DNA of 59,961 nt from an uncultured Clostridia bacterium (GTDB lineage: Bacteria; Bacillota; Clostridia; Christensenellales; UBA1242): positions 1-59,961 of the forward strand of contig CALWKG010000005.1 of assembly GCA_944381205.1 (NCBI GenBank). Direction: 5' to 3'. Each line of letters opens with the position of its first letter. Position 1 is the stretch's first letter. This document shows positions 1-59,961 of this stretch, piece after piece. Position numbers and translations under genes: made by a program. The notes under the pieces are model-generated. The model ran no database searches. It worked only from the letters and a program-made list of their open reading frames with translations, and had not been told where the DNA came from.

Positions 1-87
1 AGAAGAACCAACTGCATCTGCACCTTTTATTAATCCAGCATTTCTTAAAGCAAGGAACCTATCCAAAATCTTTTTTGTATAATTAAT
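1..87 (-). CDS. iscU: Fe-S scaffold IscU/NifU-type protein, N-terminal part only (runs off the window edge)
   Basis: Frame reads INYTKKILDRFLALRNAGLIKGADAVGSS, similar to the IscU N-terminus (YSEKVMDHFxNPRNVGxxxxADxVG). Lies directly after iscS. The only plausible start is ATT at 87, downstream of an AAGGA SD. Confidence 0.75.
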   Translation of the reverse strand, partial: MNYTKKILDRFLALRNAGLIKGADAVGSS

Positions 88-104
88 TTTTCTCTTCCTT
101 TTTA

Positions 105-1268
105 CTATTTTTTTGCTTTAATAGGAGATATACTCCTTAATTTTTCGACCGCTCTTTTAAGTTCTTTTACAACATAGTCAATCTCTTCTTTTGTATTATT
201 CGTGCCAAAAGAAAACCTAAGTGTGCTTTGGGCTTCTTCAATACTTAACCCCATAGCAAGAAGCACGTGGCTAGGCTCTACATTCCCGGTAGAACACGCA
301 GAACCAGTTGAAACCGCAATCCCCGCTAAATCTAGTAAGCAAAGCAAAGCCTTAGCATCAACATTATTAAAACTGATACTTGCTATTTGAGACACTCTTT
401 GATGCAAATGTCCGTTGACTGTAATATTTGAGATTTCTTTTTGAACTTCTGTAACGAAATAATCTCTTAAATATTTGGTTTTTTTAGTATCTATAATATA
501 ATTTTCTTGTAAAATCTCGCAAGCCTTACCAAAACCAACTATTTGCGGAACATTTAAAGTTCCCGCTCTTTTACCCCTTTCTTGTTCACCGCCGACAATG
601 AGATTATCTATTTTTACTCCCTTCCTTACATAAAGAGCACCTACCCCTTTTGGTCCGTGAAACTTATGGGCACTCATACTTAAAGCATCAATTTCCAAAT
701 CGTTTACATCTATTTTAAAGTTACCCATTGCACTTACTGCATCTGTGTGAAATAGCACGCCTTTTTCGTGAGCAATTTTTGCTATGGTTTTTAGGTTTTG
801 TATGGTCCCAACTTCGTTATTTGATGCCATAATACTAATCAAAATAGTGTTATGATTAATGTAGTGTAAAAGCCCAGCAATATCAACTAGTCCTGTCTTA
901 TCAACAGGAAGGTATGTAATTTCAAACCCCAACCTTTCTAAATTTTTACAAGCCTCTAAAATACTAGGATGTTCAATCTGAGATGTAATTATGTGATTTC
1001 CCTTTGCCCTGTTTGCAAGTGCAAGTCCAATTATCGCCCAGTTATTGCTTTCCGTCCCGCCAGAAGTAAAATAAATTTCAGAATTTTTTGCATTAATTAA
1101 ACTTGCGACCCTATCTCTTGCCTTATCAACAAGTGCGCTTGCATCTCTACCAAAAGAATGTAAACTATTTGGGTTGCCAAAAGTGTCACCATATGCTTCC
1201 AACATTTCGGTCAAAACCTCATCAGTAACCTTAGTTGTGGCGACATTATCTAGATAAATTTTTTGCAT
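105..1268 (-). CDS. iscS: Cysteine desulfurase (IscS/NifS)
   Basis: IYLDNVATT, FTSGGTESNN, PLP-Lys SAHKFHGPKG, catalytic STGSACS. Start moved to ATG 1268 after an AGGGG SD. Confidence 0.95.
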   Translation of the reverse strand: MQKIYLDNVATTKVTDEVLTEMLEAYGDTFGNPNSLHSFGRDASALVDKARDRVASLINAKNSEIYFTSGGTESNNWAIIGLALANRAKGNHIITSQIEHPSILEACKNLERLGFEITYLPVDKTGLVDIAGLLHYINHNTILISIMASNNEVGTIQNLKTIAKIAHEKGVLFHTDAVSAMGNFKIDVNDLEIDALSMSAHKFHGPKGVGALYVRKGVKIDNLIVGGEQERGKRAGTLNVPQIVGFGKACEILQENYIIDTKKTKYLRDYFVTEVQKEISNITVNGHLHQRVSQIASISFNNVDAKALLCLLDLAGIAVSTGSACSTGNVEPSHVLLAMGLSIEEAQSTLRFSFGTNNTKEEIDYVVKELKRAVEKLRSISPIKAKK

Positions 1269-1451
1269 TTTTCTACCCCTTTTTATACACTTGTATTTTA
1301 CAACATTATTAAAATTTGTCAATACCAATACTTAAAATTTAGCACTTTTGCCTATATAAATAATGCCATAATATCGTAAACAGTAACTGACCTACTTGAT
1401 TGTCTTTGGCAGGAAAAATTAATTTTTATTACCTAAAAACCGGTGTTATTA

Positions 1452-2690
1452 CTATAATACGTTCTCTCCTATATGAAAATTATCCTGCTTTATCTTTTTT
1501 ATTAGGTGAAAAAATATGACACTAACACTCAAATTGATTTTTTCTTCAATAGTCCCTTGTTTTATCTTTTCATTAAAAACGTGTATGCCCTCCTTGTTTC
1601 CTATGGCGAAAGTCAACGCGCCGCTTTCAAAGTCACCACACGAACTTACGACTATATCTGCCCCGGAATTTTCTAACATTCCAACCGCCATTTGATATGC
1701 AAGTTCAGAATAATCAATACTACTCTTTTTTAAAATGGTCTTTTCTACCCCAAGCAATTTGATTTTAGAATTATCATCTGTTGCAACAATACTTTCACTG
1801 ATAATATCGTGAGCATTATTTAGTGAATTATAAAGCGCTGATGTTAAAGTTCCTGCTGTAAAATCTTCGGCAAAGGCCAATTTGTATTTTCTAATGCTAG
1901 ACAGGGTATATATAAACTCTTCCAAACTTTCGTCTTTTTCAGAGTAAAAATAGGGCAAAAGTTTGGTATATATCTTGTTAACTATATTTTTTTGGGCATC
2001 ACTACGAGTGCCACCCTTTATACGAATTATAACTTCCCCGCGTAGCAATTTTTCGCTACAAATTATTTCTATATTATATTTATTGTGAATTTCATCTCGT
2101 AGCAAATTCTGCATATCACGCATTTTTATGCCAAAAGTTCTTAAAATATATGTCTTATCTTTATCGTTTTGAGCATTAGACAAAATGTATGGAAAAACAG
2201 AAGAAAAAAACATATGATACAACTCTTCTTCTTCCAAAGGCAATAAAAACACTCGCTTGCTTTCACCACATTCACACAAACAACCTTGAAAAGCACTAAA
2301 AGGATTTTTTATACTCCTGGCAATTTCGGGCATTTGAGATAAACTTGAATCTTCCTTGTGTAGTGGAACATTCTTTTCTTTGGCATACTCGTCAATATAT
2401 CGCCTTGCGTACTCACTATTTTCCATATTGCAGTTAAATTTATTACAAAGCAATTTTTTAACCATATAAAATTTATCCCACTCGTTTTCACAAATAACAA
2501 CAAGGGAATCGCAACTTTCAAAACCCAAATCTATTGCACTTTTGGCAGTAATTGAATCGCCTTTAATAATGTTTAAAAACAAGACATCTTGTTTGTTTTT
2601 GTATAATGAAGAAGAAATTTTTGACAATATACCCTGTTTATCGTGTGATACAAGTTCACTATTTGATATAACTATTAAACCTACTTTCAC
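1452..2690 (-). CDS. cinA: CinA-like (competence/damage-inducible) protein, catalytically degenerate
   Basis: Follows pgsA. Contains LRTFGI, LAFAEDFTAG (cf. AESCTGG), KIKLLGV and LAYQMAVG. GTG start with AGGAG SD. Confidence 0.7.
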   Translation of the reverse strand: MKVGLIVISNSELVSHDKQGILSKISSSLYKNKQDVLFLNIIKGDSITAKSAIDLGFESCDSLVVICENEWDKFYMVKKLLCNKFNCNMENSEYARRYIDEYAKEKNVPLHKEDSSLSQMPEIARSIKNPFSAFQGCLCECGESKRVFLLPLEEEELYHMFFSSVFPYILSNAQNDKDKTYILRTFGIKMRDMQNLLRDEIHNKYNIEIICSEKLLRGEVIIRIKGGTRSDAQKNIVNKIYTKLLPYFYSEKDESLEEFIYTLSSIRKYKLAFAEDFTAGTLTSALYNSLNNAHDIISESIVATDDNSKIKLLGVEKTILKKSSIDYSELAYQMAVGMLENSGADIVVSSCGDFESGALTFAIGNKEGIHVFNEKIKQGTIEEKINLSVSVIFFHLIKKIKQDNFHIGENVL

Positions 2691-2735
2691 TTCTTCTCCT
2701 TTTTAGTACAAAATACAAATTATTATCTTAATATT

Positions 2736-3356
2736 TTAATTTTCTTCTTTATTTTTTGTGTTATCATTCAAATCTTCTTTTGCAAAAAGTCCCTTGTTTT
2801 TAATTATATAATTAATTCCTGATAAGAGTGTTATGAATGTCGCAAAACATAGTACACTAAAACAAATATAATAACAAATAGTTGCTCCCTGTCCGGAAAT
2901 TACATTTTGCGAACAGAGTGCACTGTACAGCATAAATATAAACAATGCAATAAATTGTAAAACTGCTTTAATCTTTCCAAACATATCAGCAGAAATTATT
3001 ACATTTTTACTAGCGCCCAACTGTCTTAACGCACTTACCATAAACTCCCTTAAAACTATAATAACTGCAAAAATGACCCCAAATGGCGAAGCAATTGTAT
3101 TATCGCTAATAACAAGTAGCAGTGCAGTCGTAACAAACATCTTATCTGCTATTGTATCCAAAAATGTCCCTAAAACAGTTACTTGCCCGGTTTTTCTTGC
3201 AATATGTCCGTCAAAATAATCGGTTAACACCCCTATTAAAAATAAAATACTTGCAACTAATTTACCATACGCAAAAAAAGATTGCGACAGATAAAAAAAT
3301 ATAATAATAGGTATTAATAATATCCTGCAAACTGTAATTTTATTTGGTAAATTCAT
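2736..3356 (-). CDS. pgsA: CDP-diacylglycerol--glycerol-3-phosphate 3-phosphatidyltransferase
   Basis: MNLPNKIT..RI start and CDP-alcohol motif DYFDGHIAR...GTFLDTIADK. Confidence 0.95.
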   Translation of the reverse strand: MNLPNKITVCRILLIPIIIFFYLSQSFFAYGKLVASILFLIGVLTDYFDGHIARKTGQVTVLGTFLDTIADKMFVTTALLLVISDNTIASPFGVIFAVIIVLREFMVSALRQLGASKNVIISADMFGKIKAVLQFIALFIFMLYSALCSQNVISGQGATICYYICFSVLCFATFITLLSGINYIIKNKGLFAKEDLNDNTKNKEEN

Positions 3357-3369
3357 ATAATAAACCCCT

Positions 3370-4683
3370 TTAATATGTACTATTTTTATCGTGCACACCA
3401 ATAAAATAATAATCTTTAAAATTTGTTATTGTTACATCTACAAAAGCCCCTGGCAATAACTTATAAAAAGACCTAAAATATATCACATAATCTACATCTG
3501 GTGCACTAAAATAAGGCCTTCCAATATAATAATCACCGTCTTTGCCATCTACAATAACCTTAAAAGTTTCACCTTTTAAAGACCTATTTTTTGAGACGAT
3601 AATCTTTTGTTGTAAAGTTTCTATTTTGCCTAACCTTTTGTCTTTTTGCCTTTCTTCGACCTGCTCTGGTAAGTTATACGCAGATGTACCTTCTTCCCTA
3701 AAAAACTTAAAAAAGCCAACATTGTCTAGTTTGTATTTTTTTAAAAATTCACACAATTGCTTAAAGTCTTCTTTTGTTTCTCCGGGAAATCCAACCATAA
3801 ATGTAGACCTAATTTTTATATCTGGTATTTGCGTTCTTAATTTGTTAATAAGTTCTAAAATTTCGATTTTTCTACTACGTCTTTTCATTAAAGACAAAAC
3901 ATCGTCGCTAATGTGTTGTAGTGGCATATCTACATAGTGTACGACTTTGGGATTATTATTAATTTCTTCTATCAAATCATCTGTAATAAGGTCAGGATAA
4001 AGATATAAAAGCCTTATCCAAACTAAATTTTTTATTCTGCCTAATTGCTGTAACAACTCTACAAGACTTTCCCCCGTGTCAATACCAAATCTCGTAACAT
4101 CTTGTGCAACAAGTATAATTTCTTTTACTCCCCTATTTACCAAATCTTTTACTTCGTCAACAATCTCATTTGTCTTTCTAGATTTGTAATTTCCACGAAT
4201 ATATGGGATTTTACAAAATGAGCAATAATTATTACAACCATCTGCTATTTTTACATAGGCATAATGATAAGGGGTTGTAAGCAGTCTAGTTTGTTGTAGT
4301 TGAACCGCCTTAAATTTTTGTTTATACAAATCAAACACAATTTGAACTATATTATTGTAATCTTCCGGTAAAACAACTGCGTCTATACCTGCAATTTGTT
4401 GAATTAATTCTTGTTTTTGCAATATTGCTAAACAACCTGTTACAATCAATTTTTCAAGTTTTCCGGTTTTTTTATAATTAAGCATTTCAAGAATTGTATC
4501 TCTTGCTTCTTCTCTGGCGGGTTCTATAAAAGCACAAGTATTTATAATTAAAATATTTGCCTCTGATTCATCTTTGGTAAAAACAAATTCTTCCCTGTTA
4601 AATTTAGCAATAATATGCTCTAAGTCCACTCTATTTTTATCACAGCCAAGAGATATAAACCCTATTGTTTTTTTAAACTCCAT
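3370..4683 (-). CDS. rimO: Ribosomal protein S12 methylthiotransferase
   Basis: SLGCDKNRVD, INTCAFI, TGCL, radical-SAM GCNNYCSFC and C-terminal APDVD (TRAM). rimO-pgsA synteny. Confidence 0.93.
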   Translation of the reverse strand: MEFKKTIGFISLGCDKNRVDLEHIIAKFNREEFVFTKDESEANILIINTCAFIEPAREEARDTILEMLNYKKTGKLEKLIVTGCLAILQKQELIQQIAGIDAVVLPEDYNNIVQIVFDLYKQKFKAVQLQQTRLLTTPYHYAYVKIADGCNNYCSFCKIPYIRGNYKSRKTNEIVDEVKDLVNRGVKEIILVAQDVTRFGIDTGESLVELLQQLGRIKNLVWIRLLYLYPDLITDDLIEEINNNPKVVHYVDMPLQHISDDVLSLMKRRSRKIEILELINKLRTQIPDIKIRSTFMVGFPGETKEDFKQLCEFLKKYKLDNVGFFKFFREEGTSAYNLPEQVEERQKDKRLGKIETLQQKIIVSKNRSLKGETFKVIVDGKDGDYYIGRPYFSAPDVDYVIYFRSFYKLLPGAFVDVTITNFKDYYFIGVHDKNSTY

Positions 4684-4724
4684 ATTAGTCCTCATTTGAA
4701 TGAATATATTACCACATTTTATTC

Positions 4725-7640
4725 TTATTGCGCACCATAAATTTTGTTATAATCTTCCATAGTGACGTACACAGACCTAGGTTTACTGCCGTCTGATGCG
4801 GAAATAAATCCAGCCATTTCCATCTGGTCTATAATCTTTGCAGCTCTTTGATAGCCTATTGCAAACCTTCTTTGCAGTAAAGATATAGAAGCCTGCCCAT
4901 TTTCAATAACTAGTTTTAGCGCGTCCGGCATTAATGAATCTACACTAGGGACACTACCCGTGCCACTAAAAGACCCGCCACCTTCGGAGGAATTATTGTC
5001 TGAGTTAATAGCCTTTTCTATATCTTCATCGTAATAACAAGGGTTGTTATTTTTAACAAAATCAACCACCGCCTTAACTTCTGGTGTGTCTACAAAAGCA
5101 CCCTGCACCCTTATTGGTTCGCCATCTCTTGGTGAATAAAGCATATCACCTTTACCCAGTAATTTTTCAGCGCCACCTTGATCCAAAATAGTTTTTGAAT
5201 CCACATAGTTTGTGACTGCAAAGGCAATCCTAGTTGGAAGGTTAATCTTAATGCTACCCGTAATAATATCAACAGAAGGTCTTTGAGTAGCAAGTATTAA
5301 ATGAATCCCTGCCGCACGAGCCTTTTGAGTAAGCCGAATAATTCTTTCTTCAAGTTCCTTTTTATTAGTTGTTACAACAAGGTCAGCAAGTTCGTCCACA
5401 ATGAGTACCAAATAAGGCATTTTTGGTAGTTTTTTAGCCTGAACTTCTGGCTGTGCATTGTATTCGGCAAGATTTTTTACAAAACATTCTTGAAAAACAG
5501 TAAAACGTCTTTCCATCTCATCTATTAGCCAATCAAAAGCCTGTAAAGCCTTCTTAGGCTCGGTAACTGCTTTTGGCATTAGCAAGTGTGGTATGTCGCT
5601 ATAAATACTGAACTCCACTCTTTTTGGGTCTATTAAGATAATTCTTAAATCTTCTGGACTTGTTCTAAACAAAAGACTTAATATTAGCGCATTTAAACAT
5701 ACACTTTTACCAGAACCCGTAGACCCTGCTACAAGAAGGTGGGGCATTTTGTCTAGGTTGCAACAATAAACATTCCCATCCACGTCTTTACCAAGGGCAA
5801 ACGTAAGCGGAGCTTTTGCTTCCATAAAATTAGGAGAAGCAATAATGTCTTTTAAGCCAACTGTATCTATTTTGTTATTAGGAACTTCTATTCCAACCGC
5901 ACTTTTACCCCTAATAGGAGTTTCTATCCTAATGTCACTTTTAGCAGCCAAAGCAAGTGCAATATCTGACGAATGTGCGTGAATTTTTTTAACAGGTATA
6001 CCCGTTGGCATATGAAGTTCATACCTAGTTACAGCAGCACCCCGTCTTACTGCCTCTACCTTAGCAGGAATTTTAAATTCGTTTAAAACATTTTCCAAAA
6101 TCCTAATATTTTCTTCTATATTTGTTTCGTTATCATCATCATTTATATAGGTTTTTAAAAGGTCAACAGGGGGTTTTACATATTTGCTAGGATATTCAAA
6201 ATTAGGTTCTTTTTTCTTTTTACTTGCTTCTGCCCCACCATTTAAAACATCTAAATTAAAATTTCTGCTTACATTAACTGTACTAGACAAACTACTTTCT
6301 ATCGTCGTTGTGTCGTTATGATTTTTATATGTTTCTTCAACAAACCTTTGCGATTTTTCACTACTATCGTCATCAAAATTTGGTTCTCGCTTTTCTTCTA
6401 CTGCGTTTGAGTAATTGTCATCGCTTGTAAAATCATTATTAAAACTCCTTGGATTAAGCGGACTAAACTTTTTTTCAAAATCAGTTGGTTTAATAAAATC
6501 TTCTTCTAAATCAACTAAATTTGACAAATCGTCATCTTCATCTTCCTTAAAATCTGATTCAAAATTAAATTTTTTCTCAGGCTCTATCTCAAATTGGTTT
6601 ATACGTTTTATTTCTTGAACAGGAGGATTTTCTTCTTGTAATTCTTCCCTTCTTAACTTTTCGTTTTGCCTTTCGTTAAACTGACGCATCTTTTCTTTAT
6701 AATCGTCATAATCTTCTGCATTAATTATTGGATTTTCATTTTTGTTATACATATCGTGGATAGTAGATAAATACTCCATATTTTCTTTAAATACGGGGTT
6801 TTCTTTCTTTACTATTTTTTCATCTTCATAGATAAACTTTTGTGGCTTATCTTCCTTGATTGACCTGTTTTGCCATGTAGTAGAAGTGCCATACAATTTA
6901 GAATGAGCATCTACATTTTCAGGAGTGCTTTCTGTATACGTTTCGGCTTTTTTTAATCCCAAAAGTTCTTTTGCTCTCTCTTGCTTATACTCTTCTTCAC
7001 TAAGTTGTGGTTCTTCTTCCTGCTCTACAACATTTTCTTTTTCAACACTAGGGTTTTCTTCCCCCTTATAATATTCAACATCTTCGCTATCAAAATGAAA
7101 GGTCTGATAACTAGGCTTTTCGTTTTCAACCTTTATTTTGCGTTTATAATCGTCCAAATATGCTAATATAAAGTATATGGAAATAATAAGGGCAATACCA
7201 TAAATAACAATACCGGCGATATCGTGCAACAAACTAGTTATCGGGAACGTAAACACTCCTATTACAACCCCACCAGGTGTATAAAGTGAGTAAAAACAAG
7301 CCCGCAAATATTCGCCATAGGTTAAACTATTACCCTTAAAACCTGTAAAAATTATTTGCAAAACACACATTAAAAAGAAAAATGCAAGACACAAATAAAC
7401 AATATATTTCGGGGAATAAACAAAACGTTTGTTCATAATAAAAGCCACCCCGCACAAAATCATAAAAAGCAAAATAGGGTAAAGCATTATCCCAAAAACA
7501 CCTAACAAAAAAGCCTTTATTGCATAAACAAAGTTAAAAGTGGTGAATAAAAAAAGGACAAGCGACAATACAACCATAACAATCCCAATGGTCTTTTTTT
7601 TCCTTATTGTAATTAAGTTTTTTTCGCCTTCGCTGTCCAA
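4725..7640 (-). CDS. ftsK: DNA translocase FtsK/SpoIIIE
   Basis: N-terminal TM helices, acidic linker, Walker A AGSTGSGKS, IVDELADL, LATQRPS, and gamma domain (ASISLLQRRF.IGYQRAA). TTG start after GGAGG. Confidence 0.95.
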   Translation of the reverse strand: MDSEGEKNLITIRKKKTIGIVMVVLSLVLFLFTTFNFVYAIKAFLLGVFGIMLYPILLFMILCGVAFIMNKRFVYSPKYIVYLCLAFFFLMCVLQIIFTGFKGNSLTYGEYLRACFYSLYTPGGVVIGVFTFPITSLLHDIAGIVIYGIALIISIYFILAYLDDYKRKIKVENEKPSYQTFHFDSEDVEYYKGEENPSVEKENVVEQEEEPQLSEEEYKQERAKELLGLKKAETYTESTPENVDAHSKLYGTSTTWQNRSIKEDKPQKFIYEDEKIVKKENPVFKENMEYLSTIHDMYNKNENPIINAEDYDDYKEKMRQFNERQNEKLRREELQEENPPVQEIKRINQFEIEPEKKFNFESDFKEDEDDDLSNLVDLEEDFIKPTDFEKKFSPLNPRSFNNDFTSDDNYSNAVEEKREPNFDDDSSEKSQRFVEETYKNHNDTTTIESSLSSTVNVSRNFNLDVLNGGAEASKKKKEPNFEYPSKYVKPPVDLLKTYINDDDNETNIEENIRILENVLNEFKIPAKVEAVRRGAAVTRYELHMPTGIPVKKIHAHSSDIALALAAKSDIRIETPIRGKSAVGIEVPNNKIDTVGLKDIIASPNFMEAKAPLTFALGKDVDGNVYCCNLDKMPHLLVAGSTGSGKSVCLNALILSLLFRTSPEDLRIILIDPKRVEFSIYSDIPHLLMPKAVTEPKKALQAFDWLIDEMERRFTVFQECFVKNLAEYNAQPEVQAKKLPKMPYLVLIVDELADLVVTTNKKELEERIIRLTQKARAAGIHLILATQRPSVDIITGSIKINLPTRIAFAVTNYVDSKTILDQGGAEKLLGKGDMLYSPRDGEPIRVQGAFVDTPEVKAVVDFVKNNNPCYYDEDIEKAINSDNNSSEGGGSFSGTGSVPSVDSLMPDALKLVIENGQASISLLQRRFAIGYQRAAKIIDQMEMAGFISASDGSKPRSVYVTMEDYNKIYGAQ

Positions 7641-7706
7641 AATTAACTCCTCCAAGTAAAATTTTAGCACATTTTAAACTAAAATCAAAAGTTTTTAAGC
7701 ATATTT

Positions 7707-8978
7707 TTATTCAAAACACTCAAAAATTTGGGTGTCGGCAGTTTTACTTACTACACTGCCACAAACATTAGAAAAGTTAAAAACTTTGTTAGCAACTCGC
7801 ATAACGTCTTCTTTTGTCACATTTTCTATCTCTCTTAGTCTGTCTTCTGTACTAATTACTCTGTTAAAAATTAAGATATTTTGTGCTAATCTGTTGGCTA
7901 TATCCATACCTCTTTCTTTACTAGAAAGCAACGCACTTTTTAGATAAAACTTTACCCTTTCTAATTCTTTATCGGTAATTCCGTTTTCTAAAATTTCATT
8001 AATTTCTCTCTTTACCAACTCTACCGCGTGCTTTGCATTTTTATCACTGGTACCAAAATAAATCAAAAGATGTCCGCCCAATTTTGACATTTCTACTATG
8101 GAATATATGGTATAAACTAACCCTTCATCATTTCTAATCCTACTAAAAAGTCTGGAACTATTTACCCCACCAAAAATACCATCTAAGACTTGATATGCCG
8201 CCATATCACTAGAATATACATTATCAGTTGGAAAGCCCAAGACGACATTTGTTTGCGAAATATCCTTTTTTATATTAGTAAATTTTTTATCGGGGATAGT
8301 TGTTATAGATTTTGGTTTTTCTATAACAGACATAACAACACCCTTAAATTTGCTTTGGTTTATATATTTATCTACTAGCCTTTTTACCTGCAAAAAACTA
8401 AGGCTTGTTACAACTGACACAACGATATTATTAGGAGTATAATTTTGCTGTACATATTCAAGGATTTTTTTACGATTTATCCCTTTTAAACTTTCTTTTG
8501 TACCCAAAACAGTTAAAGACGCACTAGACCCTGCATAAAATACTTTGTAAAAATTTTCAAAAGCAATAGAACTAGGGTCATCTTCGTACATATCAATTTC
8601 TTCATAAATTACTTTGCGTTCTTTTTCTATATCTTCTTCTTTATAATTTGAAAACAAAACCACATCACTTAAAATTTCTAGTGTTTCTTCAAATTTTTCG
8701 TTGAGTCCTATGGCATAATAGCAAGTTTTTTGTTGTGTTGTATAAGCATTTGCCCTTGCTCCTACTTCTTCAAAATTTCGCATTATATCCTTATCGTTTC
8801 TCTTTTTTGTACCCTTAAAAGTTAGATGCTCTATAAAATGTGATATTCCATTATTTTCAGCGGTCTCATTAATACTACCAGTATCAACGGCTATATAAAT
8901 AGACATAGGTCTATATTCTTCTACTTTGGCATAAACTAACCTTAGCCCAGATTCATAAGTAAAAGTATTAAATTTCAT
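7707..8978 (-). CDS. M16 family zinc peptidase (YmxG/MlpA-like)
   Basis: Inverted zinc motif HFIEH and NAYT. pnp-ylxY-M16 order as in other Bacillota. Confidence 0.9.
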   Translation of the reverse strand: MKFNTFTYESGLRLVYAKVEEYRPMSIYIAVDTGSINETAENNGISHFIEHLTFKGTKKRNDKDIMRNFEEVGARANAYTTQQKTCYYAIGLNEKFEETLEILSDVVLFSNYKEEDIEKERKVIYEEIDMYEDDPSSIAFENFYKVFYAGSSASLTVLGTKESLKGINRKKILEYVQQNYTPNNIVVSVVTSLSFLQVKRLVDKYINQSKFKGVVMSVIEKPKSITTIPDKKFTNIKKDISQTNVVLGFPTDNVYSSDMAAYQVLDGIFGGVNSSRLFSRIRNDEGLVYTIYSIVEMSKLGGHLLIYFGTSDKNAKHAVELVKREINEILENGITDKELERVKFYLKSALLSSKERGMDIANRLAQNILIFNRVISTEDRLREIENVTKEDVMRVANKVFNFSNVCGSVVSKTADTQIFECFE

Positions 8979-9094
8979 ACAAAAAACTCCTTTAAGCAAT
9001 TATAACCGCAAAAAAAGAATTTATAAAACGATTTTTGTTGTTTTTGCTATTAAATTTTTAGAGTTTTCAAAAATTTTTTATTTATTTTAAAAAA

Positions 9095-9829
9095 TTATTG
9101 AATTCCCAAAGTTTTACTAACAGTTGTGGGGGTTAACCCCTTTGATTTTAAATCCTTTATAATCTTATCCAAGGCTTTTACTGTACATTCCGTTGGGTGC
9201 ATTAAAATTAAATCCCCGCCAGCAGTCTTTTCTGTTGCGCGTTTAAAAATTAAGTTTTTGTCTTTGTCTCGCCAATCTATTGTGTCCAAACTCCACATAA
9301 TAGTTTTATACCCTAAATTTTCCGCAACATTTAAAACCTTTTCGTTGAGACTTCCCGATGGTGGTGCGAAAAGTGTAGTTTTTACCCCTATAATTCCCTT
9401 TATTAGTTCTTCGGTCATATAAATCTCGCTTTTACCCGCATCAGCACTTATTTTTGCGTGGTCTTTATGAAAATATCCGTGATTTCCAATCTCGTGCCCC
9501 TTTTCGTAAATCTTTTTTAGATATTCGTTATTTTTTCCCGCCCAACAACCCCCAATAAAAAAGGTTGTAGTAACGTCGTTATCTTCAAAAATTTGCAACA
9601 TTTCGTCCAGATACTCCGTGCCCCAATAAACATTTATCATAAGTGAAACATTGCTAGAATTTTTATCCCCATAATAGTATGCAGGGGCATTGGTCTGGTA
9701 AACAGTAGCAGATATAGGCAACAGAACAGACACTCCTAAAACAGCAAAAATTAGTAGTGATAAAATTACATTACAAGTAATATTTACAAAATGTCTTTCG
9801 TTATTTAAGTTAAATCCAAAAATTTTCAT
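9095..9829 (-). CDS. ylxY: Sporulation polysaccharide deacetylase-family protein (YlxY/SwsB-like)
   Basis: N-terminal TM and NodB-type motifs SLMINVYWG, HEIGNHGYFH, FAPPSG, WSLDTIDW, LMHP. Follows pnp. Confidence 0.8.
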   Translation of the reverse strand: MKIFGFNLNNERHFVNITCNVILSLLIFAVLGVSVLLPISATVYQTNAPAYYYGDKNSSNVSLMINVYWGTEYLDEMLQIFEDNDVTTTFFIGGCWAGKNNEYLKKIYEKGHEIGNHGYFHKDHAKISADAGKSEIYMTEELIKGIIGVKTTLFAPPSGSLNEKVLNVAENLGYKTIMWSLDTIDWRDKDKNLIFKRATEKTAGGDLILMHPTECTVKALDKIIKDLKSKGLTPTTVSKTLGIQ

Positions 9830-9834
9830 ATAAA

Positions 9835-9864
9835 AGTATATGAAAACCACACTACAAATTATGA
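9835..9864 (-). promoter_or_regulatory. sigma-E-like sporulation promoter of ylxY
   Basis: Minus strand TCATAAT-N15-CATATACT fits the sigma-E consensus pattern. Confidence 0.6.
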
Positions 9865-10004
9865 AACAACAAAAATAGTTGATAACTACCCACTACTATT
9901 AGAGAACAATGATAATAAACCACTATATTCTGTCGGTTCAACATTGTAGTTTGACAGACAACAAGGCATAATTTACACAGAAAAATTTAAAAACACGTTA
10001 AAAC

Positions 10005-10058
10005 AAAAAAAAGACTAAGTTAATTGCTTTTTTTTAAAGTGTAAACTTAGTCTATTTT
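10005..10058 (-). terminator. Intrinsic terminator after pnp
   Basis: AGACTAAGTT...AACTTAGTCT stem followed by a U-tract on the minus strand. Confidence 0.7.
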
Positions 10059-10078
10059 AATAGTAAATTGGTTTTATT

Positions 10079-12163
10079 TTACAATTTTTCAATCAATTTT
10101 AAGTCAATCTTACCTGCATTTTCAACTTTAATAACTTCTACCTTAACACTATCGCCAATATTTACAACATCTTCAACTTTTTCTACTCGTTTATTTGAAA
10201 GTTTTGAAATGTGTATCATACCATCTTTATTAGGGCTTAAACTAACAAAAGCCCCAAATTGCATAATTTTTACAACCTTACCAATAAAAACTTGCCCCTT
10301 TTCTACATCTATAACAATTGAATTGATAATTTTCTTTGCCTTTTCTGCACTGTCACTATCGGTAGAAGCAATCCAAACTTTACCGTCGTCGTCTATATCA
10401 ATTTTTACACCTGTTTCGTCTATAATTTTGTTAATGGTCTTACCGCCTGCACCTATTACGTCCCCTATTTTTGTAGGGTCAATGTTAAAACTAATAATCT
10501 TTGGTGCATATTTGCTAAGATTTTCTCTTGGCTTATCAATTGTATTTAACATAATGTTCAAAATATACATTCTGCCGTCACGAGCCTGATTTAAAGCCGT
10601 AGTCAAAATATTTTTGTCTATCCCCTTAATTTTTATATCCATTTGAATAGCAGTAATTCCCTTTTCTGTCCCTGCTACTTTAAAGTCCATATCTCCAAGA
10701 AAATCTTCCATACCTTGAATATCACTTAACACAGCAACCCTGTTAGACTTGGTATCTTTTATTAAACCCATTGCGATGCCCGCAACAGGAGCCTTAATTT
10801 TTACTCCGGCATCCATAAGGGATAAAGTAGACCCGCAAACACTAGCCATAGACGAAGACCCATTGGAACTTAAAACCTCGCTCACGAGTCTTAGTGTATA
10901 CGGAAATTCTTCTTCGCTAGGGATAACTGCTTCAAGAGCCCTTTCAGCGAGTGCTCCGTGCCCGATTTCTCTCCTGCCAGGACTTTTTAAAGGTCTAGCC
11001 TCCCCTGTTGCATAAGGTGGCATATTGTATTGATGAATATATCTTTTGTTATCCACATCATCTAAACCATCTAACTTTTGTCCTTCCCCAAGAGTCCCTA
11101 AGGTACAACAATTTAAAACTTGCGTCTGTCCACGTGTAAACACAGCACTACCGTGAACTCTTGGCAAAACCCCAACTTCACACCAAATAGGTCTAATTTC
11201 GGTTAATTTTCTGCCGTCTGGACGTTCACCTTTATCTAAAATTTTTGCCCTAACCTTTTCTTTTGTCATATTGTAAAGAACTTCACTTATCATACTTTGC
11301 CCGTCGACAAAAATGTCTTTAAAATGTTCTTGGGTTTCGACTTCTACTTCATCTTGCCTAAGTTGTCTAGTTACTCTATCAAAAGTATCTAGCGCATAAT
11401 CTAACTTTTTATCCGCGAAATCTCTTACAGCACTATTTATTTCTTCTGTTGGCTTAAATATAGGCAAATCAGTTCTTTTTTGCTTACCAATTTTGCTAAC
11501 AATATCTTCTTGAAAAACAACAAGTTTTTTTATTTCTTCGTGAGCAAACATAATAGCATCTAACATTTCTTTTTCGCTAACTTCTTTTGCACCTGCTTCC
11601 ACCATTAAAATTGCTTCTTTTGTACCACTAACAGTCACGTGCATATTGCTTTTTTCACTCTGCTCTACCGTTGGGTTAATAATATATTTGCCATCTACAC
11701 AGCCTACCACCACACTGCCCGTTGGTCCCGCAAATGGAATATCAGATATGCTCAGGGCAACACTTGATGCTAACATCGCAAGTGGTTCTGGGGCTATATC
11801 CGGGTCAACCGAAAGAGCTGTGCAAACCACCGCCACATCGTTATAAAACCCCTTTGGAAACAAAGGTCTAAGCGGTCTATCGATAAGCCTAGATGTTAAA
11901 ATAGCCTTATCACTAGCCTTCCCTTCACGTTTTTTAAACCCTCCTGGGATTTTCCCAACAGAGTACATCTTTTCTTCATAGTCAACACCTAGTGGGAAAA
12001 AATCTATGCCATCACGTGGACTTTCTGCCATAGTAACTGCACACTGAACAACTGTTTCACCACACTGAACCCAGCAAGTACCGTTTGCTTGTTCTGAATA
12101 CTTACCTGTCCTTACAATTAATTTCCTTCCCCCAACTGTCGTTTCAAATACACTTTCTTTCAT
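10079..12163 (-). CDS. pnp: Polyribonucleotide nucleotidyltransferase
   Basis: RLIDRPLRP, RREIGHG, SNGSSS, DFLGDMDFKVAG, KH (IGAGGKTI) and S1 domains. Confidence 0.98.
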   Translation of the reverse strand: MKESVFETTVGGRKLIVRTGKYSEQANGTCWVQCGETVVQCAVTMAESPRDGIDFFPLGVDYEEKMYSVGKIPGGFKKREGKASDKAILTSRLIDRPLRPLFPKGFYNDVAVVCTALSVDPDIAPEPLAMLASSVALSISDIPFAGPTGSVVVGCVDGKYIINPTVEQSEKSNMHVTVSGTKEAILMVEAGAKEVSEKEMLDAIMFAHEEIKKLVVFQEDIVSKIGKQKRTDLPIFKPTEEINSAVRDFADKKLDYALDTFDRVTRQLRQDEVEVETQEHFKDIFVDGQSMISEVLYNMTKEKVRAKILDKGERPDGRKLTEIRPIWCEVGVLPRVHGSAVFTRGQTQVLNCCTLGTLGEGQKLDGLDDVDNKRYIHQYNMPPYATGEARPLKSPGRREIGHGALAERALEAVIPSEEEFPYTLRLVSEVLSSNGSSSMASVCGSTLSLMDAGVKIKAPVAGIAMGLIKDTKSNRVAVLSDIQGMEDFLGDMDFKVAGTEKGITAIQMDIKIKGIDKNILTTALNQARDGRMYILNIMLNTIDKPRENLSKYAPKIISFNIDPTKIGDVIGAGGKTINKIIDETGVKIDIDDDGKVWIASTDSDSAEKAKKIINSIVIDVEKGQVFIGKVVKIMQFGAFVSLSPNKDGMIHISKLSNKRVEKVEDVVNIGDSVKVEVIKVENAGKIDLKLIEKL

Positions 12164-12211
12164 TGTTCACTCCTAAAACTCACTAACCTTTAAGTTATTT
12201 CAACTAAAATC

Positions 12212-12250
12212 AAAAAAAACGAGCAAAAAACAATTATCTGCTTTTTACCC
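12212..12250 (-). terminator. Intrinsic terminator after rpsO
   Basis: CGGGTAAAAAGC/GTTTTTTGCTCG stem (with G-U pairs) followed by a T run. Confidence 0.6.
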
Positions 12251-12262
12251 GCCATAAAGCAA

Positions 12263-12523
12263 TTATCTAATGTTAAGGGCTTTTTTAAGTTCCCTAAACT
12301 TTGTGATATCTTCTTTTTCTAGATAATTCAAAAGACCCTTCCTTTGTCCAACTAATTTAAGAAGTCCCCTTCTAGAATGTTTGTCCTGTGGATTTGCCCT
12401 TAGATGCTCTGTTAAATGATTAATCCTTTCTGTCAAAAGGGCAATCTGGACTTCGGTAGACCCTGTGTCTTTTTCATTCCTAGCAAAAGTTTTGATAATC
12501 TCTTGTTTTTTTGCTTTTTCCAT
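12263..12523 (-). CDS. rpsO: 30S ribosomal protein S15
   Basis: [23 protein letters not shown]...[15 protein letters not shown]. Start at MEKAKK after AAAGGAG. Confidence 0.98.
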
Positions 12524-12544
12524 AATCACAAATCTCCTTTTAAT

Positions 12545-12666
12545 AAAATCACCATAATACCAAACAAGCGCTAAGTGTTGCCACGGTTTTAAATTAAACC
12601 TAGGAGAATCACGCAAATTTAGTAACAGGCTATGAACATATTAATTCAATAAATTGTCTTTGTCAA
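12545..12666 (-). promoter_or_regulatory. rpsO sigma-A promoter plus probable S15-binding leader RNA
   Basis: TTGACA-17-TAATAT (12666-12638), then a ~100-nt relatively GC-rich 5' UTR. S15 autoregulatory leaders are established in Bacillota. Confidence 0.5.
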
Positions 12667-12759
12667 CTATTATTTTTTTTATTATAAAATTATACATACA
12701 TTGACACATAACAATTTTTTTATAAATTGGCACAAAATTTTTATTTTTTTATACTAAAA

Positions 12760-13695
12760 TTACCTGTAATAGAAATCTGAAATTATTCCTGTATTGTCTA
12801 AAACCTTTTTTGCATATCTCTTATCCATTTGATAGCCTAATTTCTGCTTATACTCTTTTTCAGCATTTTCTGCGTCTGCTCTAAATAATTCTTTTGAAAA
12901 TCTAATCCTATCATTTTTATCAAAATGTTCATCTAACTGTAAGTTATCTCTAATTCTATCAATAGCCTTTTCTACCCTATAAGAGCGTGGCAAAAACTCT
13001 GAGTCATATTTTACATCTAAAATATTTTGGCTTAGCACCCTGTCGTCAAAAGATGTAACAGAAGGGCTCACAATTACGCAATCTTCTACCCAGCCACAAT
13101 AGTTAGTCCTATATAAAGTTGCATTTGGGTTATATGTGGTATCAAAAGCGGACATTCTAATAAGCCTAGATTTTATTAAATTTTGAATTGCATTTGGCTC
13201 CATAACTTCAATCAAAGGCTTATTCCCTAAAAGTAACCTATGATATGGTTCAATATCTTCTGCTCTGTTTTTTCTATTAAAGAAACTTTTTATTAAATCC
13301 AAACTGGTTTTATTTTTCTTTCTCAATTCATCTATATGCCTATTGTATTCACCTGCTGGGACTAAATTAGAATAAAATTGCCCTTTCACACTATCACAAT
13401 CAAAATTTTCAGTATAAAATTCGTGTTCCTTTAATACCGCAACGTTACCGTTTTCTAAATCAATAGGCAAGATTTTAGGGGTATTTATACCTAAATTTCG
13501 TGCCAAATAATGTTCCATAATTTCCATATCAAGTAATTTTTTTGTTGTATATTCTAGTTTAGCAATACAACTACCATCAGAAAATCTTCTATCCAAAAGA
13601 GGTTCTTTTGTTTCTAAATATCTAGCAAGTACTGAATATTTTAATCCGTTTTCTGTAAAACTCCTTCTTTCATCTTGTACTAACTCGTCAATCAT
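12760..13695 (-). CDS. Atypical-kinase-like paralog 5 (HipA/CtkA-like fold, probable pseudokinase)
   Basis: Shares LGINTPKILPI, LIRMSAFDT, YDSEF and KLGYQMDKRY blocks with its neighbours. Start MIDEL after AAAGGAG. Confidence 0.55.
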   Translation of the reverse strand: MIDELVQDERRSFTENGLKYSVLARYLETKEPLLDRRFSDGSCIAKLEYTTKKLLDMEIMEHYLARNLGINTPKILPIDLENGNVAVLKEHEFYTENFDCDSVKGQFYSNLVPAGEYNRHIDELRKKNKTSLDLIKSFFNRKNRAEDIEPYHRLLLGNKPLIEVMEPNAIQNLIKSRLIRMSAFDTTYNPNATLYRTNYCGWVEDCVIVSPSVTSFDDRVLSQNILDVKYDSEFLPRSYRVEKAIDRIRDNLQLDEHFDKNDRIRFSKELFRADAENAEKEYKQKLGYQMDKRYAKKVLDNTGIISDFYYR

Positions 13696-13711
13696 TTTTA
13701 TCTCTCCTTTA

Positions 13712-14926
13712 TTATTTTGAAAATTCTTCTGCAATCAATTCTTTATTTTGTTGAACCGCTTCCAAATACCTTCTGTTGATTTTATATTTTGTCTTATCTT
13801 CGTACTCTGTTGCAATCTCCTTTGCGTCGACATTATTTAATTCATTTGCAAAATCAGCACGTTCCCTTTTATCCATAATATTGTTTAACAACTTATTATT
13901 TCTAATATTATAAATGGCTTTTTCTAACTTACAAGCCCCCTTTGAAAATTCTGTACGATACCTAAAATCCTTTAAATCTTTTTTTGCCGTAAAAGCATTA
14001 AACGAACCATTTATGGGCACTATGTCTTCTATTAAACCGCTATCCCCAACATAATATGCCGTACTAGTTAAATAGTCTTTTGTGTCAAACGTAGACATTC
14101 TAACAAGTCTTGTTTTAGTTAAATTTACTCCCGCGTTTATAGTAAAGTCTTCCGCCAAAAATTCTCTACCCTTTACGAAAGGTCCGTGAGGAATTTGCCC
14201 ATCACTTAAATAAATTTGTTCCAAATCATTTGATAAAGTACTACTGTATGTTTCTGGCTCAAAAAGTTTAAAAAACAAGTCTGGACTCTTACAAAAAATA
14301 TCTGCCATCGTAATTCTTGCCTGTTCGTTATTAAATACAAAATCGAAAAAATCTTGTAGTTTTTTATTATGTTTCTCTATATCTTTTTCTATATTCTTTT
14401 GACATAACTTTAAAAATAATAGTGGATTTTCACCAAAACATTCAACAAGAGTCTTATTGTAGTAATTAAAGGTCTTATCTATATGGTCATCTCCTGCCAA
14501 AATTACAGCAGGAAAATATTTTAAAAACTCCACAACATCTGGGTCTGTAATGTTGCCTTTTGACATATCCTTTTCTAGCATTGCCACCACGTGTCCGTTC
14601 ATATCGATAGGTAAAAATTGTGGAGAAATCAAATTTAACTTTGACAAAATTAAACTTTGCAGTATATTCATATCTTCCTGCTTTTTAGGTCCCCTATATC
14701 TAAGGATATATTTACTTCCATCATTTAACACGATTGGGGCTACTTCCTCAGAATAAATACTATATTGTCCGTCATTATAAAGATTACCCTGTTCGTCAGT
14801 GACGATGACAGAAAATAACTCGTTTAAAGTATCCTCTTCTTGAATATAATGTTGTAGTACAGAATACTTTAATCCCCTATCCGTTATACTGTTACGTTTT
14901 TCTTTTAAAATACTATCAATTAACAT
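13712..14926 (-). CDS. Atypical-kinase-like paralog 4 (probable pseudokinase, with central insertion)
   Basis: LNLISPQFLPI, LVRMSTFDT, YRTEF, KTKYKINRRY. ATG abuts the upstream stop (TAG-ATG). Confidence 0.55.
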   Translation of the reverse strand: MLIDSILKEKRNSITDRGLKYSVLQHYIQEEDTLNELFSVIVTDEQGNLYNDGQYSIYSEEVAPIVLNDGSKYILRYRGPKKQEDMNILQSLILSKLNLISPQFLPIDMNGHVVAMLEKDMSKGNITDPDVVEFLKYFPAVILAGDDHIDKTFNYYNKTLVECFGENPLLFLKLCQKNIEKDIEKHNKKLQDFFDFVFNNEQARITMADIFCKSPDLFFKLFEPETYSSTLSNDLEQIYLSDGQIPHGPFVKGREFLAEDFTINAGVNLTKTRLVRMSTFDTKDYLTSTAYYVGDSGLIEDIVPINGSFNAFTAKKDLKDFRYRTEFSKGACKLEKAIYNIRNNKLLNNIMDKRERADFANELNNVDAKEIATEYEDKTKYKINRRYLEAVQQNKELIAEEFSK

Positions 14927-15811
14927 CTACTTGACTAATTCCTCACAAATATTGTCTTTGTTTCTTGAAACACTGTCTGCTAACTGAGCATCAACTTTTA
15001 GCCCTGTCTTGTCAGCAAAATTTTCTACTTCTTCTTTTGTGTTAAAGGTTGAAAGACTTTCCACAATTTCATCTTTTTGCTCTTTATCTAAAACCGATTG
15101 CAAAATACTATTTTTGTTTGCGGTTTTTATTAAATCTGCTGAGTATAAAGGGGTTAAATTAAACTCATTTTTGTACATCAACCTTTCGCCTGATAATCCT
15201 TGATTAATGTCCGATAAATTAGCATCATTTTTTGTCGCAAGGACTTCATCTACTGTTGACCACATATGGTCTAATTTGTAAATATTAGATAAGTTGCTAG
15301 TTGTATCAAAAGTCGCCATTCTAACAAGTCTAATCTTAAACAAATCAATTAATGCTTTATCACTAAAATTTATGTGCGTATCTAATGCTTCTTTGCTAAA
15401 AATCTTATCTACTAACCTATCTCCGTCCGCAAAGTTTCTTAAAATATCAATTGCCCGCTGATTATTTTCCATATTAGCACTTTCTAAGACTTTACGATAG
15501 TCAAAATCTTCGTTTAACCTATTATGAAAATTATATGCACTATAAATGTCTTTTTCGGACTTTATATTATCAATCTGCAAAATTCCAGATACAATGCTTA
15601 CTTCATTATTTTCGGTAGCAATAGGTAAAATATCAGGAGCATTAATCCCCAACTTATGACATAGTAAATTAAACATTATATTAGAATCACACTCTAATTT
15701 TGACACCTGTTGTATATTCGCTTTTACTGCATCAGACAGGCGTCCCTGGGCCTTTACTCCCTTATATTCCTCTACATAATGACTTAAAACTAACAAATTA
15801 AGATTTTCCAT
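14927..15811 (-). CDS. Atypical-kinase-like paralog 3 (probable pseudokinase)
   Basis: LGINAPDILPI, LVRMATFDT, YKNEF, KTGLKVD. Start MENLNL after GGAGG. Confidence 0.55.
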   Translation of the reverse strand: MENLNLLVLSHYVEEYKGVKAQGRLSDAVKANIQQVSKLECDSNIMFNLLCHKLGINAPDILPIATENNEVSIVSGILQIDNIKSEKDIYSAYNFHNRLNEDFDYRKVLESANMENNQRAIDILRNFADGDRLVDKIFSKEALDTHINFSDKALIDLFKIRLVRMATFDTTSNLSNIYKLDHMWSTVDEVLATKNDANLSDINQGLSGERLMYKNEFNLTPLYSADLIKTANKNSILQSVLDKEQKDEIVESLSTFNTKEEVENFADKTGLKVDAQLADSVSRNKDNICEELVK

Positions 15812-16050
15812 TTTTTCCTCCAAAATTTTTTAAATTTATAAACTGTATTTGACAATTTTCTTTTAATTCATATTGCAAAATCACATTTTACACACAACAC
15901 AATATTTAGCACTTGTTTGTCTTTACTGAAACACAACAATCTAACCTTATATTTTAACCTGAAAGGCTTTTATATTTTATTTTAACACCATAGAACTAAT
16001 GTTTTTAATTATAATTTTCTACAAATATGCAAAAACATATGATATAAAAA

Positions 16051-17082
16051 TTACCTTTTTAACTCTTCTACGATTTCACTAATCTTGCCTTCCACCGCGG
16101 TTGTATATTTTTTGCTAATTTCATAGCCAGCATTTTGCTCGCTGTATTCTTTTGCAAAAGAACTCAATGAAATTTCACTTAAACTATCAGCCATTTCTCG
16201 TATTCCGTCTTTACCAAAAGCATCAGACACAACATCGCTTTGCTTAATTTTTTGAGCAATTTCGCTAATAGGTAGCGCCTTTTTAGAAAACTCACTTTGA
16301 TACATATCAGATAAATTACTTGTGTCTTTGTCGCAATTTTGAGTGTATATAGTAAGCCTATTAATGTTATTTAGCATCGGAAACACGTCTGTAACAATGC
16401 GTTTTCTGTTTGTATAATAAAGATTATTTCCAGAAACAAGTGACCTATCAAAGGTGGCAATTCTGGCAAGTCGAGATTTTACAATATCTCTTATCGCTTT
16501 TTGTTCAAAAAACCTTGAAAAAGCATATACCTTATCTTGATTTAAAAAGTCATCTGCCACATTACCTTCTACAATTTGCTCTATGTCCTTATCCACTATG
16601 TTTGTATGTAGATTATACAAACTTTCATCGTTATCAAAACTTTGTGACGATATATACTTCTTCATAGCAACTTCAATCTTTTTGGAAATATAATTGTAAA
16701 TGTCTTTTTCGGATTCTGATAGCCTATCACTTTCGGTTAACTTTTCGCAGATTTCCACAAAGGCACCATAATTCATATATGTTCCATATTCTTCACCAGA
16801 AATAAGTCTATTTCTATTTAATCCTTTTGGCAATTCAAATTCGCTTTGCATTACCATTTTTTCGTCTTGCAAACTATATACTGGCTTAATATTTGGAGCC
16901 TTTAACCCCAATTTTGTTGCTATATATGCCTGAACAATGTTTGCATCGTTTTCTTCCTTTAAAACTACCTTTGGGGTATCTATATGCTCTTTTTTGCAAA
17001 CTTCAATGTTGTTCAAATCAATACCCTCTATCCCTTGAATGTAATGTCTAAATATTGTAAGTTTTCTTTCATTATTTTTCAT
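16051..17082 (-). CDS. Atypical-kinase-like paralog 2 (probable pseudokinase)
   Basis: LGLKAPNIKPV, LARIATFDR, YQSEF, AGYEISKKY. Start MKNNER after AAGGAAG. Confidence 0.55.
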   Translation of the reverse strand: MKNNERKLTIFRHYIQGIEGIDLNNIEVCKKEHIDTPKVVLKEENDANIVQAYIATKLGLKAPNIKPVYSLQDEKMVMQSEFELPKGLNRNRLISGEEYGTYMNYGAFVEICEKLTESDRLSESEKDIYNYISKKIEVAMKKYISSQSFDNDESLYNLHTNIVDKDIEQIVEGNVADDFLNQDKVYAFSRFFEQKAIRDIVKSRLARIATFDRSLVSGNNLYYTNRKRIVTDVFPMLNNINRLTIYTQNCDKDTSNLSDMYQSEFSKKALPISEIAQKIKQSDVVSDAFGKDGIREMADSLSEISLSSFAKEYSEQNAGYEISKKYTTAVEGKISEIVEELKR

Positions 17083-17098
17083 TGTAACTAACTTCCTT

Positions 17099-18094
17099 TT
17101 ATTTTGCTTGTTCAATATTTGTATCAACCCTTTTTGTATTTTTTCTAGACGAAATTGTGCTGAAAGCAGTTTCCATATCCGATTTTTTACTGTTGTCTTT
17201 GTACATTTCCGTTTGAATTTCGTCCAAAAATTTTTCCTTATTATCCTGCATATATTTAATATATTTTGGGTCTATTTCGTAATTCATATCATCTTTTATC
17301 TCTCGCGCAACTTTAACGTAATCTAATTCCGTTAATTGTAAAATAAACTTGTGTAATTCAATGTCGTTTAAGAATTCCCTTGCATCGTCGCTATTTGCAA
17401 AACTTTGCAAAAGACTAGTCTGCTCTTGAAATTTAGTTGTAAATTCACTTCTAAATGCAGGATTTCCCCACTTTTTTTGTTTTTGTCTTAGGTAGTTCAA
17501 ACCACTCATACCCCCAGTAAGCGGTGTTATATCTGTCACCTGCCCTGCCTTTGACACAGAATACATAATTTGATTTACATCTCTATTTGGAACACCAAGA
17601 ACAGCATCTAGTAAACTTAATTTTAATCTTTGTTTTATGCTTTCACCTGTAAAATAAGTCTTTTGCAACGCGGCCAAATTGTCTGGATTACTAAAAATAT
17701 GATTGACTTCATCTTCGTTTATTTTTAGAATTTTGGATACTTTTTTGTCAAATGTAGATGCCCTTTCCATTCTCCCACGGTCAATGTCATCACACATAAC
17801 AGTTAGTTTACCGCCCTTTATTACTGGAAAATACAAAGGGACTTCATTAAATCCCAATTTATTATATACGTAAGAGGTCAAAATTTCGCCATCTACAATT
17901 TCCCTTTCTGTAACACCTTCTGGCGCCAAATAAAAATTTCCGTTTGGGGTATAAACTTTGGTTGAAGACCAAATCCCAGTATCCACTACACTTTCTTCAC
18001 ATTTTTGACCATTTTTTACTAAATTTTTATATAAAATCGCTCCGTTTTCCTCAAAATCATCTTTAAACAAATTTGCTAAAATTTCTCTTTTCAT
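17099..18094 (-). CDS. Atypical-kinase-like paralog 1 (closest to HipA/CtkA-like kinases)
   Basis: GEILTSYVYNKLGFNEVP (cf. ExLAxxIxxxLGxxVP), LLDAVLGVPNRDVNQ (cf. DxxxxNxDRHxxN), ITPLTGG (cf. LAPxFDxG), FRSEF. Confidence 0.6.
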   Translation of the reverse strand: MKREILANLFKDDFEENGAILYKNLVKNGQKCEESVVDTGIWSSTKVYTPNGNFYLAPEGVTEREIVDGEILTSYVYNKLGFNEVPLYFPVIKGGKLTVMCDDIDRGRMERASTFDKKVSKILKINEDEVNHIFSNPDNLAALQKTYFTGESIKQRLKLSLLDAVLGVPNRDVNQIMYSVSKAGQVTDITPLTGGMSGLNYLRQKQKKWGNPAFRSEFTTKFQEQTSLLQSFANSDDAREFLNDIELHKFILQLTELDYVKVAREIKDDMNYEIDPKYIKYMQDNKEKFLDEIQTEMYKDNSKKSDMETAFSTISSRKNTKRVDTNIEQAK

Positions 18095-18129
18095 AGTACA
18101 ATTTCCCTTTTACTTTAATTTCTGATACC

Positions 18130-18158
18130 ATTTTACCACCTTTTATCTGCATTTTCAA
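18130..18158 (-). promoter_or_regulatory. sigma-A promoter of the paralog array
   Basis: TTGAAA-17-TAAAAT with an extended TG. Confidence 0.65.
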
Positions 18159-18220
18159 TAGGCAAAAAAAATTTTTTTATGATTTTTACCATTTTTTACA
18201 TAACGGCTATAAAATGTATA

Positions 18221-18248
18221 TTGACTAAATGGAAATTTATTATATAAT
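18221..18248 (+). promoter_or_regulatory. sigma-A promoter of the divergent orphan gene
   Basis: TTGACT-16-TATAAT. Confidence 0.6.
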
Positions 18249-18300
18249 CAATTTAGTTAAAAACAAAAATTTGAATGTATTTATTAAAAAGGGGTTAAAA

Positions 18301-19239
18301 ATGTTTGAACAACCGGTAAAATATAAAGTAAGCGCTCACAAAGGTATTTATGAAAAATCTAAGGAACAAATTGATTTTGAAACTCAACAAAACCTAAAAA
18401 TATGTCAAGATGCCAATTTGCCAACGTATGACGTTTGCCCAACAATTATTAGGGCATTTGACGGAACGGCCTGCGATACTTGGGGTTTATCATTAGATGA
18501 AGTTATTGATTTTTGCGTTAAACAAAAAGACGATGCCCTACTTAACTACCTTCAACCAAAACCTGCGTTTTTTGAAAATGAAGATGCTATAAAAGATTAT
18601 AATTGGAATTTATACACCACGCACGTTAATCAAAATGTCAAAAGTTATGAAGATTTAATACATTATTTGATTAGGTTTCAGGAACTAAAAAAATCGTGTA
18701 AAGACACAGAAGATAAAATTTTTATAAAAAAATTAGAAAAAAAGTTTTTTGAAAAATGTGACAATATCCAACTTTTAAGTAGAGTAAACTTTATAATGAA
18801 AAGACATAATATTAGTAAGCCCGAAGCAATTGTTAGGCTTGCAAGTATTGACTCAAAAAGAGAAGAGAAATATTTGCACGAAGAAGGAAAATTTTTGTAT
18901 TTATTAAAAGACGACTTGAAAAAAGAAGCATTGAAAGCCCAAAAATTAACAGAAAAACAAAAAGAAGAAAAACAACAATCCTACTTAGATAATTATTTTT
19001 TTCATATAAATTGCTATAAAATTGCTAGCAATAAAACATACGATTATACACAAGCAAATCTTAATTTACAAAAATTTTTGATGTACTCAAACCCCGACCT
19101 AAAATATTTACAGGAAAAAATGTTGCGAGGAAAAATACTAGATAGGTCATCAAATCATACAATTTTATCAGAATATATAAATCACGAAACAAATTTAGAA
19201 AAAACAAATGAAAATAATAGCCAAGATAAAGAAATGTAA
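18301..19239 (+). CDS. Hypothetical protein (312 aa, charged, no recognised domain)
   Basis: Long ORF with AAGGGG SD before ATG 18301, its own promoter and a downstream terminator. Confidence 0.75.
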   Translation: MFEQPVKYKVSAHKGIYEKSKEQIDFETQQNLKICQDANLPTYDVCPTIIRAFDGTACDTWGLSLDEVIDFCVKQKDDALLNYLQPKPAFFENEDAIKDYNWNLYTTHVNQNVKSYEDLIHYLIRFQELKKSCKDTEDKIFIKKLEKKFFEKCDNIQLLSRVNFIMKRHNISKPEAIVRLASIDSKREEKYLHEEGKFLYLLKDDLKKEALKAQKLTEKQKEEKQQSYLDNYFFHINCYKIASNKTYDYTQANLNLQKFLMYSNPDLKYLQEKMLRGKILDRSSNHTILSEYINHETNLEKTNENNSQDKEM

Positions 19240-19363
19240 AAACATTTAAGACACAATGAGAAATTATATAAACACTAATTGTTAAACAACTTGTAATGAT
19301 AGACAAAATTAATTAAATACCGACTAGATAATAGTTAAAATAACTTTCCACCTAAAAAAGGAC

Positions 19364-19400
19364 TAAAAAAACACTACAAACTAAATTGTAGTGTTTTTTT
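19364..19400. terminator. Bidirectional terminator
   Basis: AAAAAAACACTACAA...TTGTAGTGTTTTTTT inverted repeat between convergent genes. Confidence 0.8.
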
Positions 19401-19419
19401 ATATACTAAAATTTACCTA

Positions 19420-19953
19420 TTAAAATTCTTCACAAAGAACTTGAAAATAACTCATAGGGTGCTTACATACTGGGCAAATATCTGGGGCTTTATCTCCTTC
19501 TATTCTATGACCACAGTTTCTACATTCCCAAACAACCTTCTTTGCTTTGGAAAATACTTTGTTTTCCCTTACGTTTTTTAGAAGGGCTTTATATCTTTCT
19601 TCGTGGTGTTTTTCAATTTTTGCCACACCTTCAAATTGCTCTGCTATTTCTACAAAGCCTTCTTCCCTTGCGGTTTTAGCAAACTCCTTATACATATCTG
19701 TCCATTCGTAATTTTCCCCCTGCATAGCCGCTTCCAAATTCTGTTCGGTAGTTCCTATTCCATTAAGGGCTTTAAACCACAGTTTTGCGTGTTCCTTCTC
19801 ATTATCTGCGGTTTTGGTAAAAATTTCAGCAATTTGCTCATAGCCGTCTTTTTTTGCCTTACTTGCAAAATAAGTATATTTGTTTCTAGCCTGTGATTCT
19901 CCTGCAAAAGCAGTCCATAAATTTTTTTCTGTTTGACTTCCTTTAAGTTCCAT
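19420..19953 (-). CDS. rbr: Rubrerythrin
   Basis: [27 protein letters not shown] and a rubredoxin domain CRNC...CPVC. Confidence 0.97.
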
Positions 19954-20009
19954 ATAAACCTCCGTGATTAAATTATATCAACAAATATGTCTTTTTGGCA
20001 ACTAAAAAA

Positions 20010-22361
20010 CTACTTTATGGTTTGTTTTATTAAACTAACTTTGTTGTAAAATTTAGAAGCCGACAAACTAGATATCACCTTTTTGTTTTCTTTTATTGAC
20101 AAAAAACCAAATTCTTCCTGCATTTCAAAAATATTAAGTTCTATAAAAACATACAAACAAAATATAAATTGCGAAAAACTTATACTTTTATCCATAGACG
20201 AAATATGCTTGTACAAATCAATTTCGTTTAAAAAACTTAATTGCTTTGAAGCATACGTACTTATTAATTTAAAGACTTTACCAAAGGTACTTCTATTTGT
20301 AGATAATTTGTCAAATATTTCACCTTTTACTTTTTTGTCATTTGGCAAATAAAGCAGTGCACTAGTGTTTTGCTGGATTGCCCCCACAAAACCTTCGTCC
20401 AATACCATATCTAAAAAAATAATTTTCTTGTATGCCCCAAAATTTTTAAAGTTAATAGGAGAAACAATTATAGAATTTATTCCGCTATTATGAATGACTT
20501 CGAACATATAATGTTGAATATTTTTACTTGGATTTAAGGAACAAATTTGCTGATAAGATTCAAAACTACTGCATACAAAAAGATAGCCAAAAAACTCCCT
20601 TTCTGCCTGTTGTAAAATCTTTTTTAAAGTATTTTTTTGATACACAAAAAATTTTTTATGTGCAGTCGTATATGATAACTGCTTTAAGTAAACCCCGTAC
20701 AGATAATCGTTAGTTTTTAATTTATTTAGCACTCCTGTCGAAATATTTTTTGCCAAACCCTTTACGTTTTGTTTACCCCTAAACTCATTTTTTTCTAACT
20801 CCATCTGAATATTAATGTCATTGCTTAACCTTAAAATCGGTAAATATTTATAAGAGTTAAATGCGACTACACTTAAATTTTTATTAGTAATTGTAATATG
20901 ATTTGGGTGTTTTGGCATATGATTAAAAGTTGTGTCTTTATCAAAACTAACATTAAATATCGGCTTTATATTTTCACAACCACAAGGCTCCAAAACTTCT
21001 AGTGAATTTACAAAATTTATAGTTAACTGTGATGGCTTTAAATCTAAGTCATAATAATTAATTGGCAAAAAGTCTTTTGGCTTGTAGTGGTTTTCTAAAT
21101 ACTTATTAAAATTTACTAAAAACTCATTAAAATTTGATTTCTTTATTGTAAGTCCCGCGGCCATTTTGTGCCCGCCAAAGGTATCTAGAACCTCTTTTAA
21201 ACTTGAAATAGCAGAATAAATGTCAATGTCGTTTATACTTCTTGCACTTCCCTTCAAATCTTCTCCCACTTCGGAAAATAAAATCGTTGGGCGATGGTAC
21301 TCGTTTGCAATTTTCGCTGCAACAATCCCCAAAATACCACTATCCCAATCTTTGCTAAATAAAATTATTGAAGGATAATTTGCTATATTAATATTTTTAA
21401 GTTTTTTGTTTGCATCGTCATAAACCTTGTTACATAAGGCTTGACGTTCTAAATTCATATTAGTAATACTTTCTATTGTTGTTCTTAGTTGAATTTTATC
21501 ATTTTTTATATACAGCATTAGTGCTACACTTGCGTCCCCCATTCTGCCTGCTGCATTAATTTTAGGTGCAAGTTTAAAAGCAATATCAGTAGAATTTGTA
21601 TTGAGCGGTAAATTAATTTCCTTAAAAAGCATCTTTAACCCTAACGGCAAAGTATGCTCGTAGTCCTTCATTCCTAATTTCACAATAGCCCTATTTTCAT
21701 CTTTTAATGGCACAATATCGGCAATGGTTGCAATAGATGCTATGCCTAGATATTTTTTTGCTTCCTGTAAATTTGATAGGGCTTGTACAATTTTAAAAGC
21801 AACACCTGTGCCACACAAAAACTTAAAAGGATACTTTTGCTCACTTAATTTAGGATTTATTACAATAGTATCTGGTATTTTGTCTGGTATATCGTGGTGG
21901 TCAGTTACAATAACGTCTATACCTAAACTCTTTGCGTATTCTATCTCGTCATAACACGAAATACCGCAATCTACCGTAATAATTAAATCTGGGTTGAATT
22001 TATCTTTTATCTGCGCAATATTATCTATACTAAGCCCATAACCATCTAAATACCTGTTAGGTAAAAAATAATCTACATATACTCCTATTGAAGAAAAGTA
22101 TTTTATTAAAATAGCACTTGCGCTAACCCCATCTACGTCATAGTCCCCAAAAATAAGAATTTTTTGCCTTTCTTGTACCGCCTTATTGACCCTTTTTACT
22201 AATAAATTCATTCCACTTAATAAAAACGGGTCATAAAAGCAACTATCATCTGGATATAAAAACTTTTGTAATTTATCTTCGCTATCTATGCCACGTTTTA
22301 ATAAAATATCAACTACTAAACTATTTATATTGTATTTTTTTGAAATATAATCTTTATCCAT
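20010..22361 (-). CDS. recJ: ssDNA exonuclease RecJ
   Basis: GDYDVDG, TVDCG, TDHH, IADIV, NAAGR, GSARS, GGHKMAAG. Confidence 0.96.
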   Translation of the reverse strand: MDKDYISKKYNINSLVVDILLKRGIDSEDKLQKFLYPDDSCFYDPFLLSGMNLLVKRVNKAVQERQKILIFGDYDVDGVSASAILIKYFSSIGVYVDYFLPNRYLDGYGLSIDNIAQIKDKFNPDLIITVDCGISCYDEIEYAKSLGIDVIVTDHHDIPDKIPDTIVINPKLSEQKYPFKFLCGTGVAFKIVQALSNLQEAKKYLGIASIATIADIVPLKDENRAIVKLGMKDYEHTLPLGLKMLFKEINLPLNTNSTDIAFKLAPKINAAGRMGDASVALMLYIKNDKIQLRTTIESITNMNLERQALCNKVYDDANKKLKNINIANYPSIILFSKDWDSGILGIVAAKIANEYHRPTILFSEVGEDLKGSARSINDIDIYSAISSLKEVLDTFGGHKMAAGLTIKKSNFNEFLVNFNKYLENHYKPKDFLPINYYDLDLKPSQLTINFVNSLEVLEPCGCENIKPIFNVSFDKDTTFNHMPKHPNHITITNKNLSVVAFNSYKYLPILRLSNDINIQMELEKNEFRGKQNVKGLAKNISTGVLNKLKTNDYLYGVYLKQLSYTTAHKKFFVYQKNTLKKILQQAEREFFGYLFVCSSFESYQQICSLNPSKNIQHYMFEVIHNSGINSIIVSPINFKNFGAYKKIIFLDMVLDEGFVGAIQQNTSALLYLPNDKKVKGEIFDKLSTNRSTFGKVFKLISTYASKQLSFLNEIDLYKHISSMDKSISFSQFIFCLYVFIELNIFEMQEEFGFLSIKENKKVISSLSASKFYNKVSLIKQTIK

Positions 22362-22368
22362 AGATTAT

Positions 22369-22397
22369 ATTTTAACACAACAATATTTTGCTTGCAA
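22369..22397 (-). promoter_or_regulatory. recJ sigma-A promoter (leaderless geometry)
   Basis: TTGCAA-17-TAAAAT ends 7 nt before the ATG; no SD. Confidence 0.6.
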
Positions 22398-22688
22398 ATC
22401 AATAATTTTGTTTATATCATCAAGCGACTCATCTTTTAATAATACTTTATATTAATAAAAACAATATTATATACCACTAACGAAAGACTACAAATATCAA
22501 GTATTTTTTAAAAAAATTAATCATAAAAATTCTTTAATTTTACTTATTACGCGCTATTCTTTCATTAGATAATACTCTTAAAAAAACTATTTTGCATACC
22601 TTTTTATATAAAAAACAAATATAATTTTTTTTCAAATTACCACCTGTTTTTTATTTTTTGTCTTAACTAAATAGTACTCTATTATTTA

Positions 22689-23075
22689 CTATCTTTTACT
22701 AAAATTTACAAATATTACCCCAAACAAAAGTCCTAATATCGCCCCAAAAATAAGGTCATATAATATCGCAAGAGAAAAATAAAAACTAGATACAAGTAAA
22801 CTGAAAACTAAATAAGATAGCAACATATATAGTGCACCTATTGTGCTTCCCTTTAACATTCCCTGCTTTTTGTCTTTTTTTAAGCACAAAAAAATCCCAA
22901 AACCAATACTTGCCACTTTTATTACTTGGTTAATCACTTTAATTGTTGTGTCACTCATATCAACAAATTTGTATATTATAGCCAATATTAAAACAAGTAC
23001 TATTGTAAGAGCCAAAGCCATTAAAACTCCCCTTAAAATATTTAATAAATTGGCTTTTTTGTTTGTAAGTTCCAT
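22689..23075 (-). CDS. Four-TM membrane protein (TIGR04086/YrzE-like)
   Basis: Four hydrophobic segments with a KKQGMLKG..IG motif. Lies downstream of yajC, as in Clostridia. Confidence 0.7.
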   Translation of the reverse strand: MELTNKKANLLNILRGVLMALALTIVLVLILAIIYKFVDMSDTTIKVINQVIKVASIGFGIFLCLKKDKKQGMLKGSTIGALYMLLSYLVFSLLVSSFYFSLAILYDLIFGAILGLLFGVIFVNFSKR

Positions 23076-23110
23076 AAAAATCTCCTTTTTTGCCTATTTT
23101 AAATTATTAA

Positions 23111-23139
23111 AACGTATGCTAAAAAAATTGCTTTTATGC
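23111..23139 (-). promoter_or_regulatory. sigma-E-like promoter
   Basis: GCATAAA-N14-CATACGTT on the minus strand. Confidence 0.45.
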
Positions 23140-23519
23140 AAGATAGCAAAAGACATTAGTTAAAATTAAAAAATAAAAAATCTATAAAAATAGAAAACAA
23201 ATAAATTTTGTAAAGGATAAATAATAAATGATTTTTTATAAAAAATAAAAAATAAATGAAATTTCATAAAAAATTAAATGCTATTTTTTTTACAAAAACT
23301 AAATAAAAGATATTACTAAAACCAAAAATTTTTACTAAATATTTTTCAATTCTAAGACCAGTTAAAAACATTAACTTGCAAGCAAAAAATTAAAAAATTT
23401 AGAAACCAAACAAATGATAAAAGACCTAAAAAATTTTTTAACTATTTAGTCCAAAAAATATGAAAGCAAAAATTCCTTTACACTATCAAAAAAAACAAAA
23501 ATATATAAATATTAGCAAT

Positions 23520-23555
23520 AAAAAAATGACGCAAAGAAAAGTTTACGTCATTTTA
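23520..23555 (-). terminator. Terminator downstream of secD-secF-yajC
   Basis: AAAATGACG...CGTCATTTT stem plus U-tract on the minus strand. Confidence 0.65.
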
Positions 23556-23635
23556 GATTATAATTACTAAAAATTTTATTTAAAAATTAATCTCTCTTGT
23601 TAGTCGGCATTGATAATTTTACTAATATCTTATTA

Positions 23636-23905
23636 TTTTTTTACTAATTTTTATCTATTTTTTATCTTTTTTTTATCTATTTTTTATCTATTTTTAACTA
23701 TTTTTTAAGTAATTTTAATAGGTTTTTTAATAATTTTTTACTGTTTTTTATCACTTTTTAATTAAAAATTAACTATTTATTTTTAAAATAACAATGATTT
23801 TTCAGTAGTTTTTTTAGTAAATTTTAGTAATTTATAACTAATTTTTTGATTAAATTTTTAATAATTCTTCCATAATTTTTATATTTTTTTGCTAATTTTC
23901 AATGT
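23636..23905. repeat. Low-complexity phased T-tract array (TTTTTATCTA-like units)
   Basis: Several near-tandem TTTTTATC(T/A) units followed by T-tracts recurring about every 11-12 nt. Confidence 0.6.
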
Positions 23906-23907
23906 TT

Positions 23908-24528
23908 TTATTGCTTTTTTTTGTGATTTTTTGCTGGTTTTTTAGTTGATTTTTTAGTAGATTCTACTGATGAATTAGACTCTACATCTACATTGTTTTT
24001 AACAGTAGATTGATTTTCTTTTGCAGATTTTTTTTCTTGATTTCCTTCACTTTTTTTGTCTTCATTTATAGACTCTTGATTTTTTGAACTATCGTTTTTA
24101 GAATTGGATTTATTAGAGTCTTCTTTGCTTTCGCCTGTCTTTTTTAAAACCTGCTCTTTCGCTACATCTGGTTCAACTACGTTACCATTTTCGTCTAAAA
24201 TTAAATCTTGTTTTTCATCAATACCCAAAATAACACTTGCATTAATTGTCAAGTAACTAACTTTGCCACCATCTTCACCAGTTTTTATAACTACAATCTT
24301 ACCCATACTAGTTTCCTTTTGAGAAACAATTTCACCATAAATACCAGCATTTGTGACAATTTTATCACCCGTTTTTAAGTTGTTGAGCATTTTCATTGCT
24401 TCTTCTTGTTGTTTTTTTCTATTAATAGTGCCGAATATAAGATAAACAATCATAAGCACTATTAAAACAATCAATGCTATTGTCCAACCCAAGTTTCCAC
24501 CAGTTTCGGCTGCTAATAAATTAATCAT
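23908..24528 (-). CDS. yajC: Preprotein translocase subunit YajC with a long low-complexity tail
   Basis: Single TM then LKTGDKIVTNAGIYGEIV. Next to secF. Confidence 0.88.
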   Translation of the reverse strand: MINLLAAETGGNLGWTIALIVLIVLMIVYLIFGTINRKKQQEEAMKMLNNLKTGDKIVTNAGIYGEIVSQKETSMGKIVVIKTGEDGGKVSYLTINASVILGIDEKQDLILDENGNVVEPDVAKEQVLKKTGESKEDSNKSNSKNDSSKNQESINEDKKSEGNQEKKSAKENQSTVKNNVDVESNSSVESTKKSTKKPAKNHKKKQ

Positions 24529-24628
24529 TCTTCACCTCTTTAAATATTTATTTATTAAACTATATATCAAATTTTTTAGAATTATCAAAACAAAATTTTT
24601 ATTTTTTTATACTTTTTTGTCATAAAAA

Positions 24629-25702
24629 TTAGTTTTCTTCTACATCAATAACTTTCGCAGACGAATCTTTTTCGTTTAACTTTTCTTGCTTTACTGCGAC
24701 CTTACCTGATGCTTCCGTTCTTAAAATTCCGCGTTTTGTAAAAGTTTCCCTTGTCCTTTGAATACTAGACCAAAATGCTGGAACAACAAAAATGTGTGTA
24801 CCAAAAATAACAACTAAACCTGCAATTAACGCAATTAAGGTATACATAACATTAGTTGTAGATAAAATACCCCAAACCACAAGTGCTAAACACACAGCAA
24901 CATATATAAATAAATTTTTCTTCCAATTTTGGTCTACGTACATATTTACCAAATCTTGATTAGATTTAGTTGATAGAGATGGTTCTTTTGCTTTTTGCTT
25001 AATGTCAATAAACATAGATACACTAGCATAAACACTAACAATCATAATTAACGCAAGTGCAACAAACAAATATCTATTTACCTCTATCCTTGCAAGTGCG
25101 ACAAAACTTAAAAATAGCAACAAATCAGCCACAGCACCAAATAAAATTGTCAATGCACCTGCTACTTTAAACCTAAAACAAGCATAGACACATATAAGAG
25201 TTATCGCAAATATTAAAGCAGACACTATTGTTAAAAATTCACTACTAGCGACAAAAGAATCAATTTCACTTGTTCTAAAAGTCAAATCTTCTTGCTCACC
25301 CAAAATTGACGAATCTAGCGAGTCATCTTCTTTTAAAAGTTTGTTAATGTCTAACCTAATTTTGTCTAAGGTTTGACCTTCCACATTTTTAAAAGTGATT
25401 ACAAAAGCCCTAGAATTGTATTCCCCTTGAATTTGAAAAGAATTAATATCTACATTATAGTCATACAAAATTTGCCTTATTTCATCTTCTGCCTTAGCCA
25501 AAGTTTCATCATCTGACGCAGGGTAATTAGTTCCTGTAAACTCAACTACAAGTTGTGTTCCGCCAGAAAAATCAAGGCTTGTATTAAAACCAAAAAATCC
25601 AACAACCACAGCGCCTATTAAAATAATTGCGAGTATGACTATTAAACAAGGTTTAAAAAATTTAACATAATTTGTACTCTTTAATGCTTCGTTAGATTTC
25701 AT
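24629..25702 (-). CDS. secF: SecF-like protein (divergent)
   Basis: GFNTSLDFSGGT motif, periplasmic domain, 5 further TMs, YACFRF. Overlaps the secD stop. Confidence 0.8.
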   Translation of the reverse strand: MKSNEALKSTNYVKFFKPCLIVILAIILIGAVVVGFFGFNTSLDFSGGTQLVVEFTGTNYPASDDETLAKAEDEIRQILYDYNVDINSFQIQGEYNSRAFVITFKNVEGQTLDKIRLDINKLLKEDDSLDSSILGEQEDLTFRTSEIDSFVASSEFLTIVSALIFAITLICVYACFRFKVAGALTILFGAVADLLLFLSFVALARIEVNRYLFVALALIMIVSVYASVSMFIDIKQKAKEPSLSTKSNQDLVNMYVDQNWKKNLFIYVAVCLALVVWGILSTTNVMYTLIALIAGLVVIFGTHIFVVPAFWSSIQRTRETFTKRGILRTEASGKVAVKQEKLNEKDSSAKVIDVEEN

Positions 25703-27032
25703 TTTTTGCCACCTCTCTATTTAAATTGTACAAAGTTTTTCTATTGCTATTTATATTGATATAAGAGTAGCAAGTTCCCCGAAGCACAACAAATAAGACA
25801 AAATAATTCACAAACATACCAAGGAATAGCGCAACAGCAAAATATTTTAAGCCTGCTGTACCTACTAGATAAAATATAGCACAAAGCAATACTACAAAAA
25901 TGTACTTTTCTAATGTTGACAATGTTTTATTTCTAAAAGCGCTAATGACACTGTTTGGTATCTTTTTGCCTTGATTATATTCAAACCTAACACGTTCAAA
26001 AATTTCTATCATACTGAAAACCAAAAGTGCAAAGGCACATACTACCCCAAGAAGTCCATTAAGGTCTACCACCACTAGGGGAATTGATTGTAATAGGAAA
26101 GAATAAACAGAAATGAAAACCCCAAAAGACATAATACTTAAAAACCCTAGCATACGATATCTAACAAGTAAGAAAATTATTGAAACCAGAAGTAATGCCC
26201 CAAAAACTGTAAGAGTTAGTGTTTTTATGTTCCCAAAGAAAACCCCGTCACTTGTACTTAATCCACTTGTAATTTGATTATCTACTACCTTCCTTAACGT
26301 AATAGGTTTTGCAAGAGCATTAACCCTTAAAGCCAAACTTTCCGCTGCGGTAGTGTTTTCACTATAAAGGTCTATTTGGGTCATTGCCCCCAAAATCTCG
26401 TCTGAACTTAAAGAATTATAATTTGTGCCGTCAAGGTACAAATACAAACTATCACTTGTACCGATAATAGATTGGGTCATTTCACGCAATAAATTTTGAC
26501 CTTCTTCATTAAAAGTAATAGAGACTTTGTACCCTGCCCCCTGAGTGTTTGGTCCCCAAGTACACCCTACTACATATTTAGAAGTAATACTACCTTCTGC
26601 ATTAGGGTCATCACTACTTTTGTTTATAGTGATTCCAGTACTGGACCCTATTAAGTCCATAAGGTCGGCAGTACTACCAGCCATAGAAAGTAAATTAGTC
26701 GTATTTTGGTCATCAAAATAGGAGGCCTCTACCCTTAGGGTATCGCCCTGTCTTGTAATATTGTACCCTTCACTACTGAAAGAATTGCGAAGTTTGGTAA
26801 CTGTTTCGTTAAGATACATATCTTTGTAATCACTAGACAAATCACTATCTGCTACCTCAAAAACGGCAAGCCTGCCACCATTTAGATCGTAGCCATAATT
26901 AATGGCATTAAAAAAACCCAAATAGGTTGTATTAGTTGTTGGTATAACAAAACTAACAAACGTAAGCAATAAGCCAATTATGGTAAGTATAGCCACAATA
27001 CAAAGTTTGACCTTAGACCTAGTTTTGCTCAT
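25692..27032 (-). CDS. secD: SecD-like protein (divergent)
   Basis: INYGYDLNGG (GLDLxGG), V.ITFNEEG, IFERVRFE, G..GLKYFAVALFLG. Confidence 0.82.
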   Translation of the reverse strand: MSKTRSKVKLCIVAILTIIGLLLTFVSFVIPTTNTTYLGFFNAINYGYDLNGGRLAVFEVADSDLSSDYKDMYLNETVTKLRNSFSSEGYNITRQGDTLRVEASYFDDQNTTNLLSMAGSTADLMDLIGSSTGITINKSSDDPNAEGSITSKYVVGCTWGPNTQGAGYKVSITFNEEGQNLLREMTQSIIGTSDSLYLYLDGTNYNSLSSDEILGAMTQIDLYSENTTAAESLALRVNALAKPITLRKVVDNQITSGLSTSDGVFFGNIKTLTLTVFGALLLVSIIFLLVRYRMLGFLSIMSFGVFISVYSFLLQSIPLVVVDLNGLLGVVCAFALLVFSMIEIFERVRFEYNQGKKIPNSVISAFRNKTLSTLEKYIFVVLLCAIFYLVGTAGLKYFAVALFLGMFVNYFVLFVVLRGTCYSYININSNRKTLYNLNREVAKNEI

Positions 27033-27065
27033 TATATACCTTTATCTCCTTTTCGTAACGCAATA

Positions 27066-27094
27066 AGTATACAGGATTGTCCCCTTTTAGTCAA
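27066..27094 (-). promoter_or_regulatory. sigma-A promoter of secD
   Basis: TTGACT-17-TATACT. Confidence 0.65.
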
Positions 27095-27269
27095 TTATAT
27101 TTTTACCTATTTTGCGTGTATTTTAATACTAAAACATAATAACATAATTTTTGCCCAAAAAAATATTTATATACGGATTGAAATATTTAAAATTTGATAT
27201 AAAGTTTGATGGTGTGGTGTGATATAAGGGTATTAATGTTTGAGATAATAAATTCTTTAAAATCCCTTT

Positions 27270-27575
27270 TTTAGTGGGTAATTAAGATTTAGAATGAGAA
27301 GAAGAACGGTGTAATAAAAGAGTGACATTTCTAACATAGCGGATTCTTCGAAAGTCCATCATTGCGGGTTGACTCTCAGAATGATGAATGAAATCAGAAT
27401 GACCAATAGAAATTATTATACAAAAAATAGTGGAACAAAAAACAACGGAAAACATACTCAAAATGACGAAAAAAAGAGCGACGGAAGGAGATATATAAAA
27501 TGGTGTAATACTTACAATTACAGAAAAAGTCGGCACCTAATACGATACAAATCATTTTAAGTGTCGACATATAAA
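27270..27575 (+). ncRNA. Compact OLE-like RNA (boundaries approximate)
   Basis: Blocks in the order I recall for OLE: TTTAGAATGAG, AACATAGCGGATT..AGTCC.TCATTG..GTTGACT, GATGAA..ATCAGAAT, AGTGGA, GGAAAAC, GCGAC, TACGAT. GATTT/AAATC close the ends and GGATT/AGTCC form an internal stem. No credible ORF. Confidence 0.6.
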
Positions 27576-27605
27576 GTATTGCTACCAAAGAGTTTATACA
27601 AAATT

Positions 27606-27914
27606 TTATTTCTTTAAAACGTCTAAAATTTGCGTTTTTTGTCTAAGCCCAATTAACCTTTGTACTTCTGCCCCATCTTTTAATACAACCATTGTAGGAA
27701 CGCTCATAACCCCAAACTTTTTGGCAATATCTAGGCACTCGTCTATATCTACTTTGTACAACTTAATATCTTCGCCAACTTCGTCTGCCACCTGTTCTAA
27801 AATAGGGGACAACATTCTACAAGGTCCACACCAAGTAGCAAAAAAATCTACCAAAACTGTTCCCTTTGAAGTCTTTTCATCAAAATTTTCTTGTGTTAAA
27901 TGTTCTAAACTCAT
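27606..27914 (-). CDS. trxA: Thioredoxin
   Basis: WCGPC motif, 102 aa. Confidence 0.97.
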   Translation of the reverse strand: MSLEHLTQENFDEKTSKGTVLVDFFATWCGPCRMLSPILEQVADEVGEDIKLYKVDIDECLDIAKKFGVMSVPTMVVLKDGAEVQRLIGLRQKTQILDVLKK

Positions 27915-27980
27915 AAAAATCTCCTTATTTTTGTTTCAATATATTATATATCACAAAACAAAACTTTTTGTTAAGCAAAT

Positions 27981-29300
27981 TTACAAAACATATTTTCTAA
28001 GGTCGTGGTCTTTATCAAAGTTTTTAAAGGCATCGGTTACATATTTCTTATCGATTACTACATCTGTCATAGGGTGGTCCCCACCAGCATTATAACTAAT
28101 GTCTTCTAAAAGCAATTCTATTACAGTATGAAGTCTCCTTGCCCCTAAATTCTCGCTTGTTTCATTTTCTTCTTCTGTATATCTTGCGATTTCTTTTAAA
28201 GCATCTTCTTTAAAAATCAAATTTATATTATCTACCCTAAGCAATGCCTGATATTGAAGAGTAATAGCATTTTTAGGTTCTGTTAAGATTTTATAAAATT
28301 CTTTTGCGGTTAAATTATCTAAATCTACCCTAATAGGAAATCTACCCTGTAATTCTGGGATTAAATCTTCAACCTTAGACACGTGAAAAGCCCCTGCTGC
28401 AATAAACAAAATATAATCCGTTTTTACCACTCCATATTTTGTATTTACGGTGCAGCCCTCTACTATTGGCAAAATATCCCGCTGTACACCTTCTCTACTA
28501 ACTTCTGGACCATTAGAACGGGAATTTGTCCCGGCAATTTTATCTATCTCGTCAATAAAAATTATTCCTTCTTGTTCTGCTCGTCTAACAGCCTCTGCCT
28601 TAGTTGCGTCTATGTCTATAACTTTGTCACATTCTTCTTGGTTTAAAATTTCTCTCGCTTCACGAATTGTAAGTTTTCGTTTTTTCTTTCTAGATGGAAA
28701 AATTCCACCCATTATATCTCCTATATTTATTTCTGCCCCCATACCCGGAACCATTTCAAATGCTCGTGGGGCTTCTTTTACTTCCATTTCAACAAATTCA
28801 TCATCATACTTGCCATCTATTAAATTTTTGTTAATATGCTCCCTAAATTCTTCCCCATTGACGTCTACCCCATCTACTGTTTGTCTTTTTATAGGATAAA
28901 TTAAATCAAATAGTCTTTTATCAACATTTGGCTTAATTTTTTCTATAACGTCATTTACCTTTTCGTCCTTAACAAGCCTAAAAGAGGCTTCTACAAGGTC
29001 ACGAACCATACTTTCTACATCTCTGCCCACATATCCCACTTCGGTATATTTGGTTGCTTCTACCTTTATAAAAGGAGCCCCAACCAAGCGAGCAAGTCTA
29101 CGAGCAATTTCTGTTTTACCAACACCCGTTGGCCCCTTCATAATAATATTTTTTGGAGTAATTTCGTCCTGCATTTGTTTATCTAACCTACTACGTCTAT
29201 ACCTGTTTCTAAGGGCAATGGCAACTGCTTTTTTTGCCTTATCTTGCCCAATAATATATTTATCTAGTTCTTCCACTATTTGTTTTGGTGTAAAATTCAT
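27981..29300 (-). CDS. hslU: ATP-dependent protease ATPase subunit HslU (ClpY)
   Basis: GPTGVGKTEIARRLA, EATKYTEVGYVGRD, FIDEIDK, GARRL. Confidence 0.98.
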   Translation of the reverse strand: MNFTPKQIVEELDKYIIGQDKAKKAVAIALRNRYRRSRLDKQMQDEITPKNIIMKGPTGVGKTEIARRLARLVGAPFIKVEATKYTEVGYVGRDVESMVRDLVEASFRLVKDEKVNDVIEKIKPNVDKRLFDLIYPIKRQTVDGVDVNGEEFREHINKNLIDGKYDDEFVEMEVKEAPRAFEMVPGMGAEINIGDIMGGIFPSRKKKRKLTIREAREILNQEECDKVIDIDATKAEAVRRAEQEGIIFIDEIDKIAGTNSRSNGPEVSREGVQRDILPIVEGCTVNTKYGVVKTDYILFIAAGAFHVSKVEDLIPELQGRFPIRVDLDNLTAKEFYKILTEPKNAITLQYQALLRVDNINLIFKEDALKEIARYTEEENETSENLGARRLHTVIELLLEDISYNAGGDHPMTDVVIDKKYVTDAFKNFDKDHDLRKYVL

Positions 29301-29306
29301 ACTACT

Positions 29307-29843
29307 TTAAACCTCCTCAATAGTTATATGTCCGTTGGTAAAAACACAAATGTCGCTCGTAATTTTTAAAGCCTTTAAGGCTATTTCTTTGGCGGATAAA
29401 TCTGTGTTTTCTATTAAAGCACGGGAAGCCGCCAAGGCGTAAAATTCCCCACTTCCGATAGCAGCAACTCCATATTCCGGCTCAAAAACATCGCCATTGC
29501 CAGACACATACAAAAGGTTATCCTTATCAGCAACAAGCATTAAAGCATCTAGTTTTCTTGTATATTTATCTTCCCTAAAACCTATTGCAAGTTCTACCGC
29601 ACTACGCATAAGGTTTCCGCTAAATTTTTGCAACAATTCTTCAAACTTTTGCGACAAACTAAAAGCATCTGCTGCACTTCCCGCAAAGCCTATGATAACC
29701 CTGTCGTTATAAATTCTCCTAACCTTAGTCGCGTTATTTTTTATAATAAACTTTTCTCCAACGGTTACTTGCCCATCACCTGCAATGGCCGTTTTCCCAT
29801 TACGTTTTACGGCAACTATCGTTGTACTTCTAATACCTTCCAT
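29307..29843 (-). CDS. hslV: ATP-dependent protease peptidase subunit HslV (ClpQ)
   Basis: STTIVAV..AGDGQVT, GFAGSAAD, AIGSG. Confidence 0.98.
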   Translation of the reverse strand: MEGIRSTTIVAVKRNGKTAIAGDGQVTVGEKFIIKNNATKVRRIYNDRVIIGFAGSAADAFSLSQKFEELLQKFSGNLMRSAVELAIGFREDKYTRKLDALMLVADKDNLLYVSGNGDVFEPEYGVAAIGSGEFYALAASRALIENTDLSAKEIALKALKITSDICVFTNGHITIEEV

Positions 29844-29878
29844 AAAATTCTCCTTGTAACTAAAATAATTAGTTTTGT

Positions 29879-31984
29879 CTAATTTGTCAAATCGCTTTTA
29901 TCTTGCTTAGGAAGTTCTTTGTTTTCGTAATCACAAGATTTGTTAGAACATTTAAAAACTGAATAACCCTTATACTCCTTTACTGTTAAATAACTTTTAC
30001 ACTTAGGACATTTTATATTGGTTGGCTTATCCCAACTGGCAAAATTGCACTGTGGATAATTGGAACAACCATAAAAGATTTTCCCTGTTTTTGTATGTCT
30101 TTCGATAACATCTCCCCCGCAAACTGGGCATTTGCAAACCGGTTCCTTAGGCGGTGTAATGCTTTTTATGTTTTTACACTTAGGATAATTAGGACAAGCA
30201 AGAAATTTATCATATTTGCCTTGTCTAATGACCATTTTTGCACCACACTTTTCGCATATTACGTCACTTTCTATTACTTGTTTAGGCTTTGATTTTTCTC
30301 CAATGTAGGCATTTTTTAACTCCTGTTCAAAGCCAGAATAAAATTTTTTGATTACTTCCTGCCATTTAGTTTCGCCATCTTCTATTTTATCTAGGTCGCT
30401 TTCCATCTCCGCCGTAAAAGAAACATTCATAATATCCGCAAAGTATTTTTCCAAAAATTCAGTAACTGTGGTACCGAGTTCGGTTGGTACAAGGTACTTT
30501 CCGTCCTTTTCAGTGTATTTTCTATTTATTAATGTCATAAGTGTTGGTGCATAAGTGGCTGGCCTACCTATACCCTTTTCTTCCATTGTCTTTATCAAAC
30601 TTGCTTCTGTATACCTTGCTGGTGGTTTGGTAAATTTCTGCTCGTTTGTAATATTTTGTAAAGGTAAAATTTCATTTTCTTGCAATTTTGGTAATTTTTC
30701 TTCTTTGCCATCTACGGAATCTTCCTCATACATCTTATAAGCCTTTGTAAACCCTAAAAAGTTAGGGGTCTTACCCGTTGCTTTAAAAGCATATTCTCCG
30801 CACACAATCTGTACCTGCATAGAGTCAAATGTTGCTTGTGTCATTTGGCTAGCGACAAATCTTTCATATATCAGTTTATACAACTTATAGTTGTTTGGAG
30901 ACATATATTGTTTTATCGACTCGGGAGTTTTTTCTAGACTTATTGGTCGTATTGCTTCGTGAGCATCTTGGGCATTTTGCTTTGTTTTATAAACATTAAA
31001 AGTACTAGGAACATATTCCTTGCCATAGGTATTTATAATGTATTCCTTTGCTTTTTGTTGTGCCTCTGGTGACACCCTTGTAGAATCCGTTCTTATATAA
31101 GTTATAAGGGCAGTTTTACCCTCTTGACCAAGTTCCACCCCTTCGTATAACTCTTGCGCACTGCGAGTTGTCTGGGCGATAGACATACCTATTTTATTTA
31201 AAGCATCTTGTTGCATAGTACTTGTAATAAATGGTGGGGGTGGATTAGACTTTGTTACACTCTTTTTTATGTCACTAACAACAAAGTCTTTGCCTTTTAC
31301 ATCTTCTAAAACCTGTTTTGCGTCCTTTTCGTTATCTGGGACAAACTTCTTACCCGCCTTTGACTGCAAACCCGCCTTAAACTTAATTTTATCTTTTTCA
31401 AAATGAGCATTGATTACCCAGTATTCCTTTGGCTTAAAGTTTTTTATCTCCTTTTCCCTATCCACAACAATTTTTAAGGCAACACTTTGAACCCTACCAG
31501 CACTTAAATTCGGCTGAATTTTTTTGCAAATTATAGGGGAAACCTTATACCCAACCAATCTATCAAGAACTCGCCTACCCTGTTGTGCGTGAACTAAATC
31601 CATATTGATTTGTCTAGGATTATTTACTGCATTTTGAACAACCGACTTTGAAATTTCGTTAAACTCTATTCTGCATTTTTCGTTTTCGTCGATATTCAAA
31701 ACATTTTCTATATGCCACGAGATTGCCTCGCCTTCTCTATCCGGGTCGGTTGCAAGAAGCACTTGGTCTGCCTTTTGGGCTTTTTGTTTTAACTCTTTTA
31801 TTATATTTTCCTTACCCGGCATAATCTCGTACTTTGGCTGAAATTCATTAGAAATATCAACCCCCATTGACTTTGCAGGCAAATCCCTGATGTGTCCTTT
31901 TGTAGCGACTACATCGTAATCTTTACCCAAATATTTTTTTAAAGTATCCCTTTTGCCCGGGCCTTCTATAATTACAAGTTTCAT
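29879..31984 (-). CDS. topA: DNA topoisomerase I
   Basis: TOPRIM ATDPDREGE, SAGRVQS, active-site ITYIRTDS and three C-terminal zinc ribbons. Confidence 0.98.
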   Translation of the reverse strand: MKLVIIEGPGKRDTLKKYLGKDYDVVATKGHIRDLPAKSMGVDISNEFQPKYEIMPGKENIIKELKQKAQKADQVLLATDPDREGEAISWHIENVLNIDENEKCRIEFNEISKSVVQNAVNNPRQINMDLVHAQQGRRVLDRLVGYKVSPIICKKIQPNLSAGRVQSVALKIVVDREKEIKNFKPKEYWVINAHFEKDKIKFKAGLQSKAGKKFVPDNEKDAKQVLEDVKGKDFVVSDIKKSVTKSNPPPPFITSTMQQDALNKIGMSIAQTTRSAQELYEGVELGQEGKTALITYIRTDSTRVSPEAQQKAKEYIINTYGKEYVPSTFNVYKTKQNAQDAHEAIRPISLEKTPESIKQYMSPNNYKLYKLIYERFVASQMTQATFDSMQVQIVCGEYAFKATGKTPNFLGFTKAYKMYEEDSVDGKEEKLPKLQENEILPLQNITNEQKFTKPPARYTEASLIKTMEEKGIGRPATYAPTLMTLINRKYTEKDGKYLVPTELGTTVTEFLEKYFADIMNVSFTAEMESDLDKIEDGETKWQEVIKKFYSGFEQELKNAYIGEKSKPKQVIESDVICEKCGAKMVIRQGKYDKFLACPNYPKCKNIKSITPPKEPVCKCPVCGGDVIERHTKTGKIFYGCSNYPQCNFASWDKPTNIKCPKCKSYLTVKEYKGYSVFKCSNKSCDYENKELPKQDKSDLTN

Positions 31985-31996
31985 AATCCTCTCACT

Positions 31997-33100
31997 TTAT
32001 TTTATCAAAAAATATACATTACCTGCGTGCTTTCTTATTATTCCACGCAGAGTTAACTTTGTCAACAAAGTATTAAGTTCGCTCGTTTTTAAGTTGACCT
32101 TTTCGACAATTTCCTGAAAACTCATTTCCTTGTCCTTTAACAAATCTATAATTTGTTGTTCGGTGTTGGAATAAAATTGGTTACTAGGTGCCATCTCCCG
32201 CCTTTTAAACTTGATGTAAATAAATTCGTCTAAAACATCATCTATATTTACTACAAGTTTTGCGTTTGACTCGCTTATTATCCTATTGGTACCTAGGCTA
32301 GATTCACTAAAAATACTACCAGGTACAGCAAAAACTTCCCTTTGAAAATCTAGGGCATAGTTTTTTGTGTGCATTGTACCAGATTTAAGACTTGCTTCGG
32401 TTATTATTACTCCGCTAGAAAGTCCTGCTATTATCCTATTTCTAATTGGAAACATATATGACTCTACTTTTCTACCCGGTCTGTTTTCGCTAACAATCAA
32501 ACCTCCATTTGCAATTATTCTCTTTGCCAAATCAAGATTGGTTTTTGGATAAATTTCATCTATACCGCCAGCGATAACGGCTATTGTTTTACCATTATTA
32601 TCTAAGGTGATATTGTGTGCAACACTATCTACCCCATAAGCCAAACCACTTACAACAGTAATATTGTAGTCTACAAGTTCTTTTGTAAATTTTTCGGTAA
32701 CATTTATTCCATACGAGGTGGGTTTTCTTGTCCCAACCACAGCGATACAAAAAGTAGATAACAAACTAATATCACCCCTATAATACAAAACGAGTGGTGG
32801 TGAATCTATATTAAGTAATAACTCAGAGTATCCCTTAGACAGCCTAGTGATTACATTGACTTGTTTTTTACTATAAAAATCTAGAACTCTATCTGCACTT
32901 TCAACGTTTGAAAATTTTAATAATTTTGAGTATCCCTCCTCTCCTAAAATAAATAAAATTTGTTCTCTTTTTGAAGAAAACTTTGTTTTATTAAAAAGGT
33001 CCTTTGGTTTATCAAACAACTCTAAGATATGGTTTTTCTTTTGATAACCTATTTCGTCAAAACTATCTAGCAAAATAAGAGCTTTTTCGTCTAAATTCAT
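31997..33100 (-). CDS. dprA: DNA-processing protein DprA
   Basis: AVVGTR, VSGLAYGVD, FPIRNRIIAGLS, VFAVPG. Start MNLDEK after AGGAG. Confidence 0.96.
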   Translation of the reverse strand: MNLDEKALILLDSFDEIGYQKKNHILELFDKPKDLFNKTKFSSKREQILFILGEEGYSKLLKFSNVESADRVLDFYSKKQVNVITRLSKGYSELLLNIDSPPLVLYYRGDISLLSTFCIAVVGTRKPTSYGINVTEKFTKELVDYNITVVSGLAYGVDSVAHNITLDNNGKTIAVIAGGIDEIYPKTNLDLAKRIIANGGLIVSENRPGRKVESYMFPIRNRIIAGLSSGVIITEASLKSGTMHTKNYALDFQREVFAVPGSIFSESSLGTNRIISESNAKLVVNIDDVLDEFIYIKFKRREMAPSNQFYSNTEQQIIDLLKDKEMSFQEIVEKVNLKTSELNTLLTKLTLRGIIRKHAGNVYFLIK

Positions 33101-33108
33101 TTTTTCTC

Positions 33109-34644
33109 CTACAACCAATATTTATTATCCAAACTCCTATAATTTATGGCTTCCATAAGATGTTCTAGGGTAATATTTTCACTACCCTCTAAATCTGCAA
33201 TGGTTCTTGCAACCTTTAAAACCCTATTATACGCACGTGCAGTAAGTTTTAACTTATCAAACGATAGTTCTAGTAATTCGCTAGACTCTTTGTCAAGTTT
33301 GCAGTATTTTTTTATCATTTCGTTTGTCATTTTACTATTGCTGTGAACATTACTGCCATTATATCTGTTTTCTTGAATATTACGAGCAAAATCCACTCGC
33401 TTTTTTATATCCTTTGAAGGTTCTTCTATTGTATCTATGCTTAGTTCCCTATATTTTACACTATCGACTTCAATTAGCATATCTATTCTATCCATTAATG
33501 GACCACTTAGTTTACTAAGATATTTATGTATCTGGCTAGGACTACACTTACAAGGTTTATCCGAACCATAATTCCCGCACGGGCAAGGATTCATACTCGC
33601 TATCAAAATAAAATTTGCGGGATATTCTACTGTTATTGCATTTCTGGATACGGTAATAACCCCATCTTCTAGTGGCTGTCTAAGGGATTCCAATGTATGT
33701 CTATTATATTCTGGCATTTCGTCTAAGAAAAGTACCCCGTTGTGAGCCAAACTAATTTCTCCTGGGCGAGCCTTGTTACCGCCACCAGTTAAAGCAACTA
33801 TTGTGGCGGTGTGATGTGGTGACCTAAAAGGTCTTTCGGTCAAAATTCCAATATTGCTATCCAAAGTTCCCGCCACACTATGAATTTTTGTACTCTCTAA
33901 TGCTTCGTCAAAGGTCATATCAGGTAATATGCTAGAAAAAGCCTTAGCAAGCATAGTTTTGCCACTCCCCGGTGGGCCAATTAACAAAACATTGTGTCCG
34001 CCTGCGGCAGAGATTTCTAGTGCTCTTTTTGCACTCGCCTGCCCCTTAATCCACGCAAAATCATTACTACTAGGTCTAGTAGATTTTATGTATTCATAAC
34101 TAACAGTCTGCACACATTCAATTTGTGTTTGATTGTTTAAAAAATCTACTACTTGCTTTAATTCTTTTACAGGGTAAACTTCAATACCCTCTATAAATCC
34201 TGCTTCTTTTGCGTTACCATAGGGAACAAAAACTTTTGTTATACCAAGGTCACGTGCGGTAATGAGTATTGGCAAAAGTCCTTTTATTCTTCTTAGCGAA
34301 CCGTCCAAGGATAACTCCCCTACAAAAGCAAATTGAGATAAAAACTCTTTACTACAACCTATTTGTTCACTTGCCACAAGTATACCAATAGATATTGCAA
34401 GGTCATATAAAGACCCTTCTTTTTTTGTATCCGCTGGGGCTAGATTAATTGTAATTTTGTTTATTGGATAGTTGTATCCCTGATTTTTTATCGCAGATGT
34501 TACCCGTTGCTTAGACTCTTTTATAGAAGCATCGGCAAGACCTACAATATCATAAGTTGGAAGACCCCTATTCACGTCTACTTCTACATCTACCAAATAC
34601 CCTTTTAGCCCAATCAATCCAAAAGATTTTACCTTTGCTAACAT
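33109..34644 (-). CDS. comM: YifB/ComM Mg-chelatase-like AAA+ ATPase
   Basis: ITINLAPAD..KEGS.YDL, GPPGSGKT, PGEISLAHNGVLFLDE, MNPCPCG. Confidence 0.95.
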   Translation of the reverse strand: MLAKVKSFGLIGLKGYLVDVEVDVNRGLPTYDIVGLADASIKESKQRVTSAIKNQGYNYPINKITINLAPADTKKEGSLYDLAISIGILVASEQIGCSKEFLSQFAFVGELSLDGSLRRIKGLLPILITARDLGITKVFVPYGNAKEAGFIEGIEVYPVKELKQVVDFLNNQTQIECVQTVSYEYIKSTRPSSNDFAWIKGQASAKRALEISAAGGHNVLLIGPPGSGKTMLAKAFSSILPDMTFDEALESTKIHSVAGTLDSNIGILTERPFRSPHHTATIVALTGGGNKARPGEISLAHNGVLFLDEMPEYNRHTLESLRQPLEDGVITVSRNAITVEYPANFILIASMNPCPCGNYGSDKPCKCSPSQIHKYLSKLSGPLMDRIDMLIEVDSVKYRELSIDTIEEPSKDIKKRVDFARNIQENRYNGSNVHSNSKMTNEMIKKYCKLDKESSELLELSFDKLKLTARAYNRVLKVARTIADLEGSENITLEHLMEAINYRSLDNKYWL

Positions 34645-34734
34645 TAAAAACTCCCTATAATCTCACAACTATTGCCATTATATACCCAAAAATAAAGTTT
34701 TTCCAAATAGTTTTTTTTAAAACTATCATAAAAC

Positions 34735-34773
34735 AAAAAAAATCCCACAAAAGAAATTTTTCTTTTATGGGAA
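34735..34773 (-). terminator. Terminator after the small ORF
   Basis: TCCCATAAAAGAAA/TTTCTTTTGTGGGA stem plus U-tract on the minus strand. Confidence 0.7.
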
Positions 34774-34792
34774 TAGATTTAATGCAAAACAA

Positions 34793-34936
34793 TTACATTT
34801 CTCTTTCAAAATCTTTTTGACTCTCACGCCTTGTCACTTTGTTGTAATAATCAACAGATGCTTCACCCAAAGTTTTACCATCGTCAAAATTATTTTCTAA
34901 TTCCTCGCTGTTTTTCAATTCTTTGTTATCTTCCAT
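34793..34936 (-). CDS. Small acidic protein, 47 aa (not in the ORF track)
   Basis: GGAG SD, MEDNKELKNSEELENNFDDGKTLGEASVDYYNKVTRRESQKDFEREM*, terminator immediately downstream. Confidence 0.65.
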   Translation of the reverse strand: MEDNKELKNSEELENNFDDGKTLGEASVDYYNKVTRRESQKDFEREM

Positions 34937-34986
34937 TTTATATCTCCATTTTAGTACATATTAATAAAAATTATTTTTTAAAATGT

Positions 34987-35766
34987 TTACAAATTAAACG
35001 TTAGTTGGTCGCAATTTTCTTCTTCTAAATCTAGTGTCAATTGCCTACTTTCATCAAAAACGTTTACTTCTTTTGCCTTAAAATCTTCTGCAACTTTGCT
35101 AGGTTGTGGATTTTTAGCCGAAACTAAACTGCCGGTTGCCCTTTCGTATCTTTCTCTTGCTTTAAGTACGTTAAGGGTTGATTTATTGTACTTTTCTTCC
35201 GCTTCTAACAACTCTTTATTTGCCTGTTCTTTTGCTCTTTGTACAGTGTTTTCTGCATTTTGCCTTGCTTCTATTGCCATTTCTCGCAATTCTTGCATTT
35301 TTTTGTTATATACTTCCTGTGCAGATTTCTTTGCTTGTTCTACATTTTTATTAACCTGTTGCTGAGTATTATCCAACCCTTCTTCAAGTTTTTGATTTCT
35401 CTCCTGTGCTCGTTCAAGTTTACGTTTAAGTTCTCTTTCCTTTAAATCCTTATCAACAAGTTTTTTTATGATAGGCTCTGCCTTTTTTACATTCTTTCTT
35501 AGTTCAAAACTTTCCTTTACTGCTTCATCTTCAAGAGATTTAACTTCATTTAGTACCTGCGTCATAAATTCGCCCAAATCCTTGTCCTTTTCACTTAATA
35601 AGGATTCAATTATAGTCTTTACCTTTGTGTAAGCTTTGAATTCCCCAACAATCTCTTTTTGCCTTTCTTTTGCGCTATCTGTATATCCTCTTAGTGCCCT
35701 ATATTTAGCATCATCATCTAATAAAACATTTAATGCTTTTTCTAAACTTTCCATAACCTTTTTCAC
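34987..35766 (-). CDS. Coiled-coil hypothetical protein with C-terminal QLxLxL/QLxFxL motifs
   Basis: E/K/Q/A-rich heptad-like body; ends QLTLDLEEENCDQLTFNL. Start GTG 35766 or ATG 35754. Confidence 0.75.
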   Translation of the reverse strand: MKKVMESLEKALNVLLDDDAKYRALRGYTDSAKERQKEIVGEFKAYTKVKTIIESLLSEKDKDLGEFMTQVLNEVKSLEDEAVKESFELRKNVKKAEPIIKKLVDKDLKERELKRKLERAQERNQKLEEGLDNTQQQVNKNVEQAKKSAQEVYNKKMQELREMAIEARQNAENTVQRAKEQANKELLEAEEKYNKSTLNVLKARERYERATGSLVSAKNPQPSKVAEDFKAKEVNVFDESRQLTLDLEEENCDQLTFNL

Positions 35767-35899
35767 CTCTTTTTATAAGTGAAAATATTATATAACAAGT
35801 AGCCACAAAATTCAATACCCAAAATAATATTTTTTTATAAATTGACTATAAATAGTATTTTTAGTCATAAAAAACAAAAATTTTGTGCCAAAATAATTA

Positions 35900-37039
35900 T
35901 TAAATTAATTTCATAATAATACTATTTAAGACATAATAGGCATTTTCGCTAACCTTTATATGCCCGTTTCTAAGAGATATAAAACCACGCGACGACAAAA
36001 ATTCAATTTCTTGCTTTTTATCTTTTAATATATGCCCGCCATATTCATTGTCAAAATCTTCTATATTTATACCTTCTCTCGTTCTAAGCCCAAGCATAAT
36101 AGATTCTTCCCTACGCATATTTAAACTGAGTTTTTCAACAGAAACAATAGGAAAGGTGTCATTTTCAATACTATTTATGTACTTATCAAAATCTTCCGTA
36201 TTGGCAAAACGTGTATCGTTCATATACGAATGTCCACCAACACCAAAAGCCAAATATTCACCCAATTTCCAATAGTTCTGGTTGTGCTTACACTCATAAT
36301 CTAGCATACTAAAATTAGATACTTCATATCTTTTTAATCCGGCACGTGATAATAAGTCGTAAACAGTATTGTACATTTCTACCGTTTCATCTTCACTTGG
36401 TACTTTTAAAGCCCCTACTTTTACCTTATCGTACATAACCGTACCCGGCTCCAAAATAAGAGAATATGCCGAAACGTGATTTACCTTTTGCCTTACTAAA
36501 AACCTTACTATTTTTTTTACGTCACCTATTTTTTGCCCCGGTAGACCTAACATCATATCCACCGAAATATTTTGAAAACCCACATCTTTTGCCAATTCTA
36601 CGGCTTCTTTTGCCTGTTTTGCCGTGTGTTGTCTACCAATTAATTTTAAAATTTTGTCGTTTAAGGTCTGCACCCCAAAACTCATTCTATTAATACCTGC
36701 TAGTTTGTATTCCCTTAGTTTTTCTTCTGTTGCAGTTTCAGGATTACATTCTACTGTGATTTCTACATTTCTTAAAAATCTAAAATTTTGCTTTAAAGCA
36801 ATCATTATATTTGTAATCATACCCACACCCAAAACACTAGGTGTTCCGCCACCAAAAAAGATTGAAGAAATTTTATAATTTTTTCCTTCTTTTTTTCCTC
36901 GCATTTTTATTTCTTCTATCAAAGCATCTACATATTTTTGCATAAGAGCCTGTTTATCTACAAAAGATACAAAATTGCAATAGTCACACTTTTTTTTGTT
37001 ACAAAATGGAATATGAATATATAGTGATAACGTTTTCAT
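35900..37039 (-). CDS. hemW: Radical SAM heme chaperone HemW (HemN-like)
   Basis: LYIHIPFC, FGGGTPS, YEVSNF, HNQNYW (HemW HNxxYW). lepA-hemW synteny. Confidence 0.92.
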   Translation of the reverse strand: MKTLSLYIHIPFCNKKKCDYCNFVSFVDKQALMQKYVDALIEEIKMRGKKEGKNYKISSIFFGGGTPSVLGVGMITNIMIALKQNFRFLRNVEITVECNPETATEEKLREYKLAGINRMSFGVQTLNDKILKLIGRQHTAKQAKEAVELAKDVGFQNISVDMMLGLPGQKIGDVKKIVRFLVRQKVNHVSAYSLILEPGTVMYDKVKVGALKVPSEDETVEMYNTVYDLLSRAGLKRYEVSNFSMLDYECKHNQNYWKLGEYLAFGVGGHSYMNDTRFANTEDFDKYINSIENDTFPIVSVEKLSLNMRREESIMLGLRTREGINIEDFDNEYGGHILKDKKQEIEFLSSRGFISLRNGHIKVSENAYYVLNSIIMKLI

Positions 37040-37041
37040 AC

Positions 37042-38841
37042 TTAATCATCAAGTTTTAAAATGGACATAAAGGCTTCGCTTGGAATTTCTACTGAGCCAA
37101 TTTGTCTCATTCTTTTCTTGCCCTCCTTTTGCTTTTCTAATAACTTACGTTTTCTAGAAATATCTCCCCCATAACACTTTGCTAAAACGTCCTTTCTCAT
37201 TGCTTTTACGGTTTCCCTAGCAATGACCTTTCCACCTATACAAGCCTGTATTGGTAATTCAAACAACTGCCTTGGGATAACTTCCTTTAACTTCTCTGCC
37301 AATTTTTTACCACGAGAGTACGCAAAATCCTTGTGGACTATAACGCTTAATGCGTCACACTTTTCACCATTAAGCAAAATATCTAACTTTACTAGGTCAC
37401 TCTTTTTAAATTCGTTAACATCGTAATCTAAACTTGCATATCCTCGGGAACGAGATTTTAATCCATCAAAGAAATCATAGACTATCTCGCATAGCGGAAT
37501 GTTGTATTTTAACATAACCCTGCTTTTGTCTAAATATTGCATATCTAAGTACTCTCCGCGCTTGTTTTGACAAAGTTCCATAATTCCACCTACATATTCT
37601 GGCGGGGTATATATGGTAACACTTGCAATAGGCTCCTGCACTTCTTTTATTTCAGTTACCGCTGGCCAAAGTGACGGGTTTGAAATTTCCTGTACTGTTC
37701 CGTCTGTTTTAAACACTTTGTAACTCACACTAGGTGAAGTTGTTATAATATCTAAGTTAAACTCTCTTTCCAACCTTTCGCTAATAATTTCTAGATGCAA
37801 AAGTCCCAAAAATCCACATCTAAAACCATAGCCTAGTGCGGTGGATACTTCTGGTGTAAAGTGCAAAGAATCATCATTTAATTTTAGTTTTTCTAAGGCA
37901 TCTTTTAAATCATTATATCTTGCACCATCTACTAAAAACACCCCGCAATACACCATAGGCTTCACGTCTTTATACCCTTCTAGTGCGTGCTCAGTTGGAT
38001 TATCTGCAAAGGTTATTGTATCCCCTACCTTTGTTTCGGAAACATTTTTTATACTAGCGCAAATATAACCCACCATACCAGTTTTTAGCACAGATATTTC
38101 CCTTGGGCTTGGGCAAAACACACCTACTTCGGTTATGTCATAACTCTTACCCGTTCTCATCATTTTTATTTTATCCCCAGTCTTTGCTTCACCGTCAAAA
38201 ACTCTAACTAAACTAACTGCACCCTTAAAATTATCGTAGTAACTATCAAAAATCAATGCTTTTAATGGAGCATTTCTATCTCCTTTGGGAGATGGGATTT
38301 TGGTTACAATACTTTCTAAAACCTTATCTATATTTATTCCTTCTTTGGCGGAGATTAACGGGGCATCACTACAATCTAGCCCGATAATTTCTTCTATCTC
38401 TTTTTTTACTTCTTCAACTCTGGCACTAGGCAGGTCTATTTTGTTTATAACAGGAACTATTGTAAGGTCGTTTTCTAATGCTAGATAGACATTTGCAAGT
38501 GTTTGAGCCTGTACTCCCTGAGTCGCATCTACAACAAGTATTGCTCCTTCACATGCTTTAAGCGAACGTGAAACCTCGTAGGTAAAGTCCACGTGCCCCG
38601 GAGTATCAATTAGATTTAGTGTGTATTCTTCGCCATTGTACTCATAAAACATTCTCGTAGGAGTTAGTTTTATTGTAATACCTCGTTCGCGCTCAATATC
38701 CATACTATCCAGGACCTGCTCGGTCAATTCACGGCTAGACAATGTGCCCGTTTTTTCTATCAATCGGTCAGCAAGAGTACTTTTACCATGGTCTATGTGT
38801 GCTATTATGCAAAAATTTCGTATATTTTTTAATTCGTTCAT
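37042..38841 (-). CDS. lepA: Elongation factor 4
   Basis: [50 protein letters not shown]. Confidence 0.99.
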
Positions 38842-38849
38842 ATAGATGT

Positions 38850-38878
38850 ATTATATTAGAATTTTACATTTCTTTCAA
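38850..38878 (-). promoter_or_regulatory. lepA sigma-A promoter (leaderless geometry)
   Basis: TTGAAA-17-TATAAT ends 8 nt before the ATG; no SD. Confidence 0.65.
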
Positions 38879-39189
38879 GCGATTTAACGTGTTTATATGG
38901 TTAAAGATTATCAATGCGTAAAAATTAAACTAAAAATTTTTCACACAAAAACTTAAAAATTAAATTTTTTTTATTATCCCAATTTAATAGGTAAAAACGA
39001 TATTAGATTAGGCTCTTTTAAAATTAATAAAGGCATTGATATTTATTATTTTGACAGTTTAAAATTTTAACAGGCTTTTATTTTATAAGACATTTTGAAC
39101 AAACAATTAATTTTTGCTCTAAAAACAAATAAATTTAAAGAACTAAAACCATAAAAAACACAAAAAATAATAAATTTGTGCTAATTTGT

Positions 39190-39217
39190 TTGAAAAAACT
39201 ACAAAAAAGAATATAAT
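39190..39217 (+). promoter_or_regulatory. sigma-A promoter of the GDPD gene
   Basis: TTGAAA-16-TATAAT. Confidence 0.55.
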
Positions 39218-39262
39218 ATGTTTTATAGATGTAAATTTTACCTTAAACATTAAGGAGATAAT

Positions 39263-39997
39263 ATGAAAGATTTATTTGAAACTTGGCTAATAAATAAGTA
39301 TATTGCCCACAGGGGATTTCATTCACAAACCGCGCCAGAAAATAGTATGCTTAGTTTTAAACTTGCCCGTGAGCAAGGATATGGAATTGAATTAGACGTA
39401 AGACTAATTGCAGACGGCACTCCAATTGTTTTTCACGACGATACTTTAAAGAGAATGACCGGTCAAGATGGTTATGTTATAAATGTAAAAGATGTAAAGG
39501 AACTTAAAACTTTTAAACTTAATAATAGTGAAGAAACTATCCCTACCCTAGAAGAAGTTTTAACAGAATTTGGCGGTAACACCCCAATTTTGATAGAACT
39601 AAAAGACTATAACATAAAAAGCGACTTAGAGCAAAAAGTCTACGAACTCATATCAAAGCACAAGGGCGACTATGCTGTAATGAGTTTTAATCCATACTCT
39701 GTAAGATGGTTTAAACGTTTTGCCCCAGAAGTTGTTAGAGGAATATTATCGTCTTCCTTTAAAAATGAAAAAATTAGTTTTGTCAAAAAATTTATGTTAA
39801 GTAAAGCAAACTTTATAAAAAAGATTGCAGACCCACAATTTATTGCTTACAAATGGGACGAAGTTCCAAATAGATACGTAAAAAAATTTAAAGAACTTCC
39901 CCTTCTAGTGTGGGCTGTGAATACTCAAAGTGATTATATGAAGGTCGCTCAACACTGTGATAATATCATATTTGAAAACTTTAAACCAAGGATATAA
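39263..39997 (+). CDS. glpQ: Glycerophosphodiester phosphodiesterase
   Basis: IAHRG, PENS, IELDV, VFHD, IELK. Confidence 0.9.
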   Translation: MKDLFETWLINKYIAHRGFHSQTAPENSMLSFKLAREQGYGIELDVRLIADGTPIVFHDDTLKRMTGQDGYVINVKDVKELKTFKLNNSEETIPTLEEVLTEFGGNTPILIELKDYNIKSDLEQKVYELISKHKGDYAVMSFNPYSVRWFKRFAPEVVRGILSSSFKNEKISFVKKFMLSKANFIKKIADPQFIAYKWDEVPNRYVKKFKELPLLVWAVNTQSDYMKVAQHCDNIIFENFKPRI

Positions 39998-40040
39998 TAT
40001 ATCCAATAAAGTAGCACAATAAAAATATTATGTTAAAAGC

Positions 40041-40075
40041 AAAAAAAAGATATGCTTCAACAGGCATATCTTTTT
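40041..40075. terminator. Bidirectional terminator
   Basis: AAAAAGATATGC...GCATATCTTTTT between convergent glpQ and rplS. Confidence 0.8.
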
Positions 40076-40103
40076 ATATACACACAAAAATTTATAAGAC
40101 AAC

Positions 40104-40445
40104 TTATCTTTGCTCTTTAATATTTGTCGCCTTACCAGAAAGTTTTCTAAGATAGAACAATTTTGCCCTTCTTACCTTACCCTTTTTAAGAACATCAATT
40201 CTATCAATTCTTGGGCTGTGTAGTGGGAATGTCCTTTCTACCCCAACACCAAAGGAAATACGTCTTACAGTAAAGTTTTCTCTTATACCACCGTTTTTAC
40301 GTGCAATAACAGTACCCTCATAACCTTGGACTCTCTCCTTATTACCTTCTTTAATCTTATAATAAACTTTGACAGTGTCGCCAATGCCAAATTCAGGTAC
40401 AGAATCTTTTACGTTTTCTTTTTCTATTACATCTATAAGGTTCAT
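40104..40445 (-). CDS. rplS: 50S ribosomal protein L19
   Basis: [33 protein letters not shown]. Confidence 0.99.
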
Positions 40446-40837
40446 TTTTTTGCCTCCGTATCAAATTGCAAAGTATCATAGCATAAAAAAAATAAAATTG
40501 CAAGTATTTTTTTATTTTTTACCAAAAAAAATTAGTATTCTTTGCTTTATTTTATGCAAAAAGTTAGTGTTTTACAAAAAACAAAATATTACTCTTTATA
40601 ACTAACCATTAAATTTATCACATAATACCACTAATTTTTAATAAAAATAAACTATTTTTATGTGGAAATGTTAGAATTTTACAACTATAACAAATTTAAT
40701 TAAATGTTTTATGGTTAATTAGATATAAAGATGCAAAAGAAATTTTTAGCCTAAATATCGCGCCACTACAAAGATTGGATTAAATAATTATACTGATAAT
40801 TAATTAAGTTACCTTAACAAAAATCATAAATTCTAAA

Positions 40838-41194
40838 TTAAAATATATTTTCCAAATAGTCAATTTTATAACTATCATATTGGGATATAATAGATATACA
40901 ATCAAATCTCACATTCACCTTATCTAATAACCCTTTATATTTTAAATAAGATATTGCTGCGTTCCTTATTTTATGTTGTTTTTTTGCATTTATGGCTTCT
41001 AATGGCAAACCATAATCTAAACTTTGTCTAGTTTTGACTTCTACAAAAATTATCAGGTCATCTTTTTGCGCAACGACATCAATTTCTCCTATTCTATTTT
41101 TCATATTGCGTTGCAAAATATGATATCCCTTCTTTATTAGATAATGACAAGCAATATCTTCCCCTATGATGCCTAATTCTTTACTTTTATTCAT
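40838..41194 (-). CDS. yraN: YraN family putative endonuclease
   Basis: LGIIGE..A..YL, GEIDVVA, FVEVKTR, RFD. Start MNKSK after GAGG. Confidence 0.9.
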   Translation of the reverse strand: MNKSKELGIIGEDIACHYLIKKGYHILQRNMKNRIGEIDVVAQKDDLIIFVEVKTRQSLDYGLPLEAINAKKQHKIRNAAISYLKYKGLLDKVNVRFDCISIISQYDSYKIDYLENIF

Positions 41195-41313
41195 ATTTTT
41201 CCTCTTAACAAAAATTTGGGTTATAACTATAAAAATTATAGATAAAACTCTATATAAAAAAAGCGCTTTGTTATAGATTATAAAAACAACAAATTTATGT
41301 GTTTTTTTTATAC

Positions 41314-41441
41314 AAAATCGCATTTTATATAAAATTCTTTATAAAAAATGTCAGTTTTTTGCAAATACTAGTTATTAATTGTGACATATTTTAATATTTT
41401 CTGTACATAAAATCGCATTTTATATAAAATTCTTTATAAAA
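41314..41441. repeat. 33-bp perfect direct repeat (41314-41346 and 41409-41441)
   Basis: AAAATCGCATTTTATATAAAATTCTTTATAAAA occurs twice. The second copy covers the rnhB 3' end. Confidence 0.85.
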
Positions 41442-42007
41442 CTTTCTCTATGTATAGGGCATTTACCATATTTTTTTAGCAACTCAATATGCAATTTTGT
41501 ACCATAACCTTTATGCTTATCAAACTGGTATTGCGGATAAACTTTGGATAATTCCACCATTTTTCTATCACGATAGACCTTTGCCAAAATAGAAGCACAA
41601 GCAATAGAATAACTTAACGCATCTCCGTGAATAATTGGCTGTTGTTTGACATCGCTATCTATCCTGACGGCATCAATAAGAACAATGTCTGGTTCAACTA
41701 ATAACCCCTCTACTGCCTGTTTCATACCTAGTTTTGTAGCCTGCAAAATGTTTATTTTATCAATTACTTTCTCGTCTATTTCTACAATTTTATAACAAAT
41801 CGCATTTTTTACAATCTCATCATAAAGTTTTTCTCTCTTTTTAGGAGTTAACTTTTTGCTATCATTTACTCCGTCAACAATTTTGTCTTTATCTAAATCC
41901 ATTACTACGCACGCGCATACAACAGGCCCCGCCAATGGTCCCCTGCCTGCTTCGTCCATTCCGGCTATATACTTATAATCTCTATATTTGTTTTCGTATT
42001 CAAACAT
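41420..42007 (-). CDS. rnhB: Ribonuclease HII
   Basis: GMDEAGRGPLAGPV, NDSKKL, IDA, ASILAKV.RD, HKGYGT. Confidence 0.97.
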   Translation of the reverse strand: MFEYENKYRDYKYIAGMDEAGRGPLAGPVVCACVVMDLDKDKIVDGVNDSKKLTPKKREKLYDEIVKNAICYKIVEIDEKVIDKINILQATKLGMKQAVEGLLVEPDIVLIDAVRIDSDVKQQPIIHGDALSYSIACASILAKVYRDRKMVELSKVYPQYQFDKHKGYGTKLHIELLKKYGKCPIHRESFIKNFI

Positions 42008-42009
42008 AT

Positions 42010-42870
42010 TCAGTCTAGGAAAATTTTTCCCGTTCTCCCTTTTCTAAAATCGTCCAAAATTATTTTAGAACACCTATCATAATCTGGCTCATTTCCCTTT
42101 AAAACACATTTTCTAGAAAGACAAACTTGGTCAAAAATTTCGAGAATTTCGCTATCTTCTTTAATATTTATATTATACCTACTCTCAATTAAATTTTTAT
42201 ATTTTGGCAAAATGTCTTTCAAAAAATTAAATGCAAGGTCGTTTAAATCTAAGACTTCGTCTTTAATACTCCCAATGTATGCCAAATTTTTTGCAACTTT
42301 ATCGTCATCAAAAGACGGCCAAAGAGTCCCCGGGGTGTCTAACAAATTAAGTCCACCTTCGGTCATAACCCATTGTTTTCCCCTAGTAACCCCGGGCTTA
42401 TTACCAGTAATGGTTTTGGAGGCCTTACAAAGGTTATTTATAATTGTGCTTTTCCCAACATTAGGAACTCCTACAACCATTGCTTTTAATTGATAATTTA
42501 GCCCCCTATCTAATTTGTTTTGTAATTTTTGAGAAAGTAAGTTTTTTGATAAACTAAAAATTTGTTTGCAAGAATTTGACTTTGTAGCGTTAACAAAAAC
42601 AACTTTTGAATTAGTACTATCAAGTTTGTTTTTTACAAATTTTAAATCGTTTTCTTCTACAAAGTCCACTTTTGTTACAACATAAATAATTTTTTTATTC
42701 TGACACAACTTTGTGAGTTTAGGGTTGATGCACGAAAAAGGAGCCCTGGCATCTAAACAATAAAGCACAATGTCAATGTTTTTTAACTCCTTTTCCATTT
42801 GCCTTAAAGCCTTTGTCATATGTCCCGGGAACCAATTAATAGAACTAGATTTTTTTATGTTATTATCCAT
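42010..42870 (-). CDS. rbgA: Ribosome biogenesis GTPase RbgA (YlqF)
   Basis: INWFPGHM, DARAP, GVPNVGKST, PGVT, DTPG. Confidence 0.96.
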   Translation of the reverse strand: MDNNIKKSSSINWFPGHMTKALRQMEKELKNIDIVLYCLDARAPFSCINPKLTKLCQNKKIIYVVTKVDFVEENDLKFVKNKLDSTNSKVVFVNATKSNSCKQIFSLSKNLLSQKLQNKLDRGLNYQLKAMVVGVPNVGKSTIINNLCKASKTITGNKPGVTRGKQWVMTEGGLNLLDTPGTLWPSFDDDKVAKNLAYIGSIKDEVLDLNDLAFNFLKDILPKYKNLIESRYNINIKEDSEILEIFDQVCLSRKCVLKGNEPDYDRCSKIILDDFRKGRTGKIFLD

Positions 42871-42965
42871 ACTATCACCCCGCAAAAGTGATTAAAATTT
42901 TTAATAAAAATATTTTATGATAAAAAACAATCTTATTAATAATATCAAATTTTAATATAATTTTT

Positions 42966-43667
42966 TTAATTTTTCTTGCCAGACAAATCTTTAATATATT
43001 TTTTATATAAGTCTTTTCTTCTTTTTTTTGTAATCTCTATTGCCTTATTTTCTCTCCACTTTGCTATTTCTTTATGATTGCCACTAAGTAAAACTTCTGG
43101 CACTCCTCTATTCATAAAAATCTCGGGTCTAGTATACTGTGGGTATTCTAATAAAAAAGTAGAGAAACTTTCGTCTTCGGTTGCGTTTTCGTTTCCAAGC
43201 ACATTTGGAACATATCTTGCAATAGCATCTACAAGAACCATTGCCGGATATTCTCCACCAGTTAAAACATAATCACCTATTGAGATCTCTTCGTCAACGC
43301 ACAAGTCAATAATGCGTTCATCTATGCCTTCATAATGCCCGCAAACTAGTACGATATCTTGGTAATTTTGTGCCAAAGATATGACTTTGTTTTGGTTTAA
43401 AGTTGTTCCCTTAGGCGACAAATATATTACGTGACTATTGTCTGTGCAAACGCTATTTATCGCGTCAAAAATAGGCTGTGGTGTCATAATCATACCCGCA
43501 CCGCCGCCATAGGAGTAATCGTCACACCTTTTGTTTTTATCTTTGGAAAAATCTCTAATGTTTACAACTCTAATTTCAATTAATCCCCTTTCCTGAGCCT
43601 TACCTAAAATGCTATGGGTCAAAGTAGAAAACATCTCTGGAAAAAGGGTTAGAATTGTTATTTTCAT
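42966..43667 (-). CDS. trmD: tRNA (guanine-N1)-methyltransferase
   Basis: YGGGAGM, CGHYEGIDER, SIGDYVLTGGE, EYPQYTRP. Confidence 0.98.
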   Translation of the reverse strand: MKITILTLFPEMFSTLTHSILGKAQERGLIEIRVVNIRDFSKDKNKRCDDYSYGGGAGMIMTPQPIFDAINSVCTDNSHVIYLSPKGTTLNQNKVISLAQNYQDIVLVCGHYEGIDERIIDLCVDEEISIGDYVLTGGEYPAMVLVDAIARYVPNVLGNENATEDESFSTFLLEYPQYTRPEIFMNRGVPEVLLSGNHKEIAKWRENKAIEITKKRRKDLYKKYIKDLSGKKN

Positions 43668-44155
43668 ATAATGACCTCTTGTAATTTTTTTATATCAACA
43701 ACGATTTTTTTGCTACGTATGTCTACGTCTAAAAAAATATGCTTTAAGTATGGAAACGAGTAATCAGCCCCGTGTCTTTTTATGTTAATTATGTCTGCAC
43801 TGCCATACTTTTCAACACCTACAATTTCTCCTACAAAAGAGCCTTGTTTATCATACAATTTACAATTTTCTAAGTCGCTAATTAAATAACTATCGCCGTC
43901 ATTTGACCTGACATCTTCTTCTTTTGCAAAGATAAATTTTTGTCTAATCATTTCGGCTTGGTCTATGGAATTAATTTGGTCAAGTTTTAAGTACAAAAAA
44001 GATTTGTAGTACCTACGTGCTACAATCTTATACTCTATATTATCAATATAAACATTTTCCACCCGTTGCCAAAAGGCAGAATCGCGAGATAACATCTCAA
44101 TTTTAATCTCACCTTTTAGCCCCTGAGGTTTTAAAACTTTTGCTACTTTTAACAT
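43664..44155 (-). CDS. rimM: 16S rRNA processing protein RimM
   Basis: KPQGLKGE, DL..C PRC-barrel; rpsP-khpA-rimM-trmD order. Confidence 0.93.
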   Translation of the reverse strand: MLKVAKVLKPQGLKGEIKIEMLSRDSAFWQRVENVYIDNIEYKIVARRYYKSFLYLKLDQINSIDQAEMIRQKFIFAKEEDVRSNDGDSYLISDLENCKLYDKQGSFVGEIVGVEKYGSADIINIKRHGADYSFPYLKHIFLDVDIRSKKIVVDIKKLQEVII

Positions 44156-44160
44156 ATTTT

Positions 44161-44391
44161 TTACTTTTTTATTTTAAAAATCATCTTTTTACTACTATTA
44201 CGCCCAGCAGAATGTAAAATTGCCCTTATAGCCTGTGCAACTTTACCATTTTTACCAATAATTTTGCCGACATCGTTAGATGCTACCTCTACATTAAAGA
44301 CAATAGTATTTTTTTCTTCTTGTTTATCTATTACAACCTTATCCTTTTCGTCCACAAGGCTTTCTACAATAAATCTAACTAATTCGTCCAT
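44161..44391 (-). CDS. khpA: KH-domain RNA-binding protein KhpA (YlqC)
   Basis: DVGKIIGKNG..A.AIR. Confidence 0.93.
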   Translation of the reverse strand: MDELVRFIVESLVDEKDKVVIDKQEEKNTIVFNVEVASNDVGKIIGKNGKVAQAIRAILHSAGRNSSKKMIFKIKK

Positions 44392-44416
44392 AAAAATCTC
44401 CCTTTATATTAGTTTA

Positions 44417-44722
44417 TTAAGCCTTTTTTGCGTCTTTCTTTTTAGGAACAATTCTCTTACTAGCATAAGGTTTTGGATTTTCTACAATGCCTGCTTTTAC
44501 AAGAAGTGTCCTTGCTGTTTCGGTAGGTTGTGCTCCGTTTTTAAGCCAGGTTAAAGTCTTGTCTTTGTCTATTTTTAAGTTGTCTTTTTCAACAAGTGGG
44601 TTAAAATATCCAAGACTATCAATAACTTTACCATCTCTGCTTGTTCTTGCATCTGCAACAACTACTCTATAAAAAGGACTCTTTTTATCCCCCATTCTTG
44701 TAAGTCTAATTTTAACTGCCAT
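44417..44722 (-). CDS. rpsP: 30S ribosomal protein S16
   Basis: [32 protein letters not shown]. Confidence 0.98.
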
Positions 44723-44788
44723 TTTTTCTCTCCTTTGTTTAAAATTATATATCCACAAATTTTTTATTAAAAACTTGCAAAAAACATT

Positions 44789-46102
44789 TTAGAATTTAAA
44801 TTTTCTCATATTTCCGTTCTTGACTTGCTTCATCATAACTTTGCTTTGTTCAAATTGCCTAATCAATCTATTAACATCTTGTATTTGAGTACCACTACCA
44901 AGTGCTATGCGCTTTTTTTGGCTCGCCTTTATCAAATCTGGATTCCGCCTTTCTTTTGCAGTCATACTTTGGATTATAGCCTTGTTTTTTAGTAACTCTC
45001 TTTCGTCAACAGTCATACCTTTTAACTTTCCGCTCATACCCGGTATCATACTAATAATATCATTAATATTACCCATTTTATTAAGTTTTTCCATCTGAGA
45101 TAGATAATCTTCAAAGGTAAAACTATTTTCTCTAAACTTTTTTTCTAATTTTTTTGCTTCTTCTTCACTGACCGCGTTTTGTGCTTTTTCAATAAGAGTT
45201 AAAACATCTCCCATTCCAAGAATACGTGAAGCCATTCTATCTGGGTAAAAAGGTTCTATATCACCCAATTTTTCACCCACTCCGCAAAACTTTATTGGTT
45301 TTTTAACCACTTCGCTAATGCTTAATGCCGAGCCACCCCTTGTGTCGCCATCTAATTTTGTTAAAATTATCCCAGTTAAATCTAATTTTTCGTCAAAAGT
45401 TTTTGCCACATTTACAGATTCTTGCCCATTCATAGCATCTACCACCAACAAAATCTCAGTTGGCGAGATATTCTTTTTAATATTAGATAATTCCTGCATT
45501 AAGTTGTCATCAATAGACAATCTACCCGCCGTATCAATAATTACCGTATCATACATTTTGTGCTTGGCTTCTTCTATTGCCTGTTTGCATGTTTTTACAA
45601 CGTCCTGTTTACCCTTTTCAAAAACTTCTACGTTTGCATTTTTTCCAACAACTTTTAATTGTTCTATCGCCGCAGGTCTATAAATGTCGCAAGCAACAAG
45701 CATTGGTCTTTTGCCTTGACTTTTTAACATCATTGCCAACTTACCACACATAGTAGTTTTACCACTACCCTGCAAGCCACACAACATAATTATCGTAGGT
45801 AATGTGCTTGCAACCTGTAACTTACTATTTGTTCCACCCATTAATGCAACTAACTCGTCATTGACAATTTTTATTACCTGTTGCCCAGGAGTCAAACTAT
45901 TTAAAACCTCTTGTCCTACTGCCTTTTCACTAACTCTTTTTATAAAATCTTTTGCTACCACATAGTTTACATCTGCTTCAAGCAATGCAACCCTTATTTC
46001 TCTCATAGCATCTTTTATTTCGAGTTCAGTCAACTTTCCACGTTTTAAAATATGAGAAAAAATATGATTTAACCTAAGTGATAAGTTGGAAAACATTCCC
46101 AT
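44789..46102 (-). CDS. ffh: Signal recognition particle protein
   Basis: GLQGSGKTT, DTAGR, TKLDG, M domain (SMTAKER, RIALGSG). Confidence 0.98.
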   Translation of the reverse strand: MGMFSNLSLRLNHIFSHILKRGKLTELEIKDAMREIRVALLEADVNYVVAKDFIKRVSEKAVGQEVLNSLTPGQQVIKIVNDELVALMGGTNSKLQVASTLPTIIMLCGLQGSGKTTMCGKLAMMLKSQGKRPMLVACDIYRPAAIEQLKVVGKNANVEVFEKGKQDVVKTCKQAIEEAKHKMYDTVIIDTAGRLSIDDNLMQELSNIKKNISPTEILLVVDAMNGQESVNVAKTFDEKLDLTGIILTKLDGDTRGGSALSISEVVKKPIKFCGVGEKLGDIEPFYPDRMASRILGMGDVLTLIEKAQNAVSEEEAKKLEKKFRENSFTFEDYLSQMEKLNKMGNINDIISMIPGMSGKLKGMTVDERELLKNKAIIQSMTAKERRNPDLIKASQKKRIALGSGTQIQDVNRLIRQFEQSKVMMKQVKNGNMRKFKF

Positions 46103-46435
46103 TTATACAACCTCCAAAACAGAGTTAAGCATTTTTATAATACTATCTTTATCTGCATTATTGTGTAAAAGTTCTAGGACTTTTTCTATTGCTGATTTAA
46201 TTTCTTGATATTTTTTTAGTAAACCTAACTTTGACTCATATTTTTCCAAAGTTTTTATAGTTCGCTTAATAAGGTCATTAATTGCTTGTCTAGAAATTAA
46301 ATCGTTACCGGCAATTTCACTAATAGATAAATTATTTATAATAAAATCGTTTAAAACTTCCCTTTGTTTATCTGTTAGTAATGGCGAATAAAAATCCATA
46401 AGTAAACTAAGCCTTAAATTTTCTTCTAACTCCAT
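46103..46435 (-). CDS. ylxM: YlxM family SRP-associated DNA-binding-fold protein
   Basis: DFYSPLLTDKQ, LSISEIA, SRQAI.D, YESKLGL. Directly upstream of ffh. Confidence 0.93.
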   Translation of the reverse strand: MELEENLRLSLLMDFYSPLLTDKQREVLNDFIINNLSISEIAGNDLISRQAINDLIKRTIKTLEKYESKLGLLKKYQEIKSAIEKVLELLHNNADKDSIIKMLNSVLEVV

Positions 46436-46471
46436 ACATCACCTTGTAAAGTATTTTTACTTTACAAAACG

Positions 46472-46500
46472 ATTATATATGCAAAATTTTTCCTTGTCAA
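46472..46500 (-). promoter_or_regulatory. Consensus sigma-A promoter of ylxM-ffh
   Basis: TTGACA-17-TATAAT. Confidence 0.8.
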
Positions 46501-46602
46501 GAGTTTTTTATGCAAAACCTTTATATTTAAAAACAAATATTGACTTTATTCTAATATTTCATTTTTGCAAATTTTATCAATTTTTTATAAACTTTAAACG
46601 AT

Positions 46603-46639
46603 AAAAAAAATTTCGCTACATAAAAAGCGAAATTTTTTT
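46603..46639 (-). terminator. Terminator after the 175-aa membrane protein gene
   Basis: AAAATTTCGCT...AGCGAAATTTT inverted repeat with T-tracts. Confidence 0.75.
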
Positions 46640-46684
46640 GCTTATTAGTTTAAAAATTTTTTAACATATAGTACTTTTAATCTT

Positions 46685-47212
46685 TTACTTTACAAGTGCA
46701 TTTGCCTTTTCGCAGTAATCGGCAAGTTTGTCAAATTCTGCCTCAATTAGCGGGTCTATTTCCTTTAACTTTTTTTCTTTAATTTTATTGTGTGCAAGCC
46801 AGCCAAGTAGCCCTATCCCAATTCCAGCAATGCCAAGCGCAATACCTCCAATAAGATAACCCACTCCGGTTAAAGTTAACGAAATGCTCATCCCGCCCCC
46901 AAAAGTAAGAGCACCAAGGACACCAACGGTAATTCCCTCTGGGACTCCTGCGTTTTTCTTTTTTGCTTGTAATTTTTCAATATTAAGCAAAGTATTATCT
47001 ATACTGTTTTGTACCTTAATAAGTTCAATTTTATTTTTTATCTTTCTATCCCTTTTAAAAGATACGTTTACACTATTTAGTGTTCCTTCTGCCATTGACA
47101 CGTTTGTTACTTCATAGCCTAAATTTTGATAAGCGTCGGTGAGCATAGTCTCAAACTCTCTTTTTACCCTAACTGTTTTGTAATCATAACTAATTACATT
47201 TTGATTCTCCAT
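46685..47212 (-). CDS. Hypothetical membrane protein with a Gly-rich two-helix hairpin
   Basis: Soluble N-terminus, then GITVGVLGALTFGGG and IGGIALGIAGIGIGLLG. Confidence 0.8.
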   Translation of the reverse strand: MENQNVISYDYKTVRVKREFETMLTDAYQNLGYEVTNVSMAEGTLNSVNVSFKRDRKIKNKIELIKVQNSIDNTLLNIEKLQAKKKNAGVPEGITVGVLGALTFGGGMSISLTLTGVGYLIGGIALGIAGIGIGLLGWLAHNKIKEKKLKEIDPLIEAEFDKLADYCEKANALVK

Positions 47213-47333
47213 TTTTTATTCCTCTTTTTTTATAAATTTTTAATACAATGCTATAATAAAAAAATTCTTATAAGGCATTATTTAAACATTTGTATTAATG
47301 TTTGAATTATACTATAATGAAGAAGAAAAAAAT

Positions 47334-47401
47334 CCGACACAAATTTAAAAAATGTTGGGTTAATAAAAAAAATTTTCAACACAAAATAAAATTATGTTGA
47401 A
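47334..47401. promoter_or_regulatory. Two candidate TetR operators
   Basis: CCGACA-N13-TGTTGG (47334-47358) and TTCAACA-N13-TGTTGAA (47375-47401) in the divergent spacer. Confidence 0.6.
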
Positions 47402-47416
47402 ATAAAAAGGTTTTTT

Positions 47417-47971
47417 ATGAATACTTTTGATAACATTAAATCAGAAGGTACCAAAGAAAAGATACAAAAATCACTTATGTACCTTTTAAAAAGAAAAAAC
47501 TTTAATGAAATTTATGTAAAAGACATCTGTAAGGTTGCTTGCATAAACAGGTCTTCTTTTTATTCTCACTATGAAGATATTAATGACCTTATGATACAAA
47601 CGGAAAAGGGTCTTTCTAAAAGTATAGAAAAAATTTTTTCAAATATGCCTTTTTTTGATGAAAACTGTTTTGTAAAAATGTTCACCTTTATTAAAGAAAA
47701 TGCCGATTTTTATAAAGCTTATCTTACCAATCACAACGGCTCTTTTATGGCAGAAACTGATTTTAATAATTTTAAACAAAAATTACAAAAAAATAACTCC
47801 GCAAAATTAATGTGCTCCGAAAAAGAATTACCCTATCATCTTGCATTTTTTAGTGCTGGGCTAAGTGCAATATGCAAAGTCTGGTTTAGTAACGGAATGA
47901 AGGAAACCCCAGAAGAACTTGCTAAAATAATACAAAATGAGTATAAAAACAAAACAATTTTTTTTAAATAA
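47417..47971 (+). CDS. TetR/AcrR family transcriptional regulator
   Basis: HTH IYVKDICKVACINRSSFYSHY and C-terminal W..NG.KETPEE. Confidence 0.93.
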   Translation: MNTFDNIKSEGTKEKIQKSLMYLLKRKNFNEIYVKDICKVACINRSSFYSHYEDINDLMIQTEKGLSKSIEKIFSNMPFFDENCFVKMFTFIKENADFYKAYLTNHNGSFMAETDFNNFKQKLQKNNSAKLMCSEKELPYHLAFFSAGLSAICKVWFSNGMKETPEELAKIIQNEYKNKTIFFK

Positions 47972-48167
47972 TTAGTAGCAAACAATAACATCACCACCCG
48001 TTTTTTATGTAGACTCTTAACAATCAAAAAGCATTATCCCACCTAAAATTAACAAAAAATGCTTAAACAATAATTTTTTTCGTAAACAAAATTACGCAAT
48101 AAAATTTTGACTTAAAATTATTAATTAAATAACCTAAAACCCCTAACTAAAAAACAATTTATAACTT

Positions 48168-49067
48168 TTACTCAATAATTCCGTCAACGAACTTCTCTGG
48201 GTCAAAAACTTCTAAGTCATCTAACCCTTCGCCAACCCCTATAAAATATACCGGGGTATTTAGTTCTTTTATTATAGGGAAAACTATTCCACCCTTACTT
48301 GTTCCATCTAGTTTAGTAAGAATTATCCCGTCTATACCTATTGCTTCTTTAAAAGCGTTAATTTGAACAAGCGAATTTTGCCCAATAGTAGCATCTAAAA
48401 CTATTAAATTTAGTTTTACTGCTTCTTGCCACTCTCTATTTTCTATTCTATTAATCTTTTTTAATTCTTCCATTAAATTTATCTTAGTGTGTAGTCTACC
48501 CGCAGTATCCACAATTAAAACATCGGTGCCCTTTGCTTTGGCACTTTGTATCCCATCATAAACAACAGCCCCCGGGTCAGCCCCTTCTTGATGTTTTACA
48601 ATTTTTACATCGGCTCTACGGCTCCACTCCACTAACTGCTCACTTGCCGCAGCCCTAAAAGTGTCCCCCGCCACCAAAGTAACCGATTTTTTTTGCTTTG
48701 CCTTAAAAAAATGTGCAAGTTTACCTATTGTAGTGGTCTTTCCAACACCATTAACCCCAACAATAGTTATAATCAGAGGGTATTCAAATTTTACCCCTTC
48801 TATACTTAAAACCTGAACTAAAATATCCTTTAACTCTTTACGAGCCTGTTCTTGTTTTACAATGTGTTTTTCTCTTAGTGCATCTTTTAATCTTTTTATT
48901 ATCTCATCTGACGCATCTACCCCCATATCGCTACTTACAAGGGCAAATTCTAACTCCTCGTAAAACTCGTCATCAATATCTCCCCCACGAAAAACAGCAT
49001 TGAGTTTTGTAATGAGCGCATCTTTTGTCTTTTTAAGTCCATTTTTTATTTTTGAAAATAGTCCCAT
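48168..49067 (-). CDS. ftsY: SRP receptor FtsY
   Basis: [33 protein letters not shown]. Confidence 0.98.
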
Positions 49068-49227
49068 AATAGTTTTCCTTTATAGATTATTTACTTTATC
49101 TTATTTAAAAAAACTAATAAAATTTCTAATTTTAAAGGCAAAAAAATTGAAAAATTATCATTTTTTTTGTGTTAAAACTTGTTTTTTTATAAAATCTTAT
49201 GATTTTTGTGCAAAATTTCTTTAATTT

Positions 49228-52200
49228 TTAACTCACTTTTTTATCTTTTTTGTCTTCCGAAATCTTTATTGCATCTTCAAGTTTTACAGAAACAATCTTA
49301 CTTACACCAGGTTCTTCCATAGTAACTCCATACAAAGAGTCTGTTAACATCATAGTTGGCTTACGGTGAGTAATTACAATAAATTGCGTTTCCTTAGAAA
49401 AGTTTTTAAGGTATTGAGCAAACCTAGAAACGTTTGTATCGTCCAAAGCCGCCTCTATTTCGTCCAGCAGGCAGAAAGGCATAGGACGTAAACGCAAAAT
49501 CGCAAACAAAATTGCTATTGCGGTTAAAGCCTTTTCCCCACCACTAAGCAGTGTGATACTTTGCAACTTTTTCCCTGGTGGTTCGGCAATAATTTCCACC
49601 CCTGCTTGTAAAGGGTCTTCACTTTCTGTCAAAAGCAACTTTGCATTACCGCCCCCAAACAGTTCCCTAAACGTTCTAGAAAAGTTTTCTTGTATTTGGT
49701 GAAATGCTTCATCAAAGCGTGAAATCATTTCTTCCGACAAATCCTTTATTATTTTTTCGAGGTCTTCTTTGGCGGTAGTCAAGTCATTTGCTTGCGAACT
49801 TAATGCCTCGTACCTTTCCATAAGTTCCTTACAGTCTTCTATGGCATTTACATTTATATTGCCTAGTTTAGAAATTTCTTTTTTAAGCCTACTAATTTCA
49901 ATAAGCCCTTCTTTTACGTCAAAATTCTCTATTTTTAGTGGCAAACAAGATGCGTAAGTCAATTCGTAATCTTCATAAATTTTTTCCTGCATTGTTTCTA
50001 TATCTGTATCCACCTTACTTAAAGCAGCAGTTTGTTGATACTTTTTTTCTTGTATAAGATTAAGGTCGTTCATACCCTGAGTCTTTTTGTCGTCCAAATC
50101 ACGAATTGTCTGTTGCAACCCTTGTTTGCTTTGGTCAAGAGATGTAAGTCTTGCACGAGCATCTTGTATTTTTTGCCTTAACCCACTATCATCTACACTA
50201 TCCAAGGTTTCTTCCACCATACTTTTTGCAATGCTTAAATTTTCGTTCACTTTTGCCAAGCGAGTTTCCAAATCTACAATGTTAAAGTTTATTTGTTTTA
50301 AATATTCGTCAAGACGAGAAATTTCACTATTTATACTACTTAGTTCACCTTCCAGGGCAGTTTTTTGAACTTTCAACTCTGTTATCTCGCTTTGATAGGT
50401 ATCTCTCTTTGACCTGAGTTCGCTAAATAATTTTTGCGAATCGGCAAGTTTGCTATCCCCTTCGTCCTTAATATTTATATCCGAATTTACAAGTGCCTTG
50501 TTTATAACTTCTATTTTAGTTGTAAAATCAATCTTTTCTTGACTTAATGTTATGCGTTCTTTATCTAACTCGTCAACATAAATGCTAAGTTGCTCGTAAT
50601 TCTGATTAAGTCTTGCACTTTCAACTTGGGTATCTACTACCTTTTGCTGAATTTGTTTATAGTTTTCACTTAATTTTTTAATAGTTTCTTCCAACTTTAA
50701 TTTTTTTGCACTATACACATTGTAGGCATTTGTAAATTTTGATATTTGAGTGTTTAAATTTTCTATCTCATTATCTCTCATCAACAAATTAGAGGTCGCT
50801 GCCTTTTTGCTCCCGCCACTAATCGAACCTTGTGGATTAATAACCTCACCCTCTAACGTTACAATTCTAAAAGAATAGCCTGCTTGTCTAGCAAGAGATA
50901 TTGCACTATCGGTATTTTCTACAACAACAGTCCTTCCAAGCAAACTTTCAAAAATACTTCTTAACTTTACATCATAACTAATTACACTGCTAGCAACACC
51001 ATAAGTTTTGTTTCTCTTTACGATGCTTTGTTCAGCATCTGTTAACAGTCTAACTTTCATAGATGTGATTGGCAAAAAAGTCGCCCGTCCAAAGTTGTTA
51101 CGTTTTAGGTAGTTAATGAGATATTTTGCGTCTTCTTCGTTTTTAGTAATAATATCCTGTACTGCACCACCAAGAGCAACTTCTATTGCAGTTTCAAACC
51201 CCTTAGGAATATTCATACACGAAGCCACCAGCCCTACAATTTTTGACCTTAACTCTGCATTATTTTTTGCGTCGCCCATAAGACGTTTTACGGAATAATT
51301 AAATCCGTCATAATCCCGTTGCATATCTTCCAAAACTTTTTTTCTGTTTTGCAAAATTTGAATATTTGAAGAACATTGATTAATTTTTTCAACAATATCT
51401 CTTACTTCGTTTTGAACATTATCCAAATTCTGCCTTGAAAGATTTTCTTCATTCTGCAACTTTTCAAGCAATAAATTTTTATCATTTGCTTCTTTTTTTG
51501 CTGAGTTTAAAGACGATTCCTTTTCCTTAATCCTTTCCTGCAAAGTGTAAATTTTTTCGTCCAAATCGGTAATATTATTTAGGTAAGCATCTTTTTGGGC
51601 TTTTAAAGCGGAAATATTTGACTTTATATCAGTCATTTTGCTTAACTCGTCAATCATTTCCTTTTGCCTTTTAGTTGCTTCGTCTTCCACACCGGTTAAC
51701 TCGTCGACAATTTTTAGATACTTTTCAGTTGTATCGTCTAATTTAAAGTTAACTTCGTTTAATTCCTGCTCTTTGCTTTCTTTTAAATTTTCCGCTTCTT
51801 TAATTAGTTTTAAAGAGTTTTCCTTATTAAGCAATTCTTTTTCATATTCTGCCTCAGTGCCCGACTTGTCATCTTGCAAAAATTTAAGCCTTTCCTTTAC
51901 AACATTACTTTCGCCAGTACGTTTTTCTAGTTCCACAGTGGTAGACAAAATATAATCATTAGTATCCTGAATAGTTTTATCTATTTGTGAAACCTCTTGC
52001 ATTTTTTCGTCATACTCTTTTTGCAAAGAATCTAATGCGGTTTGCTTTATTTCTATTTCTTCATTATACCCATCTATTTTGGTTTGAATTTCTGCTTTAA
52101 CAGAACTAGCATTGTCATACTGATTAACGTAAACGTTTACCTCCAAACTCTTTAACTGTTCCTTAAAACCAAGATAAAGTTTCGCATTTTCAGACTGCTT

Positions 52201-52818
52201 TTTTAGTGGCCCTAATTGTCTTTCCTGCTCCTGCAAGACATCTAGGGCACGATTAAGGTTCTCTTGCGTTCTATCAAGTTTACGTTCCGCTTCTATTTTT
52301 CTTTGTTTAAACTTTGCAATACCCGCCGCTTCTTCAAAAATAGCCCTCCTATTTTCTGGCTTGGCACTTATAATTTCTTCTACCTTACCTTGTCCAATAA
52401 TAGAATATCCTTCTTTACCAATACCCGAGTCGTGCAAAGCGTTAGTGATGTCCTTTAACCTGCAAGGAGTACCATTAATTAAGTATTCACTTTCCCCTGA
52501 CCTGTATAGTTTGCGAGTAAAAGCGACCTCATCAAAATTAAGGTCAAACATTCTGCTAGAATTATCAAAAAATAGCGACACTTCACAATAAGACATACTT
52601 TTACGCCTTTCGGTGCCGTTAAAAATGACGTCTTGCATATTACTACTACGCAATAACTTTGTGCTCTGCTCCCCCAGCACCCACCTTATTGCGTCCGAAA
52701 CATTTGACTTCCCACACCCGTTAGGTCCAACAATACCCGTTATACCAGAGTCAAATTTAATTTCTAGTTTATCTGCAAAACTTTTAAATCCTACAAGTTC
52801 TATCTTCTTAAAATTCAA
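49228..52818 (-). CDS. smc: Chromosome segregation protein SMC
   Basis: GFKSF, GPNGCGKSN, hinge GRATFLP, LSGGEK, LDEIEAALD. TTG start. Confidence 0.98.
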   Translation of the reverse strand: MNFKKIELVGFKSFADKLEIKFDSGITGIVGPNGCGKSNVSDAIRWVLGEQSTKLLRSSNMQDVIFNGTERRKSMSYCEVSLFFDNSSRMFDLNFDEVAFTRKLYRSGESEYLINGTPCRLKDITNALHDSGIGKEGYSIIGQGKVEEIISAKPENRRAIFEEAAGIAKFKQRKIEAERKLDRTQENLNRALDVLQEQERQLGPLKKQSENAKLYLGFKEQLKSLEVNVYVNQYDNASSVKAEIQTKIDGYNEEIEIKQTALDSLQKEYDEKMQEVSQIDKTIQDTNDYILSTTVELEKRTGESNVVKERLKFLQDDKSGTEAEYEKELLNKENSLKLIKEAENLKESKEQELNEVNFKLDDTTEKYLKIVDELTGVEDEATKRQKEMIDELSKMTDIKSNISALKAQKDAYLNNITDLDEKIYTLQERIKEKESSLNSAKKEANDKNLLLEKLQNEENLSRQNLDNVQNEVRDIVEKINQCSSNIQILQNRKKVLEDMQRDYDGFNYSVKRLMGDAKNNAELRSKIVGLVASCMNIPKGFETAIEVALGGAVQDIITKNEEDAKYLINYLKRNNFGRATFLPITSMKVRLLTDAEQSIVKRNKTYGVASSVISYDVKLRSIFESLLGRTVVVENTDSAISLARQAGYSFRIVTLEGEVINPQGSISGGSKKAATSNLLMRDNEIENLNTQISKFTNAYNVYSAKKLKLEETIKKLSENYKQIQQKVVDTQVESARLNQNYEQLSIYVDELDKERITLSQEKIDFTTKIEVINKALVNSDINIKDEGDSKLADSQKLFSELRSKRDTYQSEITELKVQKTALEGELSSINSEISRLDEYLKQINFNIVDLETRLAKVNENLSIAKSMVEETLDSVDDSGLRQKIQDARARLTSLDQSKQGLQQTIRDLDDKKTQGMNDLNLIQEKKYQQTAALSKVDTDIETMQEKIYEDYELTYASCLPLKIENFDVKEGLIEISRLKKEISKLGNINVNAIEDCKELMERYEALSSQANDLTTAKEDLEKIIKDLSEEMISRFDEAFHQIQENFSRTFRELFGGGNAKLLLTESEDPLQAGVEIIAEPPGKKLQSITLLSGGEKALTAIAILFAILRLRPMPFCLLDEIEAALDDTNVSRFAQYLKNFSKETQFIVITHRKPTMMLTDSLYGVTMEEPGVSKIVSVKLEDAIKISEDKKDKKVS

Positions 52819-52832
52819 CTTTTCCCTTTCCT

Positions 52833-53516
52833 TTATCCTAAAATTTTTTCAAGAGTTTTTTCATCTAGCATAGCCAATCTTGCGCACTCCATTTGAGCAG
52901 TCTTTTTATTTTTTGAAAACGCGCGAGCAACAAAAACATCGTTTATGTATACCTCTGCGCAAAAATCTCCGTTGTTGGTCGGGTCTTCGTACGTAAAGTA
53001 TACTAAGTTTGACCCTTTTATCCTTTGGACTTTCTCTTGCAACAAGGATTTATAATCTATCAAAGTCACTTTGTTAAAGGAAGTGTTTACATCAATAAAC
53101 CTTGTTATAAATCTGCGTGCCTTGTCTAGACTACTATCTATATAAATCGCCCCAACAATGCTTTCGAATAGGTCTTCTTTAATAGAGTTCGCATTATCTA
53201 ACGATTTGACTGAATCTCCCACTCTAATAAAACTAGACAATTTTAAATTATCTATTATTTTTATCAAACTACTGCTATTAACCAGCCTTGCCCTGCTCTT
53301 AGACAACTCGCCCTCTTTTAAATTGCTTTTATTGTACAATTCACTTGCAATTACAAAATCTAAAATTGCATCTCCTAAAAACTCCAATCTTTCGTAACTA
53401 GTACAACCATGCTGATTTGCGTATGACGAATGAGTAAAGGCTTCCACCAGGTTAGCCTTGTCTTTAAAAGAATAGTGAATTATCTTTTCTATTTTTTTTA
53501 TATCACTGCTGTTCAT
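52833..53516 (-). CDS. rnc: Ribonuclease III
   Basis: YERLEFLGDA, DLFESIVGAIY, dsRBD DYKS.LQE. Confidence 0.96.
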   Translation of the reverse strand: MNSSDIKKIEKIIHYSFKDKANLVEAFTHSSYANQHGCTSYERLEFLGDAILDFVIASELYNKSNLKEGELSKSRARLVNSSSLIKIIDNLKLSSFIRVGDSVKSLDNANSIKEDLFESIVGAIYIDSSLDKARRFITRFIDVNTSFNKVTLIDYKSLLQEKVQRIKGSNLVYFTYEDPTNNGDFCAEVYINDVFVARAFSKNKKTAQMECARLAMLDEKTLEKILG

Positions 53517-54525
53517 CAAGACCATCTCCTATATTTTTTACCTGTTCTTCAATTTTTTTGCATAGGTCAAAATTTGCTAATGTTCTAACCTGTAAAATAC
53601 ACTTTTCAAACGCAACAGCATCAGATGAGCCGTGTCCTTTTACAATTAATTTTTTTACACCCAAAAATGTTGCCCCGCCATAGTTACTTATATTAAAGGT
53701 TTCTTTCATTTTTTTAAAAGTGCCCTTCATAAACAAAGCCCCTATTTTGCTTGCAAAGGAATCCTTTATGTTTTGTTTTAGTTCTGACATAACAAATTTT
53801 ACAGCCCCTTCAATACTTTTTAACAAAACATTGCCATCAAAGCCATCGGCTACCACCACATCATACTTTCCGCTTAAAAAATCTTTTGCTTCCATATTTC
53901 CTACGAAATTAATGGGTAGTTTGCTAAGTAACTTAAAGCACTCGTGACTAAACTCATTCCCTTTTTTATCTTCCGTACCAATGTTAAGTAATGCCACTTT
54001 AGGATTTTCTATTCCCAAAAACGCAGTAGAATAAATTGATGCCATTATTGCAAAATGACACAAATTTATTGGTTTACAATCGGTGTTTGCCCCAGAATCT
54101 ATTAGCAAAACCTTACCGCCTGTTTTTGTTGGCAACATTGGACAAAGGGCAGGTCTAGAAATTCCACGAATACGACCTATTTTCATAAAGGCGCCCGTAA
54201 GTACCGCCCCCGTGCTACCACAAGATACCAACCCCACTACTTCCTTATCTTCTTTTAACACATCATAGGCTCTAACAAGGCTAGAATCTTTTTTCTTCCT
54301 AACCGCCTCCGTTGGTGACTCTTCATTTGTAATAATTTGACTTGCAGGAACAATTTCTATACGAGTTTCATCATAATCTAATAATGACAAAATATGTTTA
54401 ATTTCTTCTTCAACACCTACAAGTACAATTTTTACATCTTCGTGTTCATTTACTACTTTGACACTTGCTTCTACCGCAACTTTTGCCCCAAGGTCATTGC
54501 CGTGGCAATCTACTACTATCTTCAT
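53503..54525 (-). CDS. plsX: Phosphate acyltransferase PlsX
   Basis: IVVD..G.D, S.GSTGA, RPAL, DSGAN, LNIGTE..KG, DGFDGN, KGHGSS. Confidence 0.96.
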   Translation of the reverse strand: MKIVVDCHGNDLGAKVAVEASVKVVNEHEDVKIVLVGVEEEIKHILSLLDYDETRIEIVPASQIITNEESPTEAVRKKKDSSLVRAYDVLKEDKEVVGLVSCGSTGAVLTGAFMKIGRIRGISRPALCPMLPTKTGGKVLLIDSGANTDCKPINLCHFAIMASIYSTAFLGIENPKVALLNIGTEDKKGNEFSHECFKLLSKLPINFVGNMEAKDFLSGKYDVVVADGFDGNVLLKSIEGAVKFVMSELKQNIKDSFASKIGALFMKGTFKKMKETFNISNYGGATFLGVKKLIVKGHGSSDAVAFEKCILQVRTLANFDLCKKIEEQVKNIGDGLDEQQ

Positions 54526-54640
54526 AAAAAGTTCTCCATTAATAAACAAAAAAATTTATAGCACAAACTAAATGGGCTATTTACAATTTAAAAAAAACTA
54601 TACATTGTTATTATACACACAATAAACGATATTTCCAAAC

Positions 54641-54674
54641 AAAAAAAGCAATAAATAATCAAAATTTATTGCTT
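54641..54674 (-). terminator. Terminator after lysC
   Basis: AGCAATAAAT...ATTTATTGCT stem with U-tract on the minus strand. Confidence 0.6.
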
Positions 54675-54751
54675 ATTCATAACTACGTCGATAGTATATA
54701 ATATCAATCTAGAAACTAGCCCTATCTCTTTACTTATTTGAAATAAAATTT

Positions 54752-55969
54752 TTAATATGTCAAGATTTTTTCATAAATATGATTTAATACTTTTTCTCCG
54801 TCATTTACCCCAAAGCACACTGAATTATCTTCCTTTACTAAAAATAAAATCTCTTGGTCTAACTGAGATAAAACATTAAATAAAATAACGCTTTTATCGT
54901 AACTTAAATTCAAAATATTTATAACGTCAATCTCAACACTTTTCGTACAGGTTTTGTATTCTTGCAATTCTCTATTTGCCAAAATACAAAGACAATCTAA
55001 CCCTTCTATTATTTTTATAACTTTTACTTGGTTTAAAATACTTCTAATACTCTCTATGTTTGAACTAATAGAATTTGATTTGAAAACCGAAAAATATAGC
55101 CCCTTTTGCAAATTTAACATTACACCATTATATTTATCCTTGTTAGCCACAATAGTACCAAAGTTAGATGGGTTAAAGGTGTTTTTTATGTTTAAAACTA
55201 TATTGTTTTCCTGCAAAAACTTAATGCAATCTGCGTGCAAAACCTGAGCCCCGCAATTTGCAAGCAACTTTAAATCTTGATAGTTAAGACTATCTATCTT
55301 GCGAGCCTTTTTACATACATTCGGGTCTACATCAAAAACTCCATCTACATCGGTATAATTTTGATATAACTTTGATTTTAAAAGAACCGCCATAATCGCC
55401 CCAGTTATATCAGAACCACCGCGAGAAAATAACTTAATTTTTTGCTTTTTTTCTCCATAAAAACCCGGCACAACAAAATAATTCTCCGTGTTAAAAAAAT
55501 CTAAACTTGCGGTTTTAGAGGCTGTAATGTCAACATTTCCCATACTATCAAATTTTATTATGTCCTTTGCGTCAATAAAATTGAAGGCTAATACCTTTGC
55601 AATAATCTTAGCACAAAGGTATTCCCCGCGAGATAAAACAAAGTCATAATCTTTTGCTTCCTTTAAAGCCTTTTTTAACTCTTTAAAATCGTGCATTAGG
55701 CTTATTTTTATCCCTAAACCTTTTATTATTTCTTTATATCTTTTTACAATTTCTTGGTAAATTTCGCTAAACTTCTTATTGTTGCTTGAACTGTAAAATG
55801 CTTTTATAAGCAAGTCTGTAATCTTTGTATCATTTTTAAATCTCTTTCCTGGGGCGGAAACCACAACGCACTTAATATTTTTGTTGCCTTTTACAATTTC
55901 ACAAACTTTTTTTATGCTTTCCACACTCGCCAAAGACGTTCCGCCAAATTTACAAACAATACAATCCAT
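54752..55969 (-). CDS. lysC: Aspartate kinase
   Basis: KFGGTS, VVSAPG, SRGE, FSRGGSDITG, TDVDG. Confidence 0.9.
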   Translation of the reverse strand: MDCIVCKFGGTSLASVESIKKVCEIVKGNKNIKCVVVSAPGKRFKNDTKITDLLIKAFYSSSNNKKFSEIYQEIVKRYKEIIKGLGIKISLMHDFKELKKALKEAKDYDFVLSRGEYLCAKIIAKVLAFNFIDAKDIIKFDSMGNVDITASKTASLDFFNTENYFVVPGFYGEKKQKIKLFSRGGSDITGAIMAVLLKSKLYQNYTDVDGVFDVDPNVCKKARKIDSLNYQDLKLLANCGAQVLHADCIKFLQENNIVLNIKNTFNPSNFGTIVANKDKYNGVMLNLQKGLYFSVFKSNSISSNIESIRSILNQVKVIKIIEGLDCLCILANRELQEYKTCTKSVEIDVINILNLSYDKSVILFNVLSQLDQEILFLVKEDNSVCFGVNDGEKVLNHIYEKILTY

Positions 55970-56191
55970 TTTTACTCCACAAAAATTAATTTACATACTA
56001 TAAAATTATTGATTTTTGGATAGAAACTCAGTAATCTACATATTTTATCGTTAAAATTCGCAATATAAGGGTAGAATTTTAACAATTAGTTTATAAATTA
56101 CAAAGTTCTCATAAGGTTTAAACTTTTTAATAATTAAAAAATCTTATCCTACTTTTTCATATTGCAATTATTTTAACCTAAAATATTTTAT

Positions 56192-56917
56192 TCATTTTAA
56201 ATCCAAAATGTTATCATATAACCCTGCGGGTTTATCCTTTATATAATCTAATGCAAGCATCGCCCCGTAAGCAAAACTATCACGTGAGAAGGCAGTGTGT
56301 TCTATTTTTATTTTGTCAAACATACCCAAAAATTCTACACAATGCTCTCCAACCACTCCACCACCGCGCAAAGAATGTACAGTTAATTTATTAGAAAGTT
56401 CGCCCACATCTAGTTTTGTTTGATTTATAGCCTTTACAATATTAAGAGCAGTACCACTGGGGGCATCTAATTTCTTTTTATGATGAGTTTCCACCACTTC
56501 TATATCATATCCTGTCAACTTTGATGTCAAATATTTAACCGCTTGCGTAAAAACCGCCACACCAAAACTAAAATTAGCACACTTAAAAATAGGTATGTGT
56601 TTGCTAGCAAGAATAATATCCTGTTCCTGCGTTCTACTAAATCCAGTAGTTGCAATAACAAGGGGAATCTTATGACTTACACAAAAGTTTAAGACTCCCC
56701 CTAAGGCAGAAGTGTTAGAAAAATCTAACACGACATCACAATTTTTTGCTAAGAAAATATTTGACATTAAACACACATCATTATTTGTTTTATAATTTAA
56801 AATTTTTGTATTATTATCCACCCCACAAGTTACTTTTTTATCTCCACCACTACTTTTAATCAAATTATAAACCGCCTGCCCCATTTTACCACAAAAACCA
56901 TTTAATAAAATATTCAA
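56192..56917 (-). CDS. dapB: 4-hydroxy-tetrahydrodipicolinate reductase
   Basis: G..GKMG, DFS, ATTG, ETHHKKKLDAPSGTA. Confidence 0.96.
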   Translation of the reverse strand: MNILLNGFCGKMGQAVYNLIKSSGGDKKVTCGVDNNTKILNYKTNNDVCLMSNIFLAKNCDVVLDFSNTSALGGVLNFCVSHKIPLVIATTGFSRTQEQDIILASKHIPIFKCANFSFGVAVFTQAVKYLTSKLTGYDIEVVETHHKKKLDAPSGTALNIVKAINQTKLDVGELSNKLTVHSLRGGGVVGEHCVEFLGMFDKIKIEHTAFSRDSFAYGAMLALDYIKDKPAGLYDNILDLK

Positions 56918-56989
56918 ATTACTATTCCCCCAAAAATTATTTGTTATATTTTTATTAGTTTTTGTAGTAATTTATTATTAAAATAACCT

Positions 56990-57160
56990 ATTTTTTTTCA
57001 AAAAAATTATCATTTTTTTAGTATTTTTTATTAAATTTTTAGCGTTTTTTTAACGTTTTTTATCTTTTTTTATTGAAATTTTAGTGTTTTTTTATTAAAA
57101 AATCATTGTTTTTTTATTAAATATTTTTAATTTTTTATCAAAAAATTTAGTTTTTTTAAC
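56990..57160. repeat. Low-complexity phased T-tract array
   Basis: T5-T7 tracts recurring about every 11-12 nt between dapA and dapB. Confidence 0.55.
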
Positions 57161-58059
57161 TACTTAATTTTACTATTCTTATGATTATATATCTCAAACA
57201 ACGCACTATAAACTTTATTTTCATACTCTTTACTAAGGCTTGTTAATGGTAATCGTAAAGTGTTTTGGCACAAGTTTAATAGACTTAACGCATATTTTAC
57301 AGGTATTGGATTCACTTCTACAAACAGAGCCTTATTTATATCCCTTAACTGTTTTTGAACTGAGTATGCCAAATTAAACTTACCTTTTAACGTATTGTTT
57401 ATAACCTGACTTACTTCCCTAGGACAGACATTGCTTGTTACACTTATACACCCCTTTCCCCCGAGTGTCATAAAAACATAGTTTAAGCCATCTTCACCAG
57501 AATATATGGCGATTTTATCTTTTAGCAAATAAAAATCTTCTGTTATCTGATTTATGTCGCCATTTGCTTCTTTAAGTCCAAAAATATTACTAAAACTACT
57601 TATTTGTTCCATTGTCTTTGGCAAAATATTTACCCCTGTTCTTCCCGGGACGTTATAAACTATTATTGGAGTGCTTACATTATCGTTTATTATTTTATAA
57701 TGTTTAATAAGCCCTTGCTGTGTACATTTATTATAATAAGGAGTAACTATTAAAAAGCCATCTACTCCTATTTTTTCTACACTTTTACAAAAACTAACTA
57801 CTTTTTTTGTATCATTGTCTCCTGCCCCAACAATTAATTTTGTATTACCCTTTATTTTTTGCTTACAAAATCTAACGATATTCAACTTTTCCTTTTTTGT
57901 TAGGGTAGATGGTTCCCCCGTAGTACCTAAGGCTATTATTGCTTTTACTCCGTTATTTAACTGAAACTCTATTAGTTCCCCTAATTTGTCATAGTCTACT
58001 TTGTCTTTTTTAAAAGGAGTAATAATGGCAGTCCCAACACCATCAAAAATACATTTCAT
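57160..58059 (-). CDS. dapA: 4-hydroxy-tetrahydrodipicolinate synthase
   Basis: GTTGE, PYYNK, YNVPGRTG, Schiff-base GLKEA, NPIPVK. Confidence 0.97.
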   Translation of the reverse strand: MKCIFDGVGTAIITPFKKDKVDYDKLGELIEFQLNNGVKAIIALGTTGEPSTLTKKEKLNIVRFCKQKIKGNTKLIVGAGDNDTKKVVSFCKSVEKIGVDGFLIVTPYYNKCTQQGLIKHYKIINDNVSTPIIVYNVPGRTGVNILPKTMEQISSFSNIFGLKEANGDINQITEDFYLLKDKIAIYSGEDGLNYVFMTLGGKGCISVTSNVCPREVSQVINNTLKGKFNLAYSVQKQLRDINKALFVEVNPIPVKYALSLLNLCQNTLRLPLTSLSKEYENKVYSALFEIYNHKNSKIK

Positions 58060-59058
58060 TTATATCTCTCCCTTGTTTTTATAATCAATTAATGCCTGCA
58101 AAATTTGAATGGCATTGGTTGCGGCACCTTTTCTAATGTTATCGCTTGCAACCCAAAAATTAAGGGCATTAGTTTCAGAATAATCCCTTCTTATCCTACC
58201 CACAAAAACTTCGTCCTTTTCGTTTGCAAAAATAGGCATTGGATAAAGATTTTTTGAAGGGTTATCTAATACAATTATATTCTTAGCAAGGCTTAATTGT
58301 TTTTTTACACTAGACGTTTTAAATGCTTTTTTTAACTGTACATTAACACTTAAACAATGAACATTTTCTACTGGAACCCTTACCGCCGTGGCAGTAAGGG
58401 CAATGTTTGTATGCAAGATTTTATTTGTTTCAAAAATCATTTTATCTTCTTCCTTAGTGTAGTCCCCCTTTACAAAAACATCTATGTGTGGTATTAAATT
58501 ATTAAAAATAGGATAAATAAATTTTTGTGGTTTTAAGCCATTAATACCATTTTTTAAATCATCACACCCTTTTTGCCCTGCACCAGAAACCGCCTGATAA
58601 GTGGATACTACAACTCTTTTTACCCCATATTTATCATTTAAAACTTTTAGTGGCAAAACTAAACCTATTGTTGAACAATTTGGATTTGCTATAATTCCGC
58701 GGTTTAACAAGATGTCTTCTTTATTGGCTTCTACAACCACCAAAGGAACACTTTTATCCCGCCTAAAAGCACTGGAATTATCTATTACAATTGCACCATA
58801 ACGCACAAAAATAGGTGCAAATTTTTTAGATATTGTGCCACCTGCGGAAAATAAAGCATAGTCAATTTTTTTGTTTTTTATATTTTCTTCACTTAATTCT
58901 AGTACTTCTATATCACAATCAAAAACCTTTAATTTTTTACCCTTACTTTTCGAACTAGCATAAAGATAAAAATTATCTGCCTTGATACATCTTTCTTCCA
59001 AAACTTCAATAAACTTTTGCCCCACTTTGCCCGTTGCACCAACTATTGCAATATTCAT
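58060..59058 (-). CDS. asd: Aspartate-semialdehyde dehydrogenase
   Basis: GATGKVG, DNSSAFR, ANPNCST, YQAVSGAG, DNIRKGAA. Start MNIAIV after AAAGGAG. Confidence 0.97.
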   Translation of the reverse strand: MNIAIVGATGKVGQKFIEVLEERCIKADNFYLYASSKSKGKKLKVFDCDIEVLELSEENIKNKKIDYALFSAGGTISKKFAPIFVRYGAIVIDNSSAFRRDKSVPLVVVEANKEDILLNRGIIANPNCSTIGLVLPLKVLNDKYGVKRVVVSTYQAVSGAGQKGCDDLKNGINGLKPQKFIYPIFNNLIPHIDVFVKGDYTKEEDKMIFETNKILHTNIALTATAVRVPVENVHCLSVNVQLKKAFKTSSVKKQLSLAKNIIVLDNPSKNLYPMPIFANEKDEVFVGRIRRDYSETNALNFWVASDNIRKGAATNAIQILQALIDYKNKGEI

Positions 59059-59277
59059 TTTAATCTCCTTTATACCAAAGTTTTGCATTAAAAAGTTATT
59101 AAAGGAGTTCTATAAAAACACCTTTTTTAGAAGTAAAATAAATTTTAAAACTACTTCCAAATCAGCATATTCATAGTTGCCTATTGGTTGTGACTAAACA
59201 AACAATAAAAACAACTACTATGGGGCTTAAAATTAAAATAGATTAATAGCATTATTTTTATATAGAATTTAAAATAG

Positions 59278-59305
59278 AACACCCTGTCTTTTTAGACAGG
59301 GTGTT
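59278..59305 (-). terminator. Perfect 12-bp hairpin, likely terminator of the upstream gene
   Basis: AACACCCTGTCT-TTTT-AGACAGGGTGTT. Confidence 0.7.
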
Positions 59306-59393
59306 AGTCATATAAAAAAATTTTTAGAAGTTTCTATAAAAACACAAATTAAAGTAAAAACTAATTAAATTTTTTTCACTAAAATTTTATTTA

Positions 59394-59961
59394 CTATTTA
59401 TAATTTGCAAAAAAATTTTTTATACTTTCAGCACGTTTTTCCAATTCTAAGATAGGAATTTTTTCATCTACACTATTTACACTTAATATAGGTAATGAAA
59501 TTATTGAAAGTTCTAATTTTTTTACTTTATCATTGTATATGCCCGCTTCACTAGAAGACCGCAAAGTCCCTTCATTTGCATTTAAATACTCGATTAAATC
59601 TTTTGATAGTGAGGTCTGTCTATCATAATTTAAAATAAGTTTATCAAAATTACAACTATGATTCTTTTCTTTTGCAAAGTTTTCTAGTTCATCTACCATC
59701 TTTTTACAAGACTTTTCACTACTTGATAATAAACAAACACTAATTTGTCCACTATTTGTATTTACACTGGTTATATACTGGGCTTGATACTCATCATTAT
59801 ATTGCCTTATAACTCCCTGTTTAAAATCTCGCATAAAAATTAAAAAATCGGTATCCTTTAATACAAGGCTATTTTTTGTTTCACGTATTAAACTTAAAAA
59901 CAAATTTTTATATATCGTTTTGTACTTATTATAAAAATCTTTTACAATCTTTCTTATCTCT
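59394..59961 (-). CDS. C-terminal part of a protein, probably degenerate PepD/M20C dipeptidase-like (5' end outside the window)
   Basis: Frame is open to the window edge. SSSEAGIY..K...LELSIISLPILSVNSVDEKI resembles the PepD tail HAGLECG...MISFGP.I...HSPDE. Confidence 0.45.
   Translation of the reverse strand, partial: EIRKIVKDFYNKYKTIYKNLFLSLIRETKNSLVLKDTDFLIFMRDFKQGVIRQYNDEYQAQYITSVNTNSGQISVCLLSSSEKSCKKMVDELENFAKEKNHSCNFDKLILNYDRQTSLSKDLIEYLNANEGTLRSSSEAGIYNDKVKKLELSIISLPILSVNSVDEKIPILELEKRAESIKNFFANYK

What the first reader, a model, noticed from the sequence alone, without database searches (positions are those of the whole stretch)
12760..18094. Five tandem paralogous HipA/CtkA-like pseudokinases: candidate undescribed multi-subunit system
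Seen: five co-oriented ORFs of about 295-405 aa, inserted between rpsO and rubrerythrin, share the same ordered blocks. These are (i) LG(I/L/F)xxPxxxP(I/V); (ii) LLDAVLGVPNR / LARIATFDR / LVRMATFDT / LVRMSTFDT / LIRMSAFDT; (iii) (Y/F)xxEF; (iv) a C-terminal 'Y(E/K/Q)(I/M)xxxY' helix in four of five. Four also share an N-terminal L.(V/I)(L/F).(H/R)Y(I/L/V)(E/Q). Two junctions are only 16 nt and one is TAG-ATG. A sigma-A promoter heads the array. Knowledge: this order matches HipA/CtkA/PI3-4K-like atypical kinases (E..A..I...LG..VP; D....N.DRH..N; LAP.FD.G). Inference: all five are old, diverged duplicates that are still intact and probably co-expressed. They could form a hetero-oligomer, a nucleotide-sensing scaffold, an effector/decoy set or a defence module. 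No antitoxin HTH gene, transposase or integrase is adjacent.
Basis: partly seen in the sequence, partly recalled or inferred. Interest (0 to 1): 0.88.

Follow-up and report, generated by a model that had tools for sequence, protein, structure and literature searches.

The report
Tandem dead CtkA/HipA-fold kinase paralogs
Five neighbouring genes in a tiny-genome gut Clostridia bacterium encode old, diverged copies of an unannotated kinase-like protein that have all lost the residues needed for catalysis but are still kept in the same order in sister species, so they probably work as non-catalytic binding proteins.

Summary
Five co-oriented minus-strand genes lie between rubrerythrin and rpsO-pnp: A 18094-17099, B 17082-16051, C 15811-14927, D 14926-13712, E 13695-12760. 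They are true paralogs (BLASTP 1e-28 to 2e-3) with no Pfam or NCBIfam hit.

AlphaFold2 models of E and A (pLDDT 85.9 and 89.5) match H. pylori CtkA best (Z 13.9 and 17.1). Next come Legionella HipT, HipA, Fam20, PI4KIIalpha and actin-fragmin kinase.

The wider family has 126 representatives among 1.84 billion proteins. Its consensus carries a kinase core: a beta3-like Lys, an alphaC-like Glu, LDxAxxNxDRHxxN and IDxGxSG. All five window proteins, and the three other copies in this 1-Mb genome, lack the catalytic Asp and the metal-binding Asp.

Orthologs sit in the same order at the same site in sister species. They are only 30-47% identical beside 88%-identical flanks, and dN/dS is 0.13-0.29. 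Other species of the genus carry arrays of catalytically intact copies at a different site.

This is not a HipBA-type toxin-antitoxin module. Function is inferred to be non-catalytic binding. Hetero-oligomer formation is untested.

The parts
17099..18094 (-). Gene A, 331 aa. It is the most divergent paralog and comes first in the array. The catalytic-loop equivalent reads LLDAVLGVPNRDVNQ (DRH Asp replaced by Asn). The DFG-like Asp is replaced by Thr, the beta3-like Lys by Ala, and the alphaC-like Glu is kept.
   Evidence: ORF and start. Family HMM E 5.3e-59. Motifs. AF2 pLDDT 89.5, pTM 0.87. CtkA 3akj_A Z 17.1, 254 residues aligned, rmsd 3.9. The orthogroup with G018, G003 and G015 copies has SH-aLRT 98.
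16051..17082 (-). Gene B, 343 aa, starting at the ATG at 17082, 16 nt after A's stop. The catalytic-loop equivalent reads LARIATFDRSLVSGN and the DFG-like site reads PMLNNIN.
   Evidence: The orthogroup with G018 and G003 copies has SH-aLRT 100. Orthologs are 44% identical.
15812..16050 (-). A 239-nt non-coding gap between B and C. It holds a promoter-like site (TTAAAA, 18 nt, TG-TAAAAT at 16008-15979). In G018 and G003 a sixth paralog (X) lies at this position.
   Evidence: tblastn with the two X proteins found no remnant of X in the gap; the only hit at E 0.002 falls inside gene C. No Rfam match.
14927..15811 (-). Gene C, 294 aa, starting at an ATG preceded by GGAGG. The catalytic-loop equivalent reads LVRMATFDTTSNLSN and the DFG-like site reads ATKNDAN.
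   Evidence: The orthogroup with G018, G003 and G015 copies has SH-aLRT 95.
13712..14926 (-). Gene D, 404 aa. Its ATG directly follows C's TAG stop. It carries insertions totalling about 90 residues relative to E, mostly between the lobes. The catalytic-loop equivalent reads LVRMSTFDTKDYLTS.
   Evidence: It pairs with the fifth gene of the G018 array (SH-aLRT 99). Only 2 hits among 5.8 billion proteins. One run (X9) shows a 12-nt in-frame deletion at 13874.
12760..13695 (-). Gene E, 311 aa, starting at an ATG 16 nt after D's stop and preceded by AAGGAG. The catalytic-loop equivalent reads LIRMSAFDTTYNPNA and the DFG-like site reads IVSPSVT.
   Evidence: AF2 pLDDT 85.9, pTM 0.86. Foldseek top hit CtkA 3akk_C, E 3.8e-4. 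VIA top hit CtkA, Z 13.9, 236 residues aligned.
18130..18158 (-). Sigma-70-type promoter-like site with an extended -10 element, 36 nt upstream of A's ATG.
   Evidence: This is a consensus match only, in AT-rich DNA (49 sites found against 37 expected).
18301..19239 (+). Gene F, an orphan of about 312 aa, transcribed divergently from the array. It is found only in the three genomes with the A-B-...-E array type. Function unknown; whether it belongs to the system is open.
   Evidence: 3 hits among 5.8 billion proteins, and their lengths support the start at 18301. Present in 3 of 28 genus genomes: G000, G018 and G003. It is adjacent to A in G018. No Pfam, NCBIfam, PHROG or PADLOC hit. No Atlas lead. 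Not related to the kinase-like family (hhalign probability 0.1).

Best explanation
The five genes encode soluble, acidic proteins with no signal peptide. They belong to an unannotated family with the CtkA/HipA/PI4K-type atypical kinase fold. The family is found almost only in one taxonomic family of gut Clostridia with genomes of about 1 Mb.

Shown:
- Most family members keep a complete kinase core.
- In the sub-lineage that includes this genome, every copy has lost the catalytic Asp, the Asn five residues after it and the metal-binding Asp. Most have also lost the beta3-like Lys and the alphaC-like Glu.
- The scaffold residues are kept.
- The paralogs predate speciation, stay in a fixed order at a fixed site and show dN much smaller than dS, yet they diverge far faster than their housekeeping neighbours.

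Inferred:
- They no longer transfer phosphate in the canonical way and act as non-catalytic kinase-fold proteins, that is, binders of a nucleotide, or binders, traps or decoys for whatever the intact relatives phosphorylate.
- Each paralog is specialised for a different partner.
- The fast divergence and the variable copy number fit a conflict or interaction role better than core metabolism.
- Transcription probably runs as A-B and C-D-E units from promoter-like sites upstream of A and C. Short junctions would allow translational coupling.
For: Paralogy.

Fold:
- The E model matches CtkA at Z 13.9 (236 residues), HipT of Legionella (7wcf) at 12.6, HipA at 11.8, actin-fragmin kinase at 10.9, CotH at 10.7, PI4KIIalpha at 10.4 and Fam20 at 10.1.
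- Foldseek gives CtkA as top hit at E 3.8e-4.
- The A model matches CtkA at Z 17.1 (254 of 275 residues), 7wcf at 15.3 and HipA at 14.6.

Sequence link:
- The family profile hits actin-fragmin kinase 1cja at E 0.0019.
- Of 122 members scanned, 5 hit PF00454 (best 2.5e-5), 2 hit ABC1 and 1 hit HipA_C.

Loss of catalytic residues:
- Of 127 stored proteins, 83 have all three of Asp, Asn and Asp. Of those 83, 73 also have the Lys and the Glu. 36 have none or one.
- All 8 alignable copies in G000 have none or one.
- The Lys and Glu were not used to define the classes. Lys drops from 0.93 in 123 intact-type sequences to no majority residue (commonest Arg, 0.23) in 71 degenerate ones. Glu drops from 0.94 to no majority residue (commonest Asn, 0.31).
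- Scaffold columns stay conserved: D58 0.94, F131 0.93, Y250 0.89.

Conservation and selection:
- The locus is syntenic in G018 (RecJ, rubrerythrin, F, A, B, X, C, D, E, PNPase). In G003 the array A, B, X, C, E is followed by S15 and PNPase. In G015 an array follows rubrerythrin.
- Orthogroup support values are 95-100.
- Between G018 and G003, dN/dS is 0.13-0.29 for 6 ortholog pairs against 0.034 for pnp. The B pair gave no dS.
- All five ORFs are open in a genome of about 30% GC.

Other:
- No hydrophobic segment (maximum Kyte-Doolittle 19-residue mean 1.01 or less) and pI 4.9-6.1.
- Arrays are homogeneous. In the 20 loci examined, every array is either all intact or all degenerate or partly degenerate.
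Against: - Inactivity is inferred from sequence only. Some proteins called pseudokinases on this basis do bind ATP or catalyse by other residues (general knowledge).
- B to E and their orthologs keep a conserved replacement motif, (R/K)(M/I/L)(A/S)TFD, in the former catalytic loop. Group A keeps NRD.NQ. Either could mark a repurposed active site.
- No partner, ligand or expression data exist, and no RNA run was listed.
- dS is 1.4-2.8 and therefore near saturation, so the dN/dS values are rough.
- The within-species variants listed were few. In genes A and D there were 5 synonymous and 5 non-synonymous among 10 listed, and 153 further variants were not shown.
- The 'conflict role' rests only on evolutionary rate and copy-number pattern. 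PADLOC and PHROGs gave nothing for the five.
Confidence: 0.6

Rival explanations
1. The proteins are still enzymes. They would be atypical kinases or other nucleotide-dependent transferases that use relocated residues, for example the conserved Asp of the TFD motif two positions before the lost catalytic Asp, or Asn-Arg-Asp in A.
For: The former catalytic loop stays conserved within orthogroups. Examples are A-type LLDxAxxVxNRDxNQI(M/A)Y in 4 species and (R/K)(M/I/L)(A/S)TFD across B-E, X and relatives. dN/dS below 0.3 shows constraint. Kinase-fold enzymes with non-canonical chemistry are known (general knowledge, not from a call).
Against: Five independent catalytic positions are lost together: Lys, Glu, Asp, Asn and Asp. 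No acidic residue is conserved at the metal-binding position across the degenerate group; the commonest residue there is Ser at 0.31. The replacement residues differ between paralogs.
Confidence: 0.17
2. The five proteins assemble into one hetero-oligomeric complex, a multi-subunit scaffold or sensor.
For: Paralog order is fixed across G000, G018 and G003. Junctions of 0-16 nt allow coupled translation. Each orthogroup is retained, which suggests non-redundant roles. Kinase-pseudokinase pairs such as Fam20A-Fam20C are structural neighbours (5yh3).
Against: Array composition varies. G003 lacks D, the window lacks X, and G015 has a different set. An obligate fixed-stoichiometry machine would be expected to vary less. 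There is no direct evidence of contacts.
Confidence: 0.15
3. They are exported effectors that act on the animal host or on other microbes, as CtkA does for H. pylori.
For: CtkA is the closest solved structure. The genes diverge fast and vary in copy number, as effector families do. The organism has a 1-Mb genome and its region is held in chicken-gut runs. A's model resembles kinase-like domains inside large phage proteins.
Against: There is no signal peptide or hydrophobic segment. No secretion-system genes lie next to the array; the flanks are S15, PNPase, rubrerythrin and RecJ. CtkA depends on an ICE-encoded type IV secretion system (abstract of PMC5536186), and no such context is seen here. 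Genome-wide secretion systems were not surveyed.
Confidence: 0.08
4. The array is a HipBA/HipBST-type toxin-antitoxin or persistence module.
For: Fold similarity to HipA (Z 11.8-14.6) and HipT (Z 11.0-15.3).
Against: The catalytic and Mg-binding motifs required for Hip kinases are missing (criteria from PMC8262856, passages read). There is no adjacent HTH or HipS-like gene. None of the five hits PF07804.
Confidence: 0.02
5. The genes are decaying relics of a once-active kinase array and no longer have a function.
For: The catalytic residues are lost. The genes evolve fast. One paralog elsewhere in the genome (contig C13) is split into two ORFs. One contig in run X3 may skip the whole array, but with only a 22-nt anchor.
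Against: Five ORFs of 294-404 codons are open in 30% GC DNA, and so are their orthologs in G018, G003 and G015. dN/dS is 0.13-0.29. An indel seen in gene D in one run is in frame at 12 nt. Scaffold residues are as conserved as in the intact class, or more so.
Confidence: 0.05

Closest known systems
CtkA (JHP0940) of Helicobacter pylori, PDB 3akj/3akk
   Same: It is the best structural match to both models, covering nearly the whole CtkA chain: Z 17.1 over 254 of 275 residues for A and Z 13.9 over 236 residues for E (Foldseek). Size is similar at about 300 aa, it is a single domain, and it has no HipA-type N-terminal subdomain.
   Different: CtkA is an active Ser/Thr kinase linked to an ICE-encoded type IV secretion system (abstract of PMC5536186). 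The window proteins share only 8-12% identity with it and lack the catalytic residues. They are chromosomal between housekeeping genes, and there are five in tandem here (eight copies in the genome).
HipA / HipT kinases of hipBA and hipBST toxin-antitoxin modules (PDB 5k98, 4pu3, 7ab3, 7wcf)
   Same: Same core kinase fold (Z 11.0-15.3). Like HipT and the short Hip families, they have the core domain only, about 280-350 aa (PMC8262856).
   Different: Hip kinases are defined by four intact motifs and an adjacent antitoxin gene (PMC8262856). Here the catalytic and Mg-binding motifs are gone and no antitoxin-like gene is adjacent. None of the five hits Pfam HipA_C.
PI4K type II, actin-fragmin kinase and Fam20 group of atypical kinases (PF00454 and relatives)
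   Same: The family consensus LDxAxxNxDRHxxN plus IDxG is of the D....N.DR...N type. The profile hits actin-fragmin kinase 1cja at E 0.0019 and Fam20A weakly. Of 122 members, 5 hit PF00454. Structural Z values are 10-13.
   Different: None of the five reaches any Pfam threshold. The known families are eukaryotic lipid or secretory-pathway kinases with extra domains. Fam20A is a single pseudokinase that pairs with an active paralog, whereas this genome has no intact paralog.
Tandem pseudokinase families in eukaryotes, such as Toxoplasma ROP5 clusters and plant decoy pseudokinases like ZED1 (recalled; ZED1 paper seen only in the listing)
   Same: Tandemly duplicated, fast-diverging, catalytically dead kinase-fold paralogs kept under selection.
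   Different: Those are Hanks-type eukaryotic kinases with known partners and roles in host-pathogen conflict. Here the fold is the CtkA/HipA type, the organism is a bacterium, and no partner or role is known. This is an analogy only.

Membership tests
Hip (HipA-homologous) toxin kinases | Core kinase fold like HipA or HipT | tested here: met
   VIA Z 11.8 (5k98) and 11.0 (7ab3) for E; 14.6 and 13.8 for A; 12.6 and 15.3 to 7wcf.
Hip (HipA-homologous) toxin kinases | Intact catalytic motif and Mg2+-binding motif. These are two of the four canonical motifs required in PMC8262856 (passages read). | tested here: not met
   In the family-profile alignment all five lack the Asp of DRH and the Asp of IDxG. 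Only B and C keep the Asn five residues after it.
Hip (HipA-homologous) toxin kinases | Gly-rich loop and activation loop with an autophosphorylated Ser | not tested
   No residue-level structural alignment to HipA was available. Not assessed.
Hip (HipA-homologous) toxin kinases | Adjacent antitoxin gene, HTH or HipS-like (PMC8262856) | tested here: not met
   The neighbours are S15, PNPase, rubrerythrin and RecJ. The orphan F has no Pfam or NCBIfam hit. F's fold is unknown, so an unrecognised antitoxin cannot be fully excluded.
Hip (HipA-homologous) toxin kinases | Match to Pfam HipA_C (PF07804) | tested here: not met
   0 of 5 at E up to 1. Among 122 family members, 1 matched at E 1.1e-4.
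PI3/PI4-kinase superfamily (PF00454) | Match to PF00454 at the curated threshold | tested here: not met
   0 of 5. 5 of 122 family members matched, best E 2.5e-5.
PI3/PI4-kinase superfamily (PF00454) | DRHxxN catalytic loop and DFG-type metal-binding Asp | tested here: not met
   Present in the family consensus and in 83 of 127 stored proteins, but in none of the five.
CtkA-like translocated Ser/Thr kinases | CtkA fold | tested here: met
   CtkA is the top hit in three fold searches.
CtkA-like translocated Ser/Thr kinases | Kinase activity, and an ICE or type IV secretion context for delivery (abstract of PMC5536186) | tested here: not met
   Catalytic residues are absent. The flanks are housekeeping genes. 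Activity itself cannot be tested with these tools, and the rest of the genome was not surveyed for secretion systems.
Pseudokinase (operational class: kinase fold lacking one or more key catalytic residues; definition as in the abstract of PMC13519141) | Kinase fold | tested here: met
Pseudokinase (operational class) | Absence of canonical catalytic residues | tested here: met
Pseudokinase (operational class) | Demonstrated lack of phosphotransfer | not testable with these tools
   Needs a biochemical assay.

The most novel reading that the evidence does not exclude
A bacterial counterpart of eukaryotic tandem pseudokinase families. In this reading, a conserved, ordered operon of five to six catalytically dead CtkA/HipA-fold paralogs, possibly with the orphan F, works as a set of specialised decoys or sensors, or as a hetero-oligomer, in a conflict with phages, other microbes or the host. 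It would have evolved from arrays of active kinases that still exist in sister species of these ultra-small gut Clostridia. That would make it a natural, datable kinase-to-pseudokinase transition of a whole gene family.
Probability: 0.15. Interest if true: 0.8.

Novelty: new variant of a known kind. Interest (0 to 1): 0.62.

Why it matters
The fold is known, but the family has no Pfam or NCBIfam model. It is confined almost entirely to one family of 1-Mb gut Clostridia. In some of these genomes it is very abundant: at least 19 copies lie in the four fetched loci of G006, and 8 copies lie in this 1-Mb genome.

Within one genus, some species hold arrays of catalytically intact copies. Others hold arrays in which every copy has lost five catalytic positions, yet the genes stay under selection in a fixed order. 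This gives a clean comparative system for asking what kinase-fold proteins do once catalysis is lost, a question studied mostly in eukaryotes. It also flags a large, fast-evolving gene family that may shape how these uncultured reduced-genome gut bacteria interact with their surroundings.

In two full-text searches I found no description of tandem bacterial CtkA/HipA-fold pseudokinase arrays. The HipA phylogeny paper has no occurrence of 'tandem' or 'pseudokinase' in its main text. Its supplementary tables could not be seen.

Tried and rejected
- Direct Pfam, NCBIfam, PHROGs and PADLOC scans of the five proteins and F gave no significant hit. An intact-type relative gave only a weak PADLOC PDC-M03A match at E 0.003, which I treat as noise-level.
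- tblastn of A and of an intact-type relative against 50,697 phage records gave no match. The ESM Atlas listed nearest clusters that are partly phage-labelled, plus LepB_N and PI3_PI4 clusters. These are leads only.
- Complex prediction with A and B gave no verdict: score 0.05 against a mark of 0.32, and the controls were not run. This is neither support nor evidence against binding.
- The look-up of sequencing runs listed no RNA holder, so there is no expression evidence either way.
- Read laying on contigs of 4 runs listed too few variants for a sound pN/pS: 10 in genes A and D, with 153 further variants not shown. In run X3 most bins across the array have no or little cover, and one contig joins 12690 to 18175 with a 22-nt side. 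That is too weak to claim an array-free strain.
- F as a remote family member or antitoxin: hhalign probability 0.1, PDB profile search E 0.05 or worse, and no usable Atlas hit. Its function is left open.
- Remnant of paralog X in the B-C gap: none found. Rfam on 12000-19600: no match.
- An array at the hemW site in this genome: hemW is followed by an unrelated ORF.
- Supplementary files of PMC8262856, which hold the list of Hip kinases, were not seen. They might contain related short kinases from Firmicutes.

Full report
**What is there**

One search lists five co-oriented minus-strand ORFs between 12760 and 18094. In-frame ATGs with upstream Shine-Dalgarno-like sequences (sequence) give these models:
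- A: 18094-17099, 331 aa
- B: 17082-16051, 343 aa
- C: 15811-14927, 294 aa
- D: 14926-13712, 404 aa
- E: 13695-12760, 311 aa

The A-B and D-E junctions are 16 nt, and C's TAG stop abuts D's ATG. B and C are separated by 239 nt. Pfam confirms the flanks: ribosomal protein S15 and PNPase downstream, rubrerythrin and RecJ upstream. An orphan gene F (18301-19239, + strand) lies between A and rubrerythrin, transcribed divergently.

A promoter-like site with an extended -10 element lies 36 nt upstream of A, and another lies in the B-C gap. In this AT-rich DNA such matches are common (49 found, 37 expected). The proteins are acidic (pI 4.9-6.1) and have no hydrophobic segment or signal-like N-terminus.

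**Are they paralogs**

Yes. BLASTP E-values are D-E 1e-28, B-D 7e-13, C-D 3e-12, C-E 7e-11, B-C 1e-10, B-E 2e-8, A-D 3e-7, A-B 4e-4 and A-E 2e-3. No A-C hit was reported. All five match the family profile built later at 1e-40 to 5e-59.

**What family**

None of the five hits Pfam or NCBIfam. D has only two hits among 5.8 billion clustered proteins. A profile of the five found 126 representatives among 1.84 billion proteins.

Aligning 117 of these with the five window proteins (alignment A2) gave a consensus with a recognisable atypical-kinase core: a Lys after a G..YY strand, DAEILLSQ, LDxAxxNxDRHxxNxFY and IDxGxSG. Three results link this profile to known kinases:
- It hits Physarum actin-fragmin kinase (1cja) at E 0.0019 and Fam20A weakly.
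- Of the 122 members, 5 hit PF00454 (PI3_PI4_kinase, best 2.5e-5), 2 hit ABC1 and 1 hits HipA_C.
- AlphaFold2 models are confident: E has pLDDT 85.9 and pTM 0.86; A has pLDDT 89.5 and pTM 0.87.

For E, Foldseek ranks CtkA first (3akk_C, E 3.8e-4), followed by HipA and PI3K-like kinases. The Foldseek-independent search ranks these hits:
- CtkA, Z 13.9 (236 residues aligned, rmsd 3.8)
- 7wcf, Z 12.6
- HipA, Z 11.8 and 11.2
- HipT, Z 11.0
- actin-fragmin kinase, Z 10.9
- CotH, Z 10.7
- PI4KIIalpha, Z 10.4
- Fam20, Z 10.1

For A the order is the same with higher scores: CtkA Z 17.1 over 254 of 275 residues, 7wcf 15.3, HipA 14.6. 7wcf belongs to the paper on Legionella Lpg2370/HipT (listing and abstract).

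**Are they pseudokinases**

In the profile alignment the five window proteins lack the Asp of DRH (A has Asn; B-E have Ser, Thr, Lys, Thr) and the Asp of IDxG. Only B and C keep the Asn five residues after the catalytic Asp.

Of 127 stored proteins, 83 have all three residues, and 73 of those 83 also have the beta3-like Lys and the alphaC-like Glu. 36 have none or one, 4 have two, and 4 did not align.

I then split 194 family sequences by those three residues into 123 intact-type and 71 degenerate. The Lys and Glu were not used for the split:
- Lys falls from 0.93 to no majority (commonest Arg, 0.23).
- Glu falls from 0.94 to no majority (commonest Asn, 0.31).
- Scaffold columns stay as conserved or become more so: D58 0.94, F131 0.93, Y161 0.86, F199 0.87, Y250 0.89.

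Catalysis-specific positions were therefore lost while the fold was kept. That is the sequence definition of a pseudokinase; inactivity itself is not shown.

The former catalytic loop is not random. B-E and their orthologs share (R/K)(M/I/L)(A/S)TFD, and A-type proteins share NRD.NQ. A repurposed site therefore remains possible.

It is a conserved block about 20 residues after it.

**The rest of the genome and the relatives**

The window's genome is 998,863 bp in 31 contigs and 94.3% complete. It holds three more copies: one on contig C2, one on C19, and one on C13 that is split into two overlapping ORFs. All are degenerate, and no intact-type copy was found at E up to 1e-3.

Distribution of matches:
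- In the first search with the five-gene profile, 18 of 24 same-genus genomes had matches, and 0 of 16 genomes from other families of the order did.
- With the broader profile, 28 of 151 genomes of the taxonomic family (18 of 58 genera) had a match at E up to 1e-5. Outside the genus these were mostly single and distant.
- Only 6 of the 391 genomes outside the window's taxonomic family in a class-wide sample of 399 had a match, and those were weak. The 7 other genomes of its own family in that sample had none, and two genomes could not be scored.
- The one named record is a MAG titled 'uncultured Clostridia bacterium'. Runs that hold the region are labelled chicken gut metagenomes.

**Two array types**

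I fetched 27 further regions from relatives and classified every family ORF in them.

Intact-type copies form arrays of 2-6 genes in G014, G010, G006, G017, G004 and G020. Four fetched loci of G006 hold at least 19. They are single genes in G009, G007, G005, G011, G021 and G019. Where flanks were checked, these arrays and singles lie between lepA-hemW and hrcA-grpE-dnaK. This was confirmed by Pfam on one locus and by gene sizes on the others.

Degenerate copies form the arrays in G000, G018, G003 and G015. G013 and G022 have degenerate or partly degenerate copies. No fetched array mixes intact-type (all three residues) with degenerate copies. The extra copies of G018 and G003 on other contigs are degenerate too.

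In this genome lepA-hemW lie in the window at 35900-38841 with no family copy after them.

**Synteny, age and selection**

In G018 the order is RecJ, rubrerythrin, F (opposite strand), A, B, X, C, D, E, PNPase. In G003 it is A, B, X, C, E-like, S15, PNPase, with F at the end of another contig. In G015 an array follows rubrerythrin.

Identity to the window proteins against G018:
- PNPase 88%, rubrerythrin 88%, RecJ 70%
- F 54%
- A 43%, B 44%, C 38%, D 39%, E 32%

A maximum-likelihood tree of 45 sequences (quick search, SH-aLRT only) groups the copies by paralog type and not by genome: A 98, B 100, C 95, D 99. The duplications therefore predate these species. Win_E and several other rows sit on long branches, so their placement is uncertain.

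Nei-Gojobori dN/dS between G018 and G003 orthologs is 0.13-0.29 for six pairs against 0.034 for pnp. The B pair gave no dS, and dS of 1.4-2.8 is near saturation. Together with open frames of about 300-400 codons in 30% GC DNA across four species, this argues for functional genes under relaxed or shifting constraint.

Within-species data were thin. Of 10 listed variants in A and D, 5 are synonymous, and one 12-nt in-frame deletion occurs in D.

**What it is not**

Hip toxin kinases require four intact motifs and an adjacent antitoxin gene (PMC8262856, passages read). Two of the motifs and the antitoxin are missing here. CtkA is an active kinase tied to an ICE-encoded type IV secretion system (abstract of PMC5536186), and neither feature is seen here. 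There are no phage or defence-family matches. A's model does resemble kinase-like domains embedded in large phage proteins at fold level, and this was not followed up.

**Mechanism**

Shown: kinase fold, loss of catalytic residues, retention of the scaffold, old paralogs in a conserved order, purifying selection with fast divergence, no export signal, and no intact paralog in the genome.

Inferred, about 0.6 overall and less for the specifics: the proteins act without canonical phosphotransfer, as binders of a nucleotide or of the former substrates of the intact relatives, and each paralog is specialised. The rate and copy-number pattern suggests an interaction or conflict role.

The hetero-oligomer idea remains open. 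The single complex job gave no verdict, and array composition differs between species, which fits a set of related specialists somewhat better than a fixed machine.

**Verdict**

This is a real and well-defined feature. It is a new, unannotated family of a known fold, and a new variant in that the arrays are entirely catalytically dead and sit beside intact-type arrays in the same genus. Interest 0.62.

Noticed in passing
G000 contig C13:6632-7794 (outside the window): A further family copy is split into two overlapping ORFs of 177 and 221 aa that cover profile positions 2-139 and 104-273. It is a frameshifted or broken paralog, or an assembly error.
   Followed up: partly
window 35900-38841 (hemW 35900-37039, lepA 37042-38841, minus strand): In sister species the intact-type kinase arrays sit right after hemW and before hrcA-grpE-dnaK. 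In this genome hemW is followed by an unrelated 259-aa ORF with no Pfam hit (34987-35766), and hrcA-grpE-dnaK are on contig C1. That site therefore holds no family copy here, and its gene order differs.
   Followed up: partly
window 18301-19239 (+): Orphan gene F has 3 hits among 5.8 billion proteins and is found in only 3 of 28 genus genomes, the same three that carry the A-B-...-E array type. In G018 it is adjacent to and divergent from A. There is no family, fold or Atlas lead.
   Followed up: partly
window 12690 to 18175: One contig of run X3 joins these two places and skips 5484 nt, which is exactly the five-gene array. Only 22 nt are anchored on the shorter side, and what lies between is unknown. 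It could be a relative without the array or an artefact.
   Followed up: no
window 13874 (gene D): Run X9 shows a 12-nt deletion that keeps the reading frame.
   Followed up: no
window 15812-16050: This is a 239-nt gap between B and C, where G018 and G003 carry a sixth paralog (X). No remnant of X was detected, and a promoter-like site lies at 16008-15979.
   Followed up: yes
L027, L028, L034, L035 (genome G006): One 1.3-Mb genome of the genus carries at least 19 intact-type copies in four fetched loci. This is an unusually large share of so small a genome.
   Followed up: partly
model of A against the BFVD viral library: A's model matches kinase-like domains inside large phage proteins annotated as ADP-ribosyltransferase, PI3/4-kinase domain, or portal/head-morphogenesis fusions, with Foldseek E from 1e-5 to 1e-3. 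Sequence searches against phage records found nothing.
   Followed up: no
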